From contig OY760142.1 of the NCBI GenBank assembly GCA_963663225.1, positions 2,080,001-2,144,000 of the forward strand: a DNA stretch of 64,000 bases, given 5' to 3'. Every line of letters starts with the position of its first letter. Within the stretch, counting starts at the first letter, position 1. Below are positions 1 to 64,000 of this stretch, in pieces. Source of the stretch: Nitrospirota bacterium (GTDB taxonomy: Bacteria; Nitrospirota; UBA9217). A model generated the notes under the pieces. It had not been told where the DNA came from. It saw only the letters and a list, made by a program, of their open reading frames with translations, and made no database searches. Made by a program: the position numbers and the translations under genes.

Positions 1-1
1 A

Positions 2-1405
2 ACACTAGTATCTGAAAAAGAAGCAGCACCTGTGTCCGAAGAACCAATTGCGCCTGCGGCACCGGCTGCTAAAAAAGAACGTGCTGTAGCTGAGAAAAAG
101 GCAATCCTTGGCGAGGCTGACAAATCAGTCCTCATTGGTGAAAGCAAATATACCGGCAGAAAAATTTCTCTCGACCTTCAGGACGCCGACCTGATAAACG
201 TTATGCGCCTGTTTGCCGAGGTTGCAAACCTGAATATTATTCTTGCGCCCGATGTAAAGGGCAAGGTCACCGTCCGAATGGTCAATGTTCCCTGGGACCA
301 GGCAATGGAAATCATTCTCAAAATGAACGGACTTGGCTACGTACTGGAAGATAAAATTTTGCGTATAGGAACAACAGGGGCTCTAACGAAGCAAGCAGAG
401 GATGAACTAAAAGCAAAAGAAGCAAAGAAGAAAGCGGAGGATTTAATAACTCGAATTGTTCCTATAAATTATGCCACGGCTGCAACTATTGAAACTACTA
501 TCAAGAAGTCGTTGTCACCTCGGGGTGAAACAGTGGTTGATGCAAGAACAAACACGATTATCGTAAAGGATATTGCGAAAAATGTCGAGGATGTAGTGTC
601 TCTCGTAAAAGTTCTTGATAAACCAATTGCGCAGATAATGATTGAAGCGAGAATCGTAGAAGCGTCCTTGAACTTTACAAGACAATTGGGTGTTCAGTGG
701 GGCGGATCCGCTTCAGCCAGTGCCGCAACAGGAAATCCTATTTCCGGCCTTTCCAGCGCTTCTGTCGGTGGATCAAGCCTTCTCGGCTCAACACAATCCG
801 GAAATGGCAACTGGCTTGTTAATATGCCCGCGGCAGTTGGGTCAGGAAGCGGTGGAGCCATTGCCTTTGCTTTGAGTTCGCTCAACAAGGCATACAACCT
901 TGATCTCGTTCTATCCGCCTTGGAATCGACCGGTGAAGGCAAGATTATTTCTCAGCCGAAAGTCAGCGCCTTGGACAACAAAGAGGCAAAGATAGAGCAG
1001 GGGCTTTCTATTCCGTACTCGACTACGTCGTCTTCCGGTACCCAGGTGCAGTTTATCGACGCCAAACTGATGCTTACAGTTACACCTCACGCGACGCCGG
1101 ATAATAAGATATTTTTAAAAATTCAGGCAACTAAAAATGCTCCTGATACTTCCGTTCTTGGTGCAACAGGCCAGCCTTCTATACGGAAAAACGAAGCAAC
1201 CACTGAAATTTTGCTTGCCGATGGTGAAACAGCAGTAATCGGCGGTATTCTAACTCTCGAGCGTTCAGTAACTGACAGCAGAGTTCCCTTTTTAGGCAAT
1301 ATTCCTGGACTTAGCTGGCTTTTTAAAAACACGACCACGACTGACAAGAGAGGTGAGCTGCTGATTTTCATCACACCACGGCTTGTGAAGCAGGAAGTGA
1401 TTTAG
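2..1405 (+). CDS. pilQ: Type IV pilus secretin PilQ (5' truncated by window edge)
   Basis: YTGRKISLDLQDAD STN/N-domain, IEARIVEA, secretin C-terminal signature VPFLGNIPGLSWLF...ELLIFITPR; frame is open back to position 2. Confidence 0.93.
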   Translation, partial: TLVSEKEAAPVSEEPIAPAAPAAKKERAVAEKKAILGEADKSVLIGESKYTGRKISLDLQDADLINVMRLFAEVANLNIILAPDVKGKVTVRMVNVPWDQAMEIILKMNGLGYVLEDKILRIGTTGALTKQAEDELKAKEAKKKAEDLITRIVPINYATAATIETTIKKSLSPRGETVVDARTNTIIVKDIAKNVEDVVSLVKVLDKPIAQIMIEARIVEASLNFTRQLGVQWGGSASASAATGNPISGLSSASVGGSSLLGSTQSGNGNWLVNMPAAVGSGSGGAIAFALSSLNKAYNLDLVLSALESTGEGKIISQPKVSALDNKEAKIEQGLSIPYSTTSSSGTQVQFIDAKLMLTVTPHATPDNKIFLKIQATKNAPDTSVLGATGQPSIRKNEATTEILLADGETAVIGGILTLERSVTDSRVPFLGNIPGLSWLFKNTTTTDKRGELLIFITPRLVKQEVI

Positions 1406-1524
1406 CATATGTTAAGCAAGAAATATAAAGCGTAAACGTGAAATAACTTTAAACCTACTGACTAGGCATCTATTATTTATTGCCATAGGATAACTTAAGA
1501 AAATATCATGATAGTGAGGTGAGC

Positions 1525-2004
1525 ATGCTAAAAAAAGAAATTCAAAGAAAATTACAAATTTTTTTTGGTTTAATAGTTTTAGGATTGTCCATATTTGCTA
1601 TCTATGGATGTGGTGGAGGAAGTAATACGGCGACACAGGGGTATACAATAAAAGCACTTAATTCTACCCTAGGTGCTCCCAGTGTAGGCCTTTCACCGTC
1701 GTGCTATCAACCGGTGAGTTTCCTAATCACTGATGCTTCGGGCAAAGCAGCAAGCGGTATTACTGTTCAAATACATACCGGACCAATTAATACACAAGTA
1801 GCACCATTTTCGCTGAATTCTGGCTTTTGCCCTGATGCTGTTCTCTCTCCGTTTTCCGATATCACTATGAAATCTGACGATAATGGAGTCGTTGCAATTG
1901 AATTTTTGGTAGACGCGACTACAACGGGCACGGAGTTTTTTATTGATGTGTCTTCAGGCGCTGCGACGCCTGCAGAACTTAAAACAGCAGCTTCTGTAAC
2001 GTAA
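1525..2004 (+). CDS. Hypothetical lipoprotein with possible Ig-like (Big_1-like) domain
   Basis: Basic N-terminus, hydrophobic stretch, lipobox IYGC; ITDASGKAASGITV and SDDNGVVAIEF resemble Big_1 motifs; RBS GAGGTG. Confidence 0.6.
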   Translation: MLKKEIQRKLQIFFGLIVLGLSIFAIYGCGGGSNTATQGYTIKALNSTLGAPSVGLSPSCYQPVSFLITDASGKAASGITVQIHTGPINTQVAPFSLNSGFCPDAVLSPFSDITMKSDDNGVVAIEFLVDATTTGTEFFIDVSSGAATPAELKTAASVT

Positions 2005-2057
2005 GGGACTACTTGTAAGTTACCCGCAGCTATAAACAATATGGGATTTACAAATAT

Positions 2058-2094
2058 AAAAATTGGCAGGGCACAAATGTCCTGCCAATTTTTT
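2058..2094. terminator. Rho-independent terminator, possibly bidirectional
   Basis: AAAAATTGGCAGGGCA-caaa-TGTCCTGCCAATTTTTT hairpin with A and T tails. Confidence 0.8.
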
Positions 2095-2195
2095 AACAGG
2101 TTTATTAAAAAACAGAAGTAATATGTTCAAAGATTTATAGTTACAGTGACATAATCAGCCTAGTAATGCGTTGATGAGCGCGGCACCCTGCGAAT

Positions 2196-3578
2196 ATGAG
2201 ACCTTCTGTCCTTCAACTCATACTTGAGTTTCTTACCCCTCACAATCTTTTATCGAAACTGAATCTTACCGGAAAAATGCTTTTAGGATACTTCACTCTT
2301 GTGGCGTTGACCATTGGAGTGGTGGTTTACGTTCTCATGAGCTTGTATCGCCTGAATCATTTAAACAAGGTAATTGTTAAGGGTTATGTGCCTGTCTATG
2401 AAATTTCAGACAAAATGTTGGATGTTTTTAGCGACCAGGATACGTATGAAAAGCGGTACCTGATTCTTCGGGAAAAAAGCATCAATGCTCTCTTCTGGGA
2501 GCGTGCCGATGAATTTAAAAATCTTTCAAGTCGTCTTAAGAAACTGCCGGATACCGCGGGATTTCCTCTTGAGAAAATAGACAAGCTGCATGCCCAATAT
2601 AACAATTTTTTCACTAATGAGGTCAGGCTGTCACAGTCTCACAATATGCAAGAGGCTAGGTTGCTATCTGACACAAAGCTGAAAGGTACTTTTGAGGAAT
2701 TGGTAAAGGTGCTTCGCAGCATGTCCCTTGAGGCTCAAACGTCCCGCGATGTCATGATGAACCGAATCAGCGATGTGGGGACCACGACGTACTATACCAC
2801 CATGGTACTTTGCCTTTTGAGCGTTCTCCTCGGCACGCTGTTCGGTCTTCTTATAACGCGTAATATTTATATTTCAATCAATAAACTTCACAAAGCCACC
2901 ACGCAGATTGCCGAGGGCAATTTCCAGTACGATCCGGGCGTCAAAGCGGAGGACGAAATAGGTGACCTGGCCCGGGCTTTTCTCGACATGGGAAAGCGCC
3001 TTAAAAAACTGGAGGAAATGTATCTGGACGCCAGTCCGCTAACCCGTCTGCCCGGTGGTGTCGCCGTGGAAAGCGTCATGAACAGCCGGCTGGCATCAGG
3101 AGTGCCAGTGGCGTTCTGCGTGCTTGACCTGGATAATTTTAAAGTTTTTAACGATCACTATGGATATGCCCGGGGAAACGAGGTAATCAAAGAAACCGCA
3201 AGAATTGTTGAAACCGCCTCGAAAACAAAAGGATCACCGAATGATTTTGTAGGGCACATCGACGGAGATGATTTCGTGGTGATCACCACTCCTGCCGCTA
3301 TGAAATCCGTTTGCTCCGAAATCATCAGGGTGTTCGATGAGCGCGCTCCCGGTTTTTACGATCTGAAGGATAGGGAGCGTGGCACTATCCGGGGGAAAAA
3401 CAGACAGGGACAGGAAATGGATTTTCCTCTTCTCAGTGTTTCTATTGCTGCGGTAACAAATGAGCAACGTACTTTTGTGAACACGCTCGAAGCTTCAACA
3501 GTGGCCGCTGAGCTGAAAGATTACGCAAAAACCATTCCGTCAAGCGTGTTTGTTGTGGACAAGAGGCGAACGGGATAA
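2196..3578 (+). CDS. Membrane-bound HAMP-GGDEF diguanylate cyclase-like protein
   Basis: Two TM helices around a periplasmic helical domain, HAMP (DEIGDLARAF), DLDNFKVFNDHYG, active site reads HIDGDDF. Confidence 0.88.
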   Translation: MRPSVLQLILEFLTPHNLLSKLNLTGKMLLGYFTLVALTIGVVVYVLMSLYRLNHLNKVIVKGYVPVYEISDKMLDVFSDQDTYEKRYLILREKSINALFWERADEFKNLSSRLKKLPDTAGFPLEKIDKLHAQYNNFFTNEVRLSQSHNMQEARLLSDTKLKGTFEELVKVLRSMSLEAQTSRDVMMNRISDVGTTTYYTTMVLCLLSVLLGTLFGLLITRNIYISINKLHKATTQIAEGNFQYDPGVKAEDEIGDLARAFLDMGKRLKKLEEMYLDASPLTRLPGGVAVESVMNSRLASGVPVAFCVLDLDNFKVFNDHYGYARGNEVIKETARIVETASKTKGSPNDFVGHIDGDDFVVITTPAAMKSVCSEIIRVFDERAPGFYDLKDRERGTIRGKNRQGQEMDFPLLSVSIAAVTNEQRTFVNTLEASTVAAELKDYAKTIPSSVFVVDKRRTG

Positions 3579-3680
3579 ACGTTCGGAAACATAGGGCCAA
3601 ATCACACTCCGATATATTCAGCTCATGCATCTTTCCAGAATTTCCTTTGGCCGGACAACCATTTCAGCATACATAAGTAT

Positions 3681-5042
3681 TTATCGGGCAGTTTTTTTAC
3701 GAGGTTTGCGGGGTTGTTCTTCCCGCCTTCTTTTTGCAAAAACGCGGACAGGAGTCCCGAAGAACCCAAATGACTGACGGAGTCCATTTTCGATGTAGCG
3801 GATATAGGAAAAGTGGACTCCGAGCGGATAATTTGCAAAGACAATAAAAGTAGGCGGTTTGATGCCGACTTGCGTGATATAGTAGTATTTAACGCGCTTG
3901 CCGCGGTAAAGCGGCGGTTCATGCCCAGCGACGAGTTTCTCGAAAATTTTGTTCAGCTCGGATGTCGGAACCCTGCGGCGCGTTTCCTCCATCACCTTGT
4001 CTATTTCTGCAAAGACTTTTGTAACACGCTGGCGGGTGACTGCGGATATGGTGAGCACCGGAGCATAATCCGCAAATTTGAGCCGCTGCTGAACAGCGGC
4101 GATAAACTGTTTGTACCGTTCTTCCTTGTCCGTTAGCAAGTCCCATTTGTTCAGAACGATGATAATGCCCTTTCCTGCTTCATGGGCCAGGCCGACAATG
4201 CGTTCGTCCTGCTCGGTAATGCCTTCCACTGAATCAATGAGTACGAGCGCCACGTCCGCTCTACTGATGCTTTTCATGGCGCGCATGACGCTGTATTTTT
4301 CCACACCCTGACTGATTTTGCCCCGGCTCCTGATTCCCGCTGTGTCGACGAGGATATATTTTTTACCATAGTATTGGTAAACGGTATCGATGGCGTCCCG
4401 GGTGGTCCCAGCCGCAGGACTCACAATCATCCGGTCTGCACCAAGGAGAGCGTTTACGAAAGAAGATTTTCCTACATTCGGCCGTCCAATAATCGCTATT
4501 CTCGGCAGCGGTTCAGCTTCCTGCTTTTCCGGATTTAAAACGGGCTCCGGCAGAAAACGGGAAAGTTCGTCCATAAGGTCCGAAAAACCCTGTCCATGTT
4601 GGGCTGACACGGTGAAGAGTGCCTCTGTGCCGAGACGATAAAAATCCGGTATGAGTGCTTCATGTCGTTCGCCATCCACTTTATTCACCGCGTAGATAAC
4701 TGGTTTGCCCGATGCCCGGAGGCGCTGCGCTACTTCCACGTCGGCAGGGAGAAGGCCCTGGCGGCAGTCCATAAGAAAGATGATGATATCAGCTTCCTCT
4801 ACGGCGAGCGTGGTTTGATCCCGCATTTTCGAATACATGGGATCATCGCTTTTCGGTTCAAAACCGCCGGTATCCACAAGAAGAAAACGTTTATGCTCCC
4901 ACTTCGCCTCTGCGTAATTGCGATCGCGCGTAACGCCGGGCATATCTTCAACGATAGCGAGTTCTCTGCCGATAATACGGTTGAACAGCGTCGATTTTCC
5001 GACATTTGGTCGGCCAACTATGGCAACAATCGGACTTGGCAT
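3681..5042 (-). CDS. der: Ribosome biogenesis GTPase Der (EngA)
   Basis: Two tandem GRPNVGKS P-loops, DTGG/DTAG, NKVD/NKWD, KH-like C-terminus. Confidence 0.97.
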   Translation of the reverse strand: MPSPIVAIVGRPNVGKSTLFNRIIGRELAIVEDMPGVTRDRNYAEAKWEHKRFLLVDTGGFEPKSDDPMYSKMRDQTTLAVEEADIIIFLMDCRQGLLPADVEVAQRLRASGKPVIYAVNKVDGERHEALIPDFYRLGTEALFTVSAQHGQGFSDLMDELSRFLPEPVLNPEKQEAEPLPRIAIIGRPNVGKSSFVNALLGADRMIVSPAAGTTRDAIDTVYQYYGKKYILVDTAGIRSRGKISQGVEKYSVMRAMKSISRADVALVLIDSVEGITEQDERIVGLAHEAGKGIIIVLNKWDLLTDKEERYKQFIAAVQQRLKFADYAPVLTISAVTRQRVTKVFAEIDKVMEETRRRVPTSELNKIFEKLVAGHEPPLYRGKRVKYYYITQVGIKPPTFIVFANYPLGVHFSYIRYIENGLRQSFGFFGTPVRVFAKRRREEQPRKPRKKTAR

Positions 5043-5252
5043 ATGTATGTGAGAACTCCGAATTCAAAACAGTGCATAAAAAAATATATTCAAAAAAATT
5101 TTTGAAAAGAAAAGGAATCATTACTCAAAACGAAGGAAATTTGTACGAGTAACAGTTGCACTATAGCATGGCCAAGCGTATCAGTTCAAGAAAAAACCTT
5201 GCGAAGAGGTTGTATTTATGCTATTTTCTGCCAGATTCTCCTAGGAGGGCGC

Positions 5253-5777
5253 GTGCACAAAATTGCATCAATAGTCGTATGCATTGTGTTGTTTTCTCTG
5301 TCATCCGTCTGGGCGGACTTCTATCGATACGTGGACAGAGACGGCCGGGAATTTTTCACGAATGACTTGAAGCAAGTACCGCCGGAATACCGCAGCAGCG
5401 CGACACAGGTCAAACCCGATGCCGGCAGAGTGAATATGTCCGAAAGTACGCCAGCCGAGACCGGGAAACTGCGCAACTCATCAAAACAGCATAAAGATAA
5501 ATATGGCCGGGGCGAGGAATATTGGAAAAAGAAAGCGGAAAAACTCCGCACAAAGCTGCGCGACCAGCAGAGCGAGTACGATTTTGTGCAGAAACAGCTG
5601 GATGACCAGAGCACGCCGACGGAAGGAAGTCTTAAAAAGAAGAAGAACCGCACAAGCCTTGAGAAGAAAAAGTTAAAACTTGAACACAGCATAGCGCAAA
5701 CCAAACGCAAGCTGGATGTAGACCTCCCCGAGGAGGCCCGCAAGGCAGATGCCTATCCTGGATGGATCAGAGAATGA
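5253..5777 (+). CDS. Secreted DUF4124-domain protein
   Basis: Signal peptide ending VWA, then DFYRYVDRDGREFFTN, then coiled coil; GTG start after AGGAGG. Confidence 0.75.
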   Translation: MHKIASIVVCIVLFSLSSVWADFYRYVDRDGREFFTNDLKQVPPEYRSSATQVKPDAGRVNMSESTPAETGKLRNSSKQHKDKYGRGEEYWKKKAEKLRTKLRDQQSEYDFVQKQLDDQSTPTEGSLKKKKNRTSLEKKKLKLEHSIAQTKRKLDVDLPEEARKADAYPGWIRE

Positions 5778-5886
5778 TTACCCGGAATGAGATGCAAAAA
5801 GAAAACAGGTGACCCGGCTGCGACGCAGCTCCCTGCGCTGCATAGAGGAAAAGCTGATATTCCGGAATCATGCGGAGCTCCGTAGT

Positions 5887-6561
5887 ATGAAAAAAATTGT
5901 AATTGCCCGGAACATTCTGCACGTCCTTGGCGCGCCCTCTACGATTTTCGGACGGGGAACCATTACCACGTATCCAGCGCGAACTTCTGAAGAGATCCTG
6001 AATATCCACGGCCTCCGCAAGGCGGATCTTATTATTACCGATGCCACCCTGCCGATTATGGGCGCCGTCAATCTTTGTGCCGCAATACGGAACGACCCGA
6101 CGCTTAGAAATGTTTCCATTATAGTGGCCAGCGACAAGGCGGATGATCTCTCGGCGCAGTGGCGTGAAGCAGGGGCCAATGCAGTGATAGGGAAACCGGT
6201 GGAAGCGGCCCAGCTTTTTTTTAAAATATCGGAATTGCTGGTAATACCGCAACGGAAGGACCTGCGGGTGCCTTTGCATGTGGCGGTGAAGAGCCGCGGA
6301 AAGAAAGCCGCCTTTGCCGCCGTCAGCCAGAACATCAGTATTTCCGGCATTCTGATCGAAACTGATTTGCCATTGCAAAAAGGGGACCGGCTGGCGTGTG
6401 TATTCAACATTGCGCATAGTGAAGTCCAGATGGAAGGACTTGTCACCCGCGCGGACACGGGCCCGTCGGGGAAACAGCTGTATGGAGTGCTGTTTCAAAA
6501 TGCAGCTACAAAATCCCTGGTTATCATAGAGCATTTTATCAAGCAGCAGATAAAGCAATAA
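5887..6561 (+). CDS. Receiver-like domain + PilZ domain protein
   Basis: DLIITD...GANAVIGKP receiver motifs; PilZ motifs RKDLR and NISISG. Confidence 0.82.
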
Positions 6562-6604
6562 TATCCTGCGCATGCAGTACCCGCAGGTTTCACCGGAGGT
6601 TTTT

Positions 6605-9079
6605 TTGGACGAACGCTATGATTTTAAAAAAATAGAAGAACGATGGCAGCGCACATGGCAGGAGTCGAAAACATTCAAGGTATCCGAGGATGCCTCGAAG
6701 AAGAAATACTACTGTCTTGAGATGTTTCCGTATCCTTCGGGCAGGATTCATATGGGGCATGTCCGGAATTACGCCATTGGTGACGTCGTATCGCGCTATA
6801 AGCGGATGCAAGGGTTTAATGTGCTGCACCCCATGGGATGGGACTCCTTCGGCCTGCCTGCCGAAAATGCCGCTATACAGCACGGCATCCACCCTTCGAA
6901 GTGGACCCTTGAAAACATTGCCTTTATGCGGGACAAGCAGCTCAAGCGGCTCGGCCTCTCCTATGACTGGGACCGGGAGGTGACGACCTGCCTGGAAGAC
7001 TACTACCGCTGGAACCAGTGGTTCTTTATTAAAATGTACGAACGCGGTTTGGCCTATAAGAAACGGTCCTATGTAAACTGGTGTCCTGCCTGTGCAACCG
7101 TTCTTGCGAACGAACAGGTGGAGGACGGCCTGTGTTGGCGCTGCAGTTCCGTCGTCGCCCATAAGGAACTCGAACAATGGTTTTTCAAGATTACCGCGTA
7201 TGCAGAAGAGCTTCTCTCCTGCTGCGACAAACTCTCCGGCTGGCCGGAGCGCGTGTTGACAATGCAGAAAAACTGGATCGGAAAATCCACGGGCGTCGAA
7301 GTCGATTTCCCGGTTGAGGGAACCGGAGAGCGCCTGAAGATTTTTACAACTCGTCCGGACACGCTGTTCGGGGTTACGTTCATGAGTATTGCGCCCGAGC
7401 ACCCCATGCTTGAGTCCCTCATCAAAGGCAGGCAGGAGGCCGAGAGCGTCCATGCTTTCGTGCAGCGTGTGCTGCGTGAAGACAAGGCTGCTCGCACTGA
7501 CGAGAAACGGGCAAAAGAAGGTGTGTTTACCGGAGCCTATGCGATCAACCCGCTGAACAACGACAGGATCCCGGTCTGGGTGGGCAATTTTGTGCTTATG
7601 GAGTATGGAACCGGTGCGATCATGTCCGTGCCGGCCCATGACCAGCGCGACTTCGATTTTGCAAAGAAGTATGGTTTGCCTGTTCGTATCGTGATCCAGA
7701 ATTCCGGGAAAAACCTGATGCCGGAGACCATGCAGGAAGCTTATATTCTTGACGGCACTCTGGTTAATTCAGGCAAATTCGACGGGCTTCCGAATACGGA
7801 TGCGCAGTCGAAGATTGCGGATTATGTGCAGGAAGCAAAACTCGGCAAACGCACGGTGAACTGGCGGCTCCGCGACTGGGGCATTTCACGGCAGCGCTAC
7901 TGGGGGACCCCCATACCGATTATTTACTGCGATACCTGCGGCGCGGTTCCCGTGCCGGAAAAAGGCCTTCCGGTGAGATTGCCGGTTGATGTGGAACTGA
8001 CCGGGAAGGGAAGGTCGCCTCTTGCCGAGTCAAAATCCTTCAGGGAAACAACCTGTCCAGCATGCGGCGGCACGGCTCACCGCGAGACGGACACCATGGA
8101 CACGTTTGTTGATTCGTCATGGTATTTTCTCCGCTATTGCTCTCCCCAGGCGGGCACGGCTCCGTTCGATAAAAAGGCAGCCGGCTACTGGATGAATGTG
8201 GACCAGTACATCGGGGGCATTGAACATGCGGTGCTGCACCTTCTGTATGCCAGATTTTTCACCAAAGTGATTCGCGATCTTGGTCTTTACGACGGCGACG
8301 AACCGTTCCAGAACTTGCTTACCCAGGGCATGGTCATCAAGGACGGGGCCAAGATGAGCAAGTCCAAAGGGAATGTCGTTGATCCGGATTTTATTCTTTC
8401 TAAATACGGCGCGGACACGGCCCGGCTCTTTTCGCTCTTTGCCGCTCCGCCTGAACGCGACCTTGACTGGAGCGACCAGGGAGTGGAAGGTGCATACCGT
8501 TTTCTGCATCGCGTTTGGGCTATAATTCACAAGCACAGTGCGGCGCTCCAGCATGCGAAACCAGCGGGTCCCGAAGCCCGGGGCGACCGGCTTTACCGCA
8601 AAACCCATCTCACGATCAAAAAAGTCACGGAAGACATAGAACGCGAGTTCCATTTCAACACGGCTATCGCGGCCATGATGGAAATGGTGAATGAAATGTA
8701 TGATTATACGGCGGCCGGGAACCTGGACCCCAAACAGGTGACCGTGCTGAGGTCAGCCGTCCAGGCATTGACACTGCTCATGGCGCCGTTTGCTCCCCAT
8801 TTTGCCGAGGAGATCTGGGAGGCGCTCGGAAATAAAGGAGGCGTTGCAAATACCCCTTGGCCGGAGTATGACCACGAGGCAATTATTGCGTCGGAGATTA
8901 CCGTTGTCGTGCAGGTAAACGGCAAGGTAAGAAGCAAACTTACACTGCCTGCAGGAGCTTCAACGCAGGACATCGAATCAGCAGCCCTGGCAGATCAGAA
9001 AGTAAGGGAGTTTATGGCGGGCAAGACGCCGAAAAAAGTCATTGTAGTCCAGGGGAAGCTGGTGAATATTGTCGTATAG
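6605..9079 (+). CDS. leuS: Leucine--tRNA ligase
   Basis: MFPYPSG, HMGH, KMSKS motifs; TTG start after GGAGG preferred over ATG at 6572. Confidence 0.97.
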
Positions 9080-9177
9080 AAGCAACTACTGCAATCTGAG
9101 CGGGAAGTAACTGCACCGAAAAGATGTTGCCGTGCGGGGCGGCTTTTTCCGAATTCTGAAACTTTTTTATTCCGGAG

Positions 9178-9723
9178 ATGAAGCACATGCAGAAACATTC
9201 AAGAACCAAAATCACGGCTGTTTTACTGACGCTGTTTATGATTATGTCGGCCTGCGGCTACCGATTGACGCCGGTGGGAGGCGTTGTGCCGGAACAGGCG
9301 AGAACCATTGCCATTCCGGTGTTTCAGAACGGGACAAATGAACCATACCTGGATACGCTGCTGACCCAGGCCACGGTGGAAGAGTTCCTTGCGGACGGCA
9401 GACTGAAGGTGGTTGTTCCCGATGATGCGGATCTTATCCTGCGCTGCCGAATAACTAAATTTGACATGACCCCCACTGCCTACACTGCCAATTCCTATGT
9501 TCAGACGTATAATCTCGGCGTTACGCTGAACCTGACGCTCGAAGACACGAAAACAAGAAAAATATTGCTGACAGAAAAGAATCTCAATCTGCTCTTTATC
9601 TCTTCCTATCCGGTGACTCTGGGGGACATCGCAGCCACAAAGATCGCAAAGGAAGGAGCTCTGCGAAACGCAAGCAAAGACATTGCTTCAACCATTCGGA
9701 GCAAAGTACTGGAGGGCTTTTAA
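9178..9723 (+). CDS. lptE: LPS assembly lipoprotein LptE family
   Basis: Lipobox SACGY; position in the conserved leuS-lptE-holA order. Confidence 0.8.
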   Translation: MKHMQKHSRTKITAVLLTLFMIMSACGYRLTPVGGVVPEQARTIAIPVFQNGTNEPYLDTLLTQATVEEFLADGRLKVVVPDDADLILRCRITKFDMTPTAYTANSYVQTYNLGVTLNLTLEDTKTRKILLTEKNLNLLFISSYPVTLGDIAATKIAKEGALRNASKDIASTIRSKVLEGF

Positions 9724-9754
9724 TTTTTTGCATCGTGAACACGATTAACCTACC

Positions 9755-10774
9755 ATGACTAAATACGTTGACTTAATGCGCAGTCTTAAACAGGGCAGCA
9801 TCCTTCCGCTGTACTTGTTTTTTGGTGAAGAAGAATTTCTTATCCAGGAGGCGCTTGACCTGCTTGTCAGGCGCGTCGTCAATCCTGATGTTAGAGATTT
9901 TAACTTTTCTCTGATCTATTGCCGCGACACCTCTGCTTCCGAACTGGTAGCCCTAGCCCAGACCCTTCCTTTTTTGACTGAAAAACGACTTGTTATTGCA
10001 AAGGAAATTGACGCCTTCAAGGCGGCTGACCTTGAAGAACTGATACCGTATCTTAATAATCCTTCACCAAGTACCTGCCTCGTGCTGGTGTCTAATCAGG
10101 CCCGGTATGAGAAAAAACCCGTGCTCAATGCCGTGGAGACCCATGGAGCGGTAACAAGATTTTTCCCTCTCCTGGACCGGGAAATTATCGTCTGGATCAA
10201 CGATTGGGCATCAGCGCGCAAATTATCGTTAGAACGCGATGCGGGCCAGTATCTCTCGCAAATAACCGGCAATGATCTCCAGAAGATAAAAAATGAGCTC
10301 GAAAAAGTAGAAATTTTTATAAAAGAGAAAAAGACAATTACCGTTGATGACGTCAAAACGGTCGTGGGAGATTTCCGGGAATACAGCACGTTTGATCTGG
10401 CAACAGCATTAGGGCAGAAAAACAGGGAAAAGGCTTTCTTGATCCTTTCGCGGTTGATTCAGGAAGGGGAGCAGCCGGTGGGGCTGCTTGGCGCAATTGC
10501 GTGGAACTTTCGAAGGCTTATGCGCGCCAAAGCCCTCGAGGCCTCCGGGATCAGCTACGAGGAAATCAAGAAAAAGCTGCAGATTATTTTCCATCAATCA
10601 TTTTCTTTTCAGGAACAGATGCGGCATTTCAGCATGGAGGAACTGCGTGCGGTGTTCGACATCCTTCTGACGGCGGACAAGGCGCTCAAGTCAGGCAGTT
10701 TGAACAATCGGCTGGTGCTTGAACGGTTGATTTTGAAGCTGTGCGGAGAGCAGAGCGTAGTGTCGAGGAGTTGA
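9755..10774 (+). CDS. holA: DNA polymerase III subunit delta
   Basis: LYLFFGEEEFL, LPFLTEKRLV, NELEKV, ADKALKSG; synteny with leuS and rpsT. Confidence 0.92.
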   Translation: MTKYVDLMRSLKQGSILPLYLFFGEEEFLIQEALDLLVRRVVNPDVRDFNFSLIYCRDTSASELVALAQTLPFLTEKRLVIAKEIDAFKAADLEELIPYLNNPSPSTCLVLVSNQARYEKKPVLNAVETHGAVTRFFPLLDREIIVWINDWASARKLSLERDAGQYLSQITGNDLQKIKNELEKVEIFIKEKKTITVDDVKTVVGDFREYSTFDLATALGQKNREKAFLILSRLIQEGEQPVGLLGAIAWNFRRLMRAKALEASGISYEEIKKKLQIIFHQSFSFQEQMRHFSMEELRAVFDILLTADKALKSGSLNNRLVLERLILKLCGEQSVVSRS

Positions 10775-10871
10775 AACACCGGAGATTAGAGGATAAGAGG
10801 GTACGTTCAAAGACTATCGTGTTGCGCAAGCCTTCTCCACCTCTAATCTGTTCATGAGTGCAGGTATGCTA

Positions 10872-11141
10872 CTAGGCCGCGGTAATCTTGCTGACCTTGG
10901 TTGATAGGCGGGATATCTTCCGGGAGGCGGTGCTTTTATGCAGAATCCCCTGGGATGCGGCCTTATCATACGCTTTCATGGCTTTGACCATGGCGTCTTT
11001 TGCTGCTTCCGCGTTTTTTGATTCAACTGCCTGCTCGACCTTCTTTGCAAGGGTCTTGAGCGCGGATTTCACGGAATTATTGATAAGGTGCTTTTTTTCT
11101 GCCTGTTTCTGCCTTTTGATTGCTGATTTGTGCGTTGCCAC
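10872..11141 (-). CDS. rpsT: 30S ribosomal protein S20
   Basis: ATHKSAIKR...DKAASQGILHKSTASRKISRL; GTG start after GGAGG. Confidence 0.95.
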   Translation of the reverse strand: MATHKSAIKRQKQAEKKHLINNSVKSALKTLAKKVEQAVESKNAEAAKDAMVKAMKAYDKAASQGILHKSTASRKISRLSTKVSKITAA

Positions 11142-11282
11142 TTCGTAGGCCTCCTTAAATTTAAAAACAGATATGTCTTTTAACATAAAGAACGGTTGGG
11201 TGTCAAGAAAAAAAACCTTTTCTTACCGGGTGTTTTCTGGTAAAGTTACCACTTATTTTTGACTTGTCAGAGGTAGAACAGC

Positions 11283-12866
11283 ATGTCGGAACAGGTAAAG
11301 GTTGCCAAAGCCGCAGGGGTCATCGGGACTGCCACCCTGGCATCCCGCGTACTGGGATATGTCCGCGACATGGTTATGTCCTGGGCTTTCGGCACTGGTA
11401 TTGCCGCCGATGCATTCTATGTGGCGTACCGTATCCCGAACCTTCTGCGGGAACTGCTTGCAGAAGGCTCGATGTCCGCCGCTTTTATCCCTGTTTTTAC
11501 GGAAACGCTTACCAAGGAGTCACGGGAGAGCGCACTTCGCCTGGCAAACGCCATGTTCGCGCGTCTGCTTTTGATTCTTCTTATTCTGACCGTCCTGGGC
11601 ATTATTTTTGCTCCCTATGTGGTCAAAGTGATTGCCGGCGGCTGGGCATACAAGGCGGAACAGGACAAATACCTTCTTGGCGTTACGCTTACGAGGATCA
11701 TGTTCCCGTATCTTTTATTCATCGGGCTTGCGGCGCTCGCCATGGGCATGCTCAATTCGCTTCGCTCTTTCTTTGCGCCTGCGATTTCACCCGTTCTTCT
11801 GAATATCATGACCATTACTGCGGTGGTTTTAAGCCTCCGGTTTCTGTCAGAGCCGATTTTCGGTGTTGCCGTCGGTGTCGTGCTCGGCGGTCTCTGTCAA
11901 TTTCTGGTCCAAATCCCGGGGTTGCGGAAACAGGGAATGATGATCCGGCCGCAGTTTGAGCCCTCGCACCACGGCGTCAGTACCATTACGAGGCTTGCGG
12001 CGCCGGTGTTTTTCAGCTCCTCGGTTAATCAGTTCAATATTCTTATCGGCACAATATTTGCCTCGTTTTTGGCGACCGGGAGCATTGCGTACCTCTTCTA
12101 CGGAATGAGATTCATTCATTTCCCTCTGGGTATTTTCGGTATTGCCCTCGCCACGGCCGTGCTGCCAACCATGTCTGCGCAGGCCGCCAGGAGTGAGACC
12201 GAAAACTTCCGCGAGACTCTTTCCCTCGGCCTGCGGCTTGTGTTTTTCGTGATGTTTCCGGCCATGGCCGGTCTTATCACGCTCCGCGTGCCGATTGTGC
12301 AGCTGTTGCTTGAACATGGCCAATTCGACCGGATATCCACGCAGGGGACGGCCGTTGCCATTCTGTATTATGCGGTAGGTCTCTGGGCCTTTGCAGGTGT
12401 ACGGATCGTCGCACAGGCGTTTTATGCGCTTCAAGACACCCGGACGCCGGTCGCCATCGCAGTTGTTGCCCTGTTTACGAATATCCTCTTGAGCGCGGTT
12501 TTTGTCTTCTGGACACCGCTGCAGCACGGAGGTTTGGCGCTTGCTACATCGCTTTCGGCAATGGTCAACATTACGATGCTTACGCTGCTGCTCAGGAAAA
12601 AGATCGGCCGCATGGATGGGACGAGAATATTCAAGTCATTGCTGAAGATCATTCCTGTGTCTGCCGCGATGGGGCTGATCGGCTGGATGATCAGCAAACA
12701 GCCGGTGTGGCAAACAGGCGGCAACACCCTGCTGAAGGCAGCGCTGCTTTTCGGCGGAATGTCCTTGTGTTTCCTCTTCTATGTTGCGGCCATGTGGTTG
12801 TTGCGCAGCGAAGAACTGAGATTCATGTGGGATATTGTAAAAAGAAAAACGAGGACAAAAAGCTAG
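11283..12866 (+). CDS. murJ: Lipid II flippase MurJ (MviN)
   Basis: SRVLGYVRD, RIPNLLRELLAEG, many TM helices; divergent from rpsT. Confidence 0.96.
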   Translation: MSEQVKVAKAAGVIGTATLASRVLGYVRDMVMSWAFGTGIAADAFYVAYRIPNLLRELLAEGSMSAAFIPVFTETLTKESRESALRLANAMFARLLLILLILTVLGIIFAPYVVKVIAGGWAYKAEQDKYLLGVTLTRIMFPYLLFIGLAALAMGMLNSLRSFFAPAISPVLLNIMTITAVVLSLRFLSEPIFGVAVGVVLGGLCQFLVQIPGLRKQGMMIRPQFEPSHHGVSTITRLAAPVFFSSSVNQFNILIGTIFASFLATGSIAYLFYGMRFIHFPLGIFGIALATAVLPTMSAQAARSETENFRETLSLGLRLVFFVMFPAMAGLITLRVPIVQLLLEHGQFDRISTQGTAVAILYYAVGLWAFAGVRIVAQAFYALQDTRTPVAIAVVALFTNILLSAVFVFWTPLQHGGLALATSLSAMVNITMLTLLLRKKIGRMDGTRIFKSLLKIIPVSAAMGLIGWMISKQPVWQTGGNTLLKAALLFGGMSLCFLFYVAAMWLLRSEELRFMWDIVKRKTRTKS

Positions 12867-12883
12867 ACCGCGAGGACCGGAAC

Positions 12884-13432
12884 ATGCCGCATGATTGCAA
12901 TCACGCTTTTTTTAAAACACCGTTCGGCTGGGCGGGAGTGAAAGTATCAAGCCGGGGAGTGTGCCGGGTTATTCTGCCGAAAAAGGACAAAAAAACTGCT
13001 GAAGAGGAAATGCGACGAGTAAAGTTGCCTCGCTCCCGCCATAAGCAGCATTCTGCACAGAATGGATTGCCCGAATCGTGCGACCCGGCTCTCCTGAAGG
13101 AAACAATTCTTTTTCTCCGGGCATACTTCACCGGAAAGTGCATTTTATTTGATATTCCGGTCGATACGCGTTATTATACGCCCTTCCAGCGGGCGGTTTG
13201 GGGAGCAACGGCGGACATCCCGTATGGCGAGACACGCTCCTATGGCTGGGTGGCAAAAAAAATCGGAAATCCAAAATCCATGCGGGCAGTAGGACAGGCG
13301 CTCGGCGCAAACCCTGTCCCGATTATAATCCCCTGCCATCGCGTTCTCCGGTCAACGGGCGAACTTGGCGGTTTCGGCAGCGGCTTGCCCATGAAAAAAA
13401 AGCTGCTGGCATTGGAATTATCAGAGAAATAA
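12884..13432 (+). CDS. ogt: Methylated-DNA--protein-cysteine methyltransferase
   Basis: IPYGETRSY, RAVGQA, active site IIIPCHRV. Confidence 0.92.
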   Translation: MPHDCNHAFFKTPFGWAGVKVSSRGVCRVILPKKDKKTAEEEMRRVKLPRSRHKQHSAQNGLPESCDPALLKETILFLRAYFTGKCILFDIPVDTRYYTPFQRAVWGATADIPYGETRSYGWVAKKIGNPKSMRAVGQALGANPVPIIIPCHRVLRSTGELGGFGSGLPMKKKLLALELSEK

Positions 13433-13517
13433 TACGAGACGGCGGCAACGAAATACGACGGAAGATGGTGTGCCGCCGCAATTCAGGTTCTATTTTTCCT
13501 ACGAAAGGTTGTGAAAC

Positions 13518-15796
<2,279 letters not shown>

Positions 15797-15841
15797 GAAG
15801 CGACAACCGGCTGCGGAAACGATTATAATCAACTGCGGAGG

Positions 15842-15893
15842 CGCGAAGAACACAAAGAATATCCAATCTTTGAAGACTTCGCGCTTTTCTTTT
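15842..15893 (+). terminator. Probable terminator after guaB
   Basis: GCGCGAAG...CTTCGCGC stem with inner CAAAGA/TCTTTG, followed by TTTTCTTTT. Confidence 0.55.
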
Positions 15894-15901
15894 GGGAGCG
15901 T

Positions 15902-16852
15902 ATGACGAAAAAAATTTCCGTTGGAATCAGTGCCTGCCTCCTGGGGGAAAAAGTCCGGTACGACGGCGGACACAAGCTCGATCATTATCTCCGTGACACG
16001 CTCGGACAATTTGTGGAATGGGTCCCGGTTTGCCCGGAAGTGGAATCAGGACTATCCGTGCCGAGAGAAGCGATGCACCTGCAGGGTAATCCGAAGTCTC
16101 CCCGTCTGGTCACCAAAAGCAGCGGCGTCGATCATACGGACCGCATGAACCGCTGGACAGAGAAAAAACTGGCCGGACCGAGGAGCCGGAATCTCTGCGG
16201 ATTTGTTTTTAAAAGCCGCTCCCCCAGTTCTGGAATGCAGGGAGTAACAGTATACGGCCGCTCCGGAAAAGTAGCCGGAAAAAGTGCCGGGATTTTTGCA
16301 AAAATGTTCAGGGAGCGTTTCCCCCTTATACCCGTGGAGGATGAGGGACGATTACAGGACCCGGGTATACGGGAGAATTTTATTGAACGGGTCTTTGTTT
16401 TTCATCGGTGGCAGGAGCTCTTGCGGGAGGGCGTATCAGCAGGTTCGCTGGTTGCCTTCCATACGGACCATAAACTGCTTGTTATGTCCCACAGTACTGT
16501 TCATCTGCGCAAACTTGGCGCGATCGTTTCCCGTTCAAAACAATATCCACGACCGGTGCTGGAGGAACGGTATTGTGCTGCCCTTATGGAAGGGTTGCGT
16601 CTTTGTGCAACCGTCCGAAAGCATACAAATGTGCTGCAGCATTTGGCGGGATATTTTAAGCAACTGCTGTCATCCGATGAAAAAAAAGAGCTGAATGAAC
16701 TCATCATGCACTATCGAGAAGGGTTTCTGCCGTTGCTTGTCCCGATCACGCTGCTGAAGCATTACGCGAACAAATTTAATGAGTCCTATCTTCTGCGTCA
16801 GCATTATCTTAAGCCTCACCCTCTTGAACTTATGCTCAGAAACCATGCCTGA
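15902..16852 (+). CDS. DUF523 (2-thiouracil desulfurase-like) + DUF1722 (YbgA) protein
   Basis: GISACLLGEKVRYDGGH, VCPEVE, SPSSG, EDEGRL, C-terminal ELMLRNH. Confidence 0.88.
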   Translation: MTKKISVGISACLLGEKVRYDGGHKLDHYLRDTLGQFVEWVPVCPEVESGLSVPREAMHLQGNPKSPRLVTKSSGVDHTDRMNRWTEKKLAGPRSRNLCGFVFKSRSPSSGMQGVTVYGRSGKVAGKSAGIFAKMFRERFPLIPVEDEGRLQDPGIRENFIERVFVFHRWQELLREGVSAGSLVAFHTDHKLLVMSHSTVHLRKLGAIVSRSKQYPRPVLEERYCAALMEGLRLCATVRKHTNVLQHLAGYFKQLLSSDEKKELNELIMHYREGFLPLLVPITLLKHYANKFNESYLLRQHYLKPHPLELMLRNHA

Positions 16853-16977
16853 TGCGATCTGCCAGGAGAAAGGCATTGCTTCATACTTTTTTTGTGAGGT
16901 GAGGAAATGACGCTTCTCTTTAGAGAGCCGGTTTTTCTGATTAGTTCTTGAATATTCTTACGGAGAAACGAAAAAAC

Positions 16978-18813
16978 ATGAACATAGTGGAACGACTAAA
17001 ACAGGAATTGCTGACCGGCGACGGTGCCGCAGGTACGATGTTTTATGCGAAAGGAATCAACCTTGACAGGAACTTTGAGCATTTAAACATCACCAGACCT
17101 GACCTGGTGCTGGAACTGGCCATTGAGTATGTTGCCGCGGGGGCCCAGGTGATCGAGACGAACACCTTCGGCGCGAACATCACCAAGCTGGACCCCATAG
17201 GTCTTGGAAACAACTTGACGGAAATCAATATTGCCGGTGCGCGTATCGCGCGCGATGCCGCAAACCGCGGCCGTAACATTCTGGTGGCGGGATCTGTGGG
17301 GCCGCTTGCCCGAACCAGAGGGGAAGAGCGGGAGCCAAGCACAGAAGAAATGCTGCAATTCTTTCACACCCAGTGCAAGGCTTTGGCAGCAGGCGGTGTC
17401 GATTTCCTTCTGCTCGAAACCTTCACATCGCTATCGCAGCTTCGGGCCGCCGTCAACGCCGCCCGACAAACGGGCCTGCCTGTCTGTGCAATGATGGCTT
17501 TTCAGGAAGGGGGGCGCAGCGGAGACGGGACCACCGTGGAAAAATTCTGCGAAGCAATGGAGCAGTCTCTCGTAGACATGGTCGGCGCCAACTGCGGCGC
17601 AGGCCCCCGGGAACTCGTTATGGTCGTGCGCAGGCTTGCCGCCCTGACGGAGAAACCGATTGCAGCGTATGCCAACAGCGGTTTTCCGGAGTATCACGAC
17701 GGCCGCTATATTTACCGGGCAACTCCAGATTATTTCGCGGTCATGGCGAAGGAAATGGCCGAAGAAGGAGCAAACCTGATCGGCGGCTGTTGCGGCACCA
17801 CGCCCGAACACATCGCGGCAATTTCCCGGTCTCTTACAGGAAGGAAGCCTGCCGAGCGTTCAAGCAGAGCAACTGCTCCCGTGGCTGAATCCGTACCGTC
17901 TGCACGACGCGGAACGTCGTCGTTTCTGGATGCCTGGGGATGCCGGAAAGTCATTACCGTTGAACTCGATCCCCCAAAGGGCATGGACTGCGGACGCATT
18001 CTGGAGGGAAGCCGCCGCCTCAAAGAGGCAGGAGTTGACGCTATTAATATTGCTGAAAATCCCCTGGCGCGTCCGCGGATGGGCAATATCGCATTGGGAA
18101 GCATCATCCAGCAGCAGATGGGAATAGAAGTTATCATTCATATCACCGGACGGGACCGCAATCTGATCGGCATGCAGTCCGATTTAATGGGGGCCAGTTT
18201 GCTCGGAATCCGTTCGATCCTTGCCGTCACAGGCGATCCTGCCAGCATGGGCGATCATGCGGGGGCAAAATCTGTTTTTGACCTGCATTCATTCACCTTA
18301 ATCAAACTGCTGGCGGACATGAACCGGGGGATCAACGCCATCGGCGGTTCTATCGGCGCCGGGACCAGGTTCACCATCGGCGCGGCGTTTAATCCCAACG
18401 CGAAGAACATTGCAGCGCAGGCAGAACGGTTGCGTAAAAAGGTGGCAAACGGCGCAGTTTTCGCACAGACCCAGCCGGTTTATGATCCGGAATTGCTCTT
18501 CACCGCGAATAATCTGGTTCGTGACTGCGGCATCCCGGTTCTGCCTGGTGTTTTGCCGCTGATCAGCGAACGCAATGCGGAATATCTTCACAACGAGGTG
18601 CCGGGGATCTCGATTCCCACGGAAATACGAGCCCGGATGAAAGGACTGGAAAAAGAGGCGGGAATCCGGGAAGGGATCAGGATTGCGAAGGAATTCATTG
18701 ATACCACGTTTGAATCCGTCGGCGGCTACTATCTCGTGCCCCCTTTTGGAAAGTTTGAAACGGCACTGGAGCTGGTCGACTATGTCCATCGGAAGGAGGA
18801 AAGGCGCTCGTGA
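16978..18813 (+). CDS. Bifunctional homocysteine S-methyltransferase / methylenetetrahydrofolate reductase (YitJ-like)
   Basis: TNTFGAN, GANC, IGGCCGTTPEHI; MTHFR half with VELDPP, VTGDP, HNEVPGI. Confidence 0.92.
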   Translation: MNIVERLKQELLTGDGAAGTMFYAKGINLDRNFEHLNITRPDLVLELAIEYVAAGAQVIETNTFGANITKLDPIGLGNNLTEINIAGARIARDAANRGRNILVAGSVGPLARTRGEEREPSTEEMLQFFHTQCKALAAGGVDFLLLETFTSLSQLRAAVNAARQTGLPVCAMMAFQEGGRSGDGTTVEKFCEAMEQSLVDMVGANCGAGPRELVMVVRRLAALTEKPIAAYANSGFPEYHDGRYIYRATPDYFAVMAKEMAEEGANLIGGCCGTTPEHIAAISRSLTGRKPAERSSRATAPVAESVPSARRGTSSFLDAWGCRKVITVELDPPKGMDCGRILEGSRRLKEAGVDAINIAENPLARPRMGNIALGSIIQQQMGIEVIIHITGRDRNLIGMQSDLMGASLLGIRSILAVTGDPASMGDHAGAKSVFDLHSFTLIKLLADMNRGINAIGGSIGAGTRFTIGAAFNPNAKNIAAQAERLRKKVANGAVFAQTQPVYDPELLFTANNLVRDCGIPVLPGVLPLISERNAEYLHNEVPGISIPTEIRARMKGLEKEAGIREGIRIAKEFIDTTFESVGGYYLVPPFGKFETALELVDYVHRKEERRS

Positions 18814-19775
18814 AAAAAATTGTAAGACCGGTTTTTCTTCTGACAACTGTCTTGCTTTTACACGCTTGCGCAATTGAGCCGTATAACCATGAAGACATCC
18901 GGTCGGTCAAAGTAATTCCGGATTGGAACCTGCCTTCGCCGTTTCATCCCGTGCCCGCGGTTGACACGCTGAACCCTGTCCTTACTGCCCGCGATATCAT
19001 TGACGTTCCTGATGCCCAGTTTGTTGCCGACCCCTTTCTTTACTTTGATGGCAATACGTGGCATATGTTCTTTGAAATTTTCAGGTCCGGCATAGACCGG
19101 GGGGTGATAGGCCATGCCACGAGCCTTGACGGGACTCGCTGGACATACGACAGGATTGTCCTGACCGCAACCTGGCATTTATCGTATCCTCAGATTTTTT
19201 CAGTTAAGGGCAATTTTTATATGATACCTGAGGCCAGGCGATCGGGTAGTGTCATCATATACAAGGCGCGGAACTTTCCTTACGGCTGGGAGCCTGTTGC
19301 CACATTCCAGCTGAAAGGCCTTCTGGACCCGTCGGTGGTTTACTATCATGGGCTGTGGTGGATGTTTGTTTCTGATTCACAATTTAATCTTTATCTTTAT
19401 TATGCGGACGATCCGCTGGCCGGCTGGACTGAACATCCCATGAGTCCGATCAGAAGCGGCCGGGCACTGTCCCGTTGCGGTGGTCGGTCATTTGTGTGGC
19501 AGGGGGATATAATCAGAATTGCGCAGGAATCAACGGAAACAGCGTATGGCGTTTCCGTACGGGCCTTCCGGATAAATCATCTTAGCAAGACGTCGTATGA
19601 AGAATATGAACAGAAAGAAAGTCCCCTTTTGCGCGGCAGCGGCGCCGGCTGGAACGCCGGAGGGATGCACCATTATGATCCCTGGCTCGCGGATGGCCGG
19701 TGGCTTATTGCCGTGGATGGCTGGGGAGAAGGCGTTTTTGCGCCGTGGAGCATCGGTATTTTTACTTCACAGTAA
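18810..19775 (+). CDS. Lipoprotein with five-bladed beta-propeller glycosidase-like (GINT1 N-terminal-like) domain
   Basis: Lipobox LHAC; ADPFL, HLSYP, MIPE, DPSVV, WTEHPMSP, GMHHYD motifs; overlaps upstream stop (GTGA). Confidence 0.72.
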   Translation: MKKIVRPVFLLTTVLLLHACAIEPYNHEDIRSVKVIPDWNLPSPFHPVPAVDTLNPVLTARDIIDVPDAQFVADPFLYFDGNTWHMFFEIFRSGIDRGVIGHATSLDGTRWTYDRIVLTATWHLSYPQIFSVKGNFYMIPEARRSGSVIIYKARNFPYGWEPVATFQLKGLLDPSVVYYHGLWWMFVSDSQFNLYLYYADDPLAGWTEHPMSPIRSGRALSRCGGRSFVWQGDIIRIAQESTETAYGVSVRAFRINHLSKTSYEEYEQKESPLLRGSGAGWNAGGMHHYDPWLADGRWLIAVDGWGEGVFAPWSIGIFTSQ

Positions 19776-19881
19776 AAGATTGAAGTCGTAACACCACAAA
19801 ACTATGCAGGAAAGGATGCTTCAAATAGTTATTATTTTTACGGAAAAAACTCACCAGATGCTTTTCACATAAATTTTTGTA

Positions 19882-19910
19882 TTGACATATTAAATTATTG
19901 GTTTAGTATG
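19882..19910 (+). promoter_or_regulatory. Sigma-70-type promoter
   Basis: TTGACA-N17-TAGTAT in AT-rich region upstream of 20002. Confidence 0.55.
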
Positions 19911-20001
19911 TGTATAAAGTTATCACGTTGTTTTTAGTATGTGCGGTGCTGGCCGGATCCCCCTGGCCAGTTGTAACAATCAGTCGGTATGGTGAAGATT
20001 A

Positions 20002-20337
20002 ATGTCTCTGATCAAGGGGTATACTATTTTTTTTCGGCTTCTTCTTTTCTGTCTTGCAGCAGTCTGCATATTGGCTGCCTGCCACCAGAAAACGGCGAAT
20101 AAGACTCCATCGTTGCCACCTCCTGCTCTCGAAACCGTCGACATGGCCCTGATCCAGGATTACTACAACCAGGGGCTGCAATTTTATGCAGATGAAAACT
20201 TTTTGGAAGCAAAACATGCCTGGTTGCAGGTCATCAAACTGGGGCCCAAAACACAGCTCGCCGACAGGGCGCGTGTCTATGTAAAAAAAGTCAACCGGAT
20301 GCTGAAAACCCTGAAAGAAATCGAAAAAAAACAATGA
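20002..20337 (+). CDS. Small TPR-like lipoprotein
   Basis: Lipobox LAAC; YYNQGLQFYADENFLEAKHAWLQVIKLGP is one TPR-like repeat. Confidence 0.65.
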   Translation: MSLIKGYTIFFRLLLFCLAAVCILAACHQKTANKTPSLPPPALETVDMALIQDYYNQGLQFYADENFLEAKHAWLQVIKLGPKTQLADRARVYVKKVNRMLKTLKEIEKKQ

Positions 20338-20376
20338 CCGAAATACGCCGCAAAAAAGCGTAGCAGCGCACCGAAT

Positions 20377-22233
20377 ATGGATCAGCAGCCAAAACAACAT
20401 ATTCCGAAAAGGAAATCAAAACATTTCTTTGACCTGGTCGTTCTCGGTTTTGCTGAAACCTGCGATCAGCTGTTCAACGGCTATATCAAACGGACCTTTC
20501 TCTTCAGATTCCTCTCCTCAATCAGTATCCGCTACAAAATAGCGGCCACGATAACCATTCTTCTTGCGCTGACTGTTTTTTCGCTCGGCTATGTGACGTT
20601 TACCCGCCAGACCGCAATCCTCCGCCAGGAGATGCAGAACCGGGCTGAAGTGCTTGTTCAGCAGCTTGCGTCCGCCGGCAAGGAAGGAATCCTGACAAAA
20701 CAGGAGCTGCATGTTTATTCCACCATAGCGGAAATCCAGAAAAAATCCGGTGTGGTCTATGCGATGGTTGTGGACCCGCAAGGGGCCGTTTTTATACACA
20801 GCGTACTTGAGATGAAGGGAAAAATGCTGGTGGGAAAAGCGGACAAGGCGGCCATGAGTGCTGAAGACCTCCTGTTCCAGGAAACTATCCATGAGGGACG
20901 GCCGGTGCTGGATGCAACGTATCCGATCGTATTCAAGCCAAAGAACATAAAGATCGGCATTGCCAGAATCGGGCTTTCGGAAGAGGCCCTGCACGCGGCC
21001 ATCAGAAAGCAAAAAATCATATTTTTCTGGATATCCATCGGTTTTATCGGGGCCGGTCTCCTGCTTTCATTCGGCCTGGCCAGAATCCTGACAAAATCCA
21101 TCTGCACGCTTGAGGAAGGCATGCGCCGGGTGGCGATGGGCGACCTGAGCCGGCAGGTGGCGGCCCCGTACCGGGATGAAATCGGACGGCTCACCGAAGT
21201 GTTCAATCAGATGATTCTCGGCCTGCGGGAAAAACTGCATATGGAAAAATACCTTTCCCGTTCAACCGTGAGAAGCATTAAGAAAAACCGCGACATATCT
21301 CACTTGAAACTGGGAGGAAGAAAAAAGCATGTGACTGCGCTTTTTTCCGATGTTCGTGGGTTCACCGCCCTTTCGGAGCGCATGAGACCGGAGGAAGTGG
21401 TAAAGCTTTTAAACATTTATCTGAACCTGCAGGGAAAAGTGATCAGGCAGTGGGGCGGTGTCGTCGACAAGTTTATCGGCGATGAAGTGATGGCCATTTT
21501 TGAAGGGCAGGGGGCCGAAATCAATGCCGTGAGATCGGCCGTTGAAATCCAGCGCTACTGTGAATCCCTGAATTGGGCGCGCGCAAAAACCGGCCAGAAG
21601 CAGCTACAGATCGGAATCGGATTGAACAGCGGTGAAGTCGTGATGGGGAATATGGGGTCTGAAGAACAGATGGACTACACGGTGATCGGGGACAATGTGA
21701 ATGTCGCTGCGCGATTATGCAGTATAGCGCTGCCCGGCCAGATCGTCATCAGCAAGGTCATTGCCGATCTGGTAGGAGACCTGGCCACCGTAACAAAACT
21801 TGAACCTGTCATGGTAAAAGGAAAGGACAAACTGCTGGAGGTATACAACGTCACTGACGTAAAAGGTTCCACCAGAAAATACATGCGGCAGACAACGGAA
21901 ACACCCGTCGTATACTATCCCGCCGATCTTCCGAATGAGATGCAGCGTGCGGTCGCAAAGAACATCAGCCCCTCGGGGTGTCTTCTGGAGGTCGCCGCTC
22001 CGATTCCTGCCGCTACCCGACTTTGCATGGAGATCGACCACAAGTGCTTTCATGGCCTGAAGCTCAGGGCAGTAGTGCATCACGCGAAAAAAATGTATTC
22101 CAAACACTTTGTTGTCGTGCGGTTCGAAGAATTGGATGAAGCTTCCAAATACGGTATTATTGCCTGGGTCCATGAAGTGGAATCGGACATCATTGATACC
22201 GTTGCATCTCCCTCTCCAGTGGAAACTTTCTGA
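20377..22233 (+). CDS. Membrane class III adenylate cyclase (TM-sensor-TM-HAMP-cyclase) with C-terminal PilZ domain
   Basis: FSDVRGFT, DKFIGDEVM, DYTVIGDNVNVAARL; PilZ motifs RKYMR and NISPSG. Confidence 0.88.
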   Translation: MDQQPKQHIPKRKSKHFFDLVVLGFAETCDQLFNGYIKRTFLFRFLSSISIRYKIAATITILLALTVFSLGYVTFTRQTAILRQEMQNRAEVLVQQLASAGKEGILTKQELHVYSTIAEIQKKSGVVYAMVVDPQGAVFIHSVLEMKGKMLVGKADKAAMSAEDLLFQETIHEGRPVLDATYPIVFKPKNIKIGIARIGLSEEALHAAIRKQKIIFFWISIGFIGAGLLLSFGLARILTKSICTLEEGMRRVAMGDLSRQVAAPYRDEIGRLTEVFNQMILGLREKLHMEKYLSRSTVRSIKKNRDISHLKLGGRKKHVTALFSDVRGFTALSERMRPEEVVKLLNIYLNLQGKVIRQWGGVVDKFIGDEVMAIFEGQGAEINAVRSAVEIQRYCESLNWARAKTGQKQLQIGIGLNSGEVVMGNMGSEEQMDYTVIGDNVNVAARLCSIALPGQIVISKVIADLVGDLATVTKLEPVMVKGKDKLLEVYNVTDVKGSTRKYMRQTTETPVVYYPADLPNEMQRAVAKNISPSGCLLEVAAPIPAATRLCMEIDHKCFHGLKLRAVVHHAKKMYSKHFVVVRFEELDEASKYGIIAWVHEVESDIIDTVASPSPVETF

Positions 22234-22261
22234 AATCGTGACAGTACATAAAGGGATTTTT

Positions 22262-23428
22262 TTGAAACGGGACGTTATTATTATCGGAGCCGGAGCGTCT
22301 GGCCTTTTATGCGCCGTTGAATGCGGAAAACGCGGCCGCTCGGTGCTTGTGTTGGACCATGCGGAAACCACCGGATCCAAAATCCGCATCTCCGGCGGGG
22401 GGCGCTGCAACTTTACCAATACCGATGTCTCGTCTGATCATTATTTTTCCCACAATCCGCATTTTTGCAAGTCGGCCCTCGCACAATTCACTCCGCGAGA
22501 TTTTCTCTCCCGGGTGGAGAAATACCGCATTCCCTACTGCGCAAAAGAAAAAAACCAGATATTCTGCGTTAAAAGTTCACGGGACATCATCGCCATGCTG
22601 GAAAAAGAATGCGAAAAAGTCCACGCGGAGCTTCGTCTCGGGTGCAGAGTTCTGGACATTGTAAAGCAGACAAACTTTGTCATTACAACAACGCAGGGCG
22701 CATTTTCCTCTGATTCGCTCGTGATCGCAACGGGAGGACTATCGTATTCGCATCTGGGGGCAACCGGCTTTGGCTATGATGTCGCCCGGCAATTCGGTCT
22801 GAGGATCGTGCCCCAGAGACCCGCGCTGGTTCCATTCGTGTTTGCGGAACGGGAACGAAAAGAGTTCCGGAAATTGGCAGGAATCTCTCTAAACGCAAAC
22901 GTATCCTGTGGTTCCCGGCAGTTGCGTGGTAATATCCTCTTTACTCATCGGGGATTGTCGGGACCGGCCGCGCTCCAAGCTTCGCTTTTCTGGACGACCG
23001 GCGATTCGATAACGATTGACCTGCTGCCTGAGACGGATATTCTGAATGTTTTTTCCGGTCAACGGGGCAGCAAGATGCAAATACACAACCTGCTTGCAGC
23101 ATATTTCCCCAAACGGTTTGCGCAGGCCTGGTGCGATATCAGGAGAATCGACAAGCCTCTCAATCAAACATCGGATAAGGAATTAAAGGCCATTGCGACG
23201 GAGCTTCACGCATGGCGGGTTCTCCCCAAGGGGACCGAAGGCTATGAAACTGCCGAGGTGACTGCCGGCGGGGTGGACACGGACGCTCTTTCTTCAAAAA
23301 CCATGGAGGCAAAGAGCGTATCCGGACTTTTCTTTGTGGGGGAAGTTGTAGATGTAACCGGCCTGCTTGGAGGGTACAATCTGCACTGGGCATGGGCTTC
23401 CGGATATGTTGCAGGACAGTATGCTTGA
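22262..23428 (+). CDS. HI0933/YhiN family NAD(P)/FAD-dependent oxidoreductase
   Basis: GAGASG, KIRISGGGRCNFTN, ATGG, GGYNLHWAWASG; start uncertain (TTG 22262 or GTG 22238). Confidence 0.9.
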   Translation: MKRDVIIIGAGASGLLCAVECGKRGRSVLVLDHAETTGSKIRISGGGRCNFTNTDVSSDHYFSHNPHFCKSALAQFTPRDFLSRVEKYRIPYCAKEKNQIFCVKSSRDIIAMLEKECEKVHAELRLGCRVLDIVKQTNFVITTTQGAFSSDSLVIATGGLSYSHLGATGFGYDVARQFGLRIVPQRPALVPFVFAERERKEFRKLAGISLNANVSCGSRQLRGNILFTHRGLSGPAALQASLFWTTGDSITIDLLPETDILNVFSGQRGSKMQIHNLLAAYFPKRFAQAWCDIRRIDKPLNQTSDKELKAIATELHAWRVLPKGTEGYETAEVTAGGVDTDALSSKTMEAKSVSGLFFVGEVVDVTGLLGGYNLHWAWASGYVAGQYA

Positions 23429-23462
23429 ATGATGCGCCGCCGTACTTTTCAGCAGGCTTTTT

Positions 23463-24113
23463 CTAGGGGTTCATCAGGAACCTGTCAGGTGAAGTCGCGC
23501 TGCCGGTGACAACCACACGTCTTCCCTTAACCATCAATCGTCCTTCTGCAAAAAGCTGGATGGCCCGGGAGTATATTGTATGCTCCTGCTTGAGGATGCG
23601 CTCGGCAAGGGTGTCTTCCGTATCATCATCCAGAATCGGCACCACAGCCTGGATAATAACAGGGCCTGTGTCCATGCCTTCATCCACAAAATGCACGGTA
23701 CAGCCGGAAAATTTCACGCCGTGCTCCAGGGCTTTTTTCTGCACGTGCAGTCCCGGAAAGGCCGGAAGAAGTGAAGGGTGGATGTTCAGAATGCGGTTCG
23801 GGTATGCTTTGATCAGCACCGGGGTGATAATGCGCATGAATCCTGCGAGGCACACCAGATCAACGTTGTATTGCTGCAAGTGCGACACCAGCAATGCGTC
23901 ATAAGCTTCCCGTTTGTCCTTATATCCGCTTGGACTGACATGGACTGCCGGAATATCGGCGTTCCGCGCTCGTTCCAGCGCGAAAGCATCTTTCTGGTCG
24001 CTGATGACAACCGCAAGTTCAACGGAAAGCTTTCCTTGCCGGATATTGTCAAGAATGGCTTGTAGATTCGAGCCACGGCCTGAGACGAGGACGCCGATCC
24101 TTGTTTTTTTCAT
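23463..24113 (-). CDS. purN: Phosphoribosylglycinamide formyltransferase
   Basis: SGRGSNLQA, LAGFMRI, NIHPSLLP, GCTVHFV. Confidence 0.96.
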   Translation of the reverse strand: MKKTRIGVLVSGRGSNLQAILDNIRQGKLSVELAVVISDQKDAFALERARNADIPAVHVSPSGYKDKREAYDALLVSHLQQYNVDLVCLAGFMRIITPVLIKAYPNRILNIHPSLLPAFPGLHVQKKALEHGVKFSGCTVHFVDEGMDTGPVIIQAVVPILDDDTEDTLAERILKQEHTIYSRAIQLFAEGRLMVKGRRVVVTGSATSPDRFLMNP

Positions 24114-24172
24114 GATGCATACCTCATGCAGGAATAATCCGGTTGAAGCGGAAGCGGAAACCGGGGATGCAG

Positions 24173-25204
24173 CTACTTCTCATATCGATATTGTACGGTC
24201 TGCTTGCCTTTTATAACCTCGCCGATCAGAAACGCCTTTTCGCGAAGTTGTCTCGCTCTTTTGATAACGGCCGCTGCCTGTTTCTGCGGCACGGCAAGTA
24301 CCATTCCGATGCCCATATTGAAATCGCGGTACATTTCTTCGTCATCGACACCGGCGCTTCGCTGAATGAGGGAGAAAACAGCGGGTATCGTCCATGTCCC
24401 TTTGCGGATAAGGGCGGCAGTGCCCTTGGGAAGCATGCGCGGGGTGTTTTCCGTGATGCCGCCGCCGGTGATGTGCGCCATGCCGTATATATCGAATTCT
24501 TTTAGAAGCGTCAGGATCGTTTTCGCATAGATTCTGGTCGGGGTAAGAAGCACTTCTCCCAGGGGCGCCCCTAATTCAGGCAGGACGTCGGTCACCGCAT
24601 GCTTCGAAGCTTCCAGCAGGACTTTGCGCACGAGCGAGTAGCCGTTGCTGTGAAGCCCTGAAGAGGCGAGCCCGATCAGAGCCATGCCCGGCTTGATCCT
24701 TGAACCGTCGATAATATTTTTTTTCTCCACCACTCCGACGGCAAATCCCGCCAGATCGTATTCGTTCTCTGCATAAAAAGCCGGCATTTCCGCAGTTTCT
24801 CCGCCGATGAGCGCGCATCCCGCCTGCTTGCATCCGGCCGCAATGCCCTTGACAATATCCGCGTGTTCCAGCGGTTTGAGCTTCCCGGTGGCGAAATAGT
24901 CAAGGAAAAAAAGCGGTTCCGCGCCCTGCACGATGATATCATTCACACACATTGCCACGAGATCGATGCCTATGGTGTCATGTTTGTTCATCAGAAAGGC
25001 GATTTTCAGCTTGGTGCCGACGCCGTCTGTCCCGGACACCAGGACCGGATTTTTGTACTTTTTGAGAGCAAAGAGCCCTCCGAATCCGCCGATGTGCGTC
25101 AGGACTTCCGGTCTGAACGTGGATTTGACGTATGGTTTTATCTTCTGAACGAAGAGGTCACCGGCATCGATATCGACGCCGGCGTCTTTATAGGTGATGG
25201 CCAT
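24173..25204 (-). CDS. purM: Phosphoribosylformylglycinamidine cyclo-ligase
   Basis: [36 protein letters not shown]. Confidence 0.96.
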
Positions 25205-25317
25205 GGGGTATCCTTCAGATTTTTTGATGATACTACCTGTAATGCGGAATACTGTCAAGAGGTCCTGGCATGGACGCCCCGCAATCGGCGGAGCATTCTG
25301 ATTGTATGCCCGGGGCG

Positions 25318-25797
25318 CTACTTGGCCTTTTTCTGGATCTCCTGCACAGTGGGATTGCTCAGCAGTTTCATGAATTGCGGATTTGCCGTAAGTGCGGCAA
25401 CATCACCGGACTGCACTGCCTTCATGGTGGCCGGATCTTCCAAAAGTTTTTTGAACTCCGGATCGTTCTGCAGCGACTGGATCAAATTCATAATTTCTTT
25501 ATCATTCATCATTTTTGTCTGGAACGATTGAATCTCCCCGGTCGTGCTGTTGTTCTTCGACAACGAGAGATTTCCCTCCGGCGAGGTCTTGTTTTGAATA
25601 GCTTGTATTCTCGATTCTTCAATGGTAATGGTGCCGAGAATGTCGGATTTGATCGTGTAAATGCCCTTGTTTAAAGAAATGACTTCTCCGGAGATGACGC
25701 TGCCATCCCGCAGCACGATGTCCTTTATTTCACCCGCAAACGCGGGTCCGCATACCAAAGTCAGCATTAATCCCAAACAAACCAGACATTGTCTCAT
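25318..25797 (-). CDS. Secreted hypothetical protein with STI1-like DP/NP repeats
   Basis: Signal peptide (AFA), [11 protein letters not shown] beta domain, C-terminal DPEF/DPAT/NPQF/NPTV repeats. Confidence 0.65.
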
Positions 25798-26080
25798 AAA
25801 CGGGTTTCCTCTCTTCTGATTAAGATGGAGCGCGGCTCCGTAGAAGATATGATAATTTGGCCGTTCTGTCAAGGAACCTTTCTTGTATGTGTTGCCTCGT
25901 TCTGCATCTGGTTTGAAATCAAGCATAAATAATGTTCCGCGCAAAATGTTTGCTAATATCATGGCGCATATGATATATTCCTATATGAAATAATTTTCCC
26001 TGTTCGTCGCACTTGTTGGCACGAAAAAGAATGCGCAGTTTCATACTGAGTACATTACTCTTTAAAACGAGTGCCCATTT

Positions 26081-26712
26081 ATGAAAAACAAAGCATCATC
26101 GAGTTTCCTGAAATATATAATACCGCAATACGATGAAATCGCACTTTTTGCCATGAGTTTAACTTTTGCACTTCTTCTGCTGGCTGGCGTTCTATTAGGC
26201 AATAAAGACTTACAATTTGAATATATATCTCCAAGAGACTTTGACCCTAGAATAATTCTAGCTATTTTGGTTTTCTTTGCCGGGTTTGTCTTATCTATTT
26301 ATCATGCTTTTGTTAATCGCCCTAAAACATCTTTTGAAAAGTCCTGCATGCTTTTTTTGCTGTGCTATTAAATGCATTTAGCGGTGTAATGGCGGGCGCG
26401 TATGCTCTTATTACATCGAATGGATTGTTAATCATATTTCCAATTTTAAATATTCTTAACGGTATCGCTTTAGTATTTATGTTCAGAATGGGATGTCTTA
26501 ATGAATCAAACATTAGTGATCAACATATGTCTTTAAGAGAACTCATCCTTACAGCAACTATAGTAATCATCTTATTCTTTATCTGTAATTCTCTATTCAA
26601 ATTGATGTGGCTCGAAACTCTGTCGATCAGTCTCATATATGCTACAAATCTGATCCGTCTGGTCCAATCATTAATTATGCCAATGCTGATATCAAAAAAT
26701 CGACCATTATAA
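26081..26712 (+). pseudogene. Multi-pass membrane protein split by a frameshift in a T7 run
   Basis: ORFs 26081-26371 and 26362-26712 fuse into one 210-aa hydrophobic ORF if the T7 tract at 26352-26358 is T8. Confidence 0.65.
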
Positions 26713-26733
26713 GTTCTAACAATTTCCAGTAGA

Positions 26734-26767
26734 TAGGTTGGGCTTCACAATATTCAGCCCAACCTAC
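26734..26767 (-). repeat. GTAG-type REP-like palindrome, copy 1
   Basis: Minus strand reads GTAGGTTGGGCTGAATATTGTGAAGCCCAACCTA. Confidence 0.7.
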
Positions 26768-26855
26768 ACTACTTTCAACCAGTATTGATGAGGTTTAGAC
26801 ATTCTGACCGAGATTCTAAATTTATTTGTCAGCTGCATTATAAAAGGGTGCTCTA

Positions 26856-27446
26856 GTGATTTACAAAATGGTATTTAAAAGGATATCGATAGTTTTAATA
26901 ATAATTTTTATTGCCTATTATATTGTTTTATCTTTTTTAGCTCACACTTTAATTGGGCCTTTTGTTTTCATTGATGTGCATAAAACATTTTATAAAGTTG
27001 CACTGTATAAAAATAATAAATTGAGCTTTAAACAGGAATTTCTAAATACGGATGGAACACATAAGTTCGTATGGGTTGATACGCACATGAAAAAGCAATG
27101 TGCAGAGATAGTGCCATATTTCTGGAAATGCCTTTTCCATCCAATGGACAATGATTCCCATACACTTGATGATGGGGAAAAATACAATTATCACTTGCCA
27201 CCATTTACTTATAGAATGTCGAGTTCAAAACATTCTAAAAAGTATGCGACGTTAAGCCGTAGTATTATAAGCTCTAGTGACATAAAGTCCTTGCAAAGGG
27301 CTGGCTGGAAGTACGACGAAGCTGATCAAATGTCTGCAGGTGCGACATTAGAAAAAAATGGAATTTATCTATCATTTGGTTCAAGTCTAGAGTTCGATGA
27401 TGAAGGCTGTATAAGTGATATTTACGTGAACATTAACAAGCCTTGA
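26856..27446 (+). CDS. Hypothetical low-GC protein with N-terminal membrane anchor
   Basis: 196-aa ORF in AT-rich islet; start may be ATG 26868. Confidence 0.55.
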   Translation: MIYKMVFKRISIVLIIIFIAYYIVLSFLAHTLIGPFVFIDVHKTFYKVALYKNNKLSFKQEFLNTDGTHKFVWVDTHMKKQCAEIVPYFWKCLFHPMDNDSHTLDDGEKYNYHLPPFTYRMSSSKHSKKYATLSRSIISSSDIKSLQRAGWKYDEADQMSAGATLEKNGIYLSFGSSLEFDDEGCISDIYVNINKP

Positions 27447-27578
27447 TTTATACCCCAGATAGGTTGTTTTAATGAATATCTAATTAATACTCGCGTGACA
27501 TAAAGAATGAATACTTCATGAATATCATATGCTTTTAATGCGGTGGCCGGATTATATTAATAACCATTTGCAAAGTAG

Positions 27579-27613
27579 GTAGGTTGGGCTGAACGTTCTT
27601 TGTGAAGCCCAAC
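27579..27613 (+). repeat. GTAG-type REP-like palindrome, copy 2
   Basis: GTAGGTTGGGCTGAACGTTCTTTGTGAAGCCCAAC, same arms as copy 1, opposite orientation. Confidence 0.7.
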
Positions 27614-27925
27614 GAATACATGATGCTGTGAACTCTTATACATAACCATGCGCTATCGAAGGGCAAATACACCCGAAGCAACATACTTTTAACAATGGTA
27701 TCGGAAGCGAATAAAAACTCATTTTCTTAGTGCCTAATACATGGCTGCAGCCTATTTACTCCCGTTCTCTTGACACGCGCCATCTTCCTGAGAATATGCA
27801 ATATGCGTCCGGGTTTTTTGCTGATCAAAATCTCTCTTAAATTGTGCTTCGTTTCCTGTGAGTTCTTTGGTATAATAGCACCGCTTTTATCAGAAAGGTT
27901 CATAATTTGACGAGGAGGGGAAGGC

Positions 27926-28240
27926 ATGAGAACACTGCTGGGACTTGGATTGATTATTGCGCTGTCTATGCCGTCGCTTGCATGGTGTAAAGTCGGGGGA
28001 GATGATGTCACGTATCGCCCGCCGGGATCAGACACGGTTGTATTCAGTCATGACTTTCACACAAGAAAAGGCATGAAGTGCAGTGACTGCCACTACAAAT
28101 TATTTTCAATCACGGGTGGACGAGCGAAGAAAGCAACGATGCAGGAAATGGAAAAAGGGCAATCCTGCGGAGCATGCCATTCCGGCCAGAAAGCATTTAG
28201 CGTAAAAGACAAGGTGAACTGTAAAAAATGTCACAAGTAA
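27926..28240 (+). CDS. Periplasmic triheme cytochrome c (c7/c3-like)
   Basis: Signal peptide; VVFSHDFH distal His ligands; CSDCH, CGACH, CKKCH. Confidence 0.9.
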   Translation: MRTLLGLGLIIALSMPSLAWCKVGGDDVTYRPPGSDTVVFSHDFHTRKGMKCSDCHYKLFSITGGRAKKATMQEMEKGQSCGACHSGQKAFSVKDKVNCKKCHK

Positions 28241-28374
28241 AATAACTGCTACCCGGGCGGGGGAGTTCCCTGCCCGGAGTATTTCCTGAACTCCTGCCTT
28301 TTTCTCCATCGATCATAATTGCAAAATAAGAAGCTTGGTTTCTGCATCATGTATGAAGGGTGCAGGCCGGCTTG

Positions 28375-29625
28375 TCAACGAGCAGTTTTCTTGGTATGAA
28401 AACGACCTCGTTTTGGAGCGGACCGGGAAGGATGTTGCCGTGCTTCCGGGCGATGCTTTTCTTCAGGTGAACGTCTGATTTCCTGCGCATACATGGTTTC
28501 ATCAGCCCATTCTACCGGAATTTTCTGCCCGATATATTTTTCGATTTCTTCAAGTGAGTAGACATACTCTTCATCCGCCAGACTCACCGCCTTGCCGCTT
28601 GCGCCGGCTCGTCCGGTCCGGCCGATCCGGTGCACGTAATCCTCGGCGTCCTGCGGAAGATCATAATTGATTACATGCGTCACCCCCTCCACATGGATGC
28701 CGCGGCTTGCAACATCCGTTGCAACGAGGATGGGGAGTTTTCCTTCCTTAAAGTCGGCGAGTATGCGCAGCCGCTTCTTTTGTTCTATGGTGCCGGTAAT
28801 GGCTTGCGCTTTCCAGGAATTGCGGTTCAGGCGTTCCACGACCATATCGGCTGCGCGGCGGGTATTCACGAAAATCAGAGTGCGTGACGGGTTCTCCTTC
28901 CGGAGGATCCCGAGCAGCAGGGAGAGTTTTTCATGTTTGCCGACGTGGTACAGGACCTGGACTACTTGTTCAACGGTGACTTTTTCCGGTGTGATTGATA
29001 TTTTTTCCGGAAGATTCATATGCTCGTACGCAAGCTCCATGACACGATAGGAGAGGGTGGCGGAGAAAAGCATGGACTGGCGTTTCGTGTAGGGCGGAAG
29101 CTTTTTGATCAAATACCGCAAATCATCGATGAATCCCATGTCGAACATGCGGTCCGCTTCGTCGATGATGAGATACCGGGTTTTTTTCAAACTGTATATG
29201 CGCTGTTTATAGTAATCGATGAGCCGGCCCGGAGTGCCGATGAGGATATCTATTCCTTTTTGAAGGGCGTCCATTTGCTTCCGGTAATCGATTCCTCCAT
29301 AGACCGCAAGACAGCGGAAGCCGGTAAATTTCCCTAATCGCTCTGCTTCGTGATATATCTGGTCGGCGAGTTCCCGTGTCGGAGCAATAATGAGTGCCTG
29401 AGGAGAGGATGAAGAGTCGATAGCCGGATTCTTTACCATGCGGGTAAACAGTGAGATGAGAAAAGCGGCGGTTTTTCCTGTTCCCGTTTGAGCCTGCGCG
29501 GCAACATCTTCCCCCCGTATGGCTCTCGGGATCACTGCTTCCTGCACAGGAGTACATACCGTGAAGCCCGCGTGTTCAATGCCTTGTTTCACAGCATAAG
29601 GCACATCAAGTTCTGCAAAATTCAT
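28375..29625 (-). CDS. DEAD-box RNA helicase (RhlB-like)
   Basis: Q-motif GFTVCTPVQ, AQTGTGKT, PTRELA, DEAD, SAT, HRIGRTGR. Confidence 0.93.
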   Translation of the reverse strand: MNFAELDVPYAVKQGIEHAGFTVCTPVQEAVIPRAIRGEDVAAQAQTGTGKTAAFLISLFTRMVKNPAIDSSSSPQALIIAPTRELADQIYHEAERLGKFTGFRCLAVYGGIDYRKQMDALQKGIDILIGTPGRLIDYYKQRIYSLKKTRYLIIDEADRMFDMGFIDDLRYLIKKLPPYTKRQSMLFSATLSYRVMELAYEHMNLPEKISITPEKVTVEQVVQVLYHVGKHEKLSLLLGILRKENPSRTLIFVNTRRAADMVVERLNRNSWKAQAITGTIEQKKRLRILADFKEGKLPILVATDVASRGIHVEGVTHVINYDLPQDAEDYVHRIGRTGRAGASGKAVSLADEEYVYSLEEIEKYIGQKIPVEWADETMYAQEIRRSPEEKHRPEARQHPSRSAPKRGRFHTKKTAR

Positions 29626-30103
29626 ACTGCTCCGATTACCGCTGAAGACAATTTGTCAACAAAATATTTTCAGCAGTATACCATAGCTCACGAGGAGAGC
29701 AAAACAAAAATTACGCAGGTTCTTCTCATATGTTTTCGTGAATACGGGGCGGATTGACTTATCGGCATCAGCGTCTGTGTCGTGACACCACGAAATAACG
29801 CTGAAGAGTCGTTCCCGATTTTATTTTTCCTGCAGAATGCAGCTATATTCGTAAATAAATTATTCAAGAAAGTGTCGTTTTTGGCGAGTTTTTTTGCATT
29901 TTCCCCGGCAAAGGAAGCATTTCCCCTTCCAACGCACGGCCGTGCTTGCTGGTTTTTTGGCGGAGCATTAGCAGGCGACATAAACAAAAAAATACTTATA
30001 ACCAGAAAAAACTTTATTTTGCTTGGCTTTTTTTTGCTGTATGTTGATTATTTTGTTGATAAATTGTCTAACATGCTGAAATATAATTTTTTAATTTTTC
30101 TTG

Positions 30104-30137
30104 TTGACAAAATATACACTTTTGTTGTATATTTGTC
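30104..30137 (+). promoter_or_regulatory. Sigma-70 promoter overlapped by an imperfect palindrome (candidate operator)
   Basis: TTGACA-N18-TATATT; arms GACAAAATATACA and TGTATATTTGTC. Confidence 0.6.
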
Positions 30138-30154
30138 CACGAGGTGAACGTAAC

Positions 30155-30721
30155 GTGCTGACAAAACTCTTCTCTTCGACTAGAGCGGAGCTTTTAGGCC
30201 TGTTCTTTAACAATCCGGATGATCGCTTCTACCTGCGGGAAATAGCCCGCCATATCGGCAAAGATGCGGCAGGGATCAAGAGGGAGCTGGACAATCTGGT
30301 CAAGCTGGGACTTCTTGCGCGGGAGAAGCGGGGTGTTCAAAAATACTACTTCGCGAATAAGAGCTCTCCTGTTTTTTCCGAAATGAAGGGGTTGGTTTTT
30401 AAAACAACGGGAGTGCAGGGGGCCATGAAGGCGTCGCTTTCCCGGCTGAAAGGCGTCAAGGCCGCATTTATTTACGGGTCCTACGCCAAGGGAGCAGAAA
30501 AGGAAGACAGCAATATAAACCTTATGGTTGTCGGCCAAGCGAACATCACGGAATTGAACGACATGGTTATGGGCCTGGAAGAGAAGCTGAAGCGGGATAT
30601 CGATTATCTTGTTTTTGATGAGCAGGAATATCGAAAACGCAAAGAGACAAAGGATCCGTTCGTCAGGGAAATCCTGAAAGGGAAGAAAATATTCCTGGTG
30701 GGCAAAGAAGATGAATTATAG
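30155..30721 (+). CDS. wHTH + minimal nucleotidyltransferase (MNT) protein with degenerate catalytic motif
   Basis: YLREIAR...IKRELDNLVKLGLL wHTH; FIYGSYAKG-x6-NIN where the family has DxD; GTG start after GAGGTG. Confidence 0.85.
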   Translation: MLTKLFSSTRAELLGLFFNNPDDRFYLREIARHIGKDAAGIKRELDNLVKLGLLAREKRGVQKYYFANKSSPVFSEMKGLVFKTTGVQGAMKASLSRLKGVKAAFIYGSYAKGAEKEDSNINLMVVGQANITELNDMVMGLEEKLKRDIDYLVFDEQEYRKRKETKDPFVREILKGKKIFLVGKEDEL

Positions 30722-31196
30722 CCAGCTGAAGGAAACGGGAATCGTTGAAGAACGGGCTGCCGAGGTTTCGGAGATTATTGCGCTGGTAACGAGAGTGGAC
30801 CGTGATCTCGAAACAAGCAGATTGCTGTACGGGAAAGATGAAGAATGGGCCTTTGTAGCCGCGTATCAGGCTATGGCTCGTTCAGCGCGAGCGCTGATCC
30901 TGTCCGAAGGATACAGGCCAAAGGTTGTTCGGGGAAGGGACGCTCAGAAGACCGTGGTGACGGCGGCAGGCGTTATTCTTGGTGAACAGTTCAAGAGCCT
31001 CACGAACAAATTTGACCGGATGCGCAGAAAATACCAAAGCTTTATTGAAGATGCGGGCAGGATTATCTCCCGGTATGAGGCGGGGCAGGCCATTAAAGAT
31101 GCGGAGGAATTCACCGCGCTGGTCAATGCAAGAATCCGCGAGAAATATTCTCAGTTATCACTGCTGAATGATGTTCCTCAGCTTGTTTCAAGATAA
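30711..31196 (+). CDS. HEPN-domain protein with degenerate RNase motif
   Basis: RDLETS, WAFVAAYQAM, ALILSEGYRP, FDRMRRK, EAGQAIKDAEEF; overlaps MNT stop; protein contains no His. Confidence 0.8.
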   Translation: MNYSQLKETGIVEERAAEVSEIIALVTRVDRDLETSRLLYGKDEEWAFVAAYQAMARSARALILSEGYRPKVVRGRDAQKTVVTAAGVILGEQFKSLTNKFDRMRRKYQSFIEDAGRIISRYEAGQAIKDAEEFTALVNARIREKYSQLSLLNDVPQLVSR

Positions 31197-31243
31197 GGCC
31201 GCTTAGTTCACGAACGCGGTATGCCGAAAGGGGGTGGACAACA

Positions 31244-31300
31244 ATGGCAGCCAAGAAGAAAGCCAAGAAGAAGGCCAAGAAGAAAGCTAAGAAAAAGTAG
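31244..31300 (+). CDS. 18-aa Lys/Ala micropeptide MAAKKKAKKKAKKKAKKK
   Basis: RBS GAAAGGGGGTG at 31226-31236, ATG, four AKKK repeats that differ only at synonymous positions, TAG stop. Confidence 0.75.
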   Translation: MAAKKKAKKKAKKKAKKK

Positions 31301-31481
31301 TTTTCATAATGTAGTCCCCGATGAGGGACCGCCGGAGGCACTGAGACATGCCTCCGGCGCATTTACCGGAAACACTATCAACGAAATAAGAGTGCACTAT
31401 AAAAGAGTCCTTTTTTCGGACTGACTGGTCATAATTCCATCTTTCAACTATTCTCAGGATGAAAGGGGGTGATTTCATACC

Positions 31482-31538
31482 ATGGCGGCTAAAAAAAAGG
31501 CTCCGGCAAAAAAGGCAAAGAAGACCACAAAAAAATAA
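31482..31538 (+). CDS. 18-aa Lys-rich micropeptide MAAKKKAPAKKAKKTTKK
   Basis: Identical RBS GAAAGGGGGTG at 31461-31471; same MAAKKKA start encoded by different codons; TAA TAA stops. Confidence 0.72.
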   Translation: MAAKKKAPAKKAKKTTKK

Positions 31539-31590
31539 TAACCGAGACGGGGCAATGGTACAAAGGCCATGTCCTCAGTATTGAGTCTTT

Positions 31591-31625
31591 ACCACGAAGC
31601 TGGTCTTCGTGGTTTTGTTTTTTTA
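31591..31625 (+). terminator. Rho-independent terminator
   Basis: ACCACGAAG-ctggt-CTTCGTGGT followed by T-rich tail. Confidence 0.8.
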
Positions 31626-31766
31626 CCATATGCAAACGCGAAGTTTTCTGCTGTAGTTTTGCATAAATTCCGGTATTATTACTGCAAGCTTTCCCCGTAC
31701 GGGCAGATATATGACCAGTCTCTGCTTTTCCCGCGACCGGAAGGCAGCCGAAGAACGTCGATTCCT

Positions 31767-32099
31767 ATGCGTAAGCGGAATTATATAAAAATTGATCGAG
31801 GTTCCCGGACCGACGGACGGAAGAAATTGCTTATTGCGCTCGGCATTCTTCTTACTGCTTACCTCATATCGTCGTGCATTTTCGGGGAGATGGGGCTTAT
31901 AAAATACTACCGTATGAAAATGCAGTGCAATGCCTTGACAGACGAAATTGCGCTCCTGAAGCGAGACAATGCAAAACTCAGAAAACATGTCTATTCCCTG
32001 AAAAACGATCCTCTCTACATCGAACGCATCGCGCGTGACAAATTGGGCCTTGCACGCCCAGGGGAGATAGTGTACTATTACAGCGAACAGAAAGACTGA
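31767..32099 (+). CDS. ftsB: Septum formation initiator FtsB/DivIC family
   Basis: One TM, FGEMGL, coiled coil, IERIARDKLGLARPGE. Confidence 0.82.
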   Translation: MRKRNYIKIDRGSRTDGRKKLLIALGILLTAYLISSCIFGEMGLIKYYRMKMQCNALTDEIALLKRDNAKLRKHVYSLKNDPLYIERIARDKLGLARPGEIVYYYSEQKD

Positions 32100-32223
32100 A
32101 GTACTTTACAGAAACCGAATCATTGCTTTGTGCCGTAGTGAACTGCAGAAATGACCCAGGCAGTTTGATCGCAGCATGCCGTAGGGACCCAGGGGGCGGA
32201 GGTGCCCCTGCTTCGCCACGTCC

Positions 32224-34428
32224 ATGTCAGACCATCCACTTTCCATAGCATTTATCTGGCACATGCACCAGCCCTATTACAAGGATGACATTACAGGGTC
32301 TTACATCCTTCCCTGGGTGCGGCTGCATGGAACGAAAGATTATTATGACATGCCGGCACTCCTTGCCGATTTTCCCCAGGTCCACCAGACATTCAATCTT
32401 GTTCCTTCACTTCTCAAGCAGATTCTCGATTATGTTGAGAATGGAGCCACGGACAAGTTTCTCGACCTGACGCTCAAACCGGCGGCAGACCTGGACCCCG
32501 AAGATAAACAATTCCTGCTTAAGAATTCCTTTATGGCGAACTGGGACACCATGATTAAGCCTTACCGGTCGTATTGGCAGCTGCTCGACCGCAGAGGCTA
32601 CAGTGTTGCCGACAACGACCTCCAGAATGCCATGCGGTATTTCAGCACGCAGGATTATCTCGATTTGCAGGTCTGGTTCAACCTGACCTGGTTTGATCCG
32701 CTCTTTAAACAAAACGATCCTTTTTTGAAGGAATTGGTGCAAAAAGGTGCCGGATTTACCGAAAAAGAAAAGCAGCTTCTTGTACAGAAACAGAGAGACG
32801 TCATGGCGCTTATCATTCCTGAGTACAGGCGCCTTGCAGAAATAGGCAGCATCGAGCTTACCACCACCCCGTTTTATCATCCCATTCTGCCCTTGCTGTA
32901 TGATACTGATCTTGCGAGGGTTGCCGTTCCCGATATCCACCTCCCCGCGGAGCGCTTTGCACACCCGGAGGACGCAAAAATCCAGGTTGAACGCGCCATT
33001 GCCTATCATGAAAAACTTTTTGGATTGCGGCCGGCCGGCATGTGGCCTGCAGAAGGATCAGTTGCCGAAGACATTATTCCATTGCTTGCTGATGCCGGAA
33101 TCAAATGGATTGGCACGGATGAAGGAGTGCTCGCCCGGTCGCTCGGCATCCATCTTGATCGAGATTTTTCGGGAGTATTGAAAAACCCCGAAGCCCTCTA
33201 TAAACCGTATCTGGCGGGCAAAGGGGGAAAAAATGTTTCCATCGTATTCCGTGACCATACGCTTTCCGACCTTGTAGGTTTCGTGTATTCCAAATGGGAT
33301 TATAAAAATGCGGCAAATGATCTTATTGACCGGCTCCATCGCATACGGCAGGGGCTGTCACACGGTCCGCACTTGGTTTCCATCATCCTGGACGGAGAAA
33401 ACGCCTGGGAATATTATCAAAACGACGGAAGAGATTTCTTCCTGTATCTCTATGAGCGCCTGAGCAAAGAGCAGGGGCTTCGGTGCGTGACGGTAGGAGA
33501 ATATCTGAGGGAAAACTCCGCTCAGGCGGGCATTGAACGGCTTCATGCCGGCTCGTGGATTAATGCAAATTATCGGATCTGGATCGGGCATGAAGAGGAC
33601 AACCGGGCCTGGGATCTGCTTGCGCAGACGCGCCGGGCGCTGACGGACTATGCGTCCGGAAACGGTGATTCGTCTAAGCTGGCCCAGGCATGGGAAGAGA
33701 TATACATTGCCGAAGGGAGTGACTGGTGCTGGTGGTATGGCGACGATCATTTTTCTGAAAATGATGCAGAGTTTGATCTTTTGTTCAGAACGCACTTGAT
33801 GAATGTGTATCGCACCATAGGCCTTGATATTCCGGACGATCTTCGGATACCCATACTTCGTGAAGACCGGCAGGCGCTCCCGACGGTCGAACTGACGGCT
33901 TTGATTTCTCCTGCTATTGACGGACAAGTCACGAATTATTTCGAATGGCTGCCGGCGGGTTGTTATGACGTGAGCCAGGGAGGGGGGGCCATGCACCGGG
34001 GGGCCTCCATTATCACGCATATTTATTATGGCTTCGATCTGAAAAATATGTTTATCCGGCTTGATCCCGGCGGAAATCTTAATGATGCTAAAGTCTCAGA
34101 TTTGGCTTTTTTCATCAATTTTTTAAATCCTCGCGGTCTTGATGTGGAAGTGCGCATCGTTCCTCAGGAGCGGCAGGTGAACGCAGCCCTTTTCCGTGGT
34201 GAAAACGGTGACCGCAAACAACTTGCAGACATCCATACCGTTGCCGCGAAGGATATCATCGAACTTGCCGTACCCTTTGACCTCATAGGTCTGCGGGCCA
34301 ATGACGAGGTGCAGCTCTTTATCACGGTTGAAAGGACCGGCTCCGAAGTTGAAAAATGGCCCTACCGCGGATATATTCAGTTCAAAGTGCCTACCGAGGA
34401 TTTTGAGGCAACTATGTGGCAGGTCTAA
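32224..34428 (+). CDS. Glycoside hydrolase family 57 (amylopullulanase-like)
   Basis: WHMHQP, PWVRLH, HPILPL, WPAEG, LDGENAWE, AEGSDWCWW. Confidence 0.92.
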   Translation: MSDHPLSIAFIWHMHQPYYKDDITGSYILPWVRLHGTKDYYDMPALLADFPQVHQTFNLVPSLLKQILDYVENGATDKFLDLTLKPAADLDPEDKQFLLKNSFMANWDTMIKPYRSYWQLLDRRGYSVADNDLQNAMRYFSTQDYLDLQVWFNLTWFDPLFKQNDPFLKELVQKGAGFTEKEKQLLVQKQRDVMALIIPEYRRLAEIGSIELTTTPFYHPILPLLYDTDLARVAVPDIHLPAERFAHPEDAKIQVERAIAYHEKLFGLRPAGMWPAEGSVAEDIIPLLADAGIKWIGTDEGVLARSLGIHLDRDFSGVLKNPEALYKPYLAGKGGKNVSIVFRDHTLSDLVGFVYSKWDYKNAANDLIDRLHRIRQGLSHGPHLVSIILDGENAWEYYQNDGRDFFLYLYERLSKEQGLRCVTVGEYLRENSAQAGIERLHAGSWINANYRIWIGHEEDNRAWDLLAQTRRALTDYASGNGDSSKLAQAWEEIYIAEGSDWCWWYGDDHFSENDAEFDLLFRTHLMNVYRTIGLDIPDDLRIPILREDRQALPTVELTALISPAIDGQVTNYFEWLPAGCYDVSQGGGAMHRGASIITHIYYGFDLKNMFIRLDPGGNLNDAKVSDLAFFINFLNPRGLDVEVRIVPQERQVNAALFRGENGDRKQLADIHTVAAKDIIELAVPFDLIGLRANDEVQLFITVERTGSEVEKWPYRGYIQFKVPTEDFEATMWQV

Positions 34429-34508
34429 CCGCTTCCTGCCACAGCGTTATGTTGCCTGGTCCTTGTCTCCTCTACAGCAAGACTGAACAGTGGAGTCTTG
34501 CAAACTGC

Positions 34509-35585
34509 CTACTTCAGAAATAGTTTTTCATATTTTCCATATCCGGTTTTTGCTAAATCCTCGCGAGGAATAAACCTGAGCGCGGCCGAATTCATGCAGT
34601 AGCGCAACCCCGTGGGAGGCGGTCCGTCCTTAAATACATGGCCCAGGTGTGAATCGCCGTGTCTGCTTCTGACTTCTGTCCGCGCCATAAACCAGCTCCG
34701 GTCTTCCTTCTCTACGATATTTCCCGGCTCCAGGGGTTTTGTAAAGCTCGGCCAGCCAGTTCCGGAATCGTATTTATCGAGGGAACTGAACAGAGGTTCC
34801 CCGGAGACGATATCGACATAGATGCCGGGTTTATGATTGTCCCAGTATTCATTCCTGAATGCGGGCTCAGTTCCTTCTTCCTGGGTTACCTTAAATTGGA
34901 GAGGAGTCAGGCGCTGTTTCAGCGCTTCTTTTGTTGGTTTGCTGTATGTTCCGTCTTGTTTCGGTTGTTGGGTGTTTAGTGCCGCATCTTTCCCCCAGAC
35001 CAGTTGCAGATACTGATCGCGGCCGGAATTATATCGGTAGAATTTGTACCGTACCGGATTTTTTTTCCAGTAGTCCTGATGGTAATCTTCCGCCTTGTAG
35101 AAAGGAACAGCTGGCTTTATCTCGGTCACGATTGGTTTCACAAAACGTCCTGATTTGGCAAGTTTCTTCTTTGACTCTTCTGCGAGCCTTTTTTGCGCGT
35201 CAGTGTGGTAGAAAATGGCAGACTTGTACGATGGTCCCCGGTCAACAAACTGTCCGCCCGCATCGGTAGGGTCAATCTGATGCCAGAACACATCAAGCAG
35301 TTTTTCATAGGTCACTTTGGCAGGATCATAAATAACCTCAATAGCCTCCATATGTCCCGTTGTTTCAGAAATTACTTCCTCATATGTTGGGTTGATTGTT
35401 TGACCGCCGGTATAGCCTGAAATTACCTCCCGGACGCCATCCAGTTTTTCGAACGGCGGTACCATGCACCAGAAGCAACCGCCAGCAAAAGTGGCTTTTT
35501 CGAGACGCAAACCGCCGCTTGCATTCGCCTGAGTAAGCAAGAGCGGCAGAAGAAATAGGGTTTCCAGTAAAATTTTTTTTACCAT
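34509..35585 (-). CDS. msrAB: Bifunctional peptide-methionine sulfoxide reductase MsrA/MsrB with signal peptide
   Basis: [33 protein letters not shown]; N-terminal signal ending ANA. Confidence 0.93.
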
Positions 35586-35886
35586 TGTTAAATCACCTCC
35601 TTCATGCAACACTACTATATAGTATACAACTGATGGGCAACGTAGATGCACCCGGAAATATGTCAGTACCCATTAATTTTGGTTTTTGGTCAGACTCGCT
35701 CGTCATTTATATTAAAAGTTATGATTTATAATTATTGTTATATTTTTATTAACATGTTGTAAATTTATAATAATCAACTTGTGCATTAAGCACTTATAAT
35801 TTTGATTATATGTTCCCACGCTACGGGACTTTTTATTGGCATGTCTAACTATTGATAAGAACAGGTGATAAAAAAAATAAAAGGCT

Positions 35887-35902
35887 TGGCACACTCCTTG
35901 CT
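35887..35902 (+). promoter_or_regulatory. Sigma-54 (-24/-12) promoter
   Basis: TGGCAC-ACTCC-TTGCT with correct GG/GC spacing, downstream of a very AT-rich tract. Confidence 0.68.
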
Positions 35903-36008
35903 TTATATTTGGACTGAAAGATATAGACAGTTGATAAACCGGCATAATCCTAAATACGGGGTTATGCTTCGATATGCACTTTGACAAGCAGTATTCCGGA
36001 TTTTCTTC

Positions 36009-36037
36009 TTGACAGCTGTGTTTCAAAGTTGTAGCTT
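36009..36037 (+). promoter_or_regulatory. Sigma-70-type promoter upstream of glcD
   Basis: TTGACA-N17-TAGCTT. Confidence 0.45.
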
Positions 36038-36255
36038 AAAGTGTTACAAAGATGTATCATTTTTGGGCAAGAAGTATTCGTGATAATCCCATTATGAGAT
36101 TCAAGCCATCAGTATTTCCGCGCCTGTTTTCACCACGTAGTTGCTGTCCGCCATTATTCTTTAATGTGTTTTACTTGGAGTAGAACGGTCATTATCGAAT
36201 GGAGTGGTTAAGTCAATTCTTAATTAGTACATAGCACACCGAAAGGAGTCCAATA

Positions 36256-37650
36256 ATGGAAAGAGAACAGATCGTCAATGAGTTAAATCGGTTGATCGGT
36301 AAAGAGAAGGTGCTCGCATCGGACATGTGGCGTAAGCTCTATGAGTATGATGCCTATCTGCTCCGGTCAGACCCGGACGCGATTGTCCTGCCAACAACCA
36401 CGGAAGAAGTGGTGAAGATTGTAAAGTTCGCAAACGGCAATAATATTCGCGTCTACACCCGGGGAGCAGGTACAAACCTGACGGGAGGCACCGTCTGCCT
36501 GCAGGGCGGAATTGCCCTTGTCACAACGCGGATGAACAAGGTCCTTGATCTTGATCTTGAAAATCAGCGTATCGTGGTGCAGTCGGGCGCTATCACCCTG
36601 GATATCAAGAATGTCCTGGGAAAGCATGGCTACCTGTACCATCCGGATCCATCCAGCGAAAAAGCTTCGACGCTGGGAGGAAACGTTGGAGAAAACGCCG
36701 GAGGGCCGCACTGCCTTAAATATGGCGTTACGAGCAACCATGTCCTGGGAGGCGAACTGGTTCTGTTTGACGGCCAGGTGATTCAGTTCGGCGGCAAGTC
36801 TCTGGACAATCCGGGTTTTGATCTGCCAGGTATTCTGAACGGATCAGAAGGAACACTCGGTATCATCACGAAGCTCGTTCTTCGCATCGTGCCGAAGGCG
36901 GAAGCAGTAAAGACGATGATGTGCATCTATAACAAGGTTAAAGAAGGAAGCGACACGGTGGCCGATATCATCTCCGAGGGCATCATTCCTGCCACGCTCG
37001 AGATGATGGACAATCTTACGATCAATGCGGTAGAAGACGCTTATAACGCAGGGTTGCCGAAAGACGCCGCTGCCGTTCTGCTGATTGAAATTGATGGTTT
37101 GAAGGACGGTATGGATCGGCTCTGGGAACGCATCCAGAATATCTGCAAAAAACACAATGTGCGTGAAATTCGCGCCGCAAAGGATGAGGCGGAGCGGATG
37201 AAGCTGTGGGCGGCCCGAAAGGGTGCATTTGGCGCCGTCGGTAAACTGCGTCCCAATTACCTGGTGAATGACGGTACGGTGCCCAGGCCGAAACTGCCGG
37301 AGACACTGGATCGGGTCATCGCCATTGGTGAAAAATACAAATTGCCGATTGCGAACGTGTTCCATGCAGGAGACGGCAATCTGCATCCGCTGGTTCTTTT
37401 TGATGAGAGAGATAAGGATGAACTGCGCCGGGTGCAGCTTGCTGCAACTGAGATCATGAAGGTCTGCGCGGATCTCGGCGGAACCATCAGCGGTGAGCAC
37501 GGAATCGGCGTTGAGAAACTCGAAGGCATGTCCTTTGTGTTCAGCGACAAGGACATTGATACGATGAAAAAGGTCAAAGTGGCCTTTGACCCCGTCGACA
37601 GATATAATCCGGGAAAATGTCTTCCCGAGTCACAAAAAGCCGCAGCGTAA
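36256..37650 (+). CDS. glcD: Glycolate/lactate oxidase FAD subunit GlcD
   Basis: RGAGTNL, PDPSS, GGNVGENAGGPHCLKYG, HAGDGNLHP, SGEHGIG. Confidence 0.9.
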   Translation: MEREQIVNELNRLIGKEKVLASDMWRKLYEYDAYLLRSDPDAIVLPTTTEEVVKIVKFANGNNIRVYTRGAGTNLTGGTVCLQGGIALVTTRMNKVLDLDLENQRIVVQSGAITLDIKNVLGKHGYLYHPDPSSEKASTLGGNVGENAGGPHCLKYGVTSNHVLGGELVLFDGQVIQFGGKSLDNPGFDLPGILNGSEGTLGIITKLVLRIVPKAEAVKTMMCIYNKVKEGSDTVADIISEGIIPATLEMMDNLTINAVEDAYNAGLPKDAAAVLLIEIDGLKDGMDRLWERIQNICKKHNVREIRAAKDEAERMKLWAARKGAFGAVGKLRPNYLVNDGTVPRPKLPETLDRVIAIGEKYKLPIANVFHAGDGNLHPLVLFDERDKDELRRVQLAATEIMKVCADLGGTISGEHGIGVEKLEGMSFVFSDKDIDTMKKVKVAFDPVDRYNPGKCLPESQKAAA

Positions 37651-37673
37651 GTGCGGAGAAAGGAAAGCCGGGT

Positions 37674-39014
37674 ATGTCTAATTCAGATCAGTTAGTATCC
37701 GCACTTAAGGGAATCGTCGGAGAAGCCAATGTGATATCAAATCCGGATCAGCTTAAAGCTTATGCTGTTGACGGTTTGATCCCGAAGGCCGTGGTAAGTC
37801 CGGGGAGTGCGGAAGAAATTTCCAAAGTAGTGGTTTATGCAAATACAGAAAAGTTGTCGGTTGTACCTCGCGGTAACGGCACCAAGATGGCTGCAGGCGG
37901 AGTTCCGAAAAAAGTGGATATCGTGCTCTCCCTGTTGCGGCTCAATAAAGTTCTGGAGTATGATGTTGCAAACATGAGCTTGTCCGTGGAAGCAGGAATG
38001 ACGTTGGCTGAAGTGCAGAAGAAACTGGGGAATGGAGGGAAGGGTAATTTTATGGCCCTCGACCCGGCACACACGGACAAGGCGACCATTGGCGGCATTA
38101 TTGCAACCAACGCGAGCGGTCCGAGGCGCTACATCTATGGAACCTGCAGAGACATGCTGCTTGGCGTCAAGGTTGTTTCCCCGGAAGGAGCCATCAACTC
38201 GTTCGGCGGAAAAGTGCTGAAAAATGTGTCCGGATACGACATGACCAAGCTGATGATCGGATCGTGGGGCAGCCTAGGCATCATTACGCAGATTACTACG
38301 AAGCTCCTGCCGCTGCCGGAAGCATCCGCCACGCTCCTCGTTTCTCTTGAAAGCTTGACTGCTGCAAATGCTGTTATTAAGAAAGTAATTCACTCAGTTC
38401 TGCTGCCTTCCGCGATTGAATTGATCAGCGCGAAAGCTGCAGAGCGTCTGGGAGAAAAAGCGAAATATCTTTTAGCCTTCAGCCTTGAAGGCGTTGCAGA
38501 AGCGGTGGAACGGCAGGCAACCGACATTGCCGACTTCTCGAAGAAAGAAGGAGCCACCGCCACGAAAGTCCTGAAGGGTGCGGATGATCAGAAGTTCTGG
38601 GTCCGGCTCCGTGATTTCTCGGACGACATGGCAAAAGAGTTCGCTACGCCTATCGTTCTCAAGTCCAATTTCCTTATTTCCAAGCACACTGAACTTCTGG
38701 GGGTTTACGAAAAGCTGGCACAGGCCGCAGGAGTCAGCGCTGCATTTGTTCTGCATGCGGGTAACGGCATTCTGTATACCTACATCTTTGAAAAGGCCGA
38801 CAAGAGCGGTATTGCGGATCTCATCGGCAAGATGACGGCAGAAGCGGCAAAATGTGAGGGGAACCTCATGGTTGACTCCAGTCCGCGGGAAATCAAGGAA
38901 AAAATCAGCGCGTGGGGTCAGCAGCGCGATGATCAGATCATTATGCGCCGCTTGAAGGAAAATTTGGATCCGAATGGTGTTTTAAGCCCGGGCCGGTTTG
39001 TGGGGGGCATTTAA
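37674..39014 (+). CDS. glcE: Glycolate oxidase FAD subunit GlcE
   Basis: ATIGGIIATNASGP, GGKVLKNVSGYDMTKL; lies between glcD and glcF. Confidence 0.85.
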   Translation: MSNSDQLVSALKGIVGEANVISNPDQLKAYAVDGLIPKAVVSPGSAEEISKVVVYANTEKLSVVPRGNGTKMAAGGVPKKVDIVLSLLRLNKVLEYDVANMSLSVEAGMTLAEVQKKLGNGGKGNFMALDPAHTDKATIGGIIATNASGPRRYIYGTCRDMLLGVKVVSPEGAINSFGGKVLKNVSGYDMTKLMIGSWGSLGIITQITTKLLPLPEASATLLVSLESLTAANAVIKKVIHSVLLPSAIELISAKAAERLGEKAKYLLAFSLEGVAEAVERQATDIADFSKKEGATATKVLKGADDQKFWVRLRDFSDDMAKEFATPIVLKSNFLISKHTELLGVYEKLAQAAGVSAAFVLHAGNGILYTYIFEKADKSGIADLIGKMTAEAAKCEGNLMVDSSPREIKEKISAWGQQRDDQIIMRRLKENLDPNGVLSPGRFVGGI

Positions 39015-39086
39015 GCATAAGCTGCAGGGAGCAGCACTGCTAGAGTGGCTCTCCCTGTGCAGCAGCTGATAAAGGGGTCGACTATT

Positions 39087-40379
39087 ATGAAAGAAAAAAC
39101 GGTTTTTGCAGACAATACAAAAGAAAATATTTATCACTGCATTAAGTGCGGTTTGTGCATGGCCCACTGCCCTGTCTACAAGGAGTTGCTGGTAGAAGCG
39201 GCAACGCCACGCGGAAAAGTCCAGCTTTCCCGTCAGCTTTCCGAAGGGAAACTGGAACTCTCGGAAGAGGTGAAAAACGCCTTCTTCTCCACCTGCCTGC
39301 TGTGCGGCGGATGCGTTGCAAACTGCCCGAGCGGCGTTCACGGCGACCATCTGTATGCCGGTGTCCGCTGGCGCGCGGTGCAGCGCTACGGCCTTGACTG
39401 GAAAAAGAAGGCCATGTTCCAGATGCTCGCCCATCCGTGGATGATGTCAAAAGCGGCCTGGTTTGGAAAATGGGCGCGGAAGATGTTCGGAGGCCCATGG
39501 ATCGAGTCTCATTTGAATGCGGGTGCTTTGAATGTTGCGCGAATTCCCGCTATGAATGACAAGCCGTTTTCCGATATGGTTCCGGAAGTAGTAAAGCCGG
39601 AAGGAAAGGCAAAAGCCAAGGTGCTTTATTTCCACGGCTGCGCCACCAATTATCTGTTCGGGGACATCGGCTTGGCTGTTGTAGACGTGCTCAAGAAAAT
39701 GGGTGTTGAAGTCATTACGCCAAAAAATCAGACCTGTTGCGGAATGCCGATCTTTATGTCCGGCGACCGAGAAGCTTCTCTCCAAAGCATCCGCGAGACC
39801 CTGAAGGTATTTGCACGCGAAGACGTAGATGCCGTGGTATGCGATTGCGCGACCTGCAGTGACGGCCTGAAAAAAGAATATTCCCACCTGCTTCGCGACC
39901 TGCGGGAGCTTGGTGAGAATGTCACCGAGGAAGAATTTAAGGCTGCAGAACTGCTCGGCAAGAAGGTGAAGGACATAAGTGTTTTCATCGACGAGCACAA
40001 GGATTGGATTCCTGCGATAAAATCGAATGGCAAGAAAGTCAGAGTTACCTACCATGATCCTTGCCACCTCGTGAACGGTCAGAAAATCACCGCTCAACCG
40101 AGGAATGTCCTGAAGGCCATCCCCGGTGTCGAATACGTGGAAATGCCCGGTGCCGGCGATTGTTGCGGCGGCGGTGGTTCATTCCAGGTGGAAAATGCAG
40201 AAACTTCCAACAAGATTACGACCAGAAAGGTTGCAAATATTCACAGCACAAAAGCCCAGGTATTGGCAACCAGCTGTCCTGGATGCAATCTGACTATTTC
40301 CAACCATCTTGATCCGGAACAGAAAGTAAAAGTGATGCATCCGGTTCAGCTGCTTCAGATGGCGCTCAACGGTAAATAG
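39087..40379 (+). CDS. glcF: Glycolate oxidase Fe-S subunit GlcF
   Basis: Two CxxCxxCxxxCP ferredoxin motifs and two CCG domains. Confidence 0.85.
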   Translation: MKEKTVFADNTKENIYHCIKCGLCMAHCPVYKELLVEAATPRGKVQLSRQLSEGKLELSEEVKNAFFSTCLLCGGCVANCPSGVHGDHLYAGVRWRAVQRYGLDWKKKAMFQMLAHPWMMSKAAWFGKWARKMFGGPWIESHLNAGALNVARIPAMNDKPFSDMVPEVVKPEGKAKAKVLYFHGCATNYLFGDIGLAVVDVLKKMGVEVITPKNQTCCGMPIFMSGDREASLQSIRETLKVFAREDVDAVVCDCATCSDGLKKEYSHLLRDLRELGENVTEEEFKAAELLGKKVKDISVFIDEHKDWIPAIKSNGKKVRVTYHDPCHLVNGQKITAQPRNVLKAIPGVEYVEMPGAGDCCGGGGSFQVENAETSNKITTRKVANIHSTKAQVLATSCPGCNLTISNHLDPEQKVKVMHPVQLLQMALNGK

Positions 40380-40408
40380 GACAGAGCGGCATAGAAACAC
40401 GGTTTTTA

Positions 40409-40448
40409 AGAGTCCTGTGTGGTTGATTCACACAGGACTCTTTTTTTG
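40409..40448. terminator. Rho-independent terminator
   Basis: AGAGTCCTGTGTG...CACACAGGACTCT followed by a T run. Confidence 0.82.
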
Positions 40449-40503
40449 CATGGAGAATGGCATCTGTTTTTTGCTCTGCTGTAGGCTTTGCGGTGCTTGC
40501 CGG

Positions 40504-41046
40504 TCAGGAAGGAATACTGTGCGCGGGCAGGGTCAATTCGGCGATGTAGGGCAGGTTCCGATATCGTCCGGAGAAGTCCATTCCGTATCCAACAACAAAA
40601 ACATCGGGTATTTCAAATCCCCGGTAGGTGATTGCAACGTCCGAGGTGCGGCGGACTTTCTTGTCCAGGAGGGCCGCCGTGGCTATACTTGCCGGTCTTT
40701 GATCCTTGAATTTTTCAATCAAGCAGTGAAGTGTTGCCCCGGTGTCGACAATGGTATCGACAAGAAGTATGTGTTTATCCTCGACGGCAATCTTGCGATC
40801 CCGGTTGACGGTTACCACTCCGGTTGATACGGCGCAATCGCCGTAGCTTGACGCTTGTACGAATTCAACTGCCGAAGGGACTGTGACTCTGCGCATAAGA
40901 TCCGCTGTGAAAATGAACGCGGCCTTGAGGATAGAAATTAAGACCAATTCCCTGTCTGCATAGTCACGCGAAATTTGGGAGGCGATTTCACCAACGCGCT
41001 TTTTGACTGCCTGTTCATCAAACAGTACTGTATACATGTTTGGCAT
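40504..41046 (-). CDS. hpt: Hypoxanthine phosphoribosyltransferase
   Basis: ASSYG, LLVDTIVDTGATL, FVVGYGMD, YRNLPYI. Confidence 0.88.
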   Translation of the reverse strand: MPNMYTVLFDEQAVKKRVGEIASQISRDYADRELVLISILKAAFIFTADLMRRVTVPSAVEFVQASSYGDCAVSTGVVTVNRDRKIAVEDKHILLVDTIVDTGATLHCLIEKFKDQRPASIATAALLDKKVRRTSDVAITYRGFEIPDVFVVGYGMDFSGRYRNLPYIAELTLPAHSIPS

Positions 41047-41097
41047 CGTTGATTGGATGGGAAGCGAGGAAAGCGCATACACCTGCTGCAGTATGCG

Positions 41098-41673
41098 TTA
41101 CTTCAATCCGCGGCTTCCCGGTTTGACTGGAACGCTTCCTGACTTGCACAAGGGACAGGTCTCGGCGGTATAGGTCGGTACATCAAGCGTTACCAGCGAT
41201 TTGTACGGCACGCCGATATCCGCTTTCCCATTAGAGCGATCTACAAGCGAACCTGCCGCAACAACTACCCCGCCTGCTTTTGCAGCGACATTGATCGTTT
41301 CCTTAGTGGATTTACCGGTTGTAATGACGTCTTCCACGACAAGCACCCGTTCTCCCGGTTTGATTGAAAAACCGCGGCGGAGGACCAGTTCGCCGTTTAC
41401 CCGCTCGGCGAACAACGCTCGTACACCAAGCGCACGTGCGGTTTCGTGTGATACAAAAACTCCGCCAAGGGCCGGTGCGATGACCAGGTCAATTTTCATG
41501 TCGGCAAAATTTTTTGCGAGGGCTGCGCAGAGCTTTGTAGCAAGATCCGGTTGCTGCAGAACAAGTGCACTCTGGAGATAGCGGTCGCTGTGAAGCCCCG
41601 ATGAAAGAAGAAAATGGCCAGTCAGAAGCGCTCCGGTTTTTTTGTAAATTTCCAATACTTCGTCTGATGTCAT
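41098..41673 (-). CDS. pyrE: Orotate phosphoribosyltransferase
   Basis: GHFLLSSGLHS, VVEDVITTG; follows pyrF. Confidence 0.94.
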   Translation of the reverse strand: MTSDEVLEIYKKTGALLTGHFLLSSGLHSDRYLQSALVLQQPDLATKLCAALAKNFADMKIDLVIAPALGGVFVSHETARALGVRALFAERVNGELVLRRGFSIKPGERVLVVEDVITTGKSTKETINVAAKAGGVVVAAGSLVDRSNGKADIGVPYKSLVTLDVPTYTAETCPLCKSGSVPVKPGSRGLK

Positions 41674-41764
41674 GGACAAGCAGGCTCCTTTTATGATTGA
41701 TGGAGAAGTTTGGGACGATGCAGGAGAACAATCAAAGCGGTTCAGCCGTCGCGCCCCTCTCGTT

Positions 41765-42511
41765 TTATTTCCGTGGTTTTGCTTTTAATTCAATTTCATC
41801 GAGTATTTTTGTGACTGCTTCGCGTCGGTTGGGAGCTTTCAATACCGGCCTTCCTACTACAATATAATCAGCACCGGCAGCACAGGCTTCACCCGGAGAC
41901 ATGACTCTCTTTTGGTCATCCAGGGCGGCCCATGCAGGCCGTACACCCGGAGTGAGAACAACAAAATCACCCGGGATGGATCTGCGTAGCAGTTTAATTT
42001 CCTGCGGTGAGGCCACGACGCCGTCCATTCCGGCACGCTGGGCCATGCGCGCCAGGTGCGCTACCTCCCTCTGGAGAGATCGCGTTATTTTAAGCTCTCT
42101 TTTCAGGCTTTTTTCATCCATACTGGTAAGGATTGTGACGGCAAGAACAAGAGGCAGCGGTTTGCTCCATTTCTGAGCAGCTTCTTTTGCCGATTGCGCA
42201 GCGGCCTTCATCATATCGAATCCGCCTAACGCATGAACATTGAAAATGCTGACCCCCAGTTTCACCGCTTCCTCAGAAGCCTTCGCAACGGTATTAGGAA
42301 TATCATGGTATTTGAGATCGAGAAAGACCCTGCCGCCTGTGCTGATGGTCTTTCTGACGATGTCAGATCCGTAGGCCGTGAAAAGCTGATGACCGATCTT
42401 GAACGTGCCCACGACGTCCTTCAGTTCGTGCACGATCGTCAGCGCTTCAGAAGCGTCATCGACATCCAGTGCGAGAACAAGCGGATTTTTAACAGTCGGA
42501 AAATTCGTCAT
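41765..42511 (-). CDS. pyrF: Orotidine-5'-phosphate decarboxylase
   Basis: FLDLKYHDIPNTV, TPGVRP, DDQKRV, VVGRP. Confidence 0.95.
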   Translation of the reverse strand: MTNFPTVKNPLVLALDVDDASEALTIVHELKDVVGTFKIGHQLFTAYGSDIVRKTISTGGRVFLDLKYHDIPNTVAKASEEAVKLGVSIFNVHALGGFDMMKAAAQSAKEAAQKWSKPLPLVLAVTILTSMDEKSLKRELKITRSLQREVAHLARMAQRAGMDGVVASPQEIKLLRRSIPGDFVVLTPGVRPAWAALDDQKRVMSPGEACAAGADYIVVGRPVLKAPNRREAVTKILDEIELKAKPRK

Positions 42512-42539
42512 ATATCGGAGTATTCAATTTCGTGGGTCA

Positions 42540-43109
42540 TTAATAAATTCTGATCAGGCTCAGAAGCCGTTCTTTAAATAATTCCGCAAGAATCTGCAGG
42601 TTTTGCTGACTCAGAAATTCATGCGCGTTGTGTGAAAACAGAATCCATGCTTCGGCCGGAAAATCTGATGTTTCCTGGCAGAACTCCGCATGCAGATATA
42701 TCTTCGGCAGGAGCCGCACGTTTATTGCCATGTCGCACCGGCTGATGCCTCCTGAGATTTCTGCATCCAGCATAGGCAGAAGCGTGCCTGCACGGGATAT
42801 GATTTCCGGCGTGTACGGCGCAATCGGCAACTCCACTTTTTTTCTGAATTCAGACGGAGTCTGAAATCCTAAAGTTCCGACTGCACGCCAGGGAGTGATC
42901 TCCAGTTCCGTCCCGGATGAAAATAAGTAGTCAAGAATCACCCCAGCATGATTTTCCGGTGCCTGTTGTCCATGGAGAACGATATTGGTATGGGTAATCA
43001 GGTAATCCTGACCGAGCATGGCAAGAAGGATAACATCTTCCTTTCTATCATATCGTGCAGCCGTTCGTTCCGCAATTTCAGGGAACGAGGCAAACTCCAA
43101 GGTTTTCAC
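42540..43109 (-). CDS. DUF3786-like hypothetical protein
   Basis: LLPKI...DFPAEAWILF resembles the DUF3786 C-terminus. Confidence 0.55.
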   Translation of the reverse strand: MKTLEFASFPEIAERTAARYDRKEDVILLAMLGQDYLITHTNIVLHGQQAPENHAGVILDYLFSSGTELEITPWRAVGTLGFQTPSEFRKKVELPIAPYTPEIISRAGTLLPMLDAEISGGISRCDMAINVRLLPKIYLHAEFCQETSDFPAEAWILFSHNAHEFLSQQNLQILAELFKERLLSLIRIY

Positions 43110-43234
43110 GAAACACTCCGGTCATGTCAACGTATACTGTAAAAGAATTATATAAGTACGTGCGGGAAAGGACAAGAGAAAAAGCAAATCAAGCTTGCAG
43201 TCCGCGCGAAAAGCCATGTATAGCATGGGTGTTG

Positions 43235-43720
43235 CTATGCCTGTTGTTTTATTTTTTGGATTATCTCCGTCAGGAGTTCCTGCATGTTGATTTGGAGCTG
43301 GATAACATCCGGCGGCAGATGTTTCTCAAAGCGGTATTCTCCGTCACTCCACAAAAAAAGACTGTAAATAATATCCCGCACCTGCATTTTGAGGCCGGTA
43401 AAAAGATCTTTGGGAGTGACAAAACCGTTTTCCACAAGAATGGCTCCCAATTTTTTAAGACCGGCGCTTTTTTTAAGCAACTGTACGGCGTGTTCAAGGT
43501 TTCCAATGCTGAGTTTGTTGCTTTTAACTAGAACTTCACCAAGTCTGTCGTTGGAATCCGTTGACGCGGCAAAGACTATTTTACCGGATTTCATGTAGAT
43601 GGACTTTACTGTATCGCCATTGCGGATTGTCAACGTCCCCGTTGCCTGACCTTGGCGCAGTTCCTCCAAGATAATGGGCAGCGGAACGGTTTGAATGTCT
43701 CCAGAAAGAGGAATAGGCAT
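43235..43720 (-). CDS. DUF4388 (PatA N-terminal-like) domain protein
   Basis: LSGDIQTVPLP, TGTLTI, RLGEVLV, KLGAILV, LFLWSDGEYRF. Confidence 0.8.
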   Translation of the reverse strand: MPIPLSGDIQTVPLPIILEELRQGQATGTLTIRNGDTVKSIYMKSGKIVFAASTDSNDRLGEVLVKSNKLSIGNLEHAVQLLKKSAGLKKLGAILVENGFVTPKDLFTGLKMQVRDIIYSLFLWSDGEYRFEKHLPPDVIQLQINMQELLTEIIQKIKQQA

Positions 43721-43809
43721 AAAAAAAATTATCGTATCACAGTATGGTAAACGATATGTGCTGGTTAAAGATGGTTATTTACACGTTTTCGTAAATCTGA
43801 AGAGGCAAT

Positions 43810-44436
43810 TTAAAATTCGAATCGGATTCCCGTTCCGCCTACCGTGGTTCTCCCTGTTTTTACTTCAAGCATGGCCATGAATTTCTGTGTTATTTTCCAT
43901 TCGAGGCCGGCAAAAACGTTTATATTCGTCTGGTCATCAGAAAGGAAGGAACCAAAGAGTGAAGATACTTGGAGCCCTCCGTACGGGGTGAATTTATAAC
44001 CTCTTTCCGTGAGGAGGAAACTTTTGCTGAAAATGGTGGAGAACTTTATTTCGCTTACATTTCTTCTGCTGATAATTAGTGAATCAAAGCCTAAATCCGC
44101 CGCCAGGGCCAGTGGAATCCCGGGTGTTTCTTTAATTAATTGATATTTCAGATCCACACCGGCAAGGGCTCCGACTTTATCGTCCGGCCGGACATTGGTG
44201 ACTGCACCGAATTTTGCTCCTACTTCGAACAGCGCCCCGAGTCCATGGCGGACTGCCGGGTAAAAACTGTTATACTGCCTGTCCAGGGAGAAAAAAACGC
44301 CAACCTGGGTCATGCCCTGGTCGAGGCTCTGCGCGGTTATAAATTCATTCTGGGTGATCGAAAATGCGTCTGCCGGTCCGGTGAATACACACAGGGAGAT
44401 GGAGGCAATAAAAAGAAACAGGCAAAGTTTTTTCAT
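43810..44436 (-). CDS. Putative outer-membrane beta-barrel protein
   Basis: Signal peptide (ADA), alternating beta strands, C-terminal GIRFEF. Confidence 0.68.
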   Translation of the reverse strand: MKKLCLFLFIASISLCVFTGPADAFSITQNEFITAQSLDQGMTQVGVFFSLDRQYNSFYPAVRHGLGALFEVGAKFGAVTNVRPDDKVGALAGVDLKYQLIKETPGIPLALAADLGFDSLIISRRNVSEIKFSTIFSKSFLLTERGYKFTPYGGLQVSSLFGSFLSDDQTNINVFAGLEWKITQKFMAMLEVKTGRTTVGGTGIRFEF

Positions 44437-44538
44437 CGTGAGGACCTCCTTTTAAACATATCAAAAAAAATATAGCATCAAACTGAAAAATTGACAAGAA
44501 AAAAAGGTGAAATGGCTGAAGTGGAGATGGATAAGACG

Positions 44539-44570
44539 AAAAAAGCAGGATGTTCAGAAGTCATCCTGCC
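44539..44570 (-). terminator. Terminator downstream of the HNH gene
   Basis: Minus strand GCAGGATG...CATCCTGC followed by TTTTTT. Confidence 0.65.
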
Positions 44571-44584
44571 AGATATTGCTGATA

Positions 44585-44713
44585 TGCAGTAGTCATGATA
44601 GGAGAAAGGACCATGATTCAGCAGCAGTATATCATAAATAGAAAGCTCAACATCCAGGACTTAGGCAAAACACTCGGTAATATCAGATAGGCCAAAGGAT
44701 CTTGACTACTCCA
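44585..44713 (+). mobile_element. Internally deleted IS481-family remnant (MITE-like)
   Basis: 15-bp inverted repeats TGCAGTAGTCATGAT / ATCTTGACTACTCCA (13/15) enclose an RBS and a 25-codon ORF MIQQQYIINRKLNIQDLGKTLGNIR (44613-44690) resembling IS481 transposase N-termini. Confidence 0.6.
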
Positions 44714-44783
44714 TTCAGTAATAAATCGGAACACGATGCACGTTCTTGGCTGAACAAGATGTGTATCTAGGCAAAGGCGCTGC

Positions 44784-45320
44784 TCATCCATCCTTGTTCA
44801 ATTCTACGTTCCAGTAGAGGTAGTCATGCCAGCTCAGCGGAGCATTTTTTATTCCGATGGTAAGGGTGACCACCGGCATCCACCGCGGCTTTAACGGTTG
44901 TCTGATCAGACGCATGCGCGCTTCCTGCGGTGTCCGTCCTCCTTTCCTGTTATTGCAGGCAAGACAGGCGGTAACGATGTTTTCCCATGTCGCTTCCCCT
45001 CCCTGAACCTGCGGCAGAACGTGGTCGAACGTGAGATCCTCGGCCGGATATTTGATGCCGCAGTATTGACAGGTATATTTATCCCGCTGGTAGATATTGG
45101 CCCGTGAGAAGCGGACTTCTCTTTTCGCGCGTTTGATCTTTACGAGTTTCAGCAGACGAAGAATGGAGGGTAGCTTGAAGGTGATGGACACACCCCGGAT
45201 GTCCCGGTCATACGAGTCAATTACTTCTACTTTGCCCTGGGTGAGCAGGGTAATCGCCCGTTGCCATGAAATGATCTTTAACGGTTCAAATGTTGCGTTC
45301 AGAAGGAGCGTTCGTTCCAT
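44784..45320 (-). CDS. Stand-alone HNH endonuclease
   Basis: LLLNATFEPL, RDKYTCQYCG, DHVLP, WENIVTACLACNNRKG. Confidence 0.9.
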   Translation of the reverse strand: MERTLLLNATFEPLKIISWQRAITLLTQGKVEVIDSYDRDIRGVSITFKLPSILRLLKLVKIKRAKREVRFSRANIYQRDKYTCQYCGIKYPAEDLTFDHVLPQVQGGEATWENIVTACLACNNRKGGRTPQEARMRLIRQPLKPRWMPVVTLTIGIKNAPLSWHDYLYWNVELNKDG

Positions 45321-45458
45321 TGCAACCTCGAGGCAAAAGAAAAACAGCTCTTGGTGTTCCGAAGACCATGGGTGCGCTCAGTTTGTGTAATGCTTAATTA
45401 TCAAAATACAAAAAACAGTATGATTTGTCAATAGGTTTGAAAAACCGTATAATACGCC

Positions 45459-46325
45459 ATGGCTGATTCCGAAGAAAGACGGATCGAACAGGCACGATCG
45501 GCCCGCAGGGAAGGGATTGCCGAATTCCTTCACGATATCTCTCCGGCTGTCATCAGGGTATTGATCCAAAATAGACACCTGTCAGAAGATGATATTCTTG
45601 TCATCGCAAGCAGAAAAAATCTGCCGGGCGACATTTTTGAATCGATTGCCAAAGACCCGCGATGGATTGAAAATTATCCGATTCGGCTGGCGATCGCCAA
45701 AAACCCCAAAACCCCGCTTTCTACCTCACTGACGATTGCGCGGTACCTCCGCCTGTTCGATCTTGCTGAATTAACGCGCAACCGCTTCCTCCCTCTTGTT
45801 TTCCGGCATAAGATTGAGTCCATTATTATGGAAAAAATCCCTTCTATGGCGCTTGGCGTCAAGAAGACACTTTCCAAAATCGTGTCCGGAGAAGTGCTTC
45901 TCAGGCTTATTCAGGAAGGTTATCCCGATGTGGTCAAACTCTGTCTCGACAGCCCTTATCTTCAGGAATCCCAGCTTTATAAGGCAATCAGCCGGCACAG
46001 TACGAAGCCGGGAACCATCAAGGCGATAGCTGAGCACCCAAACTGGTCAAGCCGCTCCCTTATCAAACGTGCTCTCATTCATAATGAACATACACCGCTT
46101 TCGCTCTCTGTCAGATTTCTCGGTGTGTTGAAAGTTGGAGATCTGCGTGAAGTCTATGCCGATCCGTCTGTTCCGGTGACCATCAAGCCATTTATTTACC
46201 GGGAGCTTTGGGAGCGGGGCGAGGAACCGAATAAGCCAGGAGAAGAACGGATATACGAAGTCAATGAGGAAGACGAACAGGCACTCGAAGAGTTCAATGG
46301 TACGCTGGAGAGTCCGGACAAATAA
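45459..46325 (+). CDS. Hypothetical helical-repeat (LRV-like) protein
   Basis: Duplicated IAKDPRW...LAIAKNPKTPL / IAEHPNW...ALIHNEHTPL units; acidic tail. Confidence 0.7.
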   Translation: MADSEERRIEQARSARREGIAEFLHDISPAVIRVLIQNRHLSEDDILVIASRKNLPGDIFESIAKDPRWIENYPIRLAIAKNPKTPLSTSLTIARYLRLFDLAELTRNRFLPLVFRHKIESIIMEKIPSMALGVKKTLSKIVSGEVLLRLIQEGYPDVVKLCLDSPYLQESQLYKAISRHSTKPGTIKAIAEHPNWSSRSLIKRALIHNEHTPLSLSVRFLGVLKVGDLREVYADPSVPVTIKPFIYRELWERGEEPNKPGEERIYEVNEEDEQALEEFNGTLESPDK

Positions 46326-46351
46326 CTGATAAAATTGCTTTGCAGTTCGTG

Positions 46352-49192
46352 CTATTTCTTTTTGGATGTACAACGGTCCACAAGATACGCAATCGACTGG
46401 TAGCTGATGCCGCTGTGGACGGAGAGGCCGATTTCGCACGTCCTGTTGTTTGAATAGCCTCCTGCAGTAAACGGCGGCAGTGACGGTTTCAGGTCCGCAA
46501 GGGCGCTCGCGTTGAGCTCCGGATAGTTGAAACCCCGGTCACCTGCAAACCCGCAGCATCCGACCCGGGCAGGGATGACCACGGTATCGGCACATGCCTG
46601 CCCGAGGATTTTAAACTTTTCCAATTGCCCCATTTTGAGTGAAGAGCAGGGGACATGCAGCGCGATCGTTTCGTGCTGCTTCACGAAGTCCAGCTTATCC
46701 ATCAGAAAAGTCACAATAAACTCCACAGGTTCATACAATGTTGTGGCCGGATGGAATGTACGACGCATGCGGTAGAGGCATGTACTGGTGTCGCAGAGGA
46801 TGGGATATTTCCCTCCCTCGTTTGCTTCAAGAAGCGCCTGTTCGAGTTCTGTACTTTTCCGGTCTGCCTGTTCGAAGAACCCTTTGCTTTCAAAAGGGGT
46901 CCCGCAGCAAAGGTTCTCAATGTTTTTCGGAAAAATGACGTCAAAACCGGCCTTGTCAAGAACAGAAAGCATTGCTTCATAGACTGCCCGCGGGTCGGTA
47001 TCTTTTTGTGCTGGGCCCATGGTTCGGGCAATGCAACTTGGGAAATAGACCACTTTATTCGGTGATCCCTTGCGAACTGTTTCGAATGATCGCTTCGGCG
47101 CTCCGGTCGGCATCCAGCTGGTCCAGAGCGGAATTCTGTTGCCGGACAGCACGCGTACAGCCGACGCGATTCCCCCCATGAGTGTTGTCCCGAGAATAGT
47201 GTGTATCGCGTGCGTTGCCTTCAGTCCGGACCGCAGCATACCGACGACCAAGGCGTAATGATCCGCAACCCGGCGGGCAATGCTTTTGCTCAGCGAGGTG
47301 TTTTGCTCAGATCGAAGAAACTCCGTAAAGTCACCGGTGTTGATCTCCACCGGGCAGGCCGTGGCGCACATGCCGTCAGCAGCGCAAGTTTGTTCGCCCA
47401 GATAGGAATACAGCTGCTTCAGCTCTGCAAGACGCTCGGGATCTTCGTGAGAAGCGGTCAACCGGGATATTTCACGGGACACGGTAATGCGCTGGCGCGG
47501 CGTGGTGGAAAGATTGCGCGACGGACAGTGCGGCTCGCAGAAGCCGCATTCGATGCATTTGTCCACCAGTTCATGGGTGGCCGGCAACGGTTTTAAGTTT
47601 TCAATATACGCCCGTGGATTGTCATTGATGACGGCGCCCGGATTCAGGAGATTATGGGGATCGAATGCTTTTTTAATGCGTTTCATCAACTCATACGCTT
47701 TGCTGCCCCACTCGAATTCCACAAACGGGGCCATGTTGCGTCCGGTGCCGTGCTCGGCTTTGAGCGATCCGTCATATTTTTTGACAACCATGTGGTTGAC
47801 TTCTTCCATGAACTTTCGGTAGCGTTCAACCTCTTCCGGAGAACTGAAATCCGGAGTCAGGATAAAATGCAGGTTGCCTTCGAGCGCGTGGCCGAAAATA
47901 ATGCCTTCTTTATATTTGTACTTTTGCATGATACCTTGCAGCTCAATGGTTCCCTTTGCGAGAGAATCGATCGGAAAGGCAATATCCTCGAGAATCAAGG
48001 CCGTCCCGAGCTTGTGTGCCGCACCCGCAGACGGGATGAGGCCTTTCCGGATGTTCCACAATTGGTCATATTCCCGGCTCACATCCGTGAAGACGATGGG
48101 GAATTTGGTCTGAACCGGCTGCAGCGCGTTTATAATGCGGTCTATTTGCAGGCCAAGTGAGTTTTTGTCACCCGCCCGCGTTTCCACCAGCAGTGCGGCT
48201 GTGCCAGGATCAAGTGTTTTTAAATATGCAGGAACACCTTCCTTGTCGGCCACGGATATCAACGAGGCATAGTCCATGAGCTCCACTGCGTATGCCAGGC
48301 CGCTCTTGCGAAGAATGATGGTTCCGGTGCAGGCCGACTCCACGCTGGGGAAGATAATAAGACTGCTTGCCTTATAGGGGTGCTCGATGACCGTCTTCAG
48401 GGTCAGTCCTGCGATAAAAGCGAGCGTGCCTTCCGATCCTATCACCAGATGCATTATAATGTCGATGGGGTTGCTGAAATCGACGAAGGCGTTCATGCTG
48501 TAGCCGGTTGTGTTCTTGATTTTATATTTATCGATAATGCGCTGACGAAGTTGAGGATCAGCCTGTATTTCATCACGAATGCATTCGATTTCCTGCACCA
48601 AATCTTTATGGGTTTCGAGAAATGCCGAGCAAGAGGAGGGGGCCGCCGTATCAAGCATGCTGCCGTCGGAGAACAGCATTTTTATATGCTCCACTGTTTT
48701 ATAGGCGGTTTGCGCCGTTCCGCAGCACATGCCGCTGGAGTTGTTTGCTGCAATGCCGCCGATCATGCAGGCATTGATCGAGGAAGGGTCGGGTCCGATT
48801 TTTCTGCCGAAGGGCTGAAGCAGTGCATTTGCTTCAGCGCCGATGATGCCGGGTTCAAGCGCGATTTTCTCGCCATGCTCAAGAATCCGGTAGTCTCGCC
48901 ATGCTCCTGCGAGGACTAAAAGCACCGAATCGGAGACCGCTTGCCCGGACAGGCTGGTTCCGGCGGTACGGAAGGTTACCGGCACGCGCAGCTTGTTTGC
49001 GATGCCCAAAATCCTCAATACTTCATCTATAGTCAGGACTCTAACTACTATTTTAGGGATGAGGCGATAAAAGCTGGCATTGGTCCCGAACGCAAGAGTG
49101 CGCAAAGGGTCGGTAAAACATCGTGAAGCGGGGATAAAGGATGCCAGTTCCTTGTGGAATTGCTGATACGTCCCGTCGAGACGATTGTGCAT
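46352..49192 (-). CDS. FAD- and Fe-S-binding oxidoreductase (D-lactate dehydrogenase, Dld-II-like)
   Basis: AGTSLSGQ, GPDPSS, GMCCG, SLKAEHGTGRN, CIECGFCE, CCG domains. Confidence 0.88.
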   Translation of the reverse strand: MHNRLDGTYQQFHKELASFIPASRCFTDPLRTLAFGTNASFYRLIPKIVVRVLTIDEVLRILGIANKLRVPVTFRTAGTSLSGQAVSDSVLLVLAGAWRDYRILEHGEKIALEPGIIGAEANALLQPFGRKIGPDPSSINACMIGGIAANNSSGMCCGTAQTAYKTVEHIKMLFSDGSMLDTAAPSSCSAFLETHKDLVQEIECIRDEIQADPQLRQRIIDKYKIKNTTGYSMNAFVDFSNPIDIIMHLVIGSEGTLAFIAGLTLKTVIEHPYKASSLIIFPSVESACTGTIILRKSGLAYAVELMDYASLISVADKEGVPAYLKTLDPGTAALLVETRAGDKNSLGLQIDRIINALQPVQTKFPIVFTDVSREYDQLWNIRKGLIPSAGAAHKLGTALILEDIAFPIDSLAKGTIELQGIMQKYKYKEGIIFGHALEGNLHFILTPDFSSPEEVERYRKFMEEVNHMVVKKYDGSLKAEHGTGRNMAPFVEFEWGSKAYELMKRIKKAFDPHNLLNPGAVINDNPRAYIENLKPLPATHELVDKCIECGFCEPHCPSRNLSTTPRQRITVSREISRLTASHEDPERLAELKQLYSYLGEQTCAADGMCATACPVEINTGDFTEFLRSEQNTSLSKSIARRVADHYALVVGMLRSGLKATHAIHTILGTTLMGGIASAVRVLSGNRIPLWTSWMPTGAPKRSFETVRKGSPNKVVYFPSCIARTMGPAQKDTDPRAVYEAMLSVLDKAGFDVIFPKNIENLCCGTPFESKGFFEQADRKSTELEQALLEANEGGKYPILCDTSTCLYRMRRTFHPATTLYEPVEFIVTFLMDKLDFVKQHETIALHVPCSSLKMGQLEKFKILGQACADTVVIPARVGCCGFAGDRGFNYPELNASALADLKPSLPPFTAGGYSNNRTCEIGLSVHSGISYQSIAYLVDRCTSKKK

Positions 49193-49385
49193 ATGTTCAC
49201 CTCGCCCGATATTCCTGCGTTGCACGCTGTGCAGTTGCCTTCAGGAACACGATAAAAATCCTGTTCTGAACATATCATTGAATATCGTCCCAAGTATAGC
49301 ATGTTCTGAAAAAAATGACGGGAATCGCTGAGGACGAGCAGTGGTCAGTAGCTCAAGAAGGGAGATTTACAGAGAAGGGGGAACA

Positions 49386-50537
49386 CTACTTTATCATCTT
49401 GAGAGCCCACCCTTTCCCGACGGTAATAGCGCCGCGAGGGCAGAACTCCTGGCAGCAAAAGCAACGAATACAGTCGCGATACCGTATTTCCAGTCTTTTT
49501 CCTGCCATGCTGATTGCTTCCTGGGGGCAGTGGGCCTGGCAAATGCCGCATTGGGGACATCGACCGTGATTGATTACCGGTTTCGTGGTGAAAGCTTTTT
49601 TGAGTGTGCGCCGGAGCCACTCCGGGAGAGGCCATTCAGTGTGCATTGCCTGCGGGAGACGGAAGTTCTTAATTGCCACGCGCGCAGGGGACTCACCTCG
49701 TATCATGATCTGGTCAAGATCCGTTTGTCCGACGCCTGATGCGGCAGCGGTCCGTATGACGGGCAAGCTTTTCGGATCAATTCCCGCTACCAGCGCGGAC
49801 ACCACGTCCAGGGCGACCGCGTCTTGACCGGCGAGCACAACGCCTACCAGCCTGGGGTCGCCGCTGCCTGGGCCATTTCCTTCCATGCCGATCACAGCGT
49901 CCATGATCGAAAGACGCGGCTTGAGCAGGGCGTACAGCTCTACAATCATCTGCATGAAAAAATCGTGATTTATGCCTGCATTGAAATGCCATTGTACTTT
50001 GCGCTTTCCCGGAACACAGCCGAAAAGATTCTTGACAGCGCCGGTTATCGTTGTCATCCCGTGCGTCTTGAACTTTGGCAGGTTGATGATGGCATCTGCT
50101 TCATAAGCACTTCGCGAAACTTCGAACCGTTGAAAACGACCTGTATTTTTGACGGTGATTGTTTCATCGAAATCCGCAAGCGCGGCGTTCTCTTCACGAA
50201 GTACATCCATGATCCCGGATTTTTCGCAGACTTTCTTGAGATCGCCAAAACCGGGGCTGTCTCCCACCATAACGATGCCTTCCGCTTCGCGGACAAGAGA
50301 AATGACAGCCCGTACAATTTCTGGATGCGTGGTGACTGCTTCCTCAGGGCGGTTGGCTTTCAGGAGATTCGGCTTGAGAAGCACCCGTTCCCCTGGTTTT
50401 ATGAACGCCTGCATGCCACCGAGCAGGTCCACCGCCTGCCGGACAGCAGACAGGGTTTTTTCGCGCCCATAATCAGGACATCGTACAATCGAAATTTCTG
50501 ATTGCATGCTTGCATTCTTATTTTTCTTGGCCGTCAA
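49386..50537 (-). CDS. DUF362 domain protein with C-terminal 2x[4Fe-4S]
   Basis: LLKPNLL, TTHPE, PKFKTH, GMEGNGP; CPQCGICQAHCP and CIRCFCCQEFCP. Confidence 0.88.
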   Translation of the reverse strand: MTAKKNKNASMQSEISIVRCPDYGREKTLSAVRQAVDLLGGMQAFIKPGERVLLKPNLLKANRPEEAVTTHPEIVRAVISLVREAEGIVMVGDSPGFGDLKKVCEKSGIMDVLREENAALADFDETITVKNTGRFQRFEVSRSAYEADAIINLPKFKTHGMTTITGAVKNLFGCVPGKRKVQWHFNAGINHDFFMQMIVELYALLKPRLSIMDAVIGMEGNGPGSGDPRLVGVVLAGQDAVALDVVSALVAGIDPKSLPVIRTAAASGVGQTDLDQIMIRGESPARVAIKNFRLPQAMHTEWPLPEWLRRTLKKAFTTKPVINHGRCPQCGICQAHCPQEAISMAGKRLEIRYRDCIRCFCCQEFCPRGAITVGKGWALKMIK

Positions 50538-50646
50538 ACAGTTCTCCCAGTTCTTTTGATAAGTTTTTTTGCTCCGTATTGCATTTAACTTTATGCGTTC
50601 AATCGTGGCTACGAATATATTGGATCATGTGAAGGAGCAGGAGATA

Positions 50647-50889
50647 ATGCGTATACAATATGGCAACACCCTCTGTTTTTTTGAGCGGCTGCTTTGTAAA
50701 ACCGGAAGCTTTCTCGGCCCTTTCTGGGGCGCAGTTTTGATTTCTCTGAGCACCGGATTGGCGATATGGATGACCGGAGTGTTTATGAAGCAGTACAAAG
50801 CAGAAGCCACACTCGAAATCGGACACCAGGAGGAACGGATGCGCCCTGTCCGGAAAACAGAGGCCGTTTTTATGAGTTTTTTTGAATAG
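50647..50889 (+). CDS. Possible small membrane protein
   Basis: RBS AGGAG, ATG, one TM helix; 3' end overlaps the end of panE. Confidence 0.3.
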   Translation: MRIQYGNTLCFFERLLCKTGSFLGPFWGAVLISLSTGLAIWMTGVFMKQYKAEATLEIGHQEERMRPVRKTEAVFMSFFE

Positions 50890-51826
50890 CAGTATAGAGT
50901 TCCTCTGTAACAGGTGTTTTCACGCCGTATTTTTTGCCCAGCCGAAGAATTGTTTCACCGAACAAGTCTCCCTCGTTCTTCTTTCCAGCCTGTTCCAGGT
51001 CGCGCTGGTAGGAAGACTTTGATTCGTAGGGAAAGGTGAGTGCCTTGTCAAGATTTTCCTCGATAGTAGACTCGCGGAACTCCACGCCTTCAAACCGTGC
51101 TATTGCGATCAGTTCATTCATAACACCGCTGACTTTGTCCTTATATTCAGGCGTTTCCATTATCTTGCCGAAGGTCGCCCCGTACCGGCCGGTTACCAGC
51201 GCAAAAGGAGCTATAAAAAGATATTTTTTCCAGATTGCAGGAAAAGCATTATCAGTCCATTTGCAACTGATGTTTGCGTTCTTAAAGAGGTCAATAATGT
51301 TCTGGGGGACAATATCCGGATGTGCGGGATCCTTCCCGAATATAATCGTACCGACAGGCCCTTTCTGCGTGACGGTGCCTGGTTTCACAATATTCGAAAA
51401 CACGTAGACGCATGCCGGAAACACGATTCCGGCAGTCAGTATTTTCCTGATCCGCTGATGAATGTCCACACCGTTCAGCATCGGGATGATCATGGTGTCA
51501 GCTTTTACATGCGGAGCGATGGTTTTGACAGTCTCGTCGAGGTCGTAGCTTTTCACAGCGAGGAAAATAAGATCGATTGGCGGCAGCTCGTTGAAATGTT
51601 CCACTGCTCCGGTCGGTTTACATACCAGTCCCGAGCGGTCATGCGTATTCAGGATCAATCCGTTTTTCCTGATTTCCTGCAGATGCGTGCCTCTGCCGAG
51701 AAAATAAATTTCATGGTCTTTGTCATTTTGTTCAGCGATTTTGTTTGCGATGAGCCCCCCAAAATAGCCTCCGACTCCGCCGACTCCATAAACACAGATT
51801 CGTTTCAATTCCTTTTTCTCACTCAT
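50870..51826 (-). CDS. panE: 2-dehydropantoate 2-reductase
   Basis: GVGGVGGYFGG, AVKSYDL, NGVD, WKKYLFI, SSYQRD. Confidence 0.88.
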   Translation of the reverse strand: MSEKKELKRICVYGVGGVGGYFGGLIANKIAEQNDKDHEIYFLGRGTHLQEIRKNGLILNTHDRSGLVCKPTGAVEHFNELPPIDLIFLAVKSYDLDETVKTIAPHVKADTMIIPMLNGVDIHQRIRKILTAGIVFPACVYVFSNIVKPGTVTQKGPVGTIIFGKDPAHPDIVPQNIIDLFKNANISCKWTDNAFPAIWKKYLFIAPFALVTGRYGATFGKIMETPEYKDKVSGVMNELIAIARFEGVEFRESTIEENLDKALTFPYESKSSYQRDLEQAGKKNEGDLFGETILRLGKKYGVKTPVTEELYTAIQKNS

Positions 51827-52264
51827 GCCGTGCCTCCCCGGAAAAAACTGTGGATTTCTGAGATAGATTACCGTGGAATGAGCAAAATATCAAGTGCAAT
51901 ACGTCTCTTGTCTGGATCAATCGGTACTTCCGGATAGCCGCTCCTGCAATGACATCGCCACTCATTTTGATGTTTGCGCCGGGCATTATGGAGCGAAAAA
52001 CACAAAAAACAACTTTCCTTTGGCGGAACAAACAAATGAACAATTTCATGCTAAATTTACTTGATTTTTTCAGAAAAGGTATTATAATTTGTAAAATTCG
52101 CAGTTGTAAAGCGCTTGGTTTTTCATCAATTGATGCAAAAAGTACTTGGTGAAAACCTTTTTGCCGGTGCAGTATAAAAGTACGAAGTGCGCTTTTTTTA
52201 TATTTATCGTATCGCAAGCGCACTGTTGTTATATCCAAATCTTAGGAAGAAAGGGGGGAAAATA

Positions 52265-52441
52265 ATGAAGAAGATTTCTGCAATCATAGCAGCTCTTGCA
52301 GTTGTTGCGGTTTTTGCGTTAGTGGGTTGCCAGCAGCAGGCTCCTGCTCCAGCAACGAAGTCGGCAGTAACGTCCACCGTTACCTCGACCGCAACAGCAA
52401 CAGCACCTGCAGCAACACCGGCAGCACCCGTAAAGAAGTAA
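52265..52441 (+). CDS. Small Ala/Thr/Pro-rich lipoprotein (58 aa)
   Basis: RBS AAGGGGG, MKK, hydrophobic core, lipobox LVGC, low-complexity tail. Confidence 0.75.
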   Translation: MKKISAIIAALAVVAVFALVGCQQQAPAPATKSAVTSTVTSTATATAPAATPAAPVKK

Positions 52442-52469
52442 TTTTTTTTCTTGCAGGTCAAAACACGTA

Positions 52470-52504
52470 AGGCCCTTCGGCAGATCCGGAGGGCCTATTT
52501 TTTT
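52470..52504 (+). terminator. Rho-independent terminator
   Basis: AGGCCCTTCGG...CCGGAGGGCCT followed by ATTTTTTT. Confidence 0.75.
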
Positions 52505-52590
52505 GTGGCAAACGAACCTAACCGGCAACGATGCTGGTTCCCTGTCCGATACACTATGCTGCTCCGCAGCAGAAGTTGCCCGCTTCAGGA

Positions 52591-54717
52591 TTAAAATTTG
52601 TACGCTGCGGAAAGAAACACAACGTTTGCATGATAGTTTGGATTTGCATATGCGCCTGTTAGAAATGCGCCATTGGTGCCGGTTGTTGCCGGTACGTTTA
52701 CATAGCCATCCCAGGAAGCATCGTTATACGTATAACTTTCATAAGCATATCCCAAAACCATGGTCAGCGGCTTCCAGGGAGTATATTTTAATTTTACCAT
52801 GATAGATCTCAGCGTATAGTCATCCCAAGCGCCCAGATCTATGTTGTCGTTTGTGCGCGTCCCGGCGGGTGTGCCTGCCGCAAGCGCTGCAGCATTCAAA
52901 TAGGTCAGGTCAACACTTCCATTGGATTTTGTATTATTGTATTGGACCTGCAGGGTGAGCTTTTTAGGCACGAGAAGAACCTCGGCGCTCACCCCGTACG
53001 AAAAAGTCCCGTCCTTGATTCTCGCGTCCCAGTTGTAATTGTTGGCATCCTGTGTCGCTCCGTTGGGGTCCGCTCCTGCCGCAGCTGCAAACCTTCTCTG
53101 AAATTGATAGGACCTGGTGTTTTCGTAGTCAACATAGGCATTCACTTGAATAATGGCGCCTATGGTATAGCCGGCATCCACATTTGCCACATGACTAGTG
53201 CGTCTTCTGAGACCCAGCATCGTGTCTTGATAGGCCGCAAACTTATACTTATACCCGAGATTTATATCGAGTTTGTCCAGAGGATAGATATCAAGAGAGG
53301 CTTTGTATATATCTCTGGACTGCTCCGTTGCATCGAATCTGCTGATAAATGCCGCAATGGCGTTTTCCGTGGTTTGATCAGCAGCATACATTTTATTGAG
53401 TATCCCGTGATCGGCATTTCGCTCGAGATGTTCATAGCCGACTTTGGGGATTATCAGGTCTGACCCCCGCCATTTGAGTTCGGTCGTATAGCAATTGTCT
53501 CTTGTCTCCGGAATATCTCCACGCATTCGGTCGGTTATAACGTAACGATAGGCTGTTTGCAGATGGAACTGCGAGGGGAGCTTTATTCCCAAATTGATAC
53601 CGGCGGTGTTTTTGTGATAGCTAAACAGCTGGTTTGTGAACGGAAGGCCTCCTGCGAACCCGGGGTCCGTTGTTGTTATCTGGTCTGATGCATTGTGCCG
53701 CTCATAGTACTTGTAATAAATATTTGCTGTAAGAAAAGATACCGGGTTCGAGGTCAGCATAGCCTGGTAATTCTGGGTATCTACCTGACCGTGGAACAGC
53801 GCGCTGCTCAGGGTAATTGCCTGTACGGCGGTAGATACGTATGAAGAAAAAAGATCCGCCTCTGATGTAGCTCTGGATATGGCAAAATTTACATTCAGTT
53901 TGCTGTTGAACGGTAATTGGGCACCTCCCCGGAAGGCGATTTTGTAATATTGGTTGCCTGGCGGGAGATTCATGGCATCACCGTTTGGTTGCGGCCCGAC
54001 AGGATTGTTGAAAAATAATACATGATTTGCATTGTCAAATGTGCTGTATTCGCCGCTCAAGGATGCAAAAAAAGGCTTGGTTGCATATCCGATTTCCGCG
54101 CGAACCATGTCCGTTGTATAATCCACGGGCTGGGGGAGCTCAATGGCAATTCCGCCTGGAGTCGTACCGGCGGCTGAGGTGGGTATTGTGCCGGTCCTTT
54201 CCTCACGAGAGGCTGAAATACTGAAATAGAACGGTTTTGGTAATTGGATGGTAAGGCCGCCTTCACTGGTTTTTCTCTTAATACGGTAGTCAAAGTGCGT
54301 CCATCCGGATGTGTCAGCTGTTGGCAAAGCTGAGAATGTCAGGTTGTTGCCTCCTACACCGGTATAAAAAGTTTTTGCATCGAAGGTGAAATTGTGGGGG
54401 ATTTCATCATAATCCATGTAAAATTTGAATTTTCCGTACATACCGCCATCAATCCGGTAGTGCTGTGTGTTATAGCCGATATCTGAAGCCGTACCTTGTA
54501 AAAAGAAGTCATCAGAATCAAACTTCAGACGGAAGCCCCCGTACAGGTCGTTTTTTCTGATGTCGCGGTACTCATTGAACTTCGCCTTGTCCCCGGATTC
54601 GTTTGCAACGACGCCGGTGGCATTCATTTCTCCTTCAAATGTGCCGTCTGCTGCTAAAGCGGGGAAGGCCTGCAGAAAGATCATCCCCAACGTCAAAAGA
54701 ATTCGTTTTGACTTCAT
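52591..54717 (-). CDS. mtrB: MtrB/PioB family decaheme-associated outer-membrane porin
   Basis: Signal peptide, AKFNEYRD, PQPVDYTT, LPPGNQY, C-terminal YKF; 12 bp downstream of the decaheme cytochrome. Confidence 0.85.
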   Translation of the reverse strand: MKSKRILLTLGMIFLQAFPALAADGTFEGEMNATGVVANESGDKAKFNEYRDIRKNDLYGGFRLKFDSDDFFLQGTASDIGYNTQHYRIDGGMYGKFKFYMDYDEIPHNFTFDAKTFYTGVGGNNLTFSALPTADTSGWTHFDYRIKRKTSEGGLTIQLPKPFYFSISASREERTGTIPTSAAGTTPGGIAIELPQPVDYTTDMVRAEIGYATKPFFASLSGEYSTFDNANHVLFFNNPVGPQPNGDAMNLPPGNQYYKIAFRGGAQLPFNSKLNVNFAISRATSEADLFSSYVSTAVQAITLSSALFHGQVDTQNYQAMLTSNPVSFLTANIYYKYYERHNASDQITTTDPGFAGGLPFTNQLFSYHKNTAGINLGIKLPSQFHLQTAYRYVITDRMRGDIPETRDNCYTTELKWRGSDLIIPKVGYEHLERNADHGILNKMYAADQTTENAIAAFISRFDATEQSRDIYKASLDIYPLDKLDINLGYKYKFAAYQDTMLGLRRRTSHVANVDAGYTIGAIIQVNAYVDYENTRSYQFQRRFAAAAGADPNGATQDANNYNWDARIKDGTFSYGVSAEVLLVPKKLTLQVQYNNTKSNGSVDLTYLNAAALAAGTPAGTRTNDNIDLGAWDDYTLRSIMVKLKYTPWKPLTMVLGYAYESYTYNDASWDGYVNVPATTGTNGAFLTGAYANPNYHANVVFLSAAYKF

Positions 54718-54729
54718 GGCGCGTTCCCC

Positions 54730-55719
54730 CTATCTCACAAAATGCAGTCCCCGTGCAGAAGGACCATTGCTGCCGTGGATCGTCGAATGACAGTTCAGGC
54801 AGCTTCGTGCAATCAGCCTGTTTTTTCCGCTGGTTGCCGCTCCGGAAAATGTTTCAAATGACGTGTACGGCGTACTCGGGTGCTGGGTCCACTCATGGCA
54901 ACTCTGGCAGAGCTGAGGCGTTCTGGATGTCAGCAGTTTTGAATGGTTGCTGCCGTGAGGCGTATGACAATTCAGGCAGTTCTCCTCCACGGGCGGATGC
55001 TCCCACATAAAGGGGCCTCTTTTTTCCGCATGACACTTGTAGCAAAGTTCATTTACAGAATCAGCCTTTACCATTTTTTCACCGAAGTCTCCATGCGTAT
55101 TGTGACAACTCGAGCACATAATTTTGCCTTCTTTGATAGGATGATGCGATTGTCTGAACGATTGTGCCCTAACGTCTTTATGGCATTCGAAGCACAGAGT
55201 TGCCTGGTCAGCTTTGAGGTATTTCGGATTGCGTCCGTGTACCGTATGACAATCATTGCATGGCACATTTTCATTTTTGTGCCTGCTCATATTCCAGGAC
55301 GCCAGGTTTTTTGTCTCTTCATGGCAGGACAGGCATTTAGCAGATTTTGCCTGCGGGTCCGTTTTCCTGCCGAAGTCGAATATATCCACTCCGCGTCCGC
55401 CGCCTTTTTCCACATGTTTTGCACCAGGGCCATGGCAGGTTTCGCAGGCTTCCTTGTACTCCGGCCCCTGTACATCTTTCTTTGCGTGGATTGTTCTGGC
55501 GTAACTTGCATACTGGTTTTCATGACATCCCTTGCAGGTTGCAGCTCCAATGTATTCTTTCTGATTGTCCGCTATTGCGGTTTTAGGGGCAGCAGCACCG
55601 GTTTGAGCAAGAATAACGGCAGAGGCGGCAGATACCGTCATGGTATTACTGAGTGCCAGGCTAAGCGAGAGCAACAATCCAGAAAAAAACAAGAACAGAA
55701 AAATACGTTTGTCCCCCAT
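54730..55719 (-). CDS. mtrA: DmsE/MtrA family decaheme c-type cytochrome
   Basis: Ten CxxCH motifs counted; HAEKRGPFMWEHPPV, PHGS, IHGSN signatures. Confidence 0.92.
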   Translation of the reverse strand: MGDKRIFLFLFFSGLLLSLSLALSNTMTVSAASAVILAQTGAAAPKTAIADNQKEYIGAATCKGCHENQYASYARTIHAKKDVQGPEYKEACETCHGPGAKHVEKGGGRGVDIFDFGRKTDPQAKSAKCLSCHEETKNLASWNMSRHKNENVPCNDCHTVHGRNPKYLKADQATLCFECHKDVRAQSFRQSHHPIKEGKIMCSSCHNTHGDFGEKMVKADSVNELCYKCHAEKRGPFMWEHPPVEENCLNCHTPHGSNHSKLLTSRTPQLCQSCHEWTQHPSTPYTSFETFSGAATSGKNRLIARSCLNCHSTIHGSNGPSARGLHFVR

Positions 55720-55764
55720 GGAATGCCTCCTCAGGAACGTAATCAAAAATAAAAAGTCGTCTTC

Positions 55765-56592
55765 TTACTGTTTTACCATGACCAGGCGAAAGCCGAGCGC
55801 TGGATGACCGAATGCGGGGCTGAGCCCTACACGATGAGAGCTCCGTACTCCGAGAGGTCCGTTGCTCCAGCCACCGCCGCGCATTACCCGGTATTCACCG
55901 GATCCTTCATACACGGGATTGTTTTTGGAAAGCCTCGTGTATGCTCCGCTGTTGTAAACATCTTCACACCATTCCCATACATTGCCGAGCATGTCGTAAA
56001 TGCCGTAGCCGTTCGGTTTAAAGCTGCCTACAGGGGCCGAGACGGCGTAGCCGTCATCGCAAACGTGGACGGTCCACCGGGGCCAGCGTTTTTTTGCCGT
56101 CAGGTCCGCTACATTCGCGAATGCGCAGGCATCATCGGAGTTATTGCCCCAGAACCTGCTGGTCTTCGTGCCTGCCCGTGCAGCATATTCCCATTCAGCT
56201 TCCGTAGGAAGCCGGTATGCAAGACCTGTTTTTTTCGACAGCCATTTTGCAAAAACAACAGCATCTTCCCAGGAGACATTAACAACAGGCTGCTGCTCTC
56301 CGTTCAGTGTCAAATTCTCGTATTTTCCGCTGTTGTGTTCCGGCTTGAATTTCTTGAATTGAGCGTTGGTAATTTCATATCTCCCGATATAAAAATCACC
56401 AACGCATGTTTCATGGGTCGGTTTTTCATTTGCGTCGCCCTCTCCGGATATATCGCCCATTTCAAAACATCCCCCTTTGATAAATACCATATCTATATCC
56501 GACTGATTTGTTTCTGGGTGGGCCGTTGAAATAAGAAAGAAGTTTATGCTGAGAGGAATTGAAAGGATGAGCCATTTCCAATGGATGGACAT
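55765..56592 (-). CDS. Exported FGE/SUMF1-fold protein
   Basis: Signal peptide, GGCFEMG, RLPTEAEWEYAAR, YDMLGNVWEW, RGGGW, GFRLV. Confidence 0.88.
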   Translation of the reverse strand: MSIHWKWLILSIPLSINFFLISTAHPETNQSDIDMVFIKGGCFEMGDISGEGDANEKPTHETCVGDFYIGRYEITNAQFKKFKPEHNSGKYENLTLNGEQQPVVNVSWEDAVVFAKWLSKKTGLAYRLPTEAEWEYAARAGTKTSRFWGNNSDDACAFANVADLTAKKRWPRWTVHVCDDGYAVSAPVGSFKPNGYGIYDMLGNVWEWCEDVYNSGAYTRLSKNNPVYEGSGEYRVMRGGGWSNGPLGVRSSHRVGLSPAFGHPALGFRLVMVKQ

Positions 56593-56997
56593 GTCTAGCC
56601 TCCTTATTCGGTAAATACTTTTCCGGCAGTTGCTCCTTTAGTATGCGAAAAGCCCTGGAGATTTATACCTGAGCCTCTTATTGAAGAAAAGATTGATTCG
56701 TGTCGTGATTAAACTGCAGCAATTGCTGTAATTTCTAATTAGTATATCAAAAAAAGAATTTTTTTAACGTCAAGTACCGCAAAAAAGTAACTTATGCTCA
56801 GCGAGCATTGTTTCTGCACTTTATAAGGAATTCTCTTCGTTGAGAATATGATAGTGAGGAAGAAAGTTGCGGAGGATGTTAACTGCAGTTTTACGACAGG
56901 TACAGCAGCTTTGTCGATTCTGGTCCGGTTATAAGTTCAGGTCTCTGGGTTTTTAAACTTTTTTATTTGGAAGAGATGTGACAAAAAATTAACCGAG

Positions 56998-57543
56998 CTA
57001 CTCTCTCTGAAGAACAATCGGAAGTTGTGCTTTATCGTGCAAGGCATCCAGCGCCCGGTTTCCGAACAACTCCACGCCCAGGTCTTCCTTTCCAACCATT
57101 TCCTCGATATCAATTCTGATGACTTCCGTGAGCTGCAGTTTGTCTTCAGGAAACTCTGCGCAGAAACCATCCGACTGGTATTTTTGCATGAGTTGCGTGA
57201 GCGCGTATATCCTCTCAGATTCGTCATGAACGATATGTGCTTTGCCTCTGATGATCACGCTTTGGTAAAGGTAGTGGGCCTTGCAGGGGCTCCCGTTGCT
57301 CCTGACGAGCGCGATGGGCAGATCCACCTCGAAACATACGTGATTATTTCGATTGATGTCATCTATTTTTTCTCCGGCGCGGGCGCTGTGGAAGAAGATT
57401 TTTTCATCCTGATACGCGAAGTTAAGCGGCTTTATCCTAGGATAACCGTCTCTACCTGTGGTCCCTAATCTGCCGACAGGGCAGGTATTCAGCAAGGCAA
57501 TCATGGTTTCCTTTGTTTTGATTTCCTTTTTCGCCTGTCTCAA
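56998..57543 (-). CDS. Pyridoxamine 5'-phosphate oxidase family (NimA-like flavin-binding) protein
   Basis: VGRLG, FFHSARAGEK, VCFEVD, YQSVIIRG. Confidence 0.82.
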   Translation of the reverse strand: MRQAKKEIKTKETMIALLNTCPVGRLGTTGRDGYPRIKPLNFAYQDEKIFFHSARAGEKIDDINRNNHVCFEVDLPIALVRSNGSPCKAHYLYQSVIIRGKAHIVHDESERIYALTQLMQKYQSDGFCAEFPEDKLQLTEVIRIDIEEMVGKEDLGVELFGNRALDALHDKAQLPIVLQRE

Positions 57544-57798
57544 TGATTACCTCCTTCACAGAAAAACCATGGTCTGTCCTGCGTAATCCAGCAAAACTAT
57601 AGATCAGTTTACGGGACCGGTCAAGCTGATTTCGGTCCAACCCCGGATGTGCTTGGCTTTTTATTCCGTATCGAGTTGCGAATATTCCTATATCAAGAAG
57701 TGATCTGCTGAAAAATAAATGCAAATAAATCATATTCGCTCTTGCCAAAACGATGACCGGAGATTTATAATATTCCGGTTATTTGACTTTCGGGAGGG

Positions 57799-58800
57799 GT
57801 GTGCATCGTGAATGCAGTTGCTCTTATTTCCGGCGGCTTGGACAGCATTCTTGCGGCAAAGGTCGTCATGGAGCAGGGGTTTTCGGTAACCGGACTTTAT
57901 TGTACGTCGGTTTTTTCGAAAAGCTTCGGCAATGAAACTGAAACCCATGCTGTTCGCGTCTCGAAGGCAATCGGGCTTGACCTCCGCATTATTACGATGG
58001 GGCAGGATTATGTTGATCTTATTCGGAGCCCGATGCACGGGTACGGTAAAAATGTGAACCCCTGCATCGACTGCAAGATATTCATGCTGAAAAAGGCCAA
58101 GGAAGTCATGCAAGAGCTGGATGCGCCCTTTGTTATAACCGGAGAGGTTCTGGGGCAGAGGCCCATGTCCCAGCGCCGCGACGCCCTGCATATCATTGAA
58201 CGTGACGCGGACATGCGGGGCATGGTGCTCCGTCCTCTTTCCGCCACGCTTCTTCCCCCGACAAAAGCCGAACATCAGGGCATCATTAGCCGCGAAAAGC
58301 TTCTCGGAATCAGCGGCCGGTCACGGAGCGTGCAACTCCAGCTTGCCGAACGATATGGAATCCGGGGGTTTGCCACGCCTGCCGGCGGGTGTCTTCTCAC
58401 CGACAAAAATTTTTCCGACAAATTGCGCGATCTTTTCGCCGACAAACAGGAGGTCGCCGAAAGCGATATCCGTCTGCTGACCGTGGGGCGCCACTATCGC
58501 ATGGACACGGGTGTAAAGATCGTCCTCGGCCGGGACAACAACGAAAATAATCTGCTGATGTCGCTTGCCCCGAATGGTTATCATCTCTTTACTCCGCACG
58601 GTTTCCCCGGGCCCGTGGCCTTGCTGAGCGGCGAACCATCTCAGGATTTAAAGCAGACAGTAGGGCGGCTTATTATTACATACAGTAAGCACATTCCCGG
58701 GCGCACCTATAACATCCAGTACGGCAATGAGATCTTCAACCCTGGAGAACCGCTGCCGATCAATGATACCCGGCTTCGGCGGCTCGGCACGGACGCTTAA
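57799..58800 (+). CDS. PP-loop tRNA thiolation-type enzyme (ThiI/MnmA-like)
   Basis: SGGLDS, NPCIDCK, TGEVLGQRPMSQ, PAGGCLLT, GRHYR. Confidence 0.8.
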   Translation: MCIVNAVALISGGLDSILAAKVVMEQGFSVTGLYCTSVFSKSFGNETETHAVRVSKAIGLDLRIITMGQDYVDLIRSPMHGYGKNVNPCIDCKIFMLKKAKEVMQELDAPFVITGEVLGQRPMSQRRDALHIIERDADMRGMVLRPLSATLLPPTKAEHQGIISREKLLGISGRSRSVQLQLAERYGIRGFATPAGGCLLTDKNFSDKLRDLFADKQEVAESDIRLLTVGRHYRMDTGVKIVLGRDNNENNLLMSLAPNGYHLFTPHGFPGPVALLSGEPSQDLKQTVGRLIITYSKHIPGRTYNIQYGNEIFNPGEPLPINDTRLRRLGTDA

Positions 58801-58945
58801 AAATCACCCAGTGCAGTGAAAACCCCGCTCTCCGTCCATCCCGGCACATACCTTTTCCATAGTCCTTATAATACCTGAGAACCGTGATACAATAATAATT
58901 ATCGAACGTTCCGTCTTGCATTCTATCTTCTTCAACGAGGCCCGT

Positions 58946-60031
58946 ATGCCGCAGATTGGCATCAAGGCAGTGGAGAAATATTTAGAATCCTATTATGCAA
59001 AATCCGTGCATCTGCTTTCCATGACGGCAAAAGGAGGGCAGGCAACTCCGGGTGATCTCAAAACATTCGGATATGGTTTTCCGCTCTTTCTGGAATATGA
59101 AGTGTCCGGCGAACGAAAAAAAGCCGTACTCGAAACCATGGAACCATCGTCATACGGACACGATCATTTCTCGGACAGGGCCCAGTCCATTCTGTGGGAG
59201 CACTCCGCGTTTAACAACCTTCCCCGCCACGTCCGGTCTCTTGACTGCGGCGCATTTCTGCCTTCCGGAGAAATCATCTCCACAGGCCGCGCCCAGGAGT
59301 TTTTTCTCCTCACCGAATTCGCCGAAGGAGAGATATATTGTAAGGATCTCGACCGCATCGGACGCACAAATATCGCCTCAGAGCAGGACTGCAAAAGAGT
59401 GCTTGCGCTTTCGGATTACCTCGCGGAAATTCATAGCCTAAAAAACGGCACTCCCGGGCTTTACACGAGACGCATACGGGAACTTCTGGGGCACGGAGAG
59501 TGCATCATGGGCCTGATCGATAACTATCCGCAAATGTTTGAATTCATTGATCAATCGCTTCTTCGTACGGTCGAACTGGCCTGCGTGGACTGGCGCTGGC
59601 GCATCAAACATCGTACCCATCGCCTTAGCCGCGTTCATGGAGATTTCCATCCCTGGAACATTCTGTTCAGGGAAGATGTGGATTTTACGGTCCTCGACCG
59701 TTCCCGCGGAGAATGGGGCGACCCCGCGGACGACGTGACGAGCCTCTCCATTAATTATCTTTTTTCCTCACTGGTACGTTCAGGAACGTTCGAAGGTCCC
59801 TTGAGAAAAATGTTTGATCTTTTCTGGAAGAACTATCTTGATAAATCACAAGACCATGAGATATGCGAGGTCGTCGCTCCGTTTTATGCCTGGCGCGGAT
59901 TGGTGATTGCGAGTCCCGGCTGGTATCCACATCTTCCGGACGGCGTGCGCAGGTTTCTTTTTAATTTTATAAGGAATGTACTCACGTCTGATCGCTTTGA
60001 TCCTCAGGACATGGACAGGTACCTTGTATGA
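58946..60031 (+). CDS. Aminoglycoside phosphotransferase (APH)-like kinase
   Basis: Brenner motif HGDFHPWN, then VLDRS...GDPADD. Confidence 0.8.
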   Translation: MPQIGIKAVEKYLESYYAKSVHLLSMTAKGGQATPGDLKTFGYGFPLFLEYEVSGERKKAVLETMEPSSYGHDHFSDRAQSILWEHSAFNNLPRHVRSLDCGAFLPSGEIISTGRAQEFFLLTEFAEGEIYCKDLDRIGRTNIASEQDCKRVLALSDYLAEIHSLKNGTPGLYTRRIRELLGHGECIMGLIDNYPQMFEFIDQSLLRTVELACVDWRWRIKHRTHRLSRVHGDFHPWNILFREDVDFTVLDRSRGEWGDPADDVTSLSINYLFSSLVRSGTFEGPLRKMFDLFWKNYLDKSQDHEICEVVAPFYAWRGLVIASPGWYPHLPDGVRRFLFNFIRNVLTSDRFDPQDMDRYLV

Positions 60032-60555
60032 ACGCTGTGCCGGCTTTCGCAGTATGGATAACAGGCCTCCCCGCGTCAGGAAAAACCTCGATAACCCGGG
60101 AAGTCATGAAGGAGCTGGAAAGGTCAGGGATTCATGCAGTCGTGCTTGAGTCGGATGAGATGAGACGCATCCTTACGCCTGAGCCGACCTACCGTGAAGA
60201 GGAGCGCGACTGGTTCTATACCAAGCTTGCCCAGATCGGTTCCCTGATTGTCAGGCAGGGGATTCCTGTTGTGTACGACGCTACCGCGAACAAACGATTG
60301 TATCGCGATTATGCACGATCACAGATCCCGAAATTTATAGAAGTTTTTGTACGATGCCCGCTTACTGTATGCGTGGAACGGGATCCAAAAGGGATATACC
60401 GGGATGCGGCAGCTGGAAAAAACAGCGCTGTACCGGGCCTGCAAACAGCCTATGAGCAACCCGGCAGCACGGAAGTAGTGCTGGACGGACAGAGCCCACC
60501 TGAGGGAAACGCCCTTCTTGTTCTGCAGAAATTGAAAACACTGCACTACATCTGA
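60028..60555 (+). CDS. Adenylyl-sulfate kinase-like P-loop kinase
   Basis: WITGLPASGKT, RDPKGIY, YEQP; ATGA overlap with the APH gene. Confidence 0.78.
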   Translation: MNAVPAFAVWITGLPASGKTSITREVMKELERSGIHAVVLESDEMRRILTPEPTYREEERDWFYTKLAQIGSLIVRQGIPVVYDATANKRLYRDYARSQIPKFIEVFVRCPLTVCVERDPKGIYRDAAAGKNSAVPGLQTAYEQPGSTEVVLDGQSPPEGNALLVLQKLKTLHYI

Positions 60556-60594
60556 TGCCTGAATCCGTTTCCGTTCACGATGGTATCATGGCAT

Positions 60595-60629
60595 AAAAAA
60601 AGCCGTTCCCTGTAGAGAACAGCTTTTTC
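60595..60629. terminator. Bidirectional terminator between convergent genes
   Basis: AAAAAAAGCCGTTC...GAACAGCTTTTT. Confidence 0.65.
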
Positions 60630-60653
60630 TGCTTCCGACTTTTGGCTTCTCCG

Positions 60654-62015
60654 CTATACGTATTCCCTGAGAAGCTTGCTTCTCACGGGATGACGCAGTT
60701 TTTTGAGCGCTTTAATCTCGATCTGCCTGATCCTCTCCCGGGTAAGATTGAAATATTTCCCGACTTCTTCCAGCGTGTGCTCACTGCCTACCCCGATGCC
60801 GAACCGCATTCGGATGATTTTTTCTTCCCGCTCGGTAAGCGACGAGAGGACCTCCTCAATCCTTCCTGTAACTTCCCGATTTTCAAGGACCTTGAACGGA
60901 GAAGCCGATTTTTCGTCGATGATCACATCTTTCAGCTCTTTTTCCTCGGAAAGAATCGGCGTCTCCAGTGATACCGGCTCCTGGATCGCGCGCAGAATTT
61001 CGTTTACCCGCGCAGGGGACAGCCCCATGATTTTTGATACTTCCTCGGGAGAAGGTTCCCTGCCTTTCTCGCGCATAAATTTGGTGAAAATCCTGCTGAT
61101 GCGGGTGCTTTCCTCGATCAGGTGCACCGGCAATCGGATGGTGCGCGCCTGGTCCAGGATCGCGCGGGTGATCCGCTGCCTGATCCACCATGTGGAATAG
61201 GTGCTGAATTTGGTCCCTTTTCCGGACTCGTACCGGTCGGCCGCTTTCATGAGCCCGATGTTGCCTTCCTGGATCAGATCGAGGAGCGTCAAGCCCCGGT
61301 TCACATATTTCTTTGCTATGGACACCACAAGTCTCAGGTTGGCAGTGACCAGTTCATCCTTTGCAAACTTGACTTTTATCTCCTCCTGCTCGATTTGCCG
61401 GGCCATCTCACGCACGGCAGGTTCATCAAGTCCGAGTTTCACCATTTCCGTGGTGATGCCGCGTTCCACCTGCTTGCTTATGAACACAAGCTTTTTGAGC
61501 ATTTTTTCGATTTCGCGGAAGGAGAGGCTCATTTGCTTGACCGTGGCGTAGGAGCGTTCCATATCGCGTTTCGCTACCTGCCGTTTGAGCCGGTTGTACA
61601 GACGCATGAAGTCTGCTTCATATGCATCCTTCCATTCGCCGGGGTAGCGGAGAACGTCCTGGGCCTTTACCAGTCCCTGTTTTATGTTTTCGCCGAGAGC
61701 AAGCACGCGGGGAATGGCAAGCGGAGAACTGAGCGCGATTTCCTTGAGAACTGCTTTTCCTTCCTCGAGTTGACGAACGTACTCCTGCTCTTCATCGATC
61801 TTGAGCATGGAGAACTTGCCTGCGGATTTCAGGTAGGTATCAATAAGGTCCGCGCCGGCGGCGACTTCCTCTACGGCTTCCTTGCTTTCCGCTGTCGCAG
61901 CATCCTGCTCTTCGTCTTCTTCGGCGGTTTCCTCGGTGATCTCGTCCTCAAGCACATCTTCGGGGATTCCCTCGGAAAACCCATCTTTTTCCTGTGATAA
62001 TGCGGTTTTGTTCAT
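60654..62015 (-). CDS. RNA polymerase sigma-70 factor, RpoD-like paralog
   Basis: [46 protein letters not shown]. Confidence 0.92.
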
Positions 62016-62532
62016 TGCAATCTGCCTTTCATCTCTTCTTTTTCGATTATAGCAAAAACAAAAATTGTGTCAAACATTAACTTTCAGGCGGCGCTTGCCC
62101 TGTCTGCGATGCATAGAGTTTCCTTGAAAATAAGATGTTTCTTCATGTTTTGCAGGTACAGAAACGTACTTTCCTCCTGTGCCGTCATAACGAGGTGCGT
62201 ACAGCCCGGTTATTTTAGGTCTGCCGCAGCAGAAAGTGAGGCGGTACCTGCTTTTTCTTTTAAAAGACGATATGGGAATAACTGCTCCGCATAATCTTAT
62301 CGGCAGAGTGTCCTTTTTCCTTTATTTTTTTCTGTCATCCAGATGCAGGCATTTTACTCCACTATTTTTTCCCCGCCATGTTTTGTATAATCGGTGGAAG
62401 CGAAACAGTAAGTAAAAACAAAAAGCTGCACAAAAGCGAATTCTTTCGGCGATAGGCCAGCCGGTTCCTTGAAAAAGGACCTTACACTTGTTAAAATAAT
62501 AACAGGAGAGGTACGGCAAGGAGGTGTTCGAC

Positions 62533-63093
62533 ATGAAAAATGAAGCCTTGCTGATTATTGATATGCTGAATGATTTTGTCCGCCCAGGCGCACCGCTGGA
62601 AGTCCCGGACGCGCGCATGATGATCCCGGTGCTCAGGCGTGAAATCGACCGGGCCAGGACCGCCGGGATGCCTATCCTGTATCTGTGCGACAACCATGTC
62701 CGGAATGACAAGGAATTCACGCGATTCGGCTGGCCGGAGCATGCGGTGCAGGGTACGAGAGGCGCGGAAGTCGTCGCAGAGCTGAAGCCCGCGCCGAGCG
62801 ATATTACGATTCTGAAAGACTCTTATTCCGCTTTTTTCGGCACAAGGCTGGATGAAGTGCTGAAAAAACTGCATGTGGATTCCCTGCGGATCACGGGTTG
62901 CGTGACGAATATTTGCGTCCTGTTTACAACGGCAGACGCTGTTCAGAGAGGATATACTATTACTATTGTTGAAGATGGCGTGGCAGGGCTCGCAAAAGAA
63001 GATCACGATGCCGCGCTCCGGATCATGAAGAATGTTCTCAAAGCGGCTCTTGTGAAATCGGGGACAAATGCAGCAGATATAAAAGCCGCCTAG
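62533..63093 (+). CDS. pncA: Nicotinamidase / isochorismatase-family cysteine hydrolase
   Basis: IIDMLNDF, WPEHAV, KDSYSAF, TNICV; upstream of pncB. Confidence 0.8.
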   Translation: MKNEALLIIDMLNDFVRPGAPLEVPDARMMIPVLRREIDRARTAGMPILYLCDNHVRNDKEFTRFGWPEHAVQGTRGAEVVAELKPAPSDITILKDSYSAFFGTRLDEVLKKLHVDSLRITGCVTNICVLFTTADAVQRGYTITIVEDGVAGLAKEDHDAALRIMKNVLKAALVKSGTNAADIKAA

Positions 63094-63222
63094 GACGGTG
63101 TCCCGGGAAATTGCGTAAGGGAGAACTAGCATTATGCGTTCCGGCCGTAATGAAGACACGTGTTGCAGTCTCAGTTTTGCCGTGTTTTTTTGTGCTGCAA
63201 TGCATAGTAGGCAGGAGGTTCC

Positions 63223-64000
63223 ATGTTCCAGACCGCTGAACCAAAAGATATACTTGACGGCAGAATAACGGATGTTTACTTCGAGCGAACGCTTGCCGTT
63301 CTGAAGGCAAAAAAAATAAATCCCGTGGTGAAGGCGGAATTTATCGCCAAAAGTCTGCCGAACAATTGGCCGTGGGCATTGTTTACCGGAGTTGATGAAG
63401 CCATGAATCTGATGAAGCACCTCCGGATAAAAGTCAGGGCCATGCAGGAAGGGACGGTTTTTTATCCTTACGAACCGGTCCTGGAGATTGAAGGACGCTA
63501 TCAGGATTTCTGCGTGTATGAAACCGCGCTTCTCGGTTTTTTCTGCCAGGCATCGGGCGTAGCGACGCAAGCCGCCAGAATGAGAAAGCTCGCCCAGGAT
63601 CGTCTTGTCATGAGCTTCGGTGCGCGCAGAATGCACCCGATTCTGGCACCCATGATAGAACGAAACGCATTCGTGGGCGGATGCGACGGCGTGTCTGTGG
63701 TAAAGTCAGGCGAGGCCATCGGCGAAAATCCCATGGGGACCATGCCGCACGCGCTCATCTTATGCATGGGTTCCACCGTGGAGGCAATCAAAGCCTATGA
63801 CGAGGTTCTTGATCCAAAACTCAAGCGCGTTGCGCTTATCGATACTTTCCAGGACGAAAAATTCGAAGTGCTGAATGTGGCCAGGGCGCTCGGTGACAAA
63901 TTGTACGCCGTTCGGTTCGACACACCCGCGTCGAGACGGGGGAATTTTTACCGGATACTTGAAGAAGCGAGATGGGAACTTGACCTGCATGGATTTGGCC
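63223..64000 (+). CDS. pncB: Nicotinate phosphoribosyltransferase (3' truncated by window edge; missing from the ORF track)
   Basis: RBS AGGAGG; manual translation gives MFQTAEPKDILDGRITDVYFERT...SFGARRMHP...GTMPHAL...VRFDTP. Confidence 0.9.
   Translation, partial: MFQTAEPKDILDGRITDVYFERTLAVLKAKKINPVVKAEFIAKSLPNNWPWALFTGVDEAMNLMKHLRIKVRAMQEGTVFYPYEPVLEIEGRYQDFCVYETALLGFFCQASGVATQAARMRKLAQDRLVMSFGARRMHPILAPMIERNAFVGGCDGVSVVKSGEAIGENPMGTMPHALILCMGSTVEAIKAYDEVLDPKLKRVALIDTFQDEKFEVLNVARALGDKLYAVRFDTPASRRGNFYRILEEARWELDLHGFG

What the first reader, a model, noticed from the sequence alone, without database searches (positions are those of the whole stretch)
30104..31625. Candidate new system: catalytically dead MNT-HEPN pair co-transcribed with two histone-like micropeptides
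Seen: promoter with palindrome, wHTH-MNT, overlapping HEPN, two 18-aa Lys-rich ORFs, then a clear terminator, all on one strand. Known: MNT-HEPN pairs (MntA/HepT type) are toxin-antitoxin modules that need GS-x10-DxD and R-x4-6-H. Both motifs are lost here, yet both ORFs are intact, have genome-like composition and sit among core genes (helicase, ftsB). Inference: a TA module domesticated into a regulator that controls, or binds, tiny polycationic nucleic-acid-condensing peptides, possibly for dormancy or nucleoid compaction.
Basis: partly seen in the sequence, partly recalled or inferred. Interest (0 to 1): 0.85.

Follow-up and report, generated by a model that had tools for sequence, protein, structure and literature searches.

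The report
Domesticated MNT-HEPN operon with polylysine micropeptides
A toxin-antitoxin gene pair that has lost both of its catalytic sites is kept as a single-copy, strongly conserved operon across many Nitrospirota. It is always followed by tiny, unannotated lysine-rich genes, so it looks like a former selfish module reused as the regulator of a hidden class of very small, highly basic proteins.

Summary
Two coordinates need correcting: sORF1 is 31244-31300 and sORF2 is 31482-31538.

- **Fold and motifs.** The wHTH-MNT protein (NIN in place of DxD) and the HEPN protein (R[HN]...Y motif lost) are folded, basic proteins under strong purifying selection (dN/dS 0.05 and 0.07).
- **Distribution.** The MNT gene was found, nearly always once per genome, in 141 of 401 Nitrospirota genomes.
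- **Linkage to the small genes.** A Lys/Ala/Thr-rich ORF with a long Shine-Dalgarno site follows the pair in 79 of 79 informative loci. This holds where HEPN is missing and where the flanking genes differ. None of 80 loci of the canonical DxD-bearing sister family has one.
- **Single origin.** All sORF-linked MNTs lie on one side of a single well-supported tree branch.
- **The sORFs are coding.** 77% of nucleotide differences fall at third codon positions. Six tested peptides are absent from a 15-billion-protein collection.
- **Operator.** An inverted repeat spans the promoter and occurs once in the genome.

Best reading (about 0.5): a domesticated, autoregulated ArsR-like/pseudo-MNT regulator whose operon delivers histone-H1-like micropeptides.

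Not shown: DNA binding, co-transcription, peptide function and any link to dormancy. Similar sORFs also stand alone in one family searched (f9) where the MNT was not found.

The parts
30042..30072 (.). Conserved upstream block holding two further TGTTGA repeats (TGTTGAT at 30042, TGTTGATAA at 30054), in the divergent helicase/MNT intergenic region
   Evidence: Near-invariant in an alignment of 45 f1-family sequences. Positions.
30100..30143 (.). Candidate operator: inverted repeat CTTGTTGACAAA-N20-TTTGTCCACGAG with a nested perfect repeat AAATATACA-N7-TGTATATTT, spanning the promoter
   Evidence: The pattern GT[TG]GA[CT]AA-N14-26-TT[GA]TC[AC]AC occurs once in the 3.26-Mb genome and 0 times in 5 shuffled megabases. 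A TGTTGACAA/TTGTCAACA-type pair is also present in L086, L088, L081 and L094, but not in L084, L098 or L103.
30104..30133 (+). Sigma-70-like promoter TTGACA-18-TATATT
   Evidence: Matches 11 of 12 positions. Conserved across f1 loci and recognisable in distant clades.
30155..30721 (+). ArsR-like wHTH fused to a degenerate minimal nucleotidyltransferase (pseudo-MNT, NIN for DxD), 188 aa, GTG start
   Evidence: Pfam. AF2 model pLDDT 89.2. Foldseek hits 8xeh_E (MNT), 7bxo (MntA), 1no5, and SmtB/SqrR/HlyU for the N-terminal half. Motif comparison. dN/dS 0.049.
30711..31196 (+). Classical-type HEPN partner without the R[HN]...Y motif (pseudo-HEPN), 161 aa, overlapping the MNT ORF by 11 nt
   Evidence: Pfam PF05168. 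AF2 pLDDT 88.7, pTM 0.83. Best structural matches are HEPN proteins 2hsb, 3o10, 1ufb, 1wol and 1o3u, at E 1.4e-3 or weaker. Motif comparison. dN/dS 0.072.
31198..31220 (+). Hairpin H0: conserved 5-bp stem GCCGC/GCGGU with a loop free in sequence and length, directly after the HEPN stop and before the sORF1 ribosome-binding site
   Evidence: The stem is seen in 41 of 43 aligned sequences (window plus 42 f1 loci); the loop is not conserved in sequence or length. Role unknown.
31226..31236 (+). Extended Shine-Dalgarno site GAAAGGGGGTG of sORF1
   Evidence: Only 21 sites match AAAGG[AG]GGTG in the whole genome, and 4 of them precede the four Lys-rich sORFs.
31244..31300 (+). sORF1, 18 aa, MAAKKKAKKKAKKKAKKK
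   Evidence: Orthologues lie in the f1 loci. The coding signature is from 138 sORFs pooled over 80 loci.
31314..31359 (+). Two hairpins after sORF1 (GUCCCC..GGGGAC type, then a 10-bp GC stem CGCCGGAGGC..GCCUCCGGCG) followed by only AUUU. Either a weak terminator or a 3' stabiliser.
   Evidence: Conserved in f1, with compensatory changes in the long stem: GGAGG/CCTCC, GGGAG/CTCCC, CACCGG/CCGGTG. Not called as a terminator by the scan.
31461..31472 (+). Extended Shine-Dalgarno site GAAAGGGGGTGA of sORF2
31482..31538 (+). sORF2, 18 aa, MAAKKKAPAKKAKKTTKK
31591..31625 (+). Intrinsic terminator (9-bp stem, 5 GC pairs, T run) ending the unit
   Evidence: Conserved in f1.

Best explanation
**What it is.** This is a former MNT-HEPN (type VII-like) toxin-antitoxin module of the wHTH-MNT subfamily. 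It was domesticated once, in an ancestor of a large part of the Nitrospirota.

**What changed (shown).**
- The nucleotidyltransferase lost its metal-binding DxD motif.
- HEPN lost its R[HN]...Y motif, and in one clade the whole gene.

**How it likely works (inferred).**
- The N-terminal ArsR-like winged helix is the best-conserved part. It makes the protein a DNA-binding regulator.
- The pseudo-MNT domain, with pseudo-HEPN where present, serves as an oligomerisation or co-factor core.
- The regulator sits on the inverted repeat over its own promoter and so sets transcription of the operon.

**The payload.**
- Shown: the distal genes are 1-3 real protein-coding micro-genes of 14-30 aa (68-210 aa in some lineages). 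They are about 59% Lys, 27% Ala and 9% Thr, and each has one of the longest Shine-Dalgarno sites in the genome.
- Inferred from composition alone: the peptides act as histone-H1-like polycations on nucleic acids or other polyanions.
For: **Motif loss**
- NIN (one NVN), DVN, EID, AVD or TVD replaces DxD in 28 of 28 orthologues.
- 135 of the 150 best family representatives keep GS...SDxD.
- The HEPN motif R[HN] is present in 53 of 53 canonical partners and is replaced in ours.

**Fold kept**
-.

**Selection**
- Median dN/dS is 0.049 for MNT (0.051 for the wHTH half, 0.053 for the NTase half) and 0.072 for HEPN.

**Housekeeping-like distribution**
- The MNT gene was found in 141 of 401 phylum genomes at E <= 1e-38, almost always as one match per genome. 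In family f1 the figure is 57 of 63.
- In 22 f1 loci the synteny helicase/MNT/HEPN is kept in 22 of 22, and FtsB was found in 16 of 22.

**Linkage to the sORFs**
- A Lys-rich ORF lies downstream in 28 of 28 loci.
- In a second set, 77 of 80 loci met my criteria. L097 has a 74-aa ORF that my length cap missed, L056 is cut inside the sORF, and L080 is cut inside MNT. That makes 79 of 79 informative loci.
- Control: 0 of 80 loci of canonical SDxD wHTH-MNT genes have one.
- The flanks differ between clades.
- Gaps from the upstream stop codon to the first sORF ATG are roughly 17-116 nt (read by eye).

**One origin**
- One branch (SH-aLRT 99) separates all 35 sORF-linked MNTs plus 5 degenerate representatives from all 34 canonical MNTs plus 6 representatives.

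**The sORFs are coding**
- 131 of 138 start with ATG.
- Differences at codon positions 1/2/3 number 791/292/3636.
- 3095 codon differences are synonymous and 890 are non-synonymous.
- AAG is 0.705 of Lys codons in the sORFs, against 0.381 in 929 long ORFs of this genome.

**Operator**
-.

**Composition**
- The 74-aa and 68-aa orthologues hit Pfam HC2 below the cut-off.

**RNA-library contigs**
- Contigs of relatives from two studies cover 30831-31089 and 31194-31528.
- One contig bridges sORF1 and its hairpins (31194-31458).
- The tool warns that DNA can be present in such libraries.
Against: - No experiment or computation here shows DNA binding.
- The palindrome was not found in 3 of 8 promoters examined (L084, L098, L103).
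- Similar sORFs with their own promoter-like and terminator-like elements exist in family f9. There the sORF start pattern was found in 41 of 76 genomes and the MNT in 0 of 76. The peptides therefore do not need this regulator.
- lpxC lies convergent downstream in several clades, with and without the MNT gene. Part of the linkage could be inherited gene order.
- The hairpin after sORF1 may terminate transcription, and the spacer before sORF2 is not conserved. sORF2 may have its own promoter.
- No RNA contig bridges HEPN to sORF1.
- The GS motif and the third acidic residue are kept only in f1, so a ligand-sensing role for the pseudo-MNT domain has no clade-wide support.
- The peptide function rests on composition alone.
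Confidence: 0.5

Rival explanations
1. Positional linkage only. The pseudo-MNT/HEPN pair has some other cellular role, or regulates only itself. The Lys-rich genes are independent, abundant small basic protein genes that happen to have been inherited next to it.
For: - Stand-alone sORFs with their own conserved upstream and terminator-like elements exist in f9, with no MNT gene within 1.5 kb.
- The MNT was found in 0 of 76 f9 genomes.
- Two more Lys-rich sORFs lie elsewhere in this genome, away from any MNT gene.
- lpxC recurs next to the sORF with and without the MNT gene.
- The spacer before sORF2 is variable.
Against: - The linkage holds in 79 of 79 informative loci, down to 44% MNT identity and with different upstream genes.
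- It survives the f1 rearrangement to a helicase/ftsB context.
- Stop-to-ATG gaps are as short as about 18 nt (L093, L094).
- 0 of 80 canonical relatives have such an ORF.
Confidence: 0.2
2. Post-transcriptional control. The basic pseudo-MNT/pseudo-HEPN complex binds RNA rather than only DNA. It could act at hairpin H0 or the unusually conserved ribosome-binding region of sORF1, to gate translation or stability of the micropeptide mRNAs, much as was proposed for inactive HEPN domains such as MtlR.
For: - Both proteins are basic.
- H0 has a conserved stem and a free loop, and sits exactly between the HEPN stop and the sORF1 SD.
- The spacer GGTGGA after the sORF1 SD is conserved.
- Anantharaman et al. 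2013 (PMC3710099, section 14 read) propose non-catalytic RNA binding for motif-less HEPN domains.
Against: - The HEPN-less clade keeps the linkage.
- The best-conserved part of the MNT protein is the DNA-binding-type wHTH.
- I did not look for H0 outside f1.
Confidence: 0.12
3. Still a conflict or addiction module with a new toxin. The polycationic peptides are the harmful component, and the pseudo-MNT (with or without HEPN) neutralises or represses them.
For: - The module descends from a toxin-antitoxin family and keeps the antitoxin-first gene order.
- Polycations can be harmful in excess (general knowledge, not from a call).
Against: - The sORFs occur without the pair in f9.
- The gene is nearly always single-copy, vertically inherited and syntenic.
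- dN/dS is 0.05-0.07.
- The peptides have no hydrophobic segment.
- Both proteins are basic, which argues against direct charge neutralisation.
Confidence: 0.08
4. The sORFs are not products but cis-acting leader peptides, that is, Lys-codon-sensing attenuators for a downstream gene.
For: - More than half of the codons are Lys codons, and a hairpin follows sORF1.
Against: - In 7 of 9 distant loci examined, the next gene is on the opposite strand. It is lpxC in three of them.
- In f1 a strong terminator follows sORF2.
- Orthologues grow to 68-210 aa.
Confidence: 0.04

Closest known systems
Type VII HEPN-MNT toxin-antitoxin systems (HepT/MntA of Shewanella, PDB 7bxo/6m6u; Legionella HEPN-MNT, PDB 8xeh)
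   Same: MNT fold (Foldseek 8xeh_E at E 9.8e-5; 7bxo). A HEPN-fold partner is encoded directly downstream with overlapping reading frames, in antitoxin-first order.
   Different: - The catalytic DxD motif and the HEPN R[HN]...Y motif are both lost.
- The HEPN is of the classical PF05168 type, not DUF86.
- An N-terminal wHTH domain is fused.
- The gene is usually one match per genome, syntenic and under strong purifying selection.
- It is followed by Lys-rich micro-genes.
Canonical wHTH-MNT + HEPN pairs (unnamed family; 715 representatives at E < 1e-30)
   Same: Same two-domain architecture of about 190 aa, at 35-50% identity. Most have an overlapping HEPN ORF of about 150 aa. This is the sister group in the tree.
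   Different: They keep GS...SDxD (135 of 150) and R[HN]...Y (53 of 53). They have no Lys-rich ORF downstream (0 of 80).
ArsR/SmtB-family winged-helix repressors (SmtB, SqrR, HlyU, CzrA)
   Same: The N-terminal 90 residues superpose on them (E 4.7e-4 to 3e-3). A palindrome overlaps the promoter.
   Different: - The Pfam HTH_20 and MarR_2 scores are below their cut-offs.
- No metal- or sulfide-sensing site was looked for.
- The half-sites are about 30 bp apart centre to centre, wider than I recall for ArsR-type operators (recalled, not from a call).
- The dimerisation helix is replaced by a pseudo-MNT domain.
Bacterial histone-H1-like Lys/Ala-rich proteins: Chlamydia Hc2 (Pfam PF07382), Pseudomonas AlgP and PhaF tails
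   Same: - Lys/Ala(/Thr/Pro) repeat composition.
- Repeat-number variation between relatives.
- The 68-aa and 74-aa orthologues hit PF07382 at E 7e-8 and 2e-6.
- From search listings and abstracts only, the described roles are DNA compaction (Hc2, PMC2848022), polyphosphate granule spacing (AlgP, PMC9239181) and RNA binding (PhaF, PMC12818456).
   Different: - Most are only 14-30 aa, with no folded domain.
- The PF07382 scores are under the cut-off (28.5 and 33.2 against 40 bits).
- They are encoded as 1-3 separate cistrons.
- No binding data exist.
Domesticated NTase-HEPN proteins and inactive HEPN regulators (GlnE, kanamycin nucleotidyltransferase, MtlR), as discussed by Anantharaman et al. 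2013 (PMC3710099, section 14 read)
   Same: A toxin-antitoxin-derived MNT/HEPN pair reused for a cellular function. HEPN has lost its RNase motif.
   Different: In those cases the nucleotidyltransferase stays active. Here both partners are degenerate and the retained activity appears to be DNA binding.

Membership tests
Type VII HEPN-MNT (HepT/MntA) toxin-antitoxin | Minimal nucleotidyltransferase fold in the first gene | tested here: met
   PF18765 at 36.8 bits (cut-off 26.9) and PF01909 at 25.2 bits (cut-off 21). Foldseek hits 8xeh_E, 7bxo and 1no5. The NCBIfam MntA_antitoxin equivalog scores only 28.6 bits against a cut-off of 60.
Type VII HEPN-MNT (HepT/MntA) toxin-antitoxin | Catalytic GS-x9-11-DxD motif of the MNT | tested here: not met
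   The window has GS...SNINL. DxD is intact in 0 of 28 orthologues, against 135 of 150 family representatives.
Type VII HEPN-MNT (HepT/MntA) toxin-antitoxin | HEPN-fold partner encoded next to the MNT gene | tested here: met
   PF05168 at 32.4 bits (cut-off 22). The model matches HEPN structures 2hsb, 3o10, 1ufb, 1wol and 1o3u. The partner is absent in the clade at 44-48% MNT identity.
Type VII HEPN-MNT (HepT/MntA) toxin-antitoxin | HEPN RNase motif (Rx4-6H; in this subfamily R[HN]xxxY, with the Tyr proposed as the nucleotidylation site) | tested here: not met
   The window has DRMRRKYQSFIED where 53 of 53 canonical partners have R.KR[HN]...Y. His appears at that place in only 2 of 26 orthologues.
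Type VII HEPN-MNT (HepT/MntA) toxin-antitoxin | Patchy, mobile, often multi-copy distribution | tested here: not met
   Nearly always one match per genome: 141 of 401 genomes, and whole families at or near full occupancy. Synteny is conserved.
Type VII HEPN-MNT (HepT/MntA) toxin-antitoxin | Toxicity of HEPN and its neutralisation by the MNT | not testable with these tools
   Needs expression assays.
ArsR/SmtB-type wHTH transcription regulators | Winged helix-turn-helix fold | tested here: met
   The model shows H-H-E-H-H-E-E over residues 2-67. Foldseek hits SmtB, SqrR, HlyU and CzrA. The Pfam HTH families score below their cut-offs.
ArsR/SmtB-type wHTH transcription regulators | Binding to a palindromic operator at the regulated promoter | tested here: inconclusive
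   A genome-unique inverted repeat lies over the promoter. It was found in 5 of 8 promoters examined.
Histone H1-like nucleoproteins (Pfam HC2, PF07382) | Score above the family's gathering cut-off | tested here: not met
   The 74-aa and 68-aa orthologues score 28.5 and 33.2 bits against a cut-off of 40. A third (74 aa) had no hit. Peptides of 20-30 aa had no hit. The 18-aa window peptides are too short for the tools.
Histone H1-like nucleoproteins (Pfam HC2, PF07382) | Nucleic-acid binding and compaction | not testable with these tools
   Composition only: K 58.5%, A 26.6%, T 9.3%, P 3.8% over 138 sORFs.
Leader-peptide transcription attenuators | A regulated gene downstream on the same strand | tested here: not met
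   The next gene is convergent in 7 of 9 distant loci. It is lpxC in L086, L098 and L103.

The most novel reading that the evidence does not exclude
The pseudo-MNT/pseudo-HEPN pair is a pseudoenzyme sensor-repressor that measures the cell's polyanion load (free nucleic acid, polyphosphate or nucleotides). It sets the dose of 2-kDa 'micro-histone' peptides accordingly. The whole would be a homeostat, built from a dead toxin-antitoxin module, for a previously unseen and very strongly translated class of nucleoid- or RNA-condensing polycations in Nitrospirota.
Probability: 0.2. Interest if true: 0.8.

Novelty: new variant of a known kind. Interest (0 to 1): 0.62.

Why it matters
- **A complete domestication.** This would be a clear case of a toxin-antitoxin module domesticated in full. 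The enzyme, its target motif and its mobility are all lost, while both genes stay under strong constraint across a large part of a phylum. That gives a natural system for asking what MNT and HEPN folds do when they no longer catalyse anything.
- **A hidden gene family.** It exposes a family of 14-30-residue Lys/Ala/Thr proteins that gene callers skip. Six of six tested sequences are absent from a 15-billion-protein collection, and Pfam and NCBIfam have no model for them.
- **Likely abundant products.** The genes carry some of the strongest ribosome-binding sites in the genome. They also occur as stand-alone genes in other Nitrospirota. If these peptides are abundant counter-ions for DNA, RNA or polyphosphate, they are a missing part of cell physiology in this environmentally widespread phylum.
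- **Literature.** I found no description in the paper library with the searches. Subscription journals and supplements were not visible.

Tried and rejected
- **Rfam.** A scan of 29500-32300 at E <= 10 gave only three chance-level hits.
- **PDB by sequence.** A search with HEPN gave 0 matches.
- **Complex prediction.** I sent the L077 MNT, the L077 HEPN and its 30-aa peptide. The answer was 'no answer' (score 0.00, controls not run). This is no evidence either way.
- **Whole-region RNA fold.** The fold of 31190-31625 (z = -2.65) did not add to the local hairpins.
- **Earlier findings of this scan.** Look-ups by place, by sequence and by a narrow word set found nothing.
- **Longer start for sORF1.** An in-frame upstream ATG, giving MPKGGGQIMAAKKK..., was rejected. 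It is out of frame in the window and replaced by ACC or AAC in several loci.
- **Leader-peptide reading.** Rejected on the orientation of the next gene.
- **Acidic-chaperone idea.** The idea that the pair binds the polycations by charge was rejected as unlikely, because both proteins are basic.
- **Nucleotide-sensor idea.** Downgraded, because GS and the acidic residues are not kept across the clade.
- **RNA libraries.** In the runs laid, the MNT gene, the helicase gene and ftsB had no cover in X4, X5 or X6, and no contig joined HEPN to sORF1. X1 is probably DNA.
- **First metagenome query.** A 30-sequence alignment was too diverse to search with. A 7-sequence alignment worked.
- **GTGGACAA at the sORF1 ribosome-binding site.** It looks like an operator half-site, but the 8-mer occurs 59 times in the genome and is not kept in all f1 loci.
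Full report
**The observation**

The window lies in a single 3.26-Mb contig. The closest protein hits that carry a name are named Nitrospirota or Nitrospirae.

- **Promoter.** TTGACA-18-TATATT at 30104-30133. By itself the promoter scan is not above shuffled expectation: 5 sites against 3.7 +/- 2.0.
- **Inverted repeats over the promoter.** 30100-30111 / 30132-30143, and nested within them 30110-30118 / 30126-30134.
- **First ORF, 188 aa, GTG start at 30155.** It scores above threshold for the MNT families PF18765 and PF01909. Winged-helix families score below threshold in its first 90 residues.
- **Second ORF, 161 aa, 30711-31196.** It overlaps the first by 11 nt and scores above threshold for classical HEPN, PF05168.
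- **Two 18-codon ORFs.** sORF1 is 31244-31300 (MAAKKKAKKKAKKKAKKK) and sORF2 is 31482-31538 (MAAKKKAPAKKAKKTTKK). Each lies behind GAAAGGGGGTG.
- **Terminator.** 31591-31613 plus a T run.

The neighbours are a DEAD-box helicase gene (divergent) and ftsB/divIC. GC content is like that of the window.

**Are the catalytic motifs really lost?**

The answer is yes, judged against the right relatives.

- A profile search of 1.84 billion representatives shows that the roughly 190-aa wHTH-MNT architecture is a large family: 715 proteins at E < 1e-30.
- Of the 150 best representatives, 135 keep GS...SDxD. The few that do not include those closest to the query.
- None of 28 orthologues from whole genomes has an intact DxD. 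They carry NIN or NVN, DVN, EID, AVD or TVD, and several also lost the GS.
- I fetched 80 metagenome loci of the canonical SDxD branch. Of these, 53 have a downstream ORF of 135-170 aa (near-overlapping in most) with an invariant R.KR[HN]...Y motif (53 of 53). Four of six tested score as PF05168.
- The window protein reads DRMRRKYQSFIED at that place. A His appears there in only 2 of 26 orthologues.
- So the enzyme's metal site and the partner's conserved motif have degenerated together. That motif includes the Tyr that Anantharaman et al. proposed as the nucleotidylation site (PMC3710099, section 14 read).
- That paper also says many MNT-linked HEPN domains lack Rx4-6H. A His-less HEPN alone is therefore not unusual. 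The dead MNT and the joint loss are.

**Both folds are kept**

- AF2 models have pLDDT 89.2 (MNT) and 88.7 (HEPN).
- The C-terminal half of the first protein matches MNT antitoxins (8xeh_E, 7bxo, 1no5). Its N-terminal half matches ArsR/SmtB repressors.
- The second protein matches classical HEPN structures, at E 1.4e-3 or weaker.

**Domestication**

- Median pairwise dN/dS across the f1 family is 0.049 for the MNT gene, equal in its two halves, and 0.072 for HEPN.
- With the window protein at E <= 1e-38, the MNT gene is found in 141 of 401 genomes sampled from the phylum. It is almost always one match per genome. Whole families are at or near full occupancy: f1 57/63, f4 7/7, f13 5/5, f24 13/14, f26 13/13.
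- Other families have none found: f9 0/76, f17 0/40, f10 0/28. The cut-off is borderline for the most distant clade, so f11 (18/35) is probably undercounted.
- In 22 f1 loci the order helicase/MNT/HEPN is kept in 22 of 22, and FtsB was found in 16 of 22.
- This is the opposite of the patchy, mobile pattern described for MNT-HEPN modules (Makarova et al. 2009, PMC2701414, passages read).

**The micro-genes**

A Lys-rich ORF with a Shine-Dalgarno site follows the pair in 28 of 28 loci from related genomes.

In a second set of 80 loci from species-representative genomes, 77 met my criteria. Of the three misses:
- L097 has a 74-aa Lys/Thr/Ala ORF that my 45-aa cap excluded.
- L056 ends inside the sORF.
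- L080 ends inside the MNT gene.

That gives 79 of 79 informative loci.

The linkage also holds in three other situations:
- in the clade at 44-48% MNT identity that has no HEPN gene;
- in clades whose upstream neighbours are unrelated genes, namely a bifunctional nuclease, a DNA-alkylation repair protein, DksA, a permease and an AP endonuclease;
- across families, in 15 of 15 further cases where I could match the coordinate lists by eye.

The control is clean. None of 80 canonical SDxD loci has such an ORF within 1.7 kb.

In a tree of 80 MNT sequences, one branch (SH-aLRT 99) puts all 35 sORF-linked sequences, plus 5 degenerate representatives of unknown context, on one side. All 34 canonical sequences and 6 other representatives lie on the other. 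Motif loss and sORF linkage therefore map to a single split.

**The sORFs are genes**

Over 138 sORFs in 80 loci:
- 131 start with ATG, and all end in TAG or TAA.
- Lengths vary in whole codons, from 12 to 30.
- Nucleotide differences fall 791/292/3636 at codon positions 1/2/3.
- Synonymous codon differences outnumber non-synonymous ones, 3095 to 890. These are pairwise counts and so not independent.
- Composition is K 58.5%, A 26.6%, T 9.3%, P 3.8%.
- AAG makes up 0.705 of Lys codons, against 0.381 in 929 long ORFs of this genome. This fits either avoidance of poly(A) runs or high expression.

Other observations on the sORFs:
- The site AAAGG[AG]GGTG occurs 21 times in the genome, and 4 of those precede the four Lys-rich sORFs. 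It looks complementary to most of the 16S rRNA 3' tail as I recall that tail; I did not read the 16S gene here.
- Six orthologous peptides of 20-30 aa are absent from the 15-billion-protein collection. They match no Pfam or NCBIfam model.
- In some lineages the same position holds ORFs of 68, 74 or 210 aa with the same composition. Two of these hit the Chlamydia histone-H1-like family HC2 below its cut-off.
- So 'histone-like' is a fair description of the composition, not a family membership.

**Regulatory anatomy**

*Promoter and operator*
- In f1 the promoter and the inverted repeat are nearly invariant.
- A TGTTGACAA-N20-28-TTGTCAACA-type pair also spans the promoter in L086, L088, L081 and L094. 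I did not find it in L084 or in two HEPN-less loci, so it is present in 5 of 8 promoters.
- In the window's genome the full pattern occurs once, at this promoter, and never in five shuffled megabases.

*Downstream of HEPN, in f1*
- A 5-bp stem with a free loop (H0, 31198-31220) sits just before the sORF1 ribosome-binding site.
- sORF1 is followed by two hairpins. The long one has compensatory changes, but only AUUU follows it.
- The spacer before sORF2 is variable.
- The final terminator is conserved.

*Distant clades*
- The next gene is usually convergent: 7 of 9 loci, and it is lpxC in three of them. The sORFs therefore end the unit and are not leader peptides.

*RNA evidence*
- Contigs from RNA libraries of two studies (relatives at 90-99% likeness) cover 30831-31089 and 31194-31528.
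- One contig spans sORF1 and its hairpins.
- The tool warns that DNA may be present in such libraries and that contigs cannot show transcript ends. I count this as weak support for expression only.

**What limits the interpretation**

- Family f9 has sORFs of 19-27 aa (MATKKAAKKPAKKAVKKKK and similar) with their own conserved upstream sequence and terminator-like hairpin, and no MNT gene nearby. The start pattern was found in 41 of 76 f9 genomes and the MNT in 0 of 76.
- This genome has two more Lys-rich sORFs elsewhere.
- The peptides are therefore a phylum-wide gene family that does not depend on the pair. The pair is at most their dedicated regulator in some lineages.
- Both proteins are basic (pI 9.5 and 9.2), which argues against simple charge-based binding of the peptides.
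- No tool here can show DNA binding, co-transcription or peptide function.

**Comparison with what is known, and verdict**

- The pair fails the defining catalytic and distributional features of type VII HEPN-MNT systems while keeping their folds and gene order. I file it as derived from that family, not as a working member.
- It works most like an ArsR-type autoregulator with a pseudoenzyme core.
- Its payload resembles the Lys/Ala-rich tails of Hc2, AlgP and PhaF (listings and abstracts only), but as free peptides.
I did not test it. It suggests that such genes may be more widespread.
- I found no published description with six literature searches. Supplements and subscription journals were not visible.
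- Verdict: a real, conserved, undescribed variant of a known kind. The mechanism remains inferred.

Noticed in passing
outside the window: G000:C1:1454027-1454095 (+) and G000:C1:1435-1488 (+): Two more Lys-rich micro-ORFs with extended Shine-Dalgarno sites: MACGKKCGAKKKATKKKATKKK and MAKAPKAVKKSKGGKKC. The first lies between a kinase-like gene and tyrS and has its own terminator. The second lies next to an integrase-like gene. Neither is near an MNT gene.
   Followed up: partly
L191-L195 and L210 (family f9 genomes): Stand-alone 19-27-aa Lys/Ala-rich genes with a conserved upstream block (GAAAATTTTACTCGC...CTGATATA) and a conserved GC hairpin after the stop. No MNT gene lies within 1.5 kb.
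   Followed up: partly
L086, L098, L103; also L196, L206: lpxC lies convergent just downstream of the Lys-rich ORF in L086, L098 and L103 (Pfam). In L196 and L206, which lack the MNT gene, a similar 316-aa ORF at that position looks like lpxC by eye only and was not scanned.
   Followed up: partly
window 31569-32099: The listed ftsB ORF starts inside the terminator. Relatives align only from about residue 48-76 onward. The real start is probably the ATG at 31767 (MRKRNYIK...).
   Followed up: partly
outside the window: G000:C1:3830-4375 (+): A 181-aa protein whose first roughly 60 residues are Lys/Ala/Thr repeats (MPKKAAKKKAIKKTAGKK...), followed by what looks like an ordinary, non-repetitive region. 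It is a larger relative in composition of the micropeptides.
   Followed up: no
L023/L024, L025/L026, L082-L090: In some clades the micropeptides end in a single Cys (...KKGKC...KKKKC...KKKRC), as does the one at genome position 1435. This hints at a disulfide, a metal site or a modification.
   Followed up: no
G211:C6:919389-919953; G277, G205, G207: In a few genomes the MNT match is split in two or holds one in-frame stop. This is either assembly error in metagenome bins or occasional decay.
   Followed up: no
window 27926-28240 (+): A 104-aa ORF with a signal-like N-terminus and three CxxCH motifs, so a small multihaem cytochrome c candidate.
   Followed up: no
run X6, record 14: A 322-nt wastewater metatranscriptome contig matches only the Lys-codon repeats. 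It continues as another Lys-rich coding stretch (KGKKAVKKPA...) from some other organism.
   Followed up: no

Follow-up and report, generated by a model that had tools for sequence, protein, structure and literature searches.

The H1-like comparators of the peptides described here are the C-terminal tails of histone H1, AlgP, Hc1/Hc2 and the PAKK tail of mycobacterial HupB, and tails of this type usually keep their composition only. The ribosome also contains very small basic proteins, such as bS22, bL37, Thx and the eukaryotic eL41, which contain Arg as well as Lys and lack a simple repeat structure, and the protamines and the adenovirus core peptide mu, Arg-rich or of viral or eukaryotic origin, are thought to neutralise nucleic acid. 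Polylysine acts as an antimicrobial from outside the cell, and in type I toxin mRNAs a pairing between 5' and 3' regions hides the Shine-Dalgarno sequence (SD). An ORF that contains a run of codons for a single amino acid and precedes a terminator is the hallmark of a ribosome-mediated attenuator. According to one report, an AAG-containing leader peptide (abrB) can regulate its downstream gene in B. subtilis (PMC13733827).

The locus analysed here lies in a window of 64,000 nucleotides (the whole stretch of DNA examined, positions 2,080,001 to 2,144,000 of contig OY760142.1 from a Nitrospirota bacterium), and all its features are given on the forward (+) strand. As defined by the sequence and by the alignment of relatives, it contains two ORFs of 18 codons plus a stop, pep1 (ATG 31244 to TAG 31300, MAAKKKAKKKAKKKAKKK) and pep2 (ATG 31482 to TAA 31538, MAAKKKAPAKKAKKTTKK), in which 12 and 9 of the 18 codons, respectively, encode Lys. 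The earlier note had reported both ORFs, with these Lys contents and each behind the same GAAAGGGGGTG element, in a span whose two ends coincide with the start of the first GAAAGGGGGTG (31226) and the end of the pep2 stop codon (31538), and all its claims on the sequence were correct. The product of pep1 is essentially (AKKK)4 and that of pep2 is KKAPAKKAKKTTKK, both peptides being devoid of acidic and hydrophobic residues. The four 12-nt units of pep1 (GCC AAG AAG AAA, GCC AAG AAG AAG, GCC AAG AAG AAA and GCT AAG AAA AAG) differ at third codon positions only, and the MAAKKKA start common to both ORFs is written with a different third base in six out of six non-Met codons, just as had been proposed. 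The KKKAKKKAKKK pattern (AARAARAARGCN...) matched only inside pep1 within the window, and gave no match in 100 dinucleotide-preserving shuffles.

Searches for previous descriptions of these products were negative within their reach. The commonest 20-aa form of pep1 among relatives and a 22-aa paralogue were both absent from a collection of 15 billion proteins, in which the exact-sequence look-up has a minimum of 20 aa, the 18-mers themselves being below it. The same two sequences matched no NCBIfam family at E values up to 10, a search in which low complexity defeats profiles. A full-text search of the literature found no paper on such peptides, some of which may nevertheless be listed in supplementary tables of small ORFs.

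The coding signature was analysed on 35 unique pep1 and 36 unique pep2 ORFs (71 versions, 760 Lys codons). Among them, not a single AAC/AAT, AGA/AGG, GAA/GAG, CAA/CAG or ATA codon was found: no replacement of Lys by Asn, Arg, Glu or Gln had occurred, whereas AAA and AAG interchanged freely, and the Ala, Thr and Pro codons (GCN, ACN, CCN) varied at their third base only. Variable columns at codon positions 1, 2 and 3 amounted to 13, 10 and 48 of 78 each in pep1, and to 18, 13 and 35 of 37 each in pep2, and indels involved whole codons (e.g., GCC ACC). The absence of AAY, AGR, GAR and CAR among the 760 Lys codons, together with the synonymous variation and the conserved frame and ribosome binding site, supports the proposal of the earlier note that selection acts on the protein and that the repeat is not a DNA microsatellite. 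AAG makes up 78% of the Lys codons of pep1, compared with 38% in the long ORFs of the genome, a preference that keeps A-runs at six or fewer. As a separate observation, Arg never substitutes Lys even though the charge would be maintained, which fits a codon- or lysine-specific role and is not predicted by a function based purely on charge.

Conservation extends throughout the class. The pattern formed by pep1 and its SD was detected in 58 of 64 class genomes, including all 32 of high quality (the reversed pattern, used as control, gave 0), and always in single copy except for two hits on two contigs of one genome (G024). The pep2 core was present in 45 of 63 class relatives and in none of 337 genomes from other families of the phylum. 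A DNA match was found in 22 of 24 genomes of the same family, and both ORFs were present in the 18 loci that span both sites (18/18), a count that leaves out two further loci cut by contig ends. Frame, start, stop and ribosome binding site, whose loss in relatives would have spoken against the genes, were all kept, and the ORFs stand alone in all relatives. An upstream ATG that is in frame in some relatives is not in frame in the window, and the conserved start is therefore the ATG of MAAKKK. The constraint bears on the peptide and not on its Lys codons alone: the exact sequence of pep2 is nearly invariant across 19 genera, in which its A-P-A and T-T residues are retained through synonymous changes, and pep1 and pep2 maintain separate identities. 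A third Lys-rich micro-ORF (MACGKKCG...) occurs in only 3 of 64 class genomes, which does not support it as a member of the conserved set. As judged from these alignments, the ORFs, their SDs and their stops are under coding-type purifying selection and constitute core single-copy genes of the whole class.

The translation signals of both ORFs are unusually long. The extended SD GAAAGGGGGTG lies at 31226-31236, 7 nt before the ATG of pep1, and again at 31461-31471, 10 nt before that of pep2, and these are its only two occurrences, on either strand, in the 3,255,001-base genome (3.26 Mb). It is complementary to the 3' end of the 16S rRNA (...GATCACCTCCTTTCT) but for one G-U, the complementarity reaching 11-13 nt, and in pep1 the sequence CCGAAAGGGGGTGGA is invariant among all aligned relatives. 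The related motif GAAAGG[AG]GGTG has 14 non-rRNA sites in the genome, 4 of which precede Lys-rich micro-ORFs.

Each ORF is also accompanied by RNA structures. Starting 2 nt past the stop of the preceding HEPN gene, a 5' stem-loop (GCCGC-loop-GCGGU, 31198-31220) has an invariant stem and a loop that varies among relatives, its 5 pairs being kept in 39 of 39 unique sequences according to RNAalifold. Downstream of pep1, a small hairpin (GUCCC/GGGAC, 31314-31329) seen in the fold of the window itself and, with 4 mostly kept consensus pairs, by RNAalifold, is followed by a 10-bp G+C-rich hairpin (CGCCGGAGGC/GCCUCCGGCG then CAUUU, 31330-31364), a 3' element of the pep1 unit that is terminator-like or stabilising. 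RNAalifold assigned 9 consensus pairs to the latter hairpin, and compensatory double changes were seen at 5, among them the GGAGG/CCUCC of the window; the simple terminator scan did not call this hairpin because its U-tract is short. After pep2, both the terminator scan and RNAalifold identified an intrinsic terminator (ACCACGAAG-CUGGU-CUUCGUGGU + UUUGUUUUUU, 31591-31623), unique in the genome, with 9 pairs over 41 unique sequences and a stem nearly invariant class-wide around a variable loop. A pairing of the pep1 SD with the 3' arm of the pep1 hairpin is possible on paper and unfavoured in the fold. No sigma-70-like promoter was found in 30600-32300. Contigs from three RNA-library runs of two studies (X4, X6 and X8) span the pep1 unit, the spacer and the start of pep2, and indicate presence only, as they are assembled sequences that cannot show level, ends or strand and whose depths and uncovered parts are not interpretable.

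Poly-Lys ORFs of 14-25 codons with strong SDs were also found under at least ten phylum-level labels. A search by N-terminal pattern yielded 78 complete ORFs in 80 genome loci. Stand-alone ORFs of 14-25 aa account for 60 of these, and 62 have 28 aa or less; nearly all of these 62 showed a recognisable SD (judged by eye, uncounted) and a 3' hairpin. Lineage types included the Nitrospirota-labelled class and Binatia-type, Burkholderiales-type, Rhodospirillales-type and other loci. In two other lineages, chosen for sampling through DNA similarity instead of ORF pattern, the micro-ORF was kept in 27 of 28 and 23 of 29 loci, counts from which two genomes flagged as unpublished were left out. The ORFs of different phyla are look-alikes whose homology cannot be proved because of their low complexity. 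The MAAKKKAKKKA start has a link to DNA binding, as an HU-family protein (L090, PF00216) carries it as an extension of its N-terminus, and it also opens Lys/Ala/Pro-rich proteins of 43-170 aa, two long examples of which matched no Pfam family. Viral contigs with the same N-terminal pattern carry it always on longer proteins (60-451 aa; 0/12 micro-ORFs), and a phage origin is not supported on these grounds.

The gene context was not constant among these lineages. In the window, pep1 and pep2 have as neighbours a nucleotidyltransferase (NTase)/HEPN pair, FtsB and GH57, and in other lineages LysA, FtsY-like, TlpA/CcdA-like and other proteins were found. No neighbour gene was shared across phyla, and no nucleoid or ribosome theme appeared in the lineages inspected.

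Our preferred reading of these sequence data, to which we assign a probability of roughly one half, is that pep1 and pep2 are translated into polycationic peptides whose binding partner is a polyanion of the cell, in the nucleoid or the ribosome, the peptides being produced from structured mini-transcripts. We infer translation in vivo, a function that resides in the peptide and not in the act of translating, and a nucleic acid as target. Each ORF would sit on a small structured transcript made up of a 5' hairpin or leader, the unusually long SD, the 18 codons and a 3' hairpin or terminator, and both could share a single transcript ending at the 31591-31623 terminator. The most likely action would be electrostatic binding to the polyanion, comparable to that of a detached Lys/Ala tail of the histone H1 type on DNA, or of a tiny ribosomal-type protein on rRNA; a specific partner accounts for the near-invariance of pep2 across 19 genera better than a loose coat of the H1 type does. 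Since the synonymous sites of the ORFs vary more than the 5' stem, the SD and the stem of the pep2 terminator, a role at the RNA level may co-exist with that of the peptides or even dominate. The genome encodes three HU/IHF-family genes and a match to spermidine synthase, and thus there is no obvious gap for the peptides to fill; a replacement of polyamines or of HU is unsupported for the same reason.

A regulatory ORF that senses lysine is the main rival; we consider it unlikely, and it ranked first among the alternatives. Here, translation itself would matter: the 9-12 Lys codons would report the supply of lysine or Lys-tRNA, or the capacity to decode AAG/AAA, and would control termination, stability or translation of their own RNA or of the downstream gene (ftsB in this case), the peptide being a by-product. 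The order of a codon run within an ORF and then a terminator is attenuator-like, with a precedent in the AAG-containing leader peptide of B. subtilis (PMC13733827), and the strong terminator after pep2 is followed by the FtsB/DivIC gene in an order kept in 10 of the 12 class loci in which neighbours were clustered. The lack of Lys to Arg replacements points in the same direction, as does the pairing of the SD with a conserved downstream anti-SD, read by eye in the Binatia-type loci. In betaproteobacterial-type loci, moreover, lysA (TIGR01048, 515 bits) lies upstream of the poly-Lys ORF and on the same strand in 21 of 23 cases. This lysA linkage, an observation in its own right, counts against the reading that we prefer.

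Against such a sensor, the betaproteobacterial ORF comes after lysA and not before it, and downstream genes vary among lineages or lie on the opposite strand. In pep2, conservation of A-P-A and T-T is at the amino-acid level, with synonymous change, and the stretch between its stop and the terminator varies in length and sequence with no conserved alternative pairing, RNAalifold finding the terminator only; an antiterminator formed by the 3' codons of pep2 (GAAGACCA) and the terminator was dropped, as only 4 nt are conserved. Two different ORFs in tandem would not be needed either. Furthermore, the genome carries genes for both tRNA-Lys(CUU) and tRNA-Lys(UUU), so that AAG is read by its cognate tRNA, and the presence of tRNA-Lys(CUU) also weakens a variant in which the AAG-rich pep1 would sense wobble-U modification.

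Much less probable is that the locus encodes small non-coding RNAs in which the A-A-R triplets constitute an RNA motif, for instance (ARN)n bound by the distal face of Hfq, the ORFs being incidental. The nearly invariant hairpin stems and pep2 terminator with their variable loops speak for such RNAs, and AAG/AAA repeats are inherently A-R-N triplets, but an ARN motif would also admit AGN and AAY, of which there is none among the 760 codons. Relatives keep the ATG, the SD spacing (7-10 nt) and the stop, their indels comprise whole codons, and in other phyla ORF, SD and stop are kept while the flanking RNA is unrelated. Rfam searches gave no meaningful match for 30900-32000 of the window at E values up to 10, and none at the gathering score for 15 loci from other lineages, except for two tRNAs elsewhere in those loci.

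We also give very little credence to pep1 and pep2 as harmful polycations, either a tightly controlled toxin-like product or a secreted antimicrobial, perhaps tied to the adjacent genes, since, in spite of the HEPN gene that ends 48 nt before pep1 and follows an MntA-like nucleotidyltransferase gene (an arrangement kept in 12/12 class loci clustered), the masking of the SD by 5'-3' pairing in Binatia-type loci, which is reminiscent of type I toxin mRNAs, and the antimicrobial effect of external polylysine, these are single-copy core genes present in 32/32 high-quality genomes with stable synteny, unlike mobile toxin modules, no signal peptide, exporter or immunity gene lies near them, other lineages inspected have no NTase/HEPN neighbour, and the very strong SDs argue for high rather than minimal expression.

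Lysine peptides of 18 residues escape gene callers, profile libraries and tryptic proteomics, and a single-copy pair conserved class-wide, with look-alikes elsewhere, points to a blind spot in bacterial annotation. Extending the polycation reading beyond this class, we tentatively suggest, with less confidence than for pep1 and pep2 themselves, that free polylysine peptides of 14-22 residues could be widespread and previously invisible core products of bacteria, either "bacterial protamines" or lysine-only micro-ribosomal proteins, each with its own structured mini-mRNA and extra-long SD, almost letter-perfect within a lineage, and with a specific nucleic-acid partner; the lysA linkage in betaproteobacteria raises the possibility of a coupling between their supply and lysine metabolism. 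If binding to DNA or to the ribosome is true, these would be the smallest known genetically encoded components of the bacterial nucleoid or ribosome, and a simple model to compare lysine-only with arginine-rich polycations. If, on the other hand, lysine or Lys-tRNA is sensed, the ORFs would represent a new type of amino-acid sensor, not located upstream of the pathway on which it reports. Either way, the locus offers precise constructs that can be tested, namely both ORFs with their SDs, plus three conserved hairpins.

Compared with attenuator leader peptides, including the AAG-containing abrB leader (PMC13733827), pep1 and pep2 share the short ORF dominated by the codons of one amino acid and followed by a terminator; they differ in having no conserved alternative structure or fixed spacing, in not being upstream of lysine genes and in the conservation of the non-Lys residues of pep2 as amino acids. 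With protamines and the adenovirus peptide mu they share being free, short and genetically encoded polycations, but their basic residues are Lys only, and they are cellular products of core genes in free-living bacteria.

The likeness to H1 tails and PAKK repeats put forward in the earlier note stands as a resemblance in composition (Lys/Ala/Pro/Thr, AKKK motifs), and only as such. As in H1-type proteins, Lys is combined with Ala, Pro and Thr in motifs such as AKKK and KKAPAKKAKK, with no Arg codon in the 71 unique ORFs, and the N-terminal string of the pep1 type heads both the HU-family protein and the 43-170-aa Lys/Ala/Pro proteins mentioned above. However, H1-like proteins have tens to hundreds of residues and usually carry the tail on or beside a folded domain, whereas pep1 and pep2 are free-standing, have 18 residues and no folded domain, keep a near-invariant exact sequence across 19 genera, and each have their own structured mini-transcript. 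From bS22, bL37, Thx and eL41 they are set apart by the lack of Arg and by a location outside ribosomal-protein operons in every lineage inspected. Nevertheless, like those small ribosomal proteins, they are highly basic, have fewer than 35 residues, and are encoded by single-copy core genes with strong translation signals; the micro-ORFs are also conserved far more than neighbouring enzymes, as illustrated by the betaproteobacterial type, which remains about identical where LysA is 58-73% identical.

The window carries two neighbouring Lys-rich micro-ORFs of 18 codons, pep1 (31244-31300, + strand, stop TAG, MAAKKKAKKKAKKKAKKK) and pep2 (31482-31538, + strand, stop TAA, MAAKKKAPAKKAKKTTKK), which are conserved, single-copy, class-wide ORFs under coding-type constraint, with very strong ribosome binding sites and structured ends. 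Each was preceded by the Shine-Dalgarno (SD) sequence GAAAGGGGGTG (31226-31236 for pep1 and 31461-31471 for pep2, both on the + strand), an 11-mer found at only these two sites when both strands of the 3,255,001-base genome were searched. As the 16S rRNA ends in ...GGATCACCTCCTTTCT, both SDs pair with it over 11-13 bases, including one G-U. The form GAAAGG[AG]GGTG occurred at 14 non-rRNA sites of the genome, with Lys-rich micro-ORFs behind four of them.

The earlier note had proposed protein-level selection rather than a DNA microsatellite, and both of its grounds were borne out: the four 12-nt units of pep1 differed solely at third codon positions, and in the MAAKKKA common to both peptides the third base differed in all six non-Met codons. 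The KKKAKKKAKKK codon pattern matched inside pep1 only in the window, and 100 shuffles of the window gave no match. The coding test was carried out on 35 unique pep1 and 36 unique pep2 DNA versions, containing 760 Lys codons. AAC/AAT, AGA/AGG, GAA/GAG, CAA/CAG, and ATA codons were absent from all 71 versions, and AAA/AAG, GCN, ACN, and CCN varied freely. Variable columns at codon positions 1, 2, and 3 numbered 13, 10, and 48 in pep1 (each of 78) and 18, 13, and 35 in pep2 (each of 37), part of the variation at the first two positions being misalignment between equal-length forms. Length differences among relatives consisted of whole codons, and the stop was TAG in 35/35 pep1 versions, and TAA in 30 and TAG in 6 of the pep2 versions. 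A further upstream ATG, in-frame in some relatives, sits in another frame in the window, so the conserved start is the MAAKKK ATG. This combination of Lys-codon constraint, third-position variation, whole-codon indels, and conserved stops and start excludes a microsatellite. The codon pattern also argues against an A-R-N triplet RNA motif, since AGN and AAY would be permitted in such a motif. In pep2, the residues other than Lys (Ala-Pro-Ala, Thr-Thr) were retained as amino acids with synonymous change, and pep1 and pep2 stayed distinct from each other across 19 genera, which suggests that the peptides themselves are under selection. Finally, 78% of pep1 Lys codons were AAG, versus 38% in the long ORFs of the genome, which prefer AAA; this preference limits A-runs to six bases or fewer and would fit selection against poly-A slippage during expression.

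A DNA search with 31150-31700 gave matches in 22 of the 24 same-family genomes, and only two short weak matches in 16 genomes from other families of the phylum; among the genomes compared, no other family represents the class. Both ORFs were present in 18/18 loci spanning both sites, out of 20 loci including the window's own region, two being truncated at contig ends and left out of the count. Frame and ribosome binding site were kept in relatives, in agreement with the earlier note's reading of the pair as genes: the SD-to-pep1-start pattern was detected in 58/64 family genomes and in all 32 that are at least 90% complete, once per genome except for two matches on two contigs of G024, and the reversed pattern used as control gave 0 matches. 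The pep2 core KKAPAKKAKKT was found in 45/63 class relatives and in 0/337 genomes of the phylum's other families, and some of the 18 genomes without it carried variant forms (...AKKAT..., ...AKKVT...). Public records with the same SD and ORF were titled Nitrospirota, Nitrospiria, or Nitrospiraceae in 12/12 of the matches listed. In two genera (L175, G009:C96, and L177, G014:C270), three tandem ORFs were found, corresponding to pep1, a duplicate of it, and pep2, with a separate GGGGGTG SD for each, so that the locus grows by tandem duplication. No family was found in Rfam for the region 30900-32000 or for 15 loci of other lineages, nor in NCBIfam for the 20-aa pep1 form or its 22-aa paralogue; an exact look-up of both forms in the protein collection gave no entry, and no such peptides were found in full-text literature searches, which covered the main text of articles.

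Gene order around the pair was stable in the class. The neighbours are a divergent DEAD-box helicase; genes for an MntA-like nucleotidyltransferase and for a HEPN protein, on the same strand just before pep1; and, downstream, genes for FtsB/DivIC and for a GH57 enzyme. The MntA-like and HEPN ORFs (together 30101-31196, + strand) overlap, the MntA-like protein having an N-terminal winged-helix part, and this pair adjoined pep1 in 12/12 class loci clustered, such stability being unusual for a toxin-antitoxin-type pair. A stem-loop (GCCGC/GCGGU, 31198-31220) begins two bases past the upstream gene's stop and precedes pep1. After pep1 come a small hairpin (31314-31329) and a 10-bp G+C-rich hairpin with a short U-tract (31330-31359). 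The latter showed compensatory double changes in 5/9 consensus pairs, the window's GGAGG/CCUCC among them. After pep2, a stretch variable in both sequence and length leads to a strong intrinsic terminator (31591-31623) with a nearly invariant stem and a variable loop. These hairpin and terminator elements were unique in the genome. A further hairpin between both units (AGTCC-TTTTTTC-GGACT, 31406-31422), flagged as minus-strand terminator-like, was kept within the genus only. No sigma-70-like promoter was found in a scan of 30600-32300. In three RNA libraries, drawn from two studies, assembled contigs at least 88% identical to the locus covered 31194-31458 (X4), 31343-31528 (X6), and 31226-31381 (X8, 164 nt), thus bridging the pep1-pep2 spacer and revealing the presence, as distinct from level, ends, or strand, of this stretch of close relatives in RNA libraries.

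To look beyond the class, one genome of each species was scanned for ATG-(A/P)-A-KKK-A-KKK-A, a pattern that sets the first 11 codons, and at least 119 stretches were obtained. Among the 80 matches listed, 78 were complete ORFs, 60 of them stand-alone at 14-25 aa and 62 at 28 aa or fewer, and nearly all these 62 had a recognisable SD (by eye, uncounted) and a downstream hairpin. Titles among the matches listed included Nitrospirota (12), Binatia and look-alikes (12), Burkholderiales plus Betaproteobacteria (10), Rhodospirillales, Acidiferrobacter/Sulfuricaulis-type Gammaproteobacteria, Gemmatimonadota, Terriglobales, Planctomycetota, Verrucomicrobiota, candidate-phyla bacteria, and two archaeal-labelled bins, although the metagenome-bin labels behind them may be wrong. 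The other 18 matches listed were N-termini of longer proteins, ten of them Lys/Ala/Pro-rich and of 43-170 aa; one other is an HU-family protein (PF00216, L090:3223-3615, + strand), which bears a 33-residue N-terminal extension, MAAKKKAKKKAAKKK... The same pattern on viral contigs, used as control, gave 12 matches, none of them a micro-ORF: every one was on a protein of 60-451 aa. Given the low complexity of the micro-ORF sequences, it cannot be demonstrated that those of different phyla share an ancestor, and an independent origin is possible.

Relatives in two other lineages were gathered via DNA similarity instead of ORF pattern. Binatia-type relatives matched in 27/41 genomes (26/40 without a genome flagged unpublished), with MAAKKKAKKKAKKK(K)K or a close variant in 27/28 usable loci, and Burkholderiales-type relatives in 30/41 (29/40 likewise), with MAAKKKAKKKAAKKKAAKKK or a variant in 23/29. 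In both, Lys codons exchanged AAA and AAG only, save five AGA codons, mostly C-terminal. In the Binatia type, the 5' leader and SD appeared by eye complementary to a conserved segment right after the ORF (TCGCCTGAG...AAGGAGG - ORF - CCTCCTT..CTCAGGCGA), so that the SD is predicted to be closed in the finished transcript. A strong terminator follows this predicted, conserved 5'-3' pairing in the mini-mRNA (L055, L068, L071, L095, L101, L123, L181-L208), and the genes downstream are candidate TlpA-, CcdA-, FolE-, and PepA-type genes, named by eye. In the Rhodospirillales type (L061, L130), a candidate ftsY, also named by eye, precedes the micro-ORF MAAKKKAKKKAAKKKK at a distance of about 340 nt.

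No theme common to neighbours of other lineages was found among the loci compared. The Burkholderiales-type micro-ORF, which often closes with tandem TAG TAG stops, has lysA (diaminopimelate decarboxylase; TIGR01048, 515 bits, cut-off 298) upstream of it on the same strand in 21/23 loci (L210-L231, L238), usually across a gap of roughly 300-400 nt; there, LysA is 58-73% identical and the peptide almost unchanged. With one lysine gene among about 16 neighbour positions, this linkage could be due to chance, with a probability of a few per cent by a rough estimate. It bears on the main rival explanation, that the signal is the very act of translating the Lys run, the ORFs being a lysine or Lys-tRNA sensor; the terminators and the total absence of Arg also favour such a sensor, but the non-Lys residues are conserved, the spacing to the terminator varies, the downstream genes are unrelated or on the opposite strand, and the genome has a tRNA-Lys(CUU). 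A function at the RNA level only is unlikely as the sole explanation, and the very conserved hairpins may have an additional, dual role as RNA.

The same genome (G000) contains other Lys-rich genes. A third micro-ORF (MACGKKCGAKKKATKKKATKKK, G000:C1:1454027-1454095, + strand; L021:3028-3096) has a perfect 12-nt SD before it and a strong terminator directly after, a similar ORF being present in only 3/64 class genomes. The fourth (MAKAPKAVKKSKGGKKC, G000:C1:1435-1488, + strand; L022), with a 13-nt perfect SD, sits just past a 93-aa ORF having the same SD. In addition, a 118-aa protein (G000:C1:1858362, + strand; L252:563-916) combines a Cys-rich zinc-ribbon-like head (CxxC...CC) with a tail of 60 Lys/Ala/Thr residues (KKKATKKKTTKKK...); it is kept in at least two other class genera (L176, L180), and profile searches gave no Pfam or NCBIfam family for it. 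HU/IHF genes and spermidine synthase are also encoded, so pep1 and pep2 would be an addition to them and not a replacement.

In our preferred reading, pep1 and pep2 would be efficiently translated into Lys/Ala peptides with a net charge of about +9 to +12 and, since such peptides cannot fold alone, would act by binding a polyanion. By analogy, we infer that they belong to the short polycationic nucleic-acid-binding proteins. Their likeness to known proteins is divided between two kinds. They resemble the H1-type tails that coat DNA in composition (Lys and not Arg, with AKKK and KKAPAKK motifs), and the fusion of the same N-terminal string to HU is a further likeness to H1-type DNA binding; in their letter-perfect conservation and core-gene behaviour, they are like small ribosomal proteins with a fixed rRNA site.
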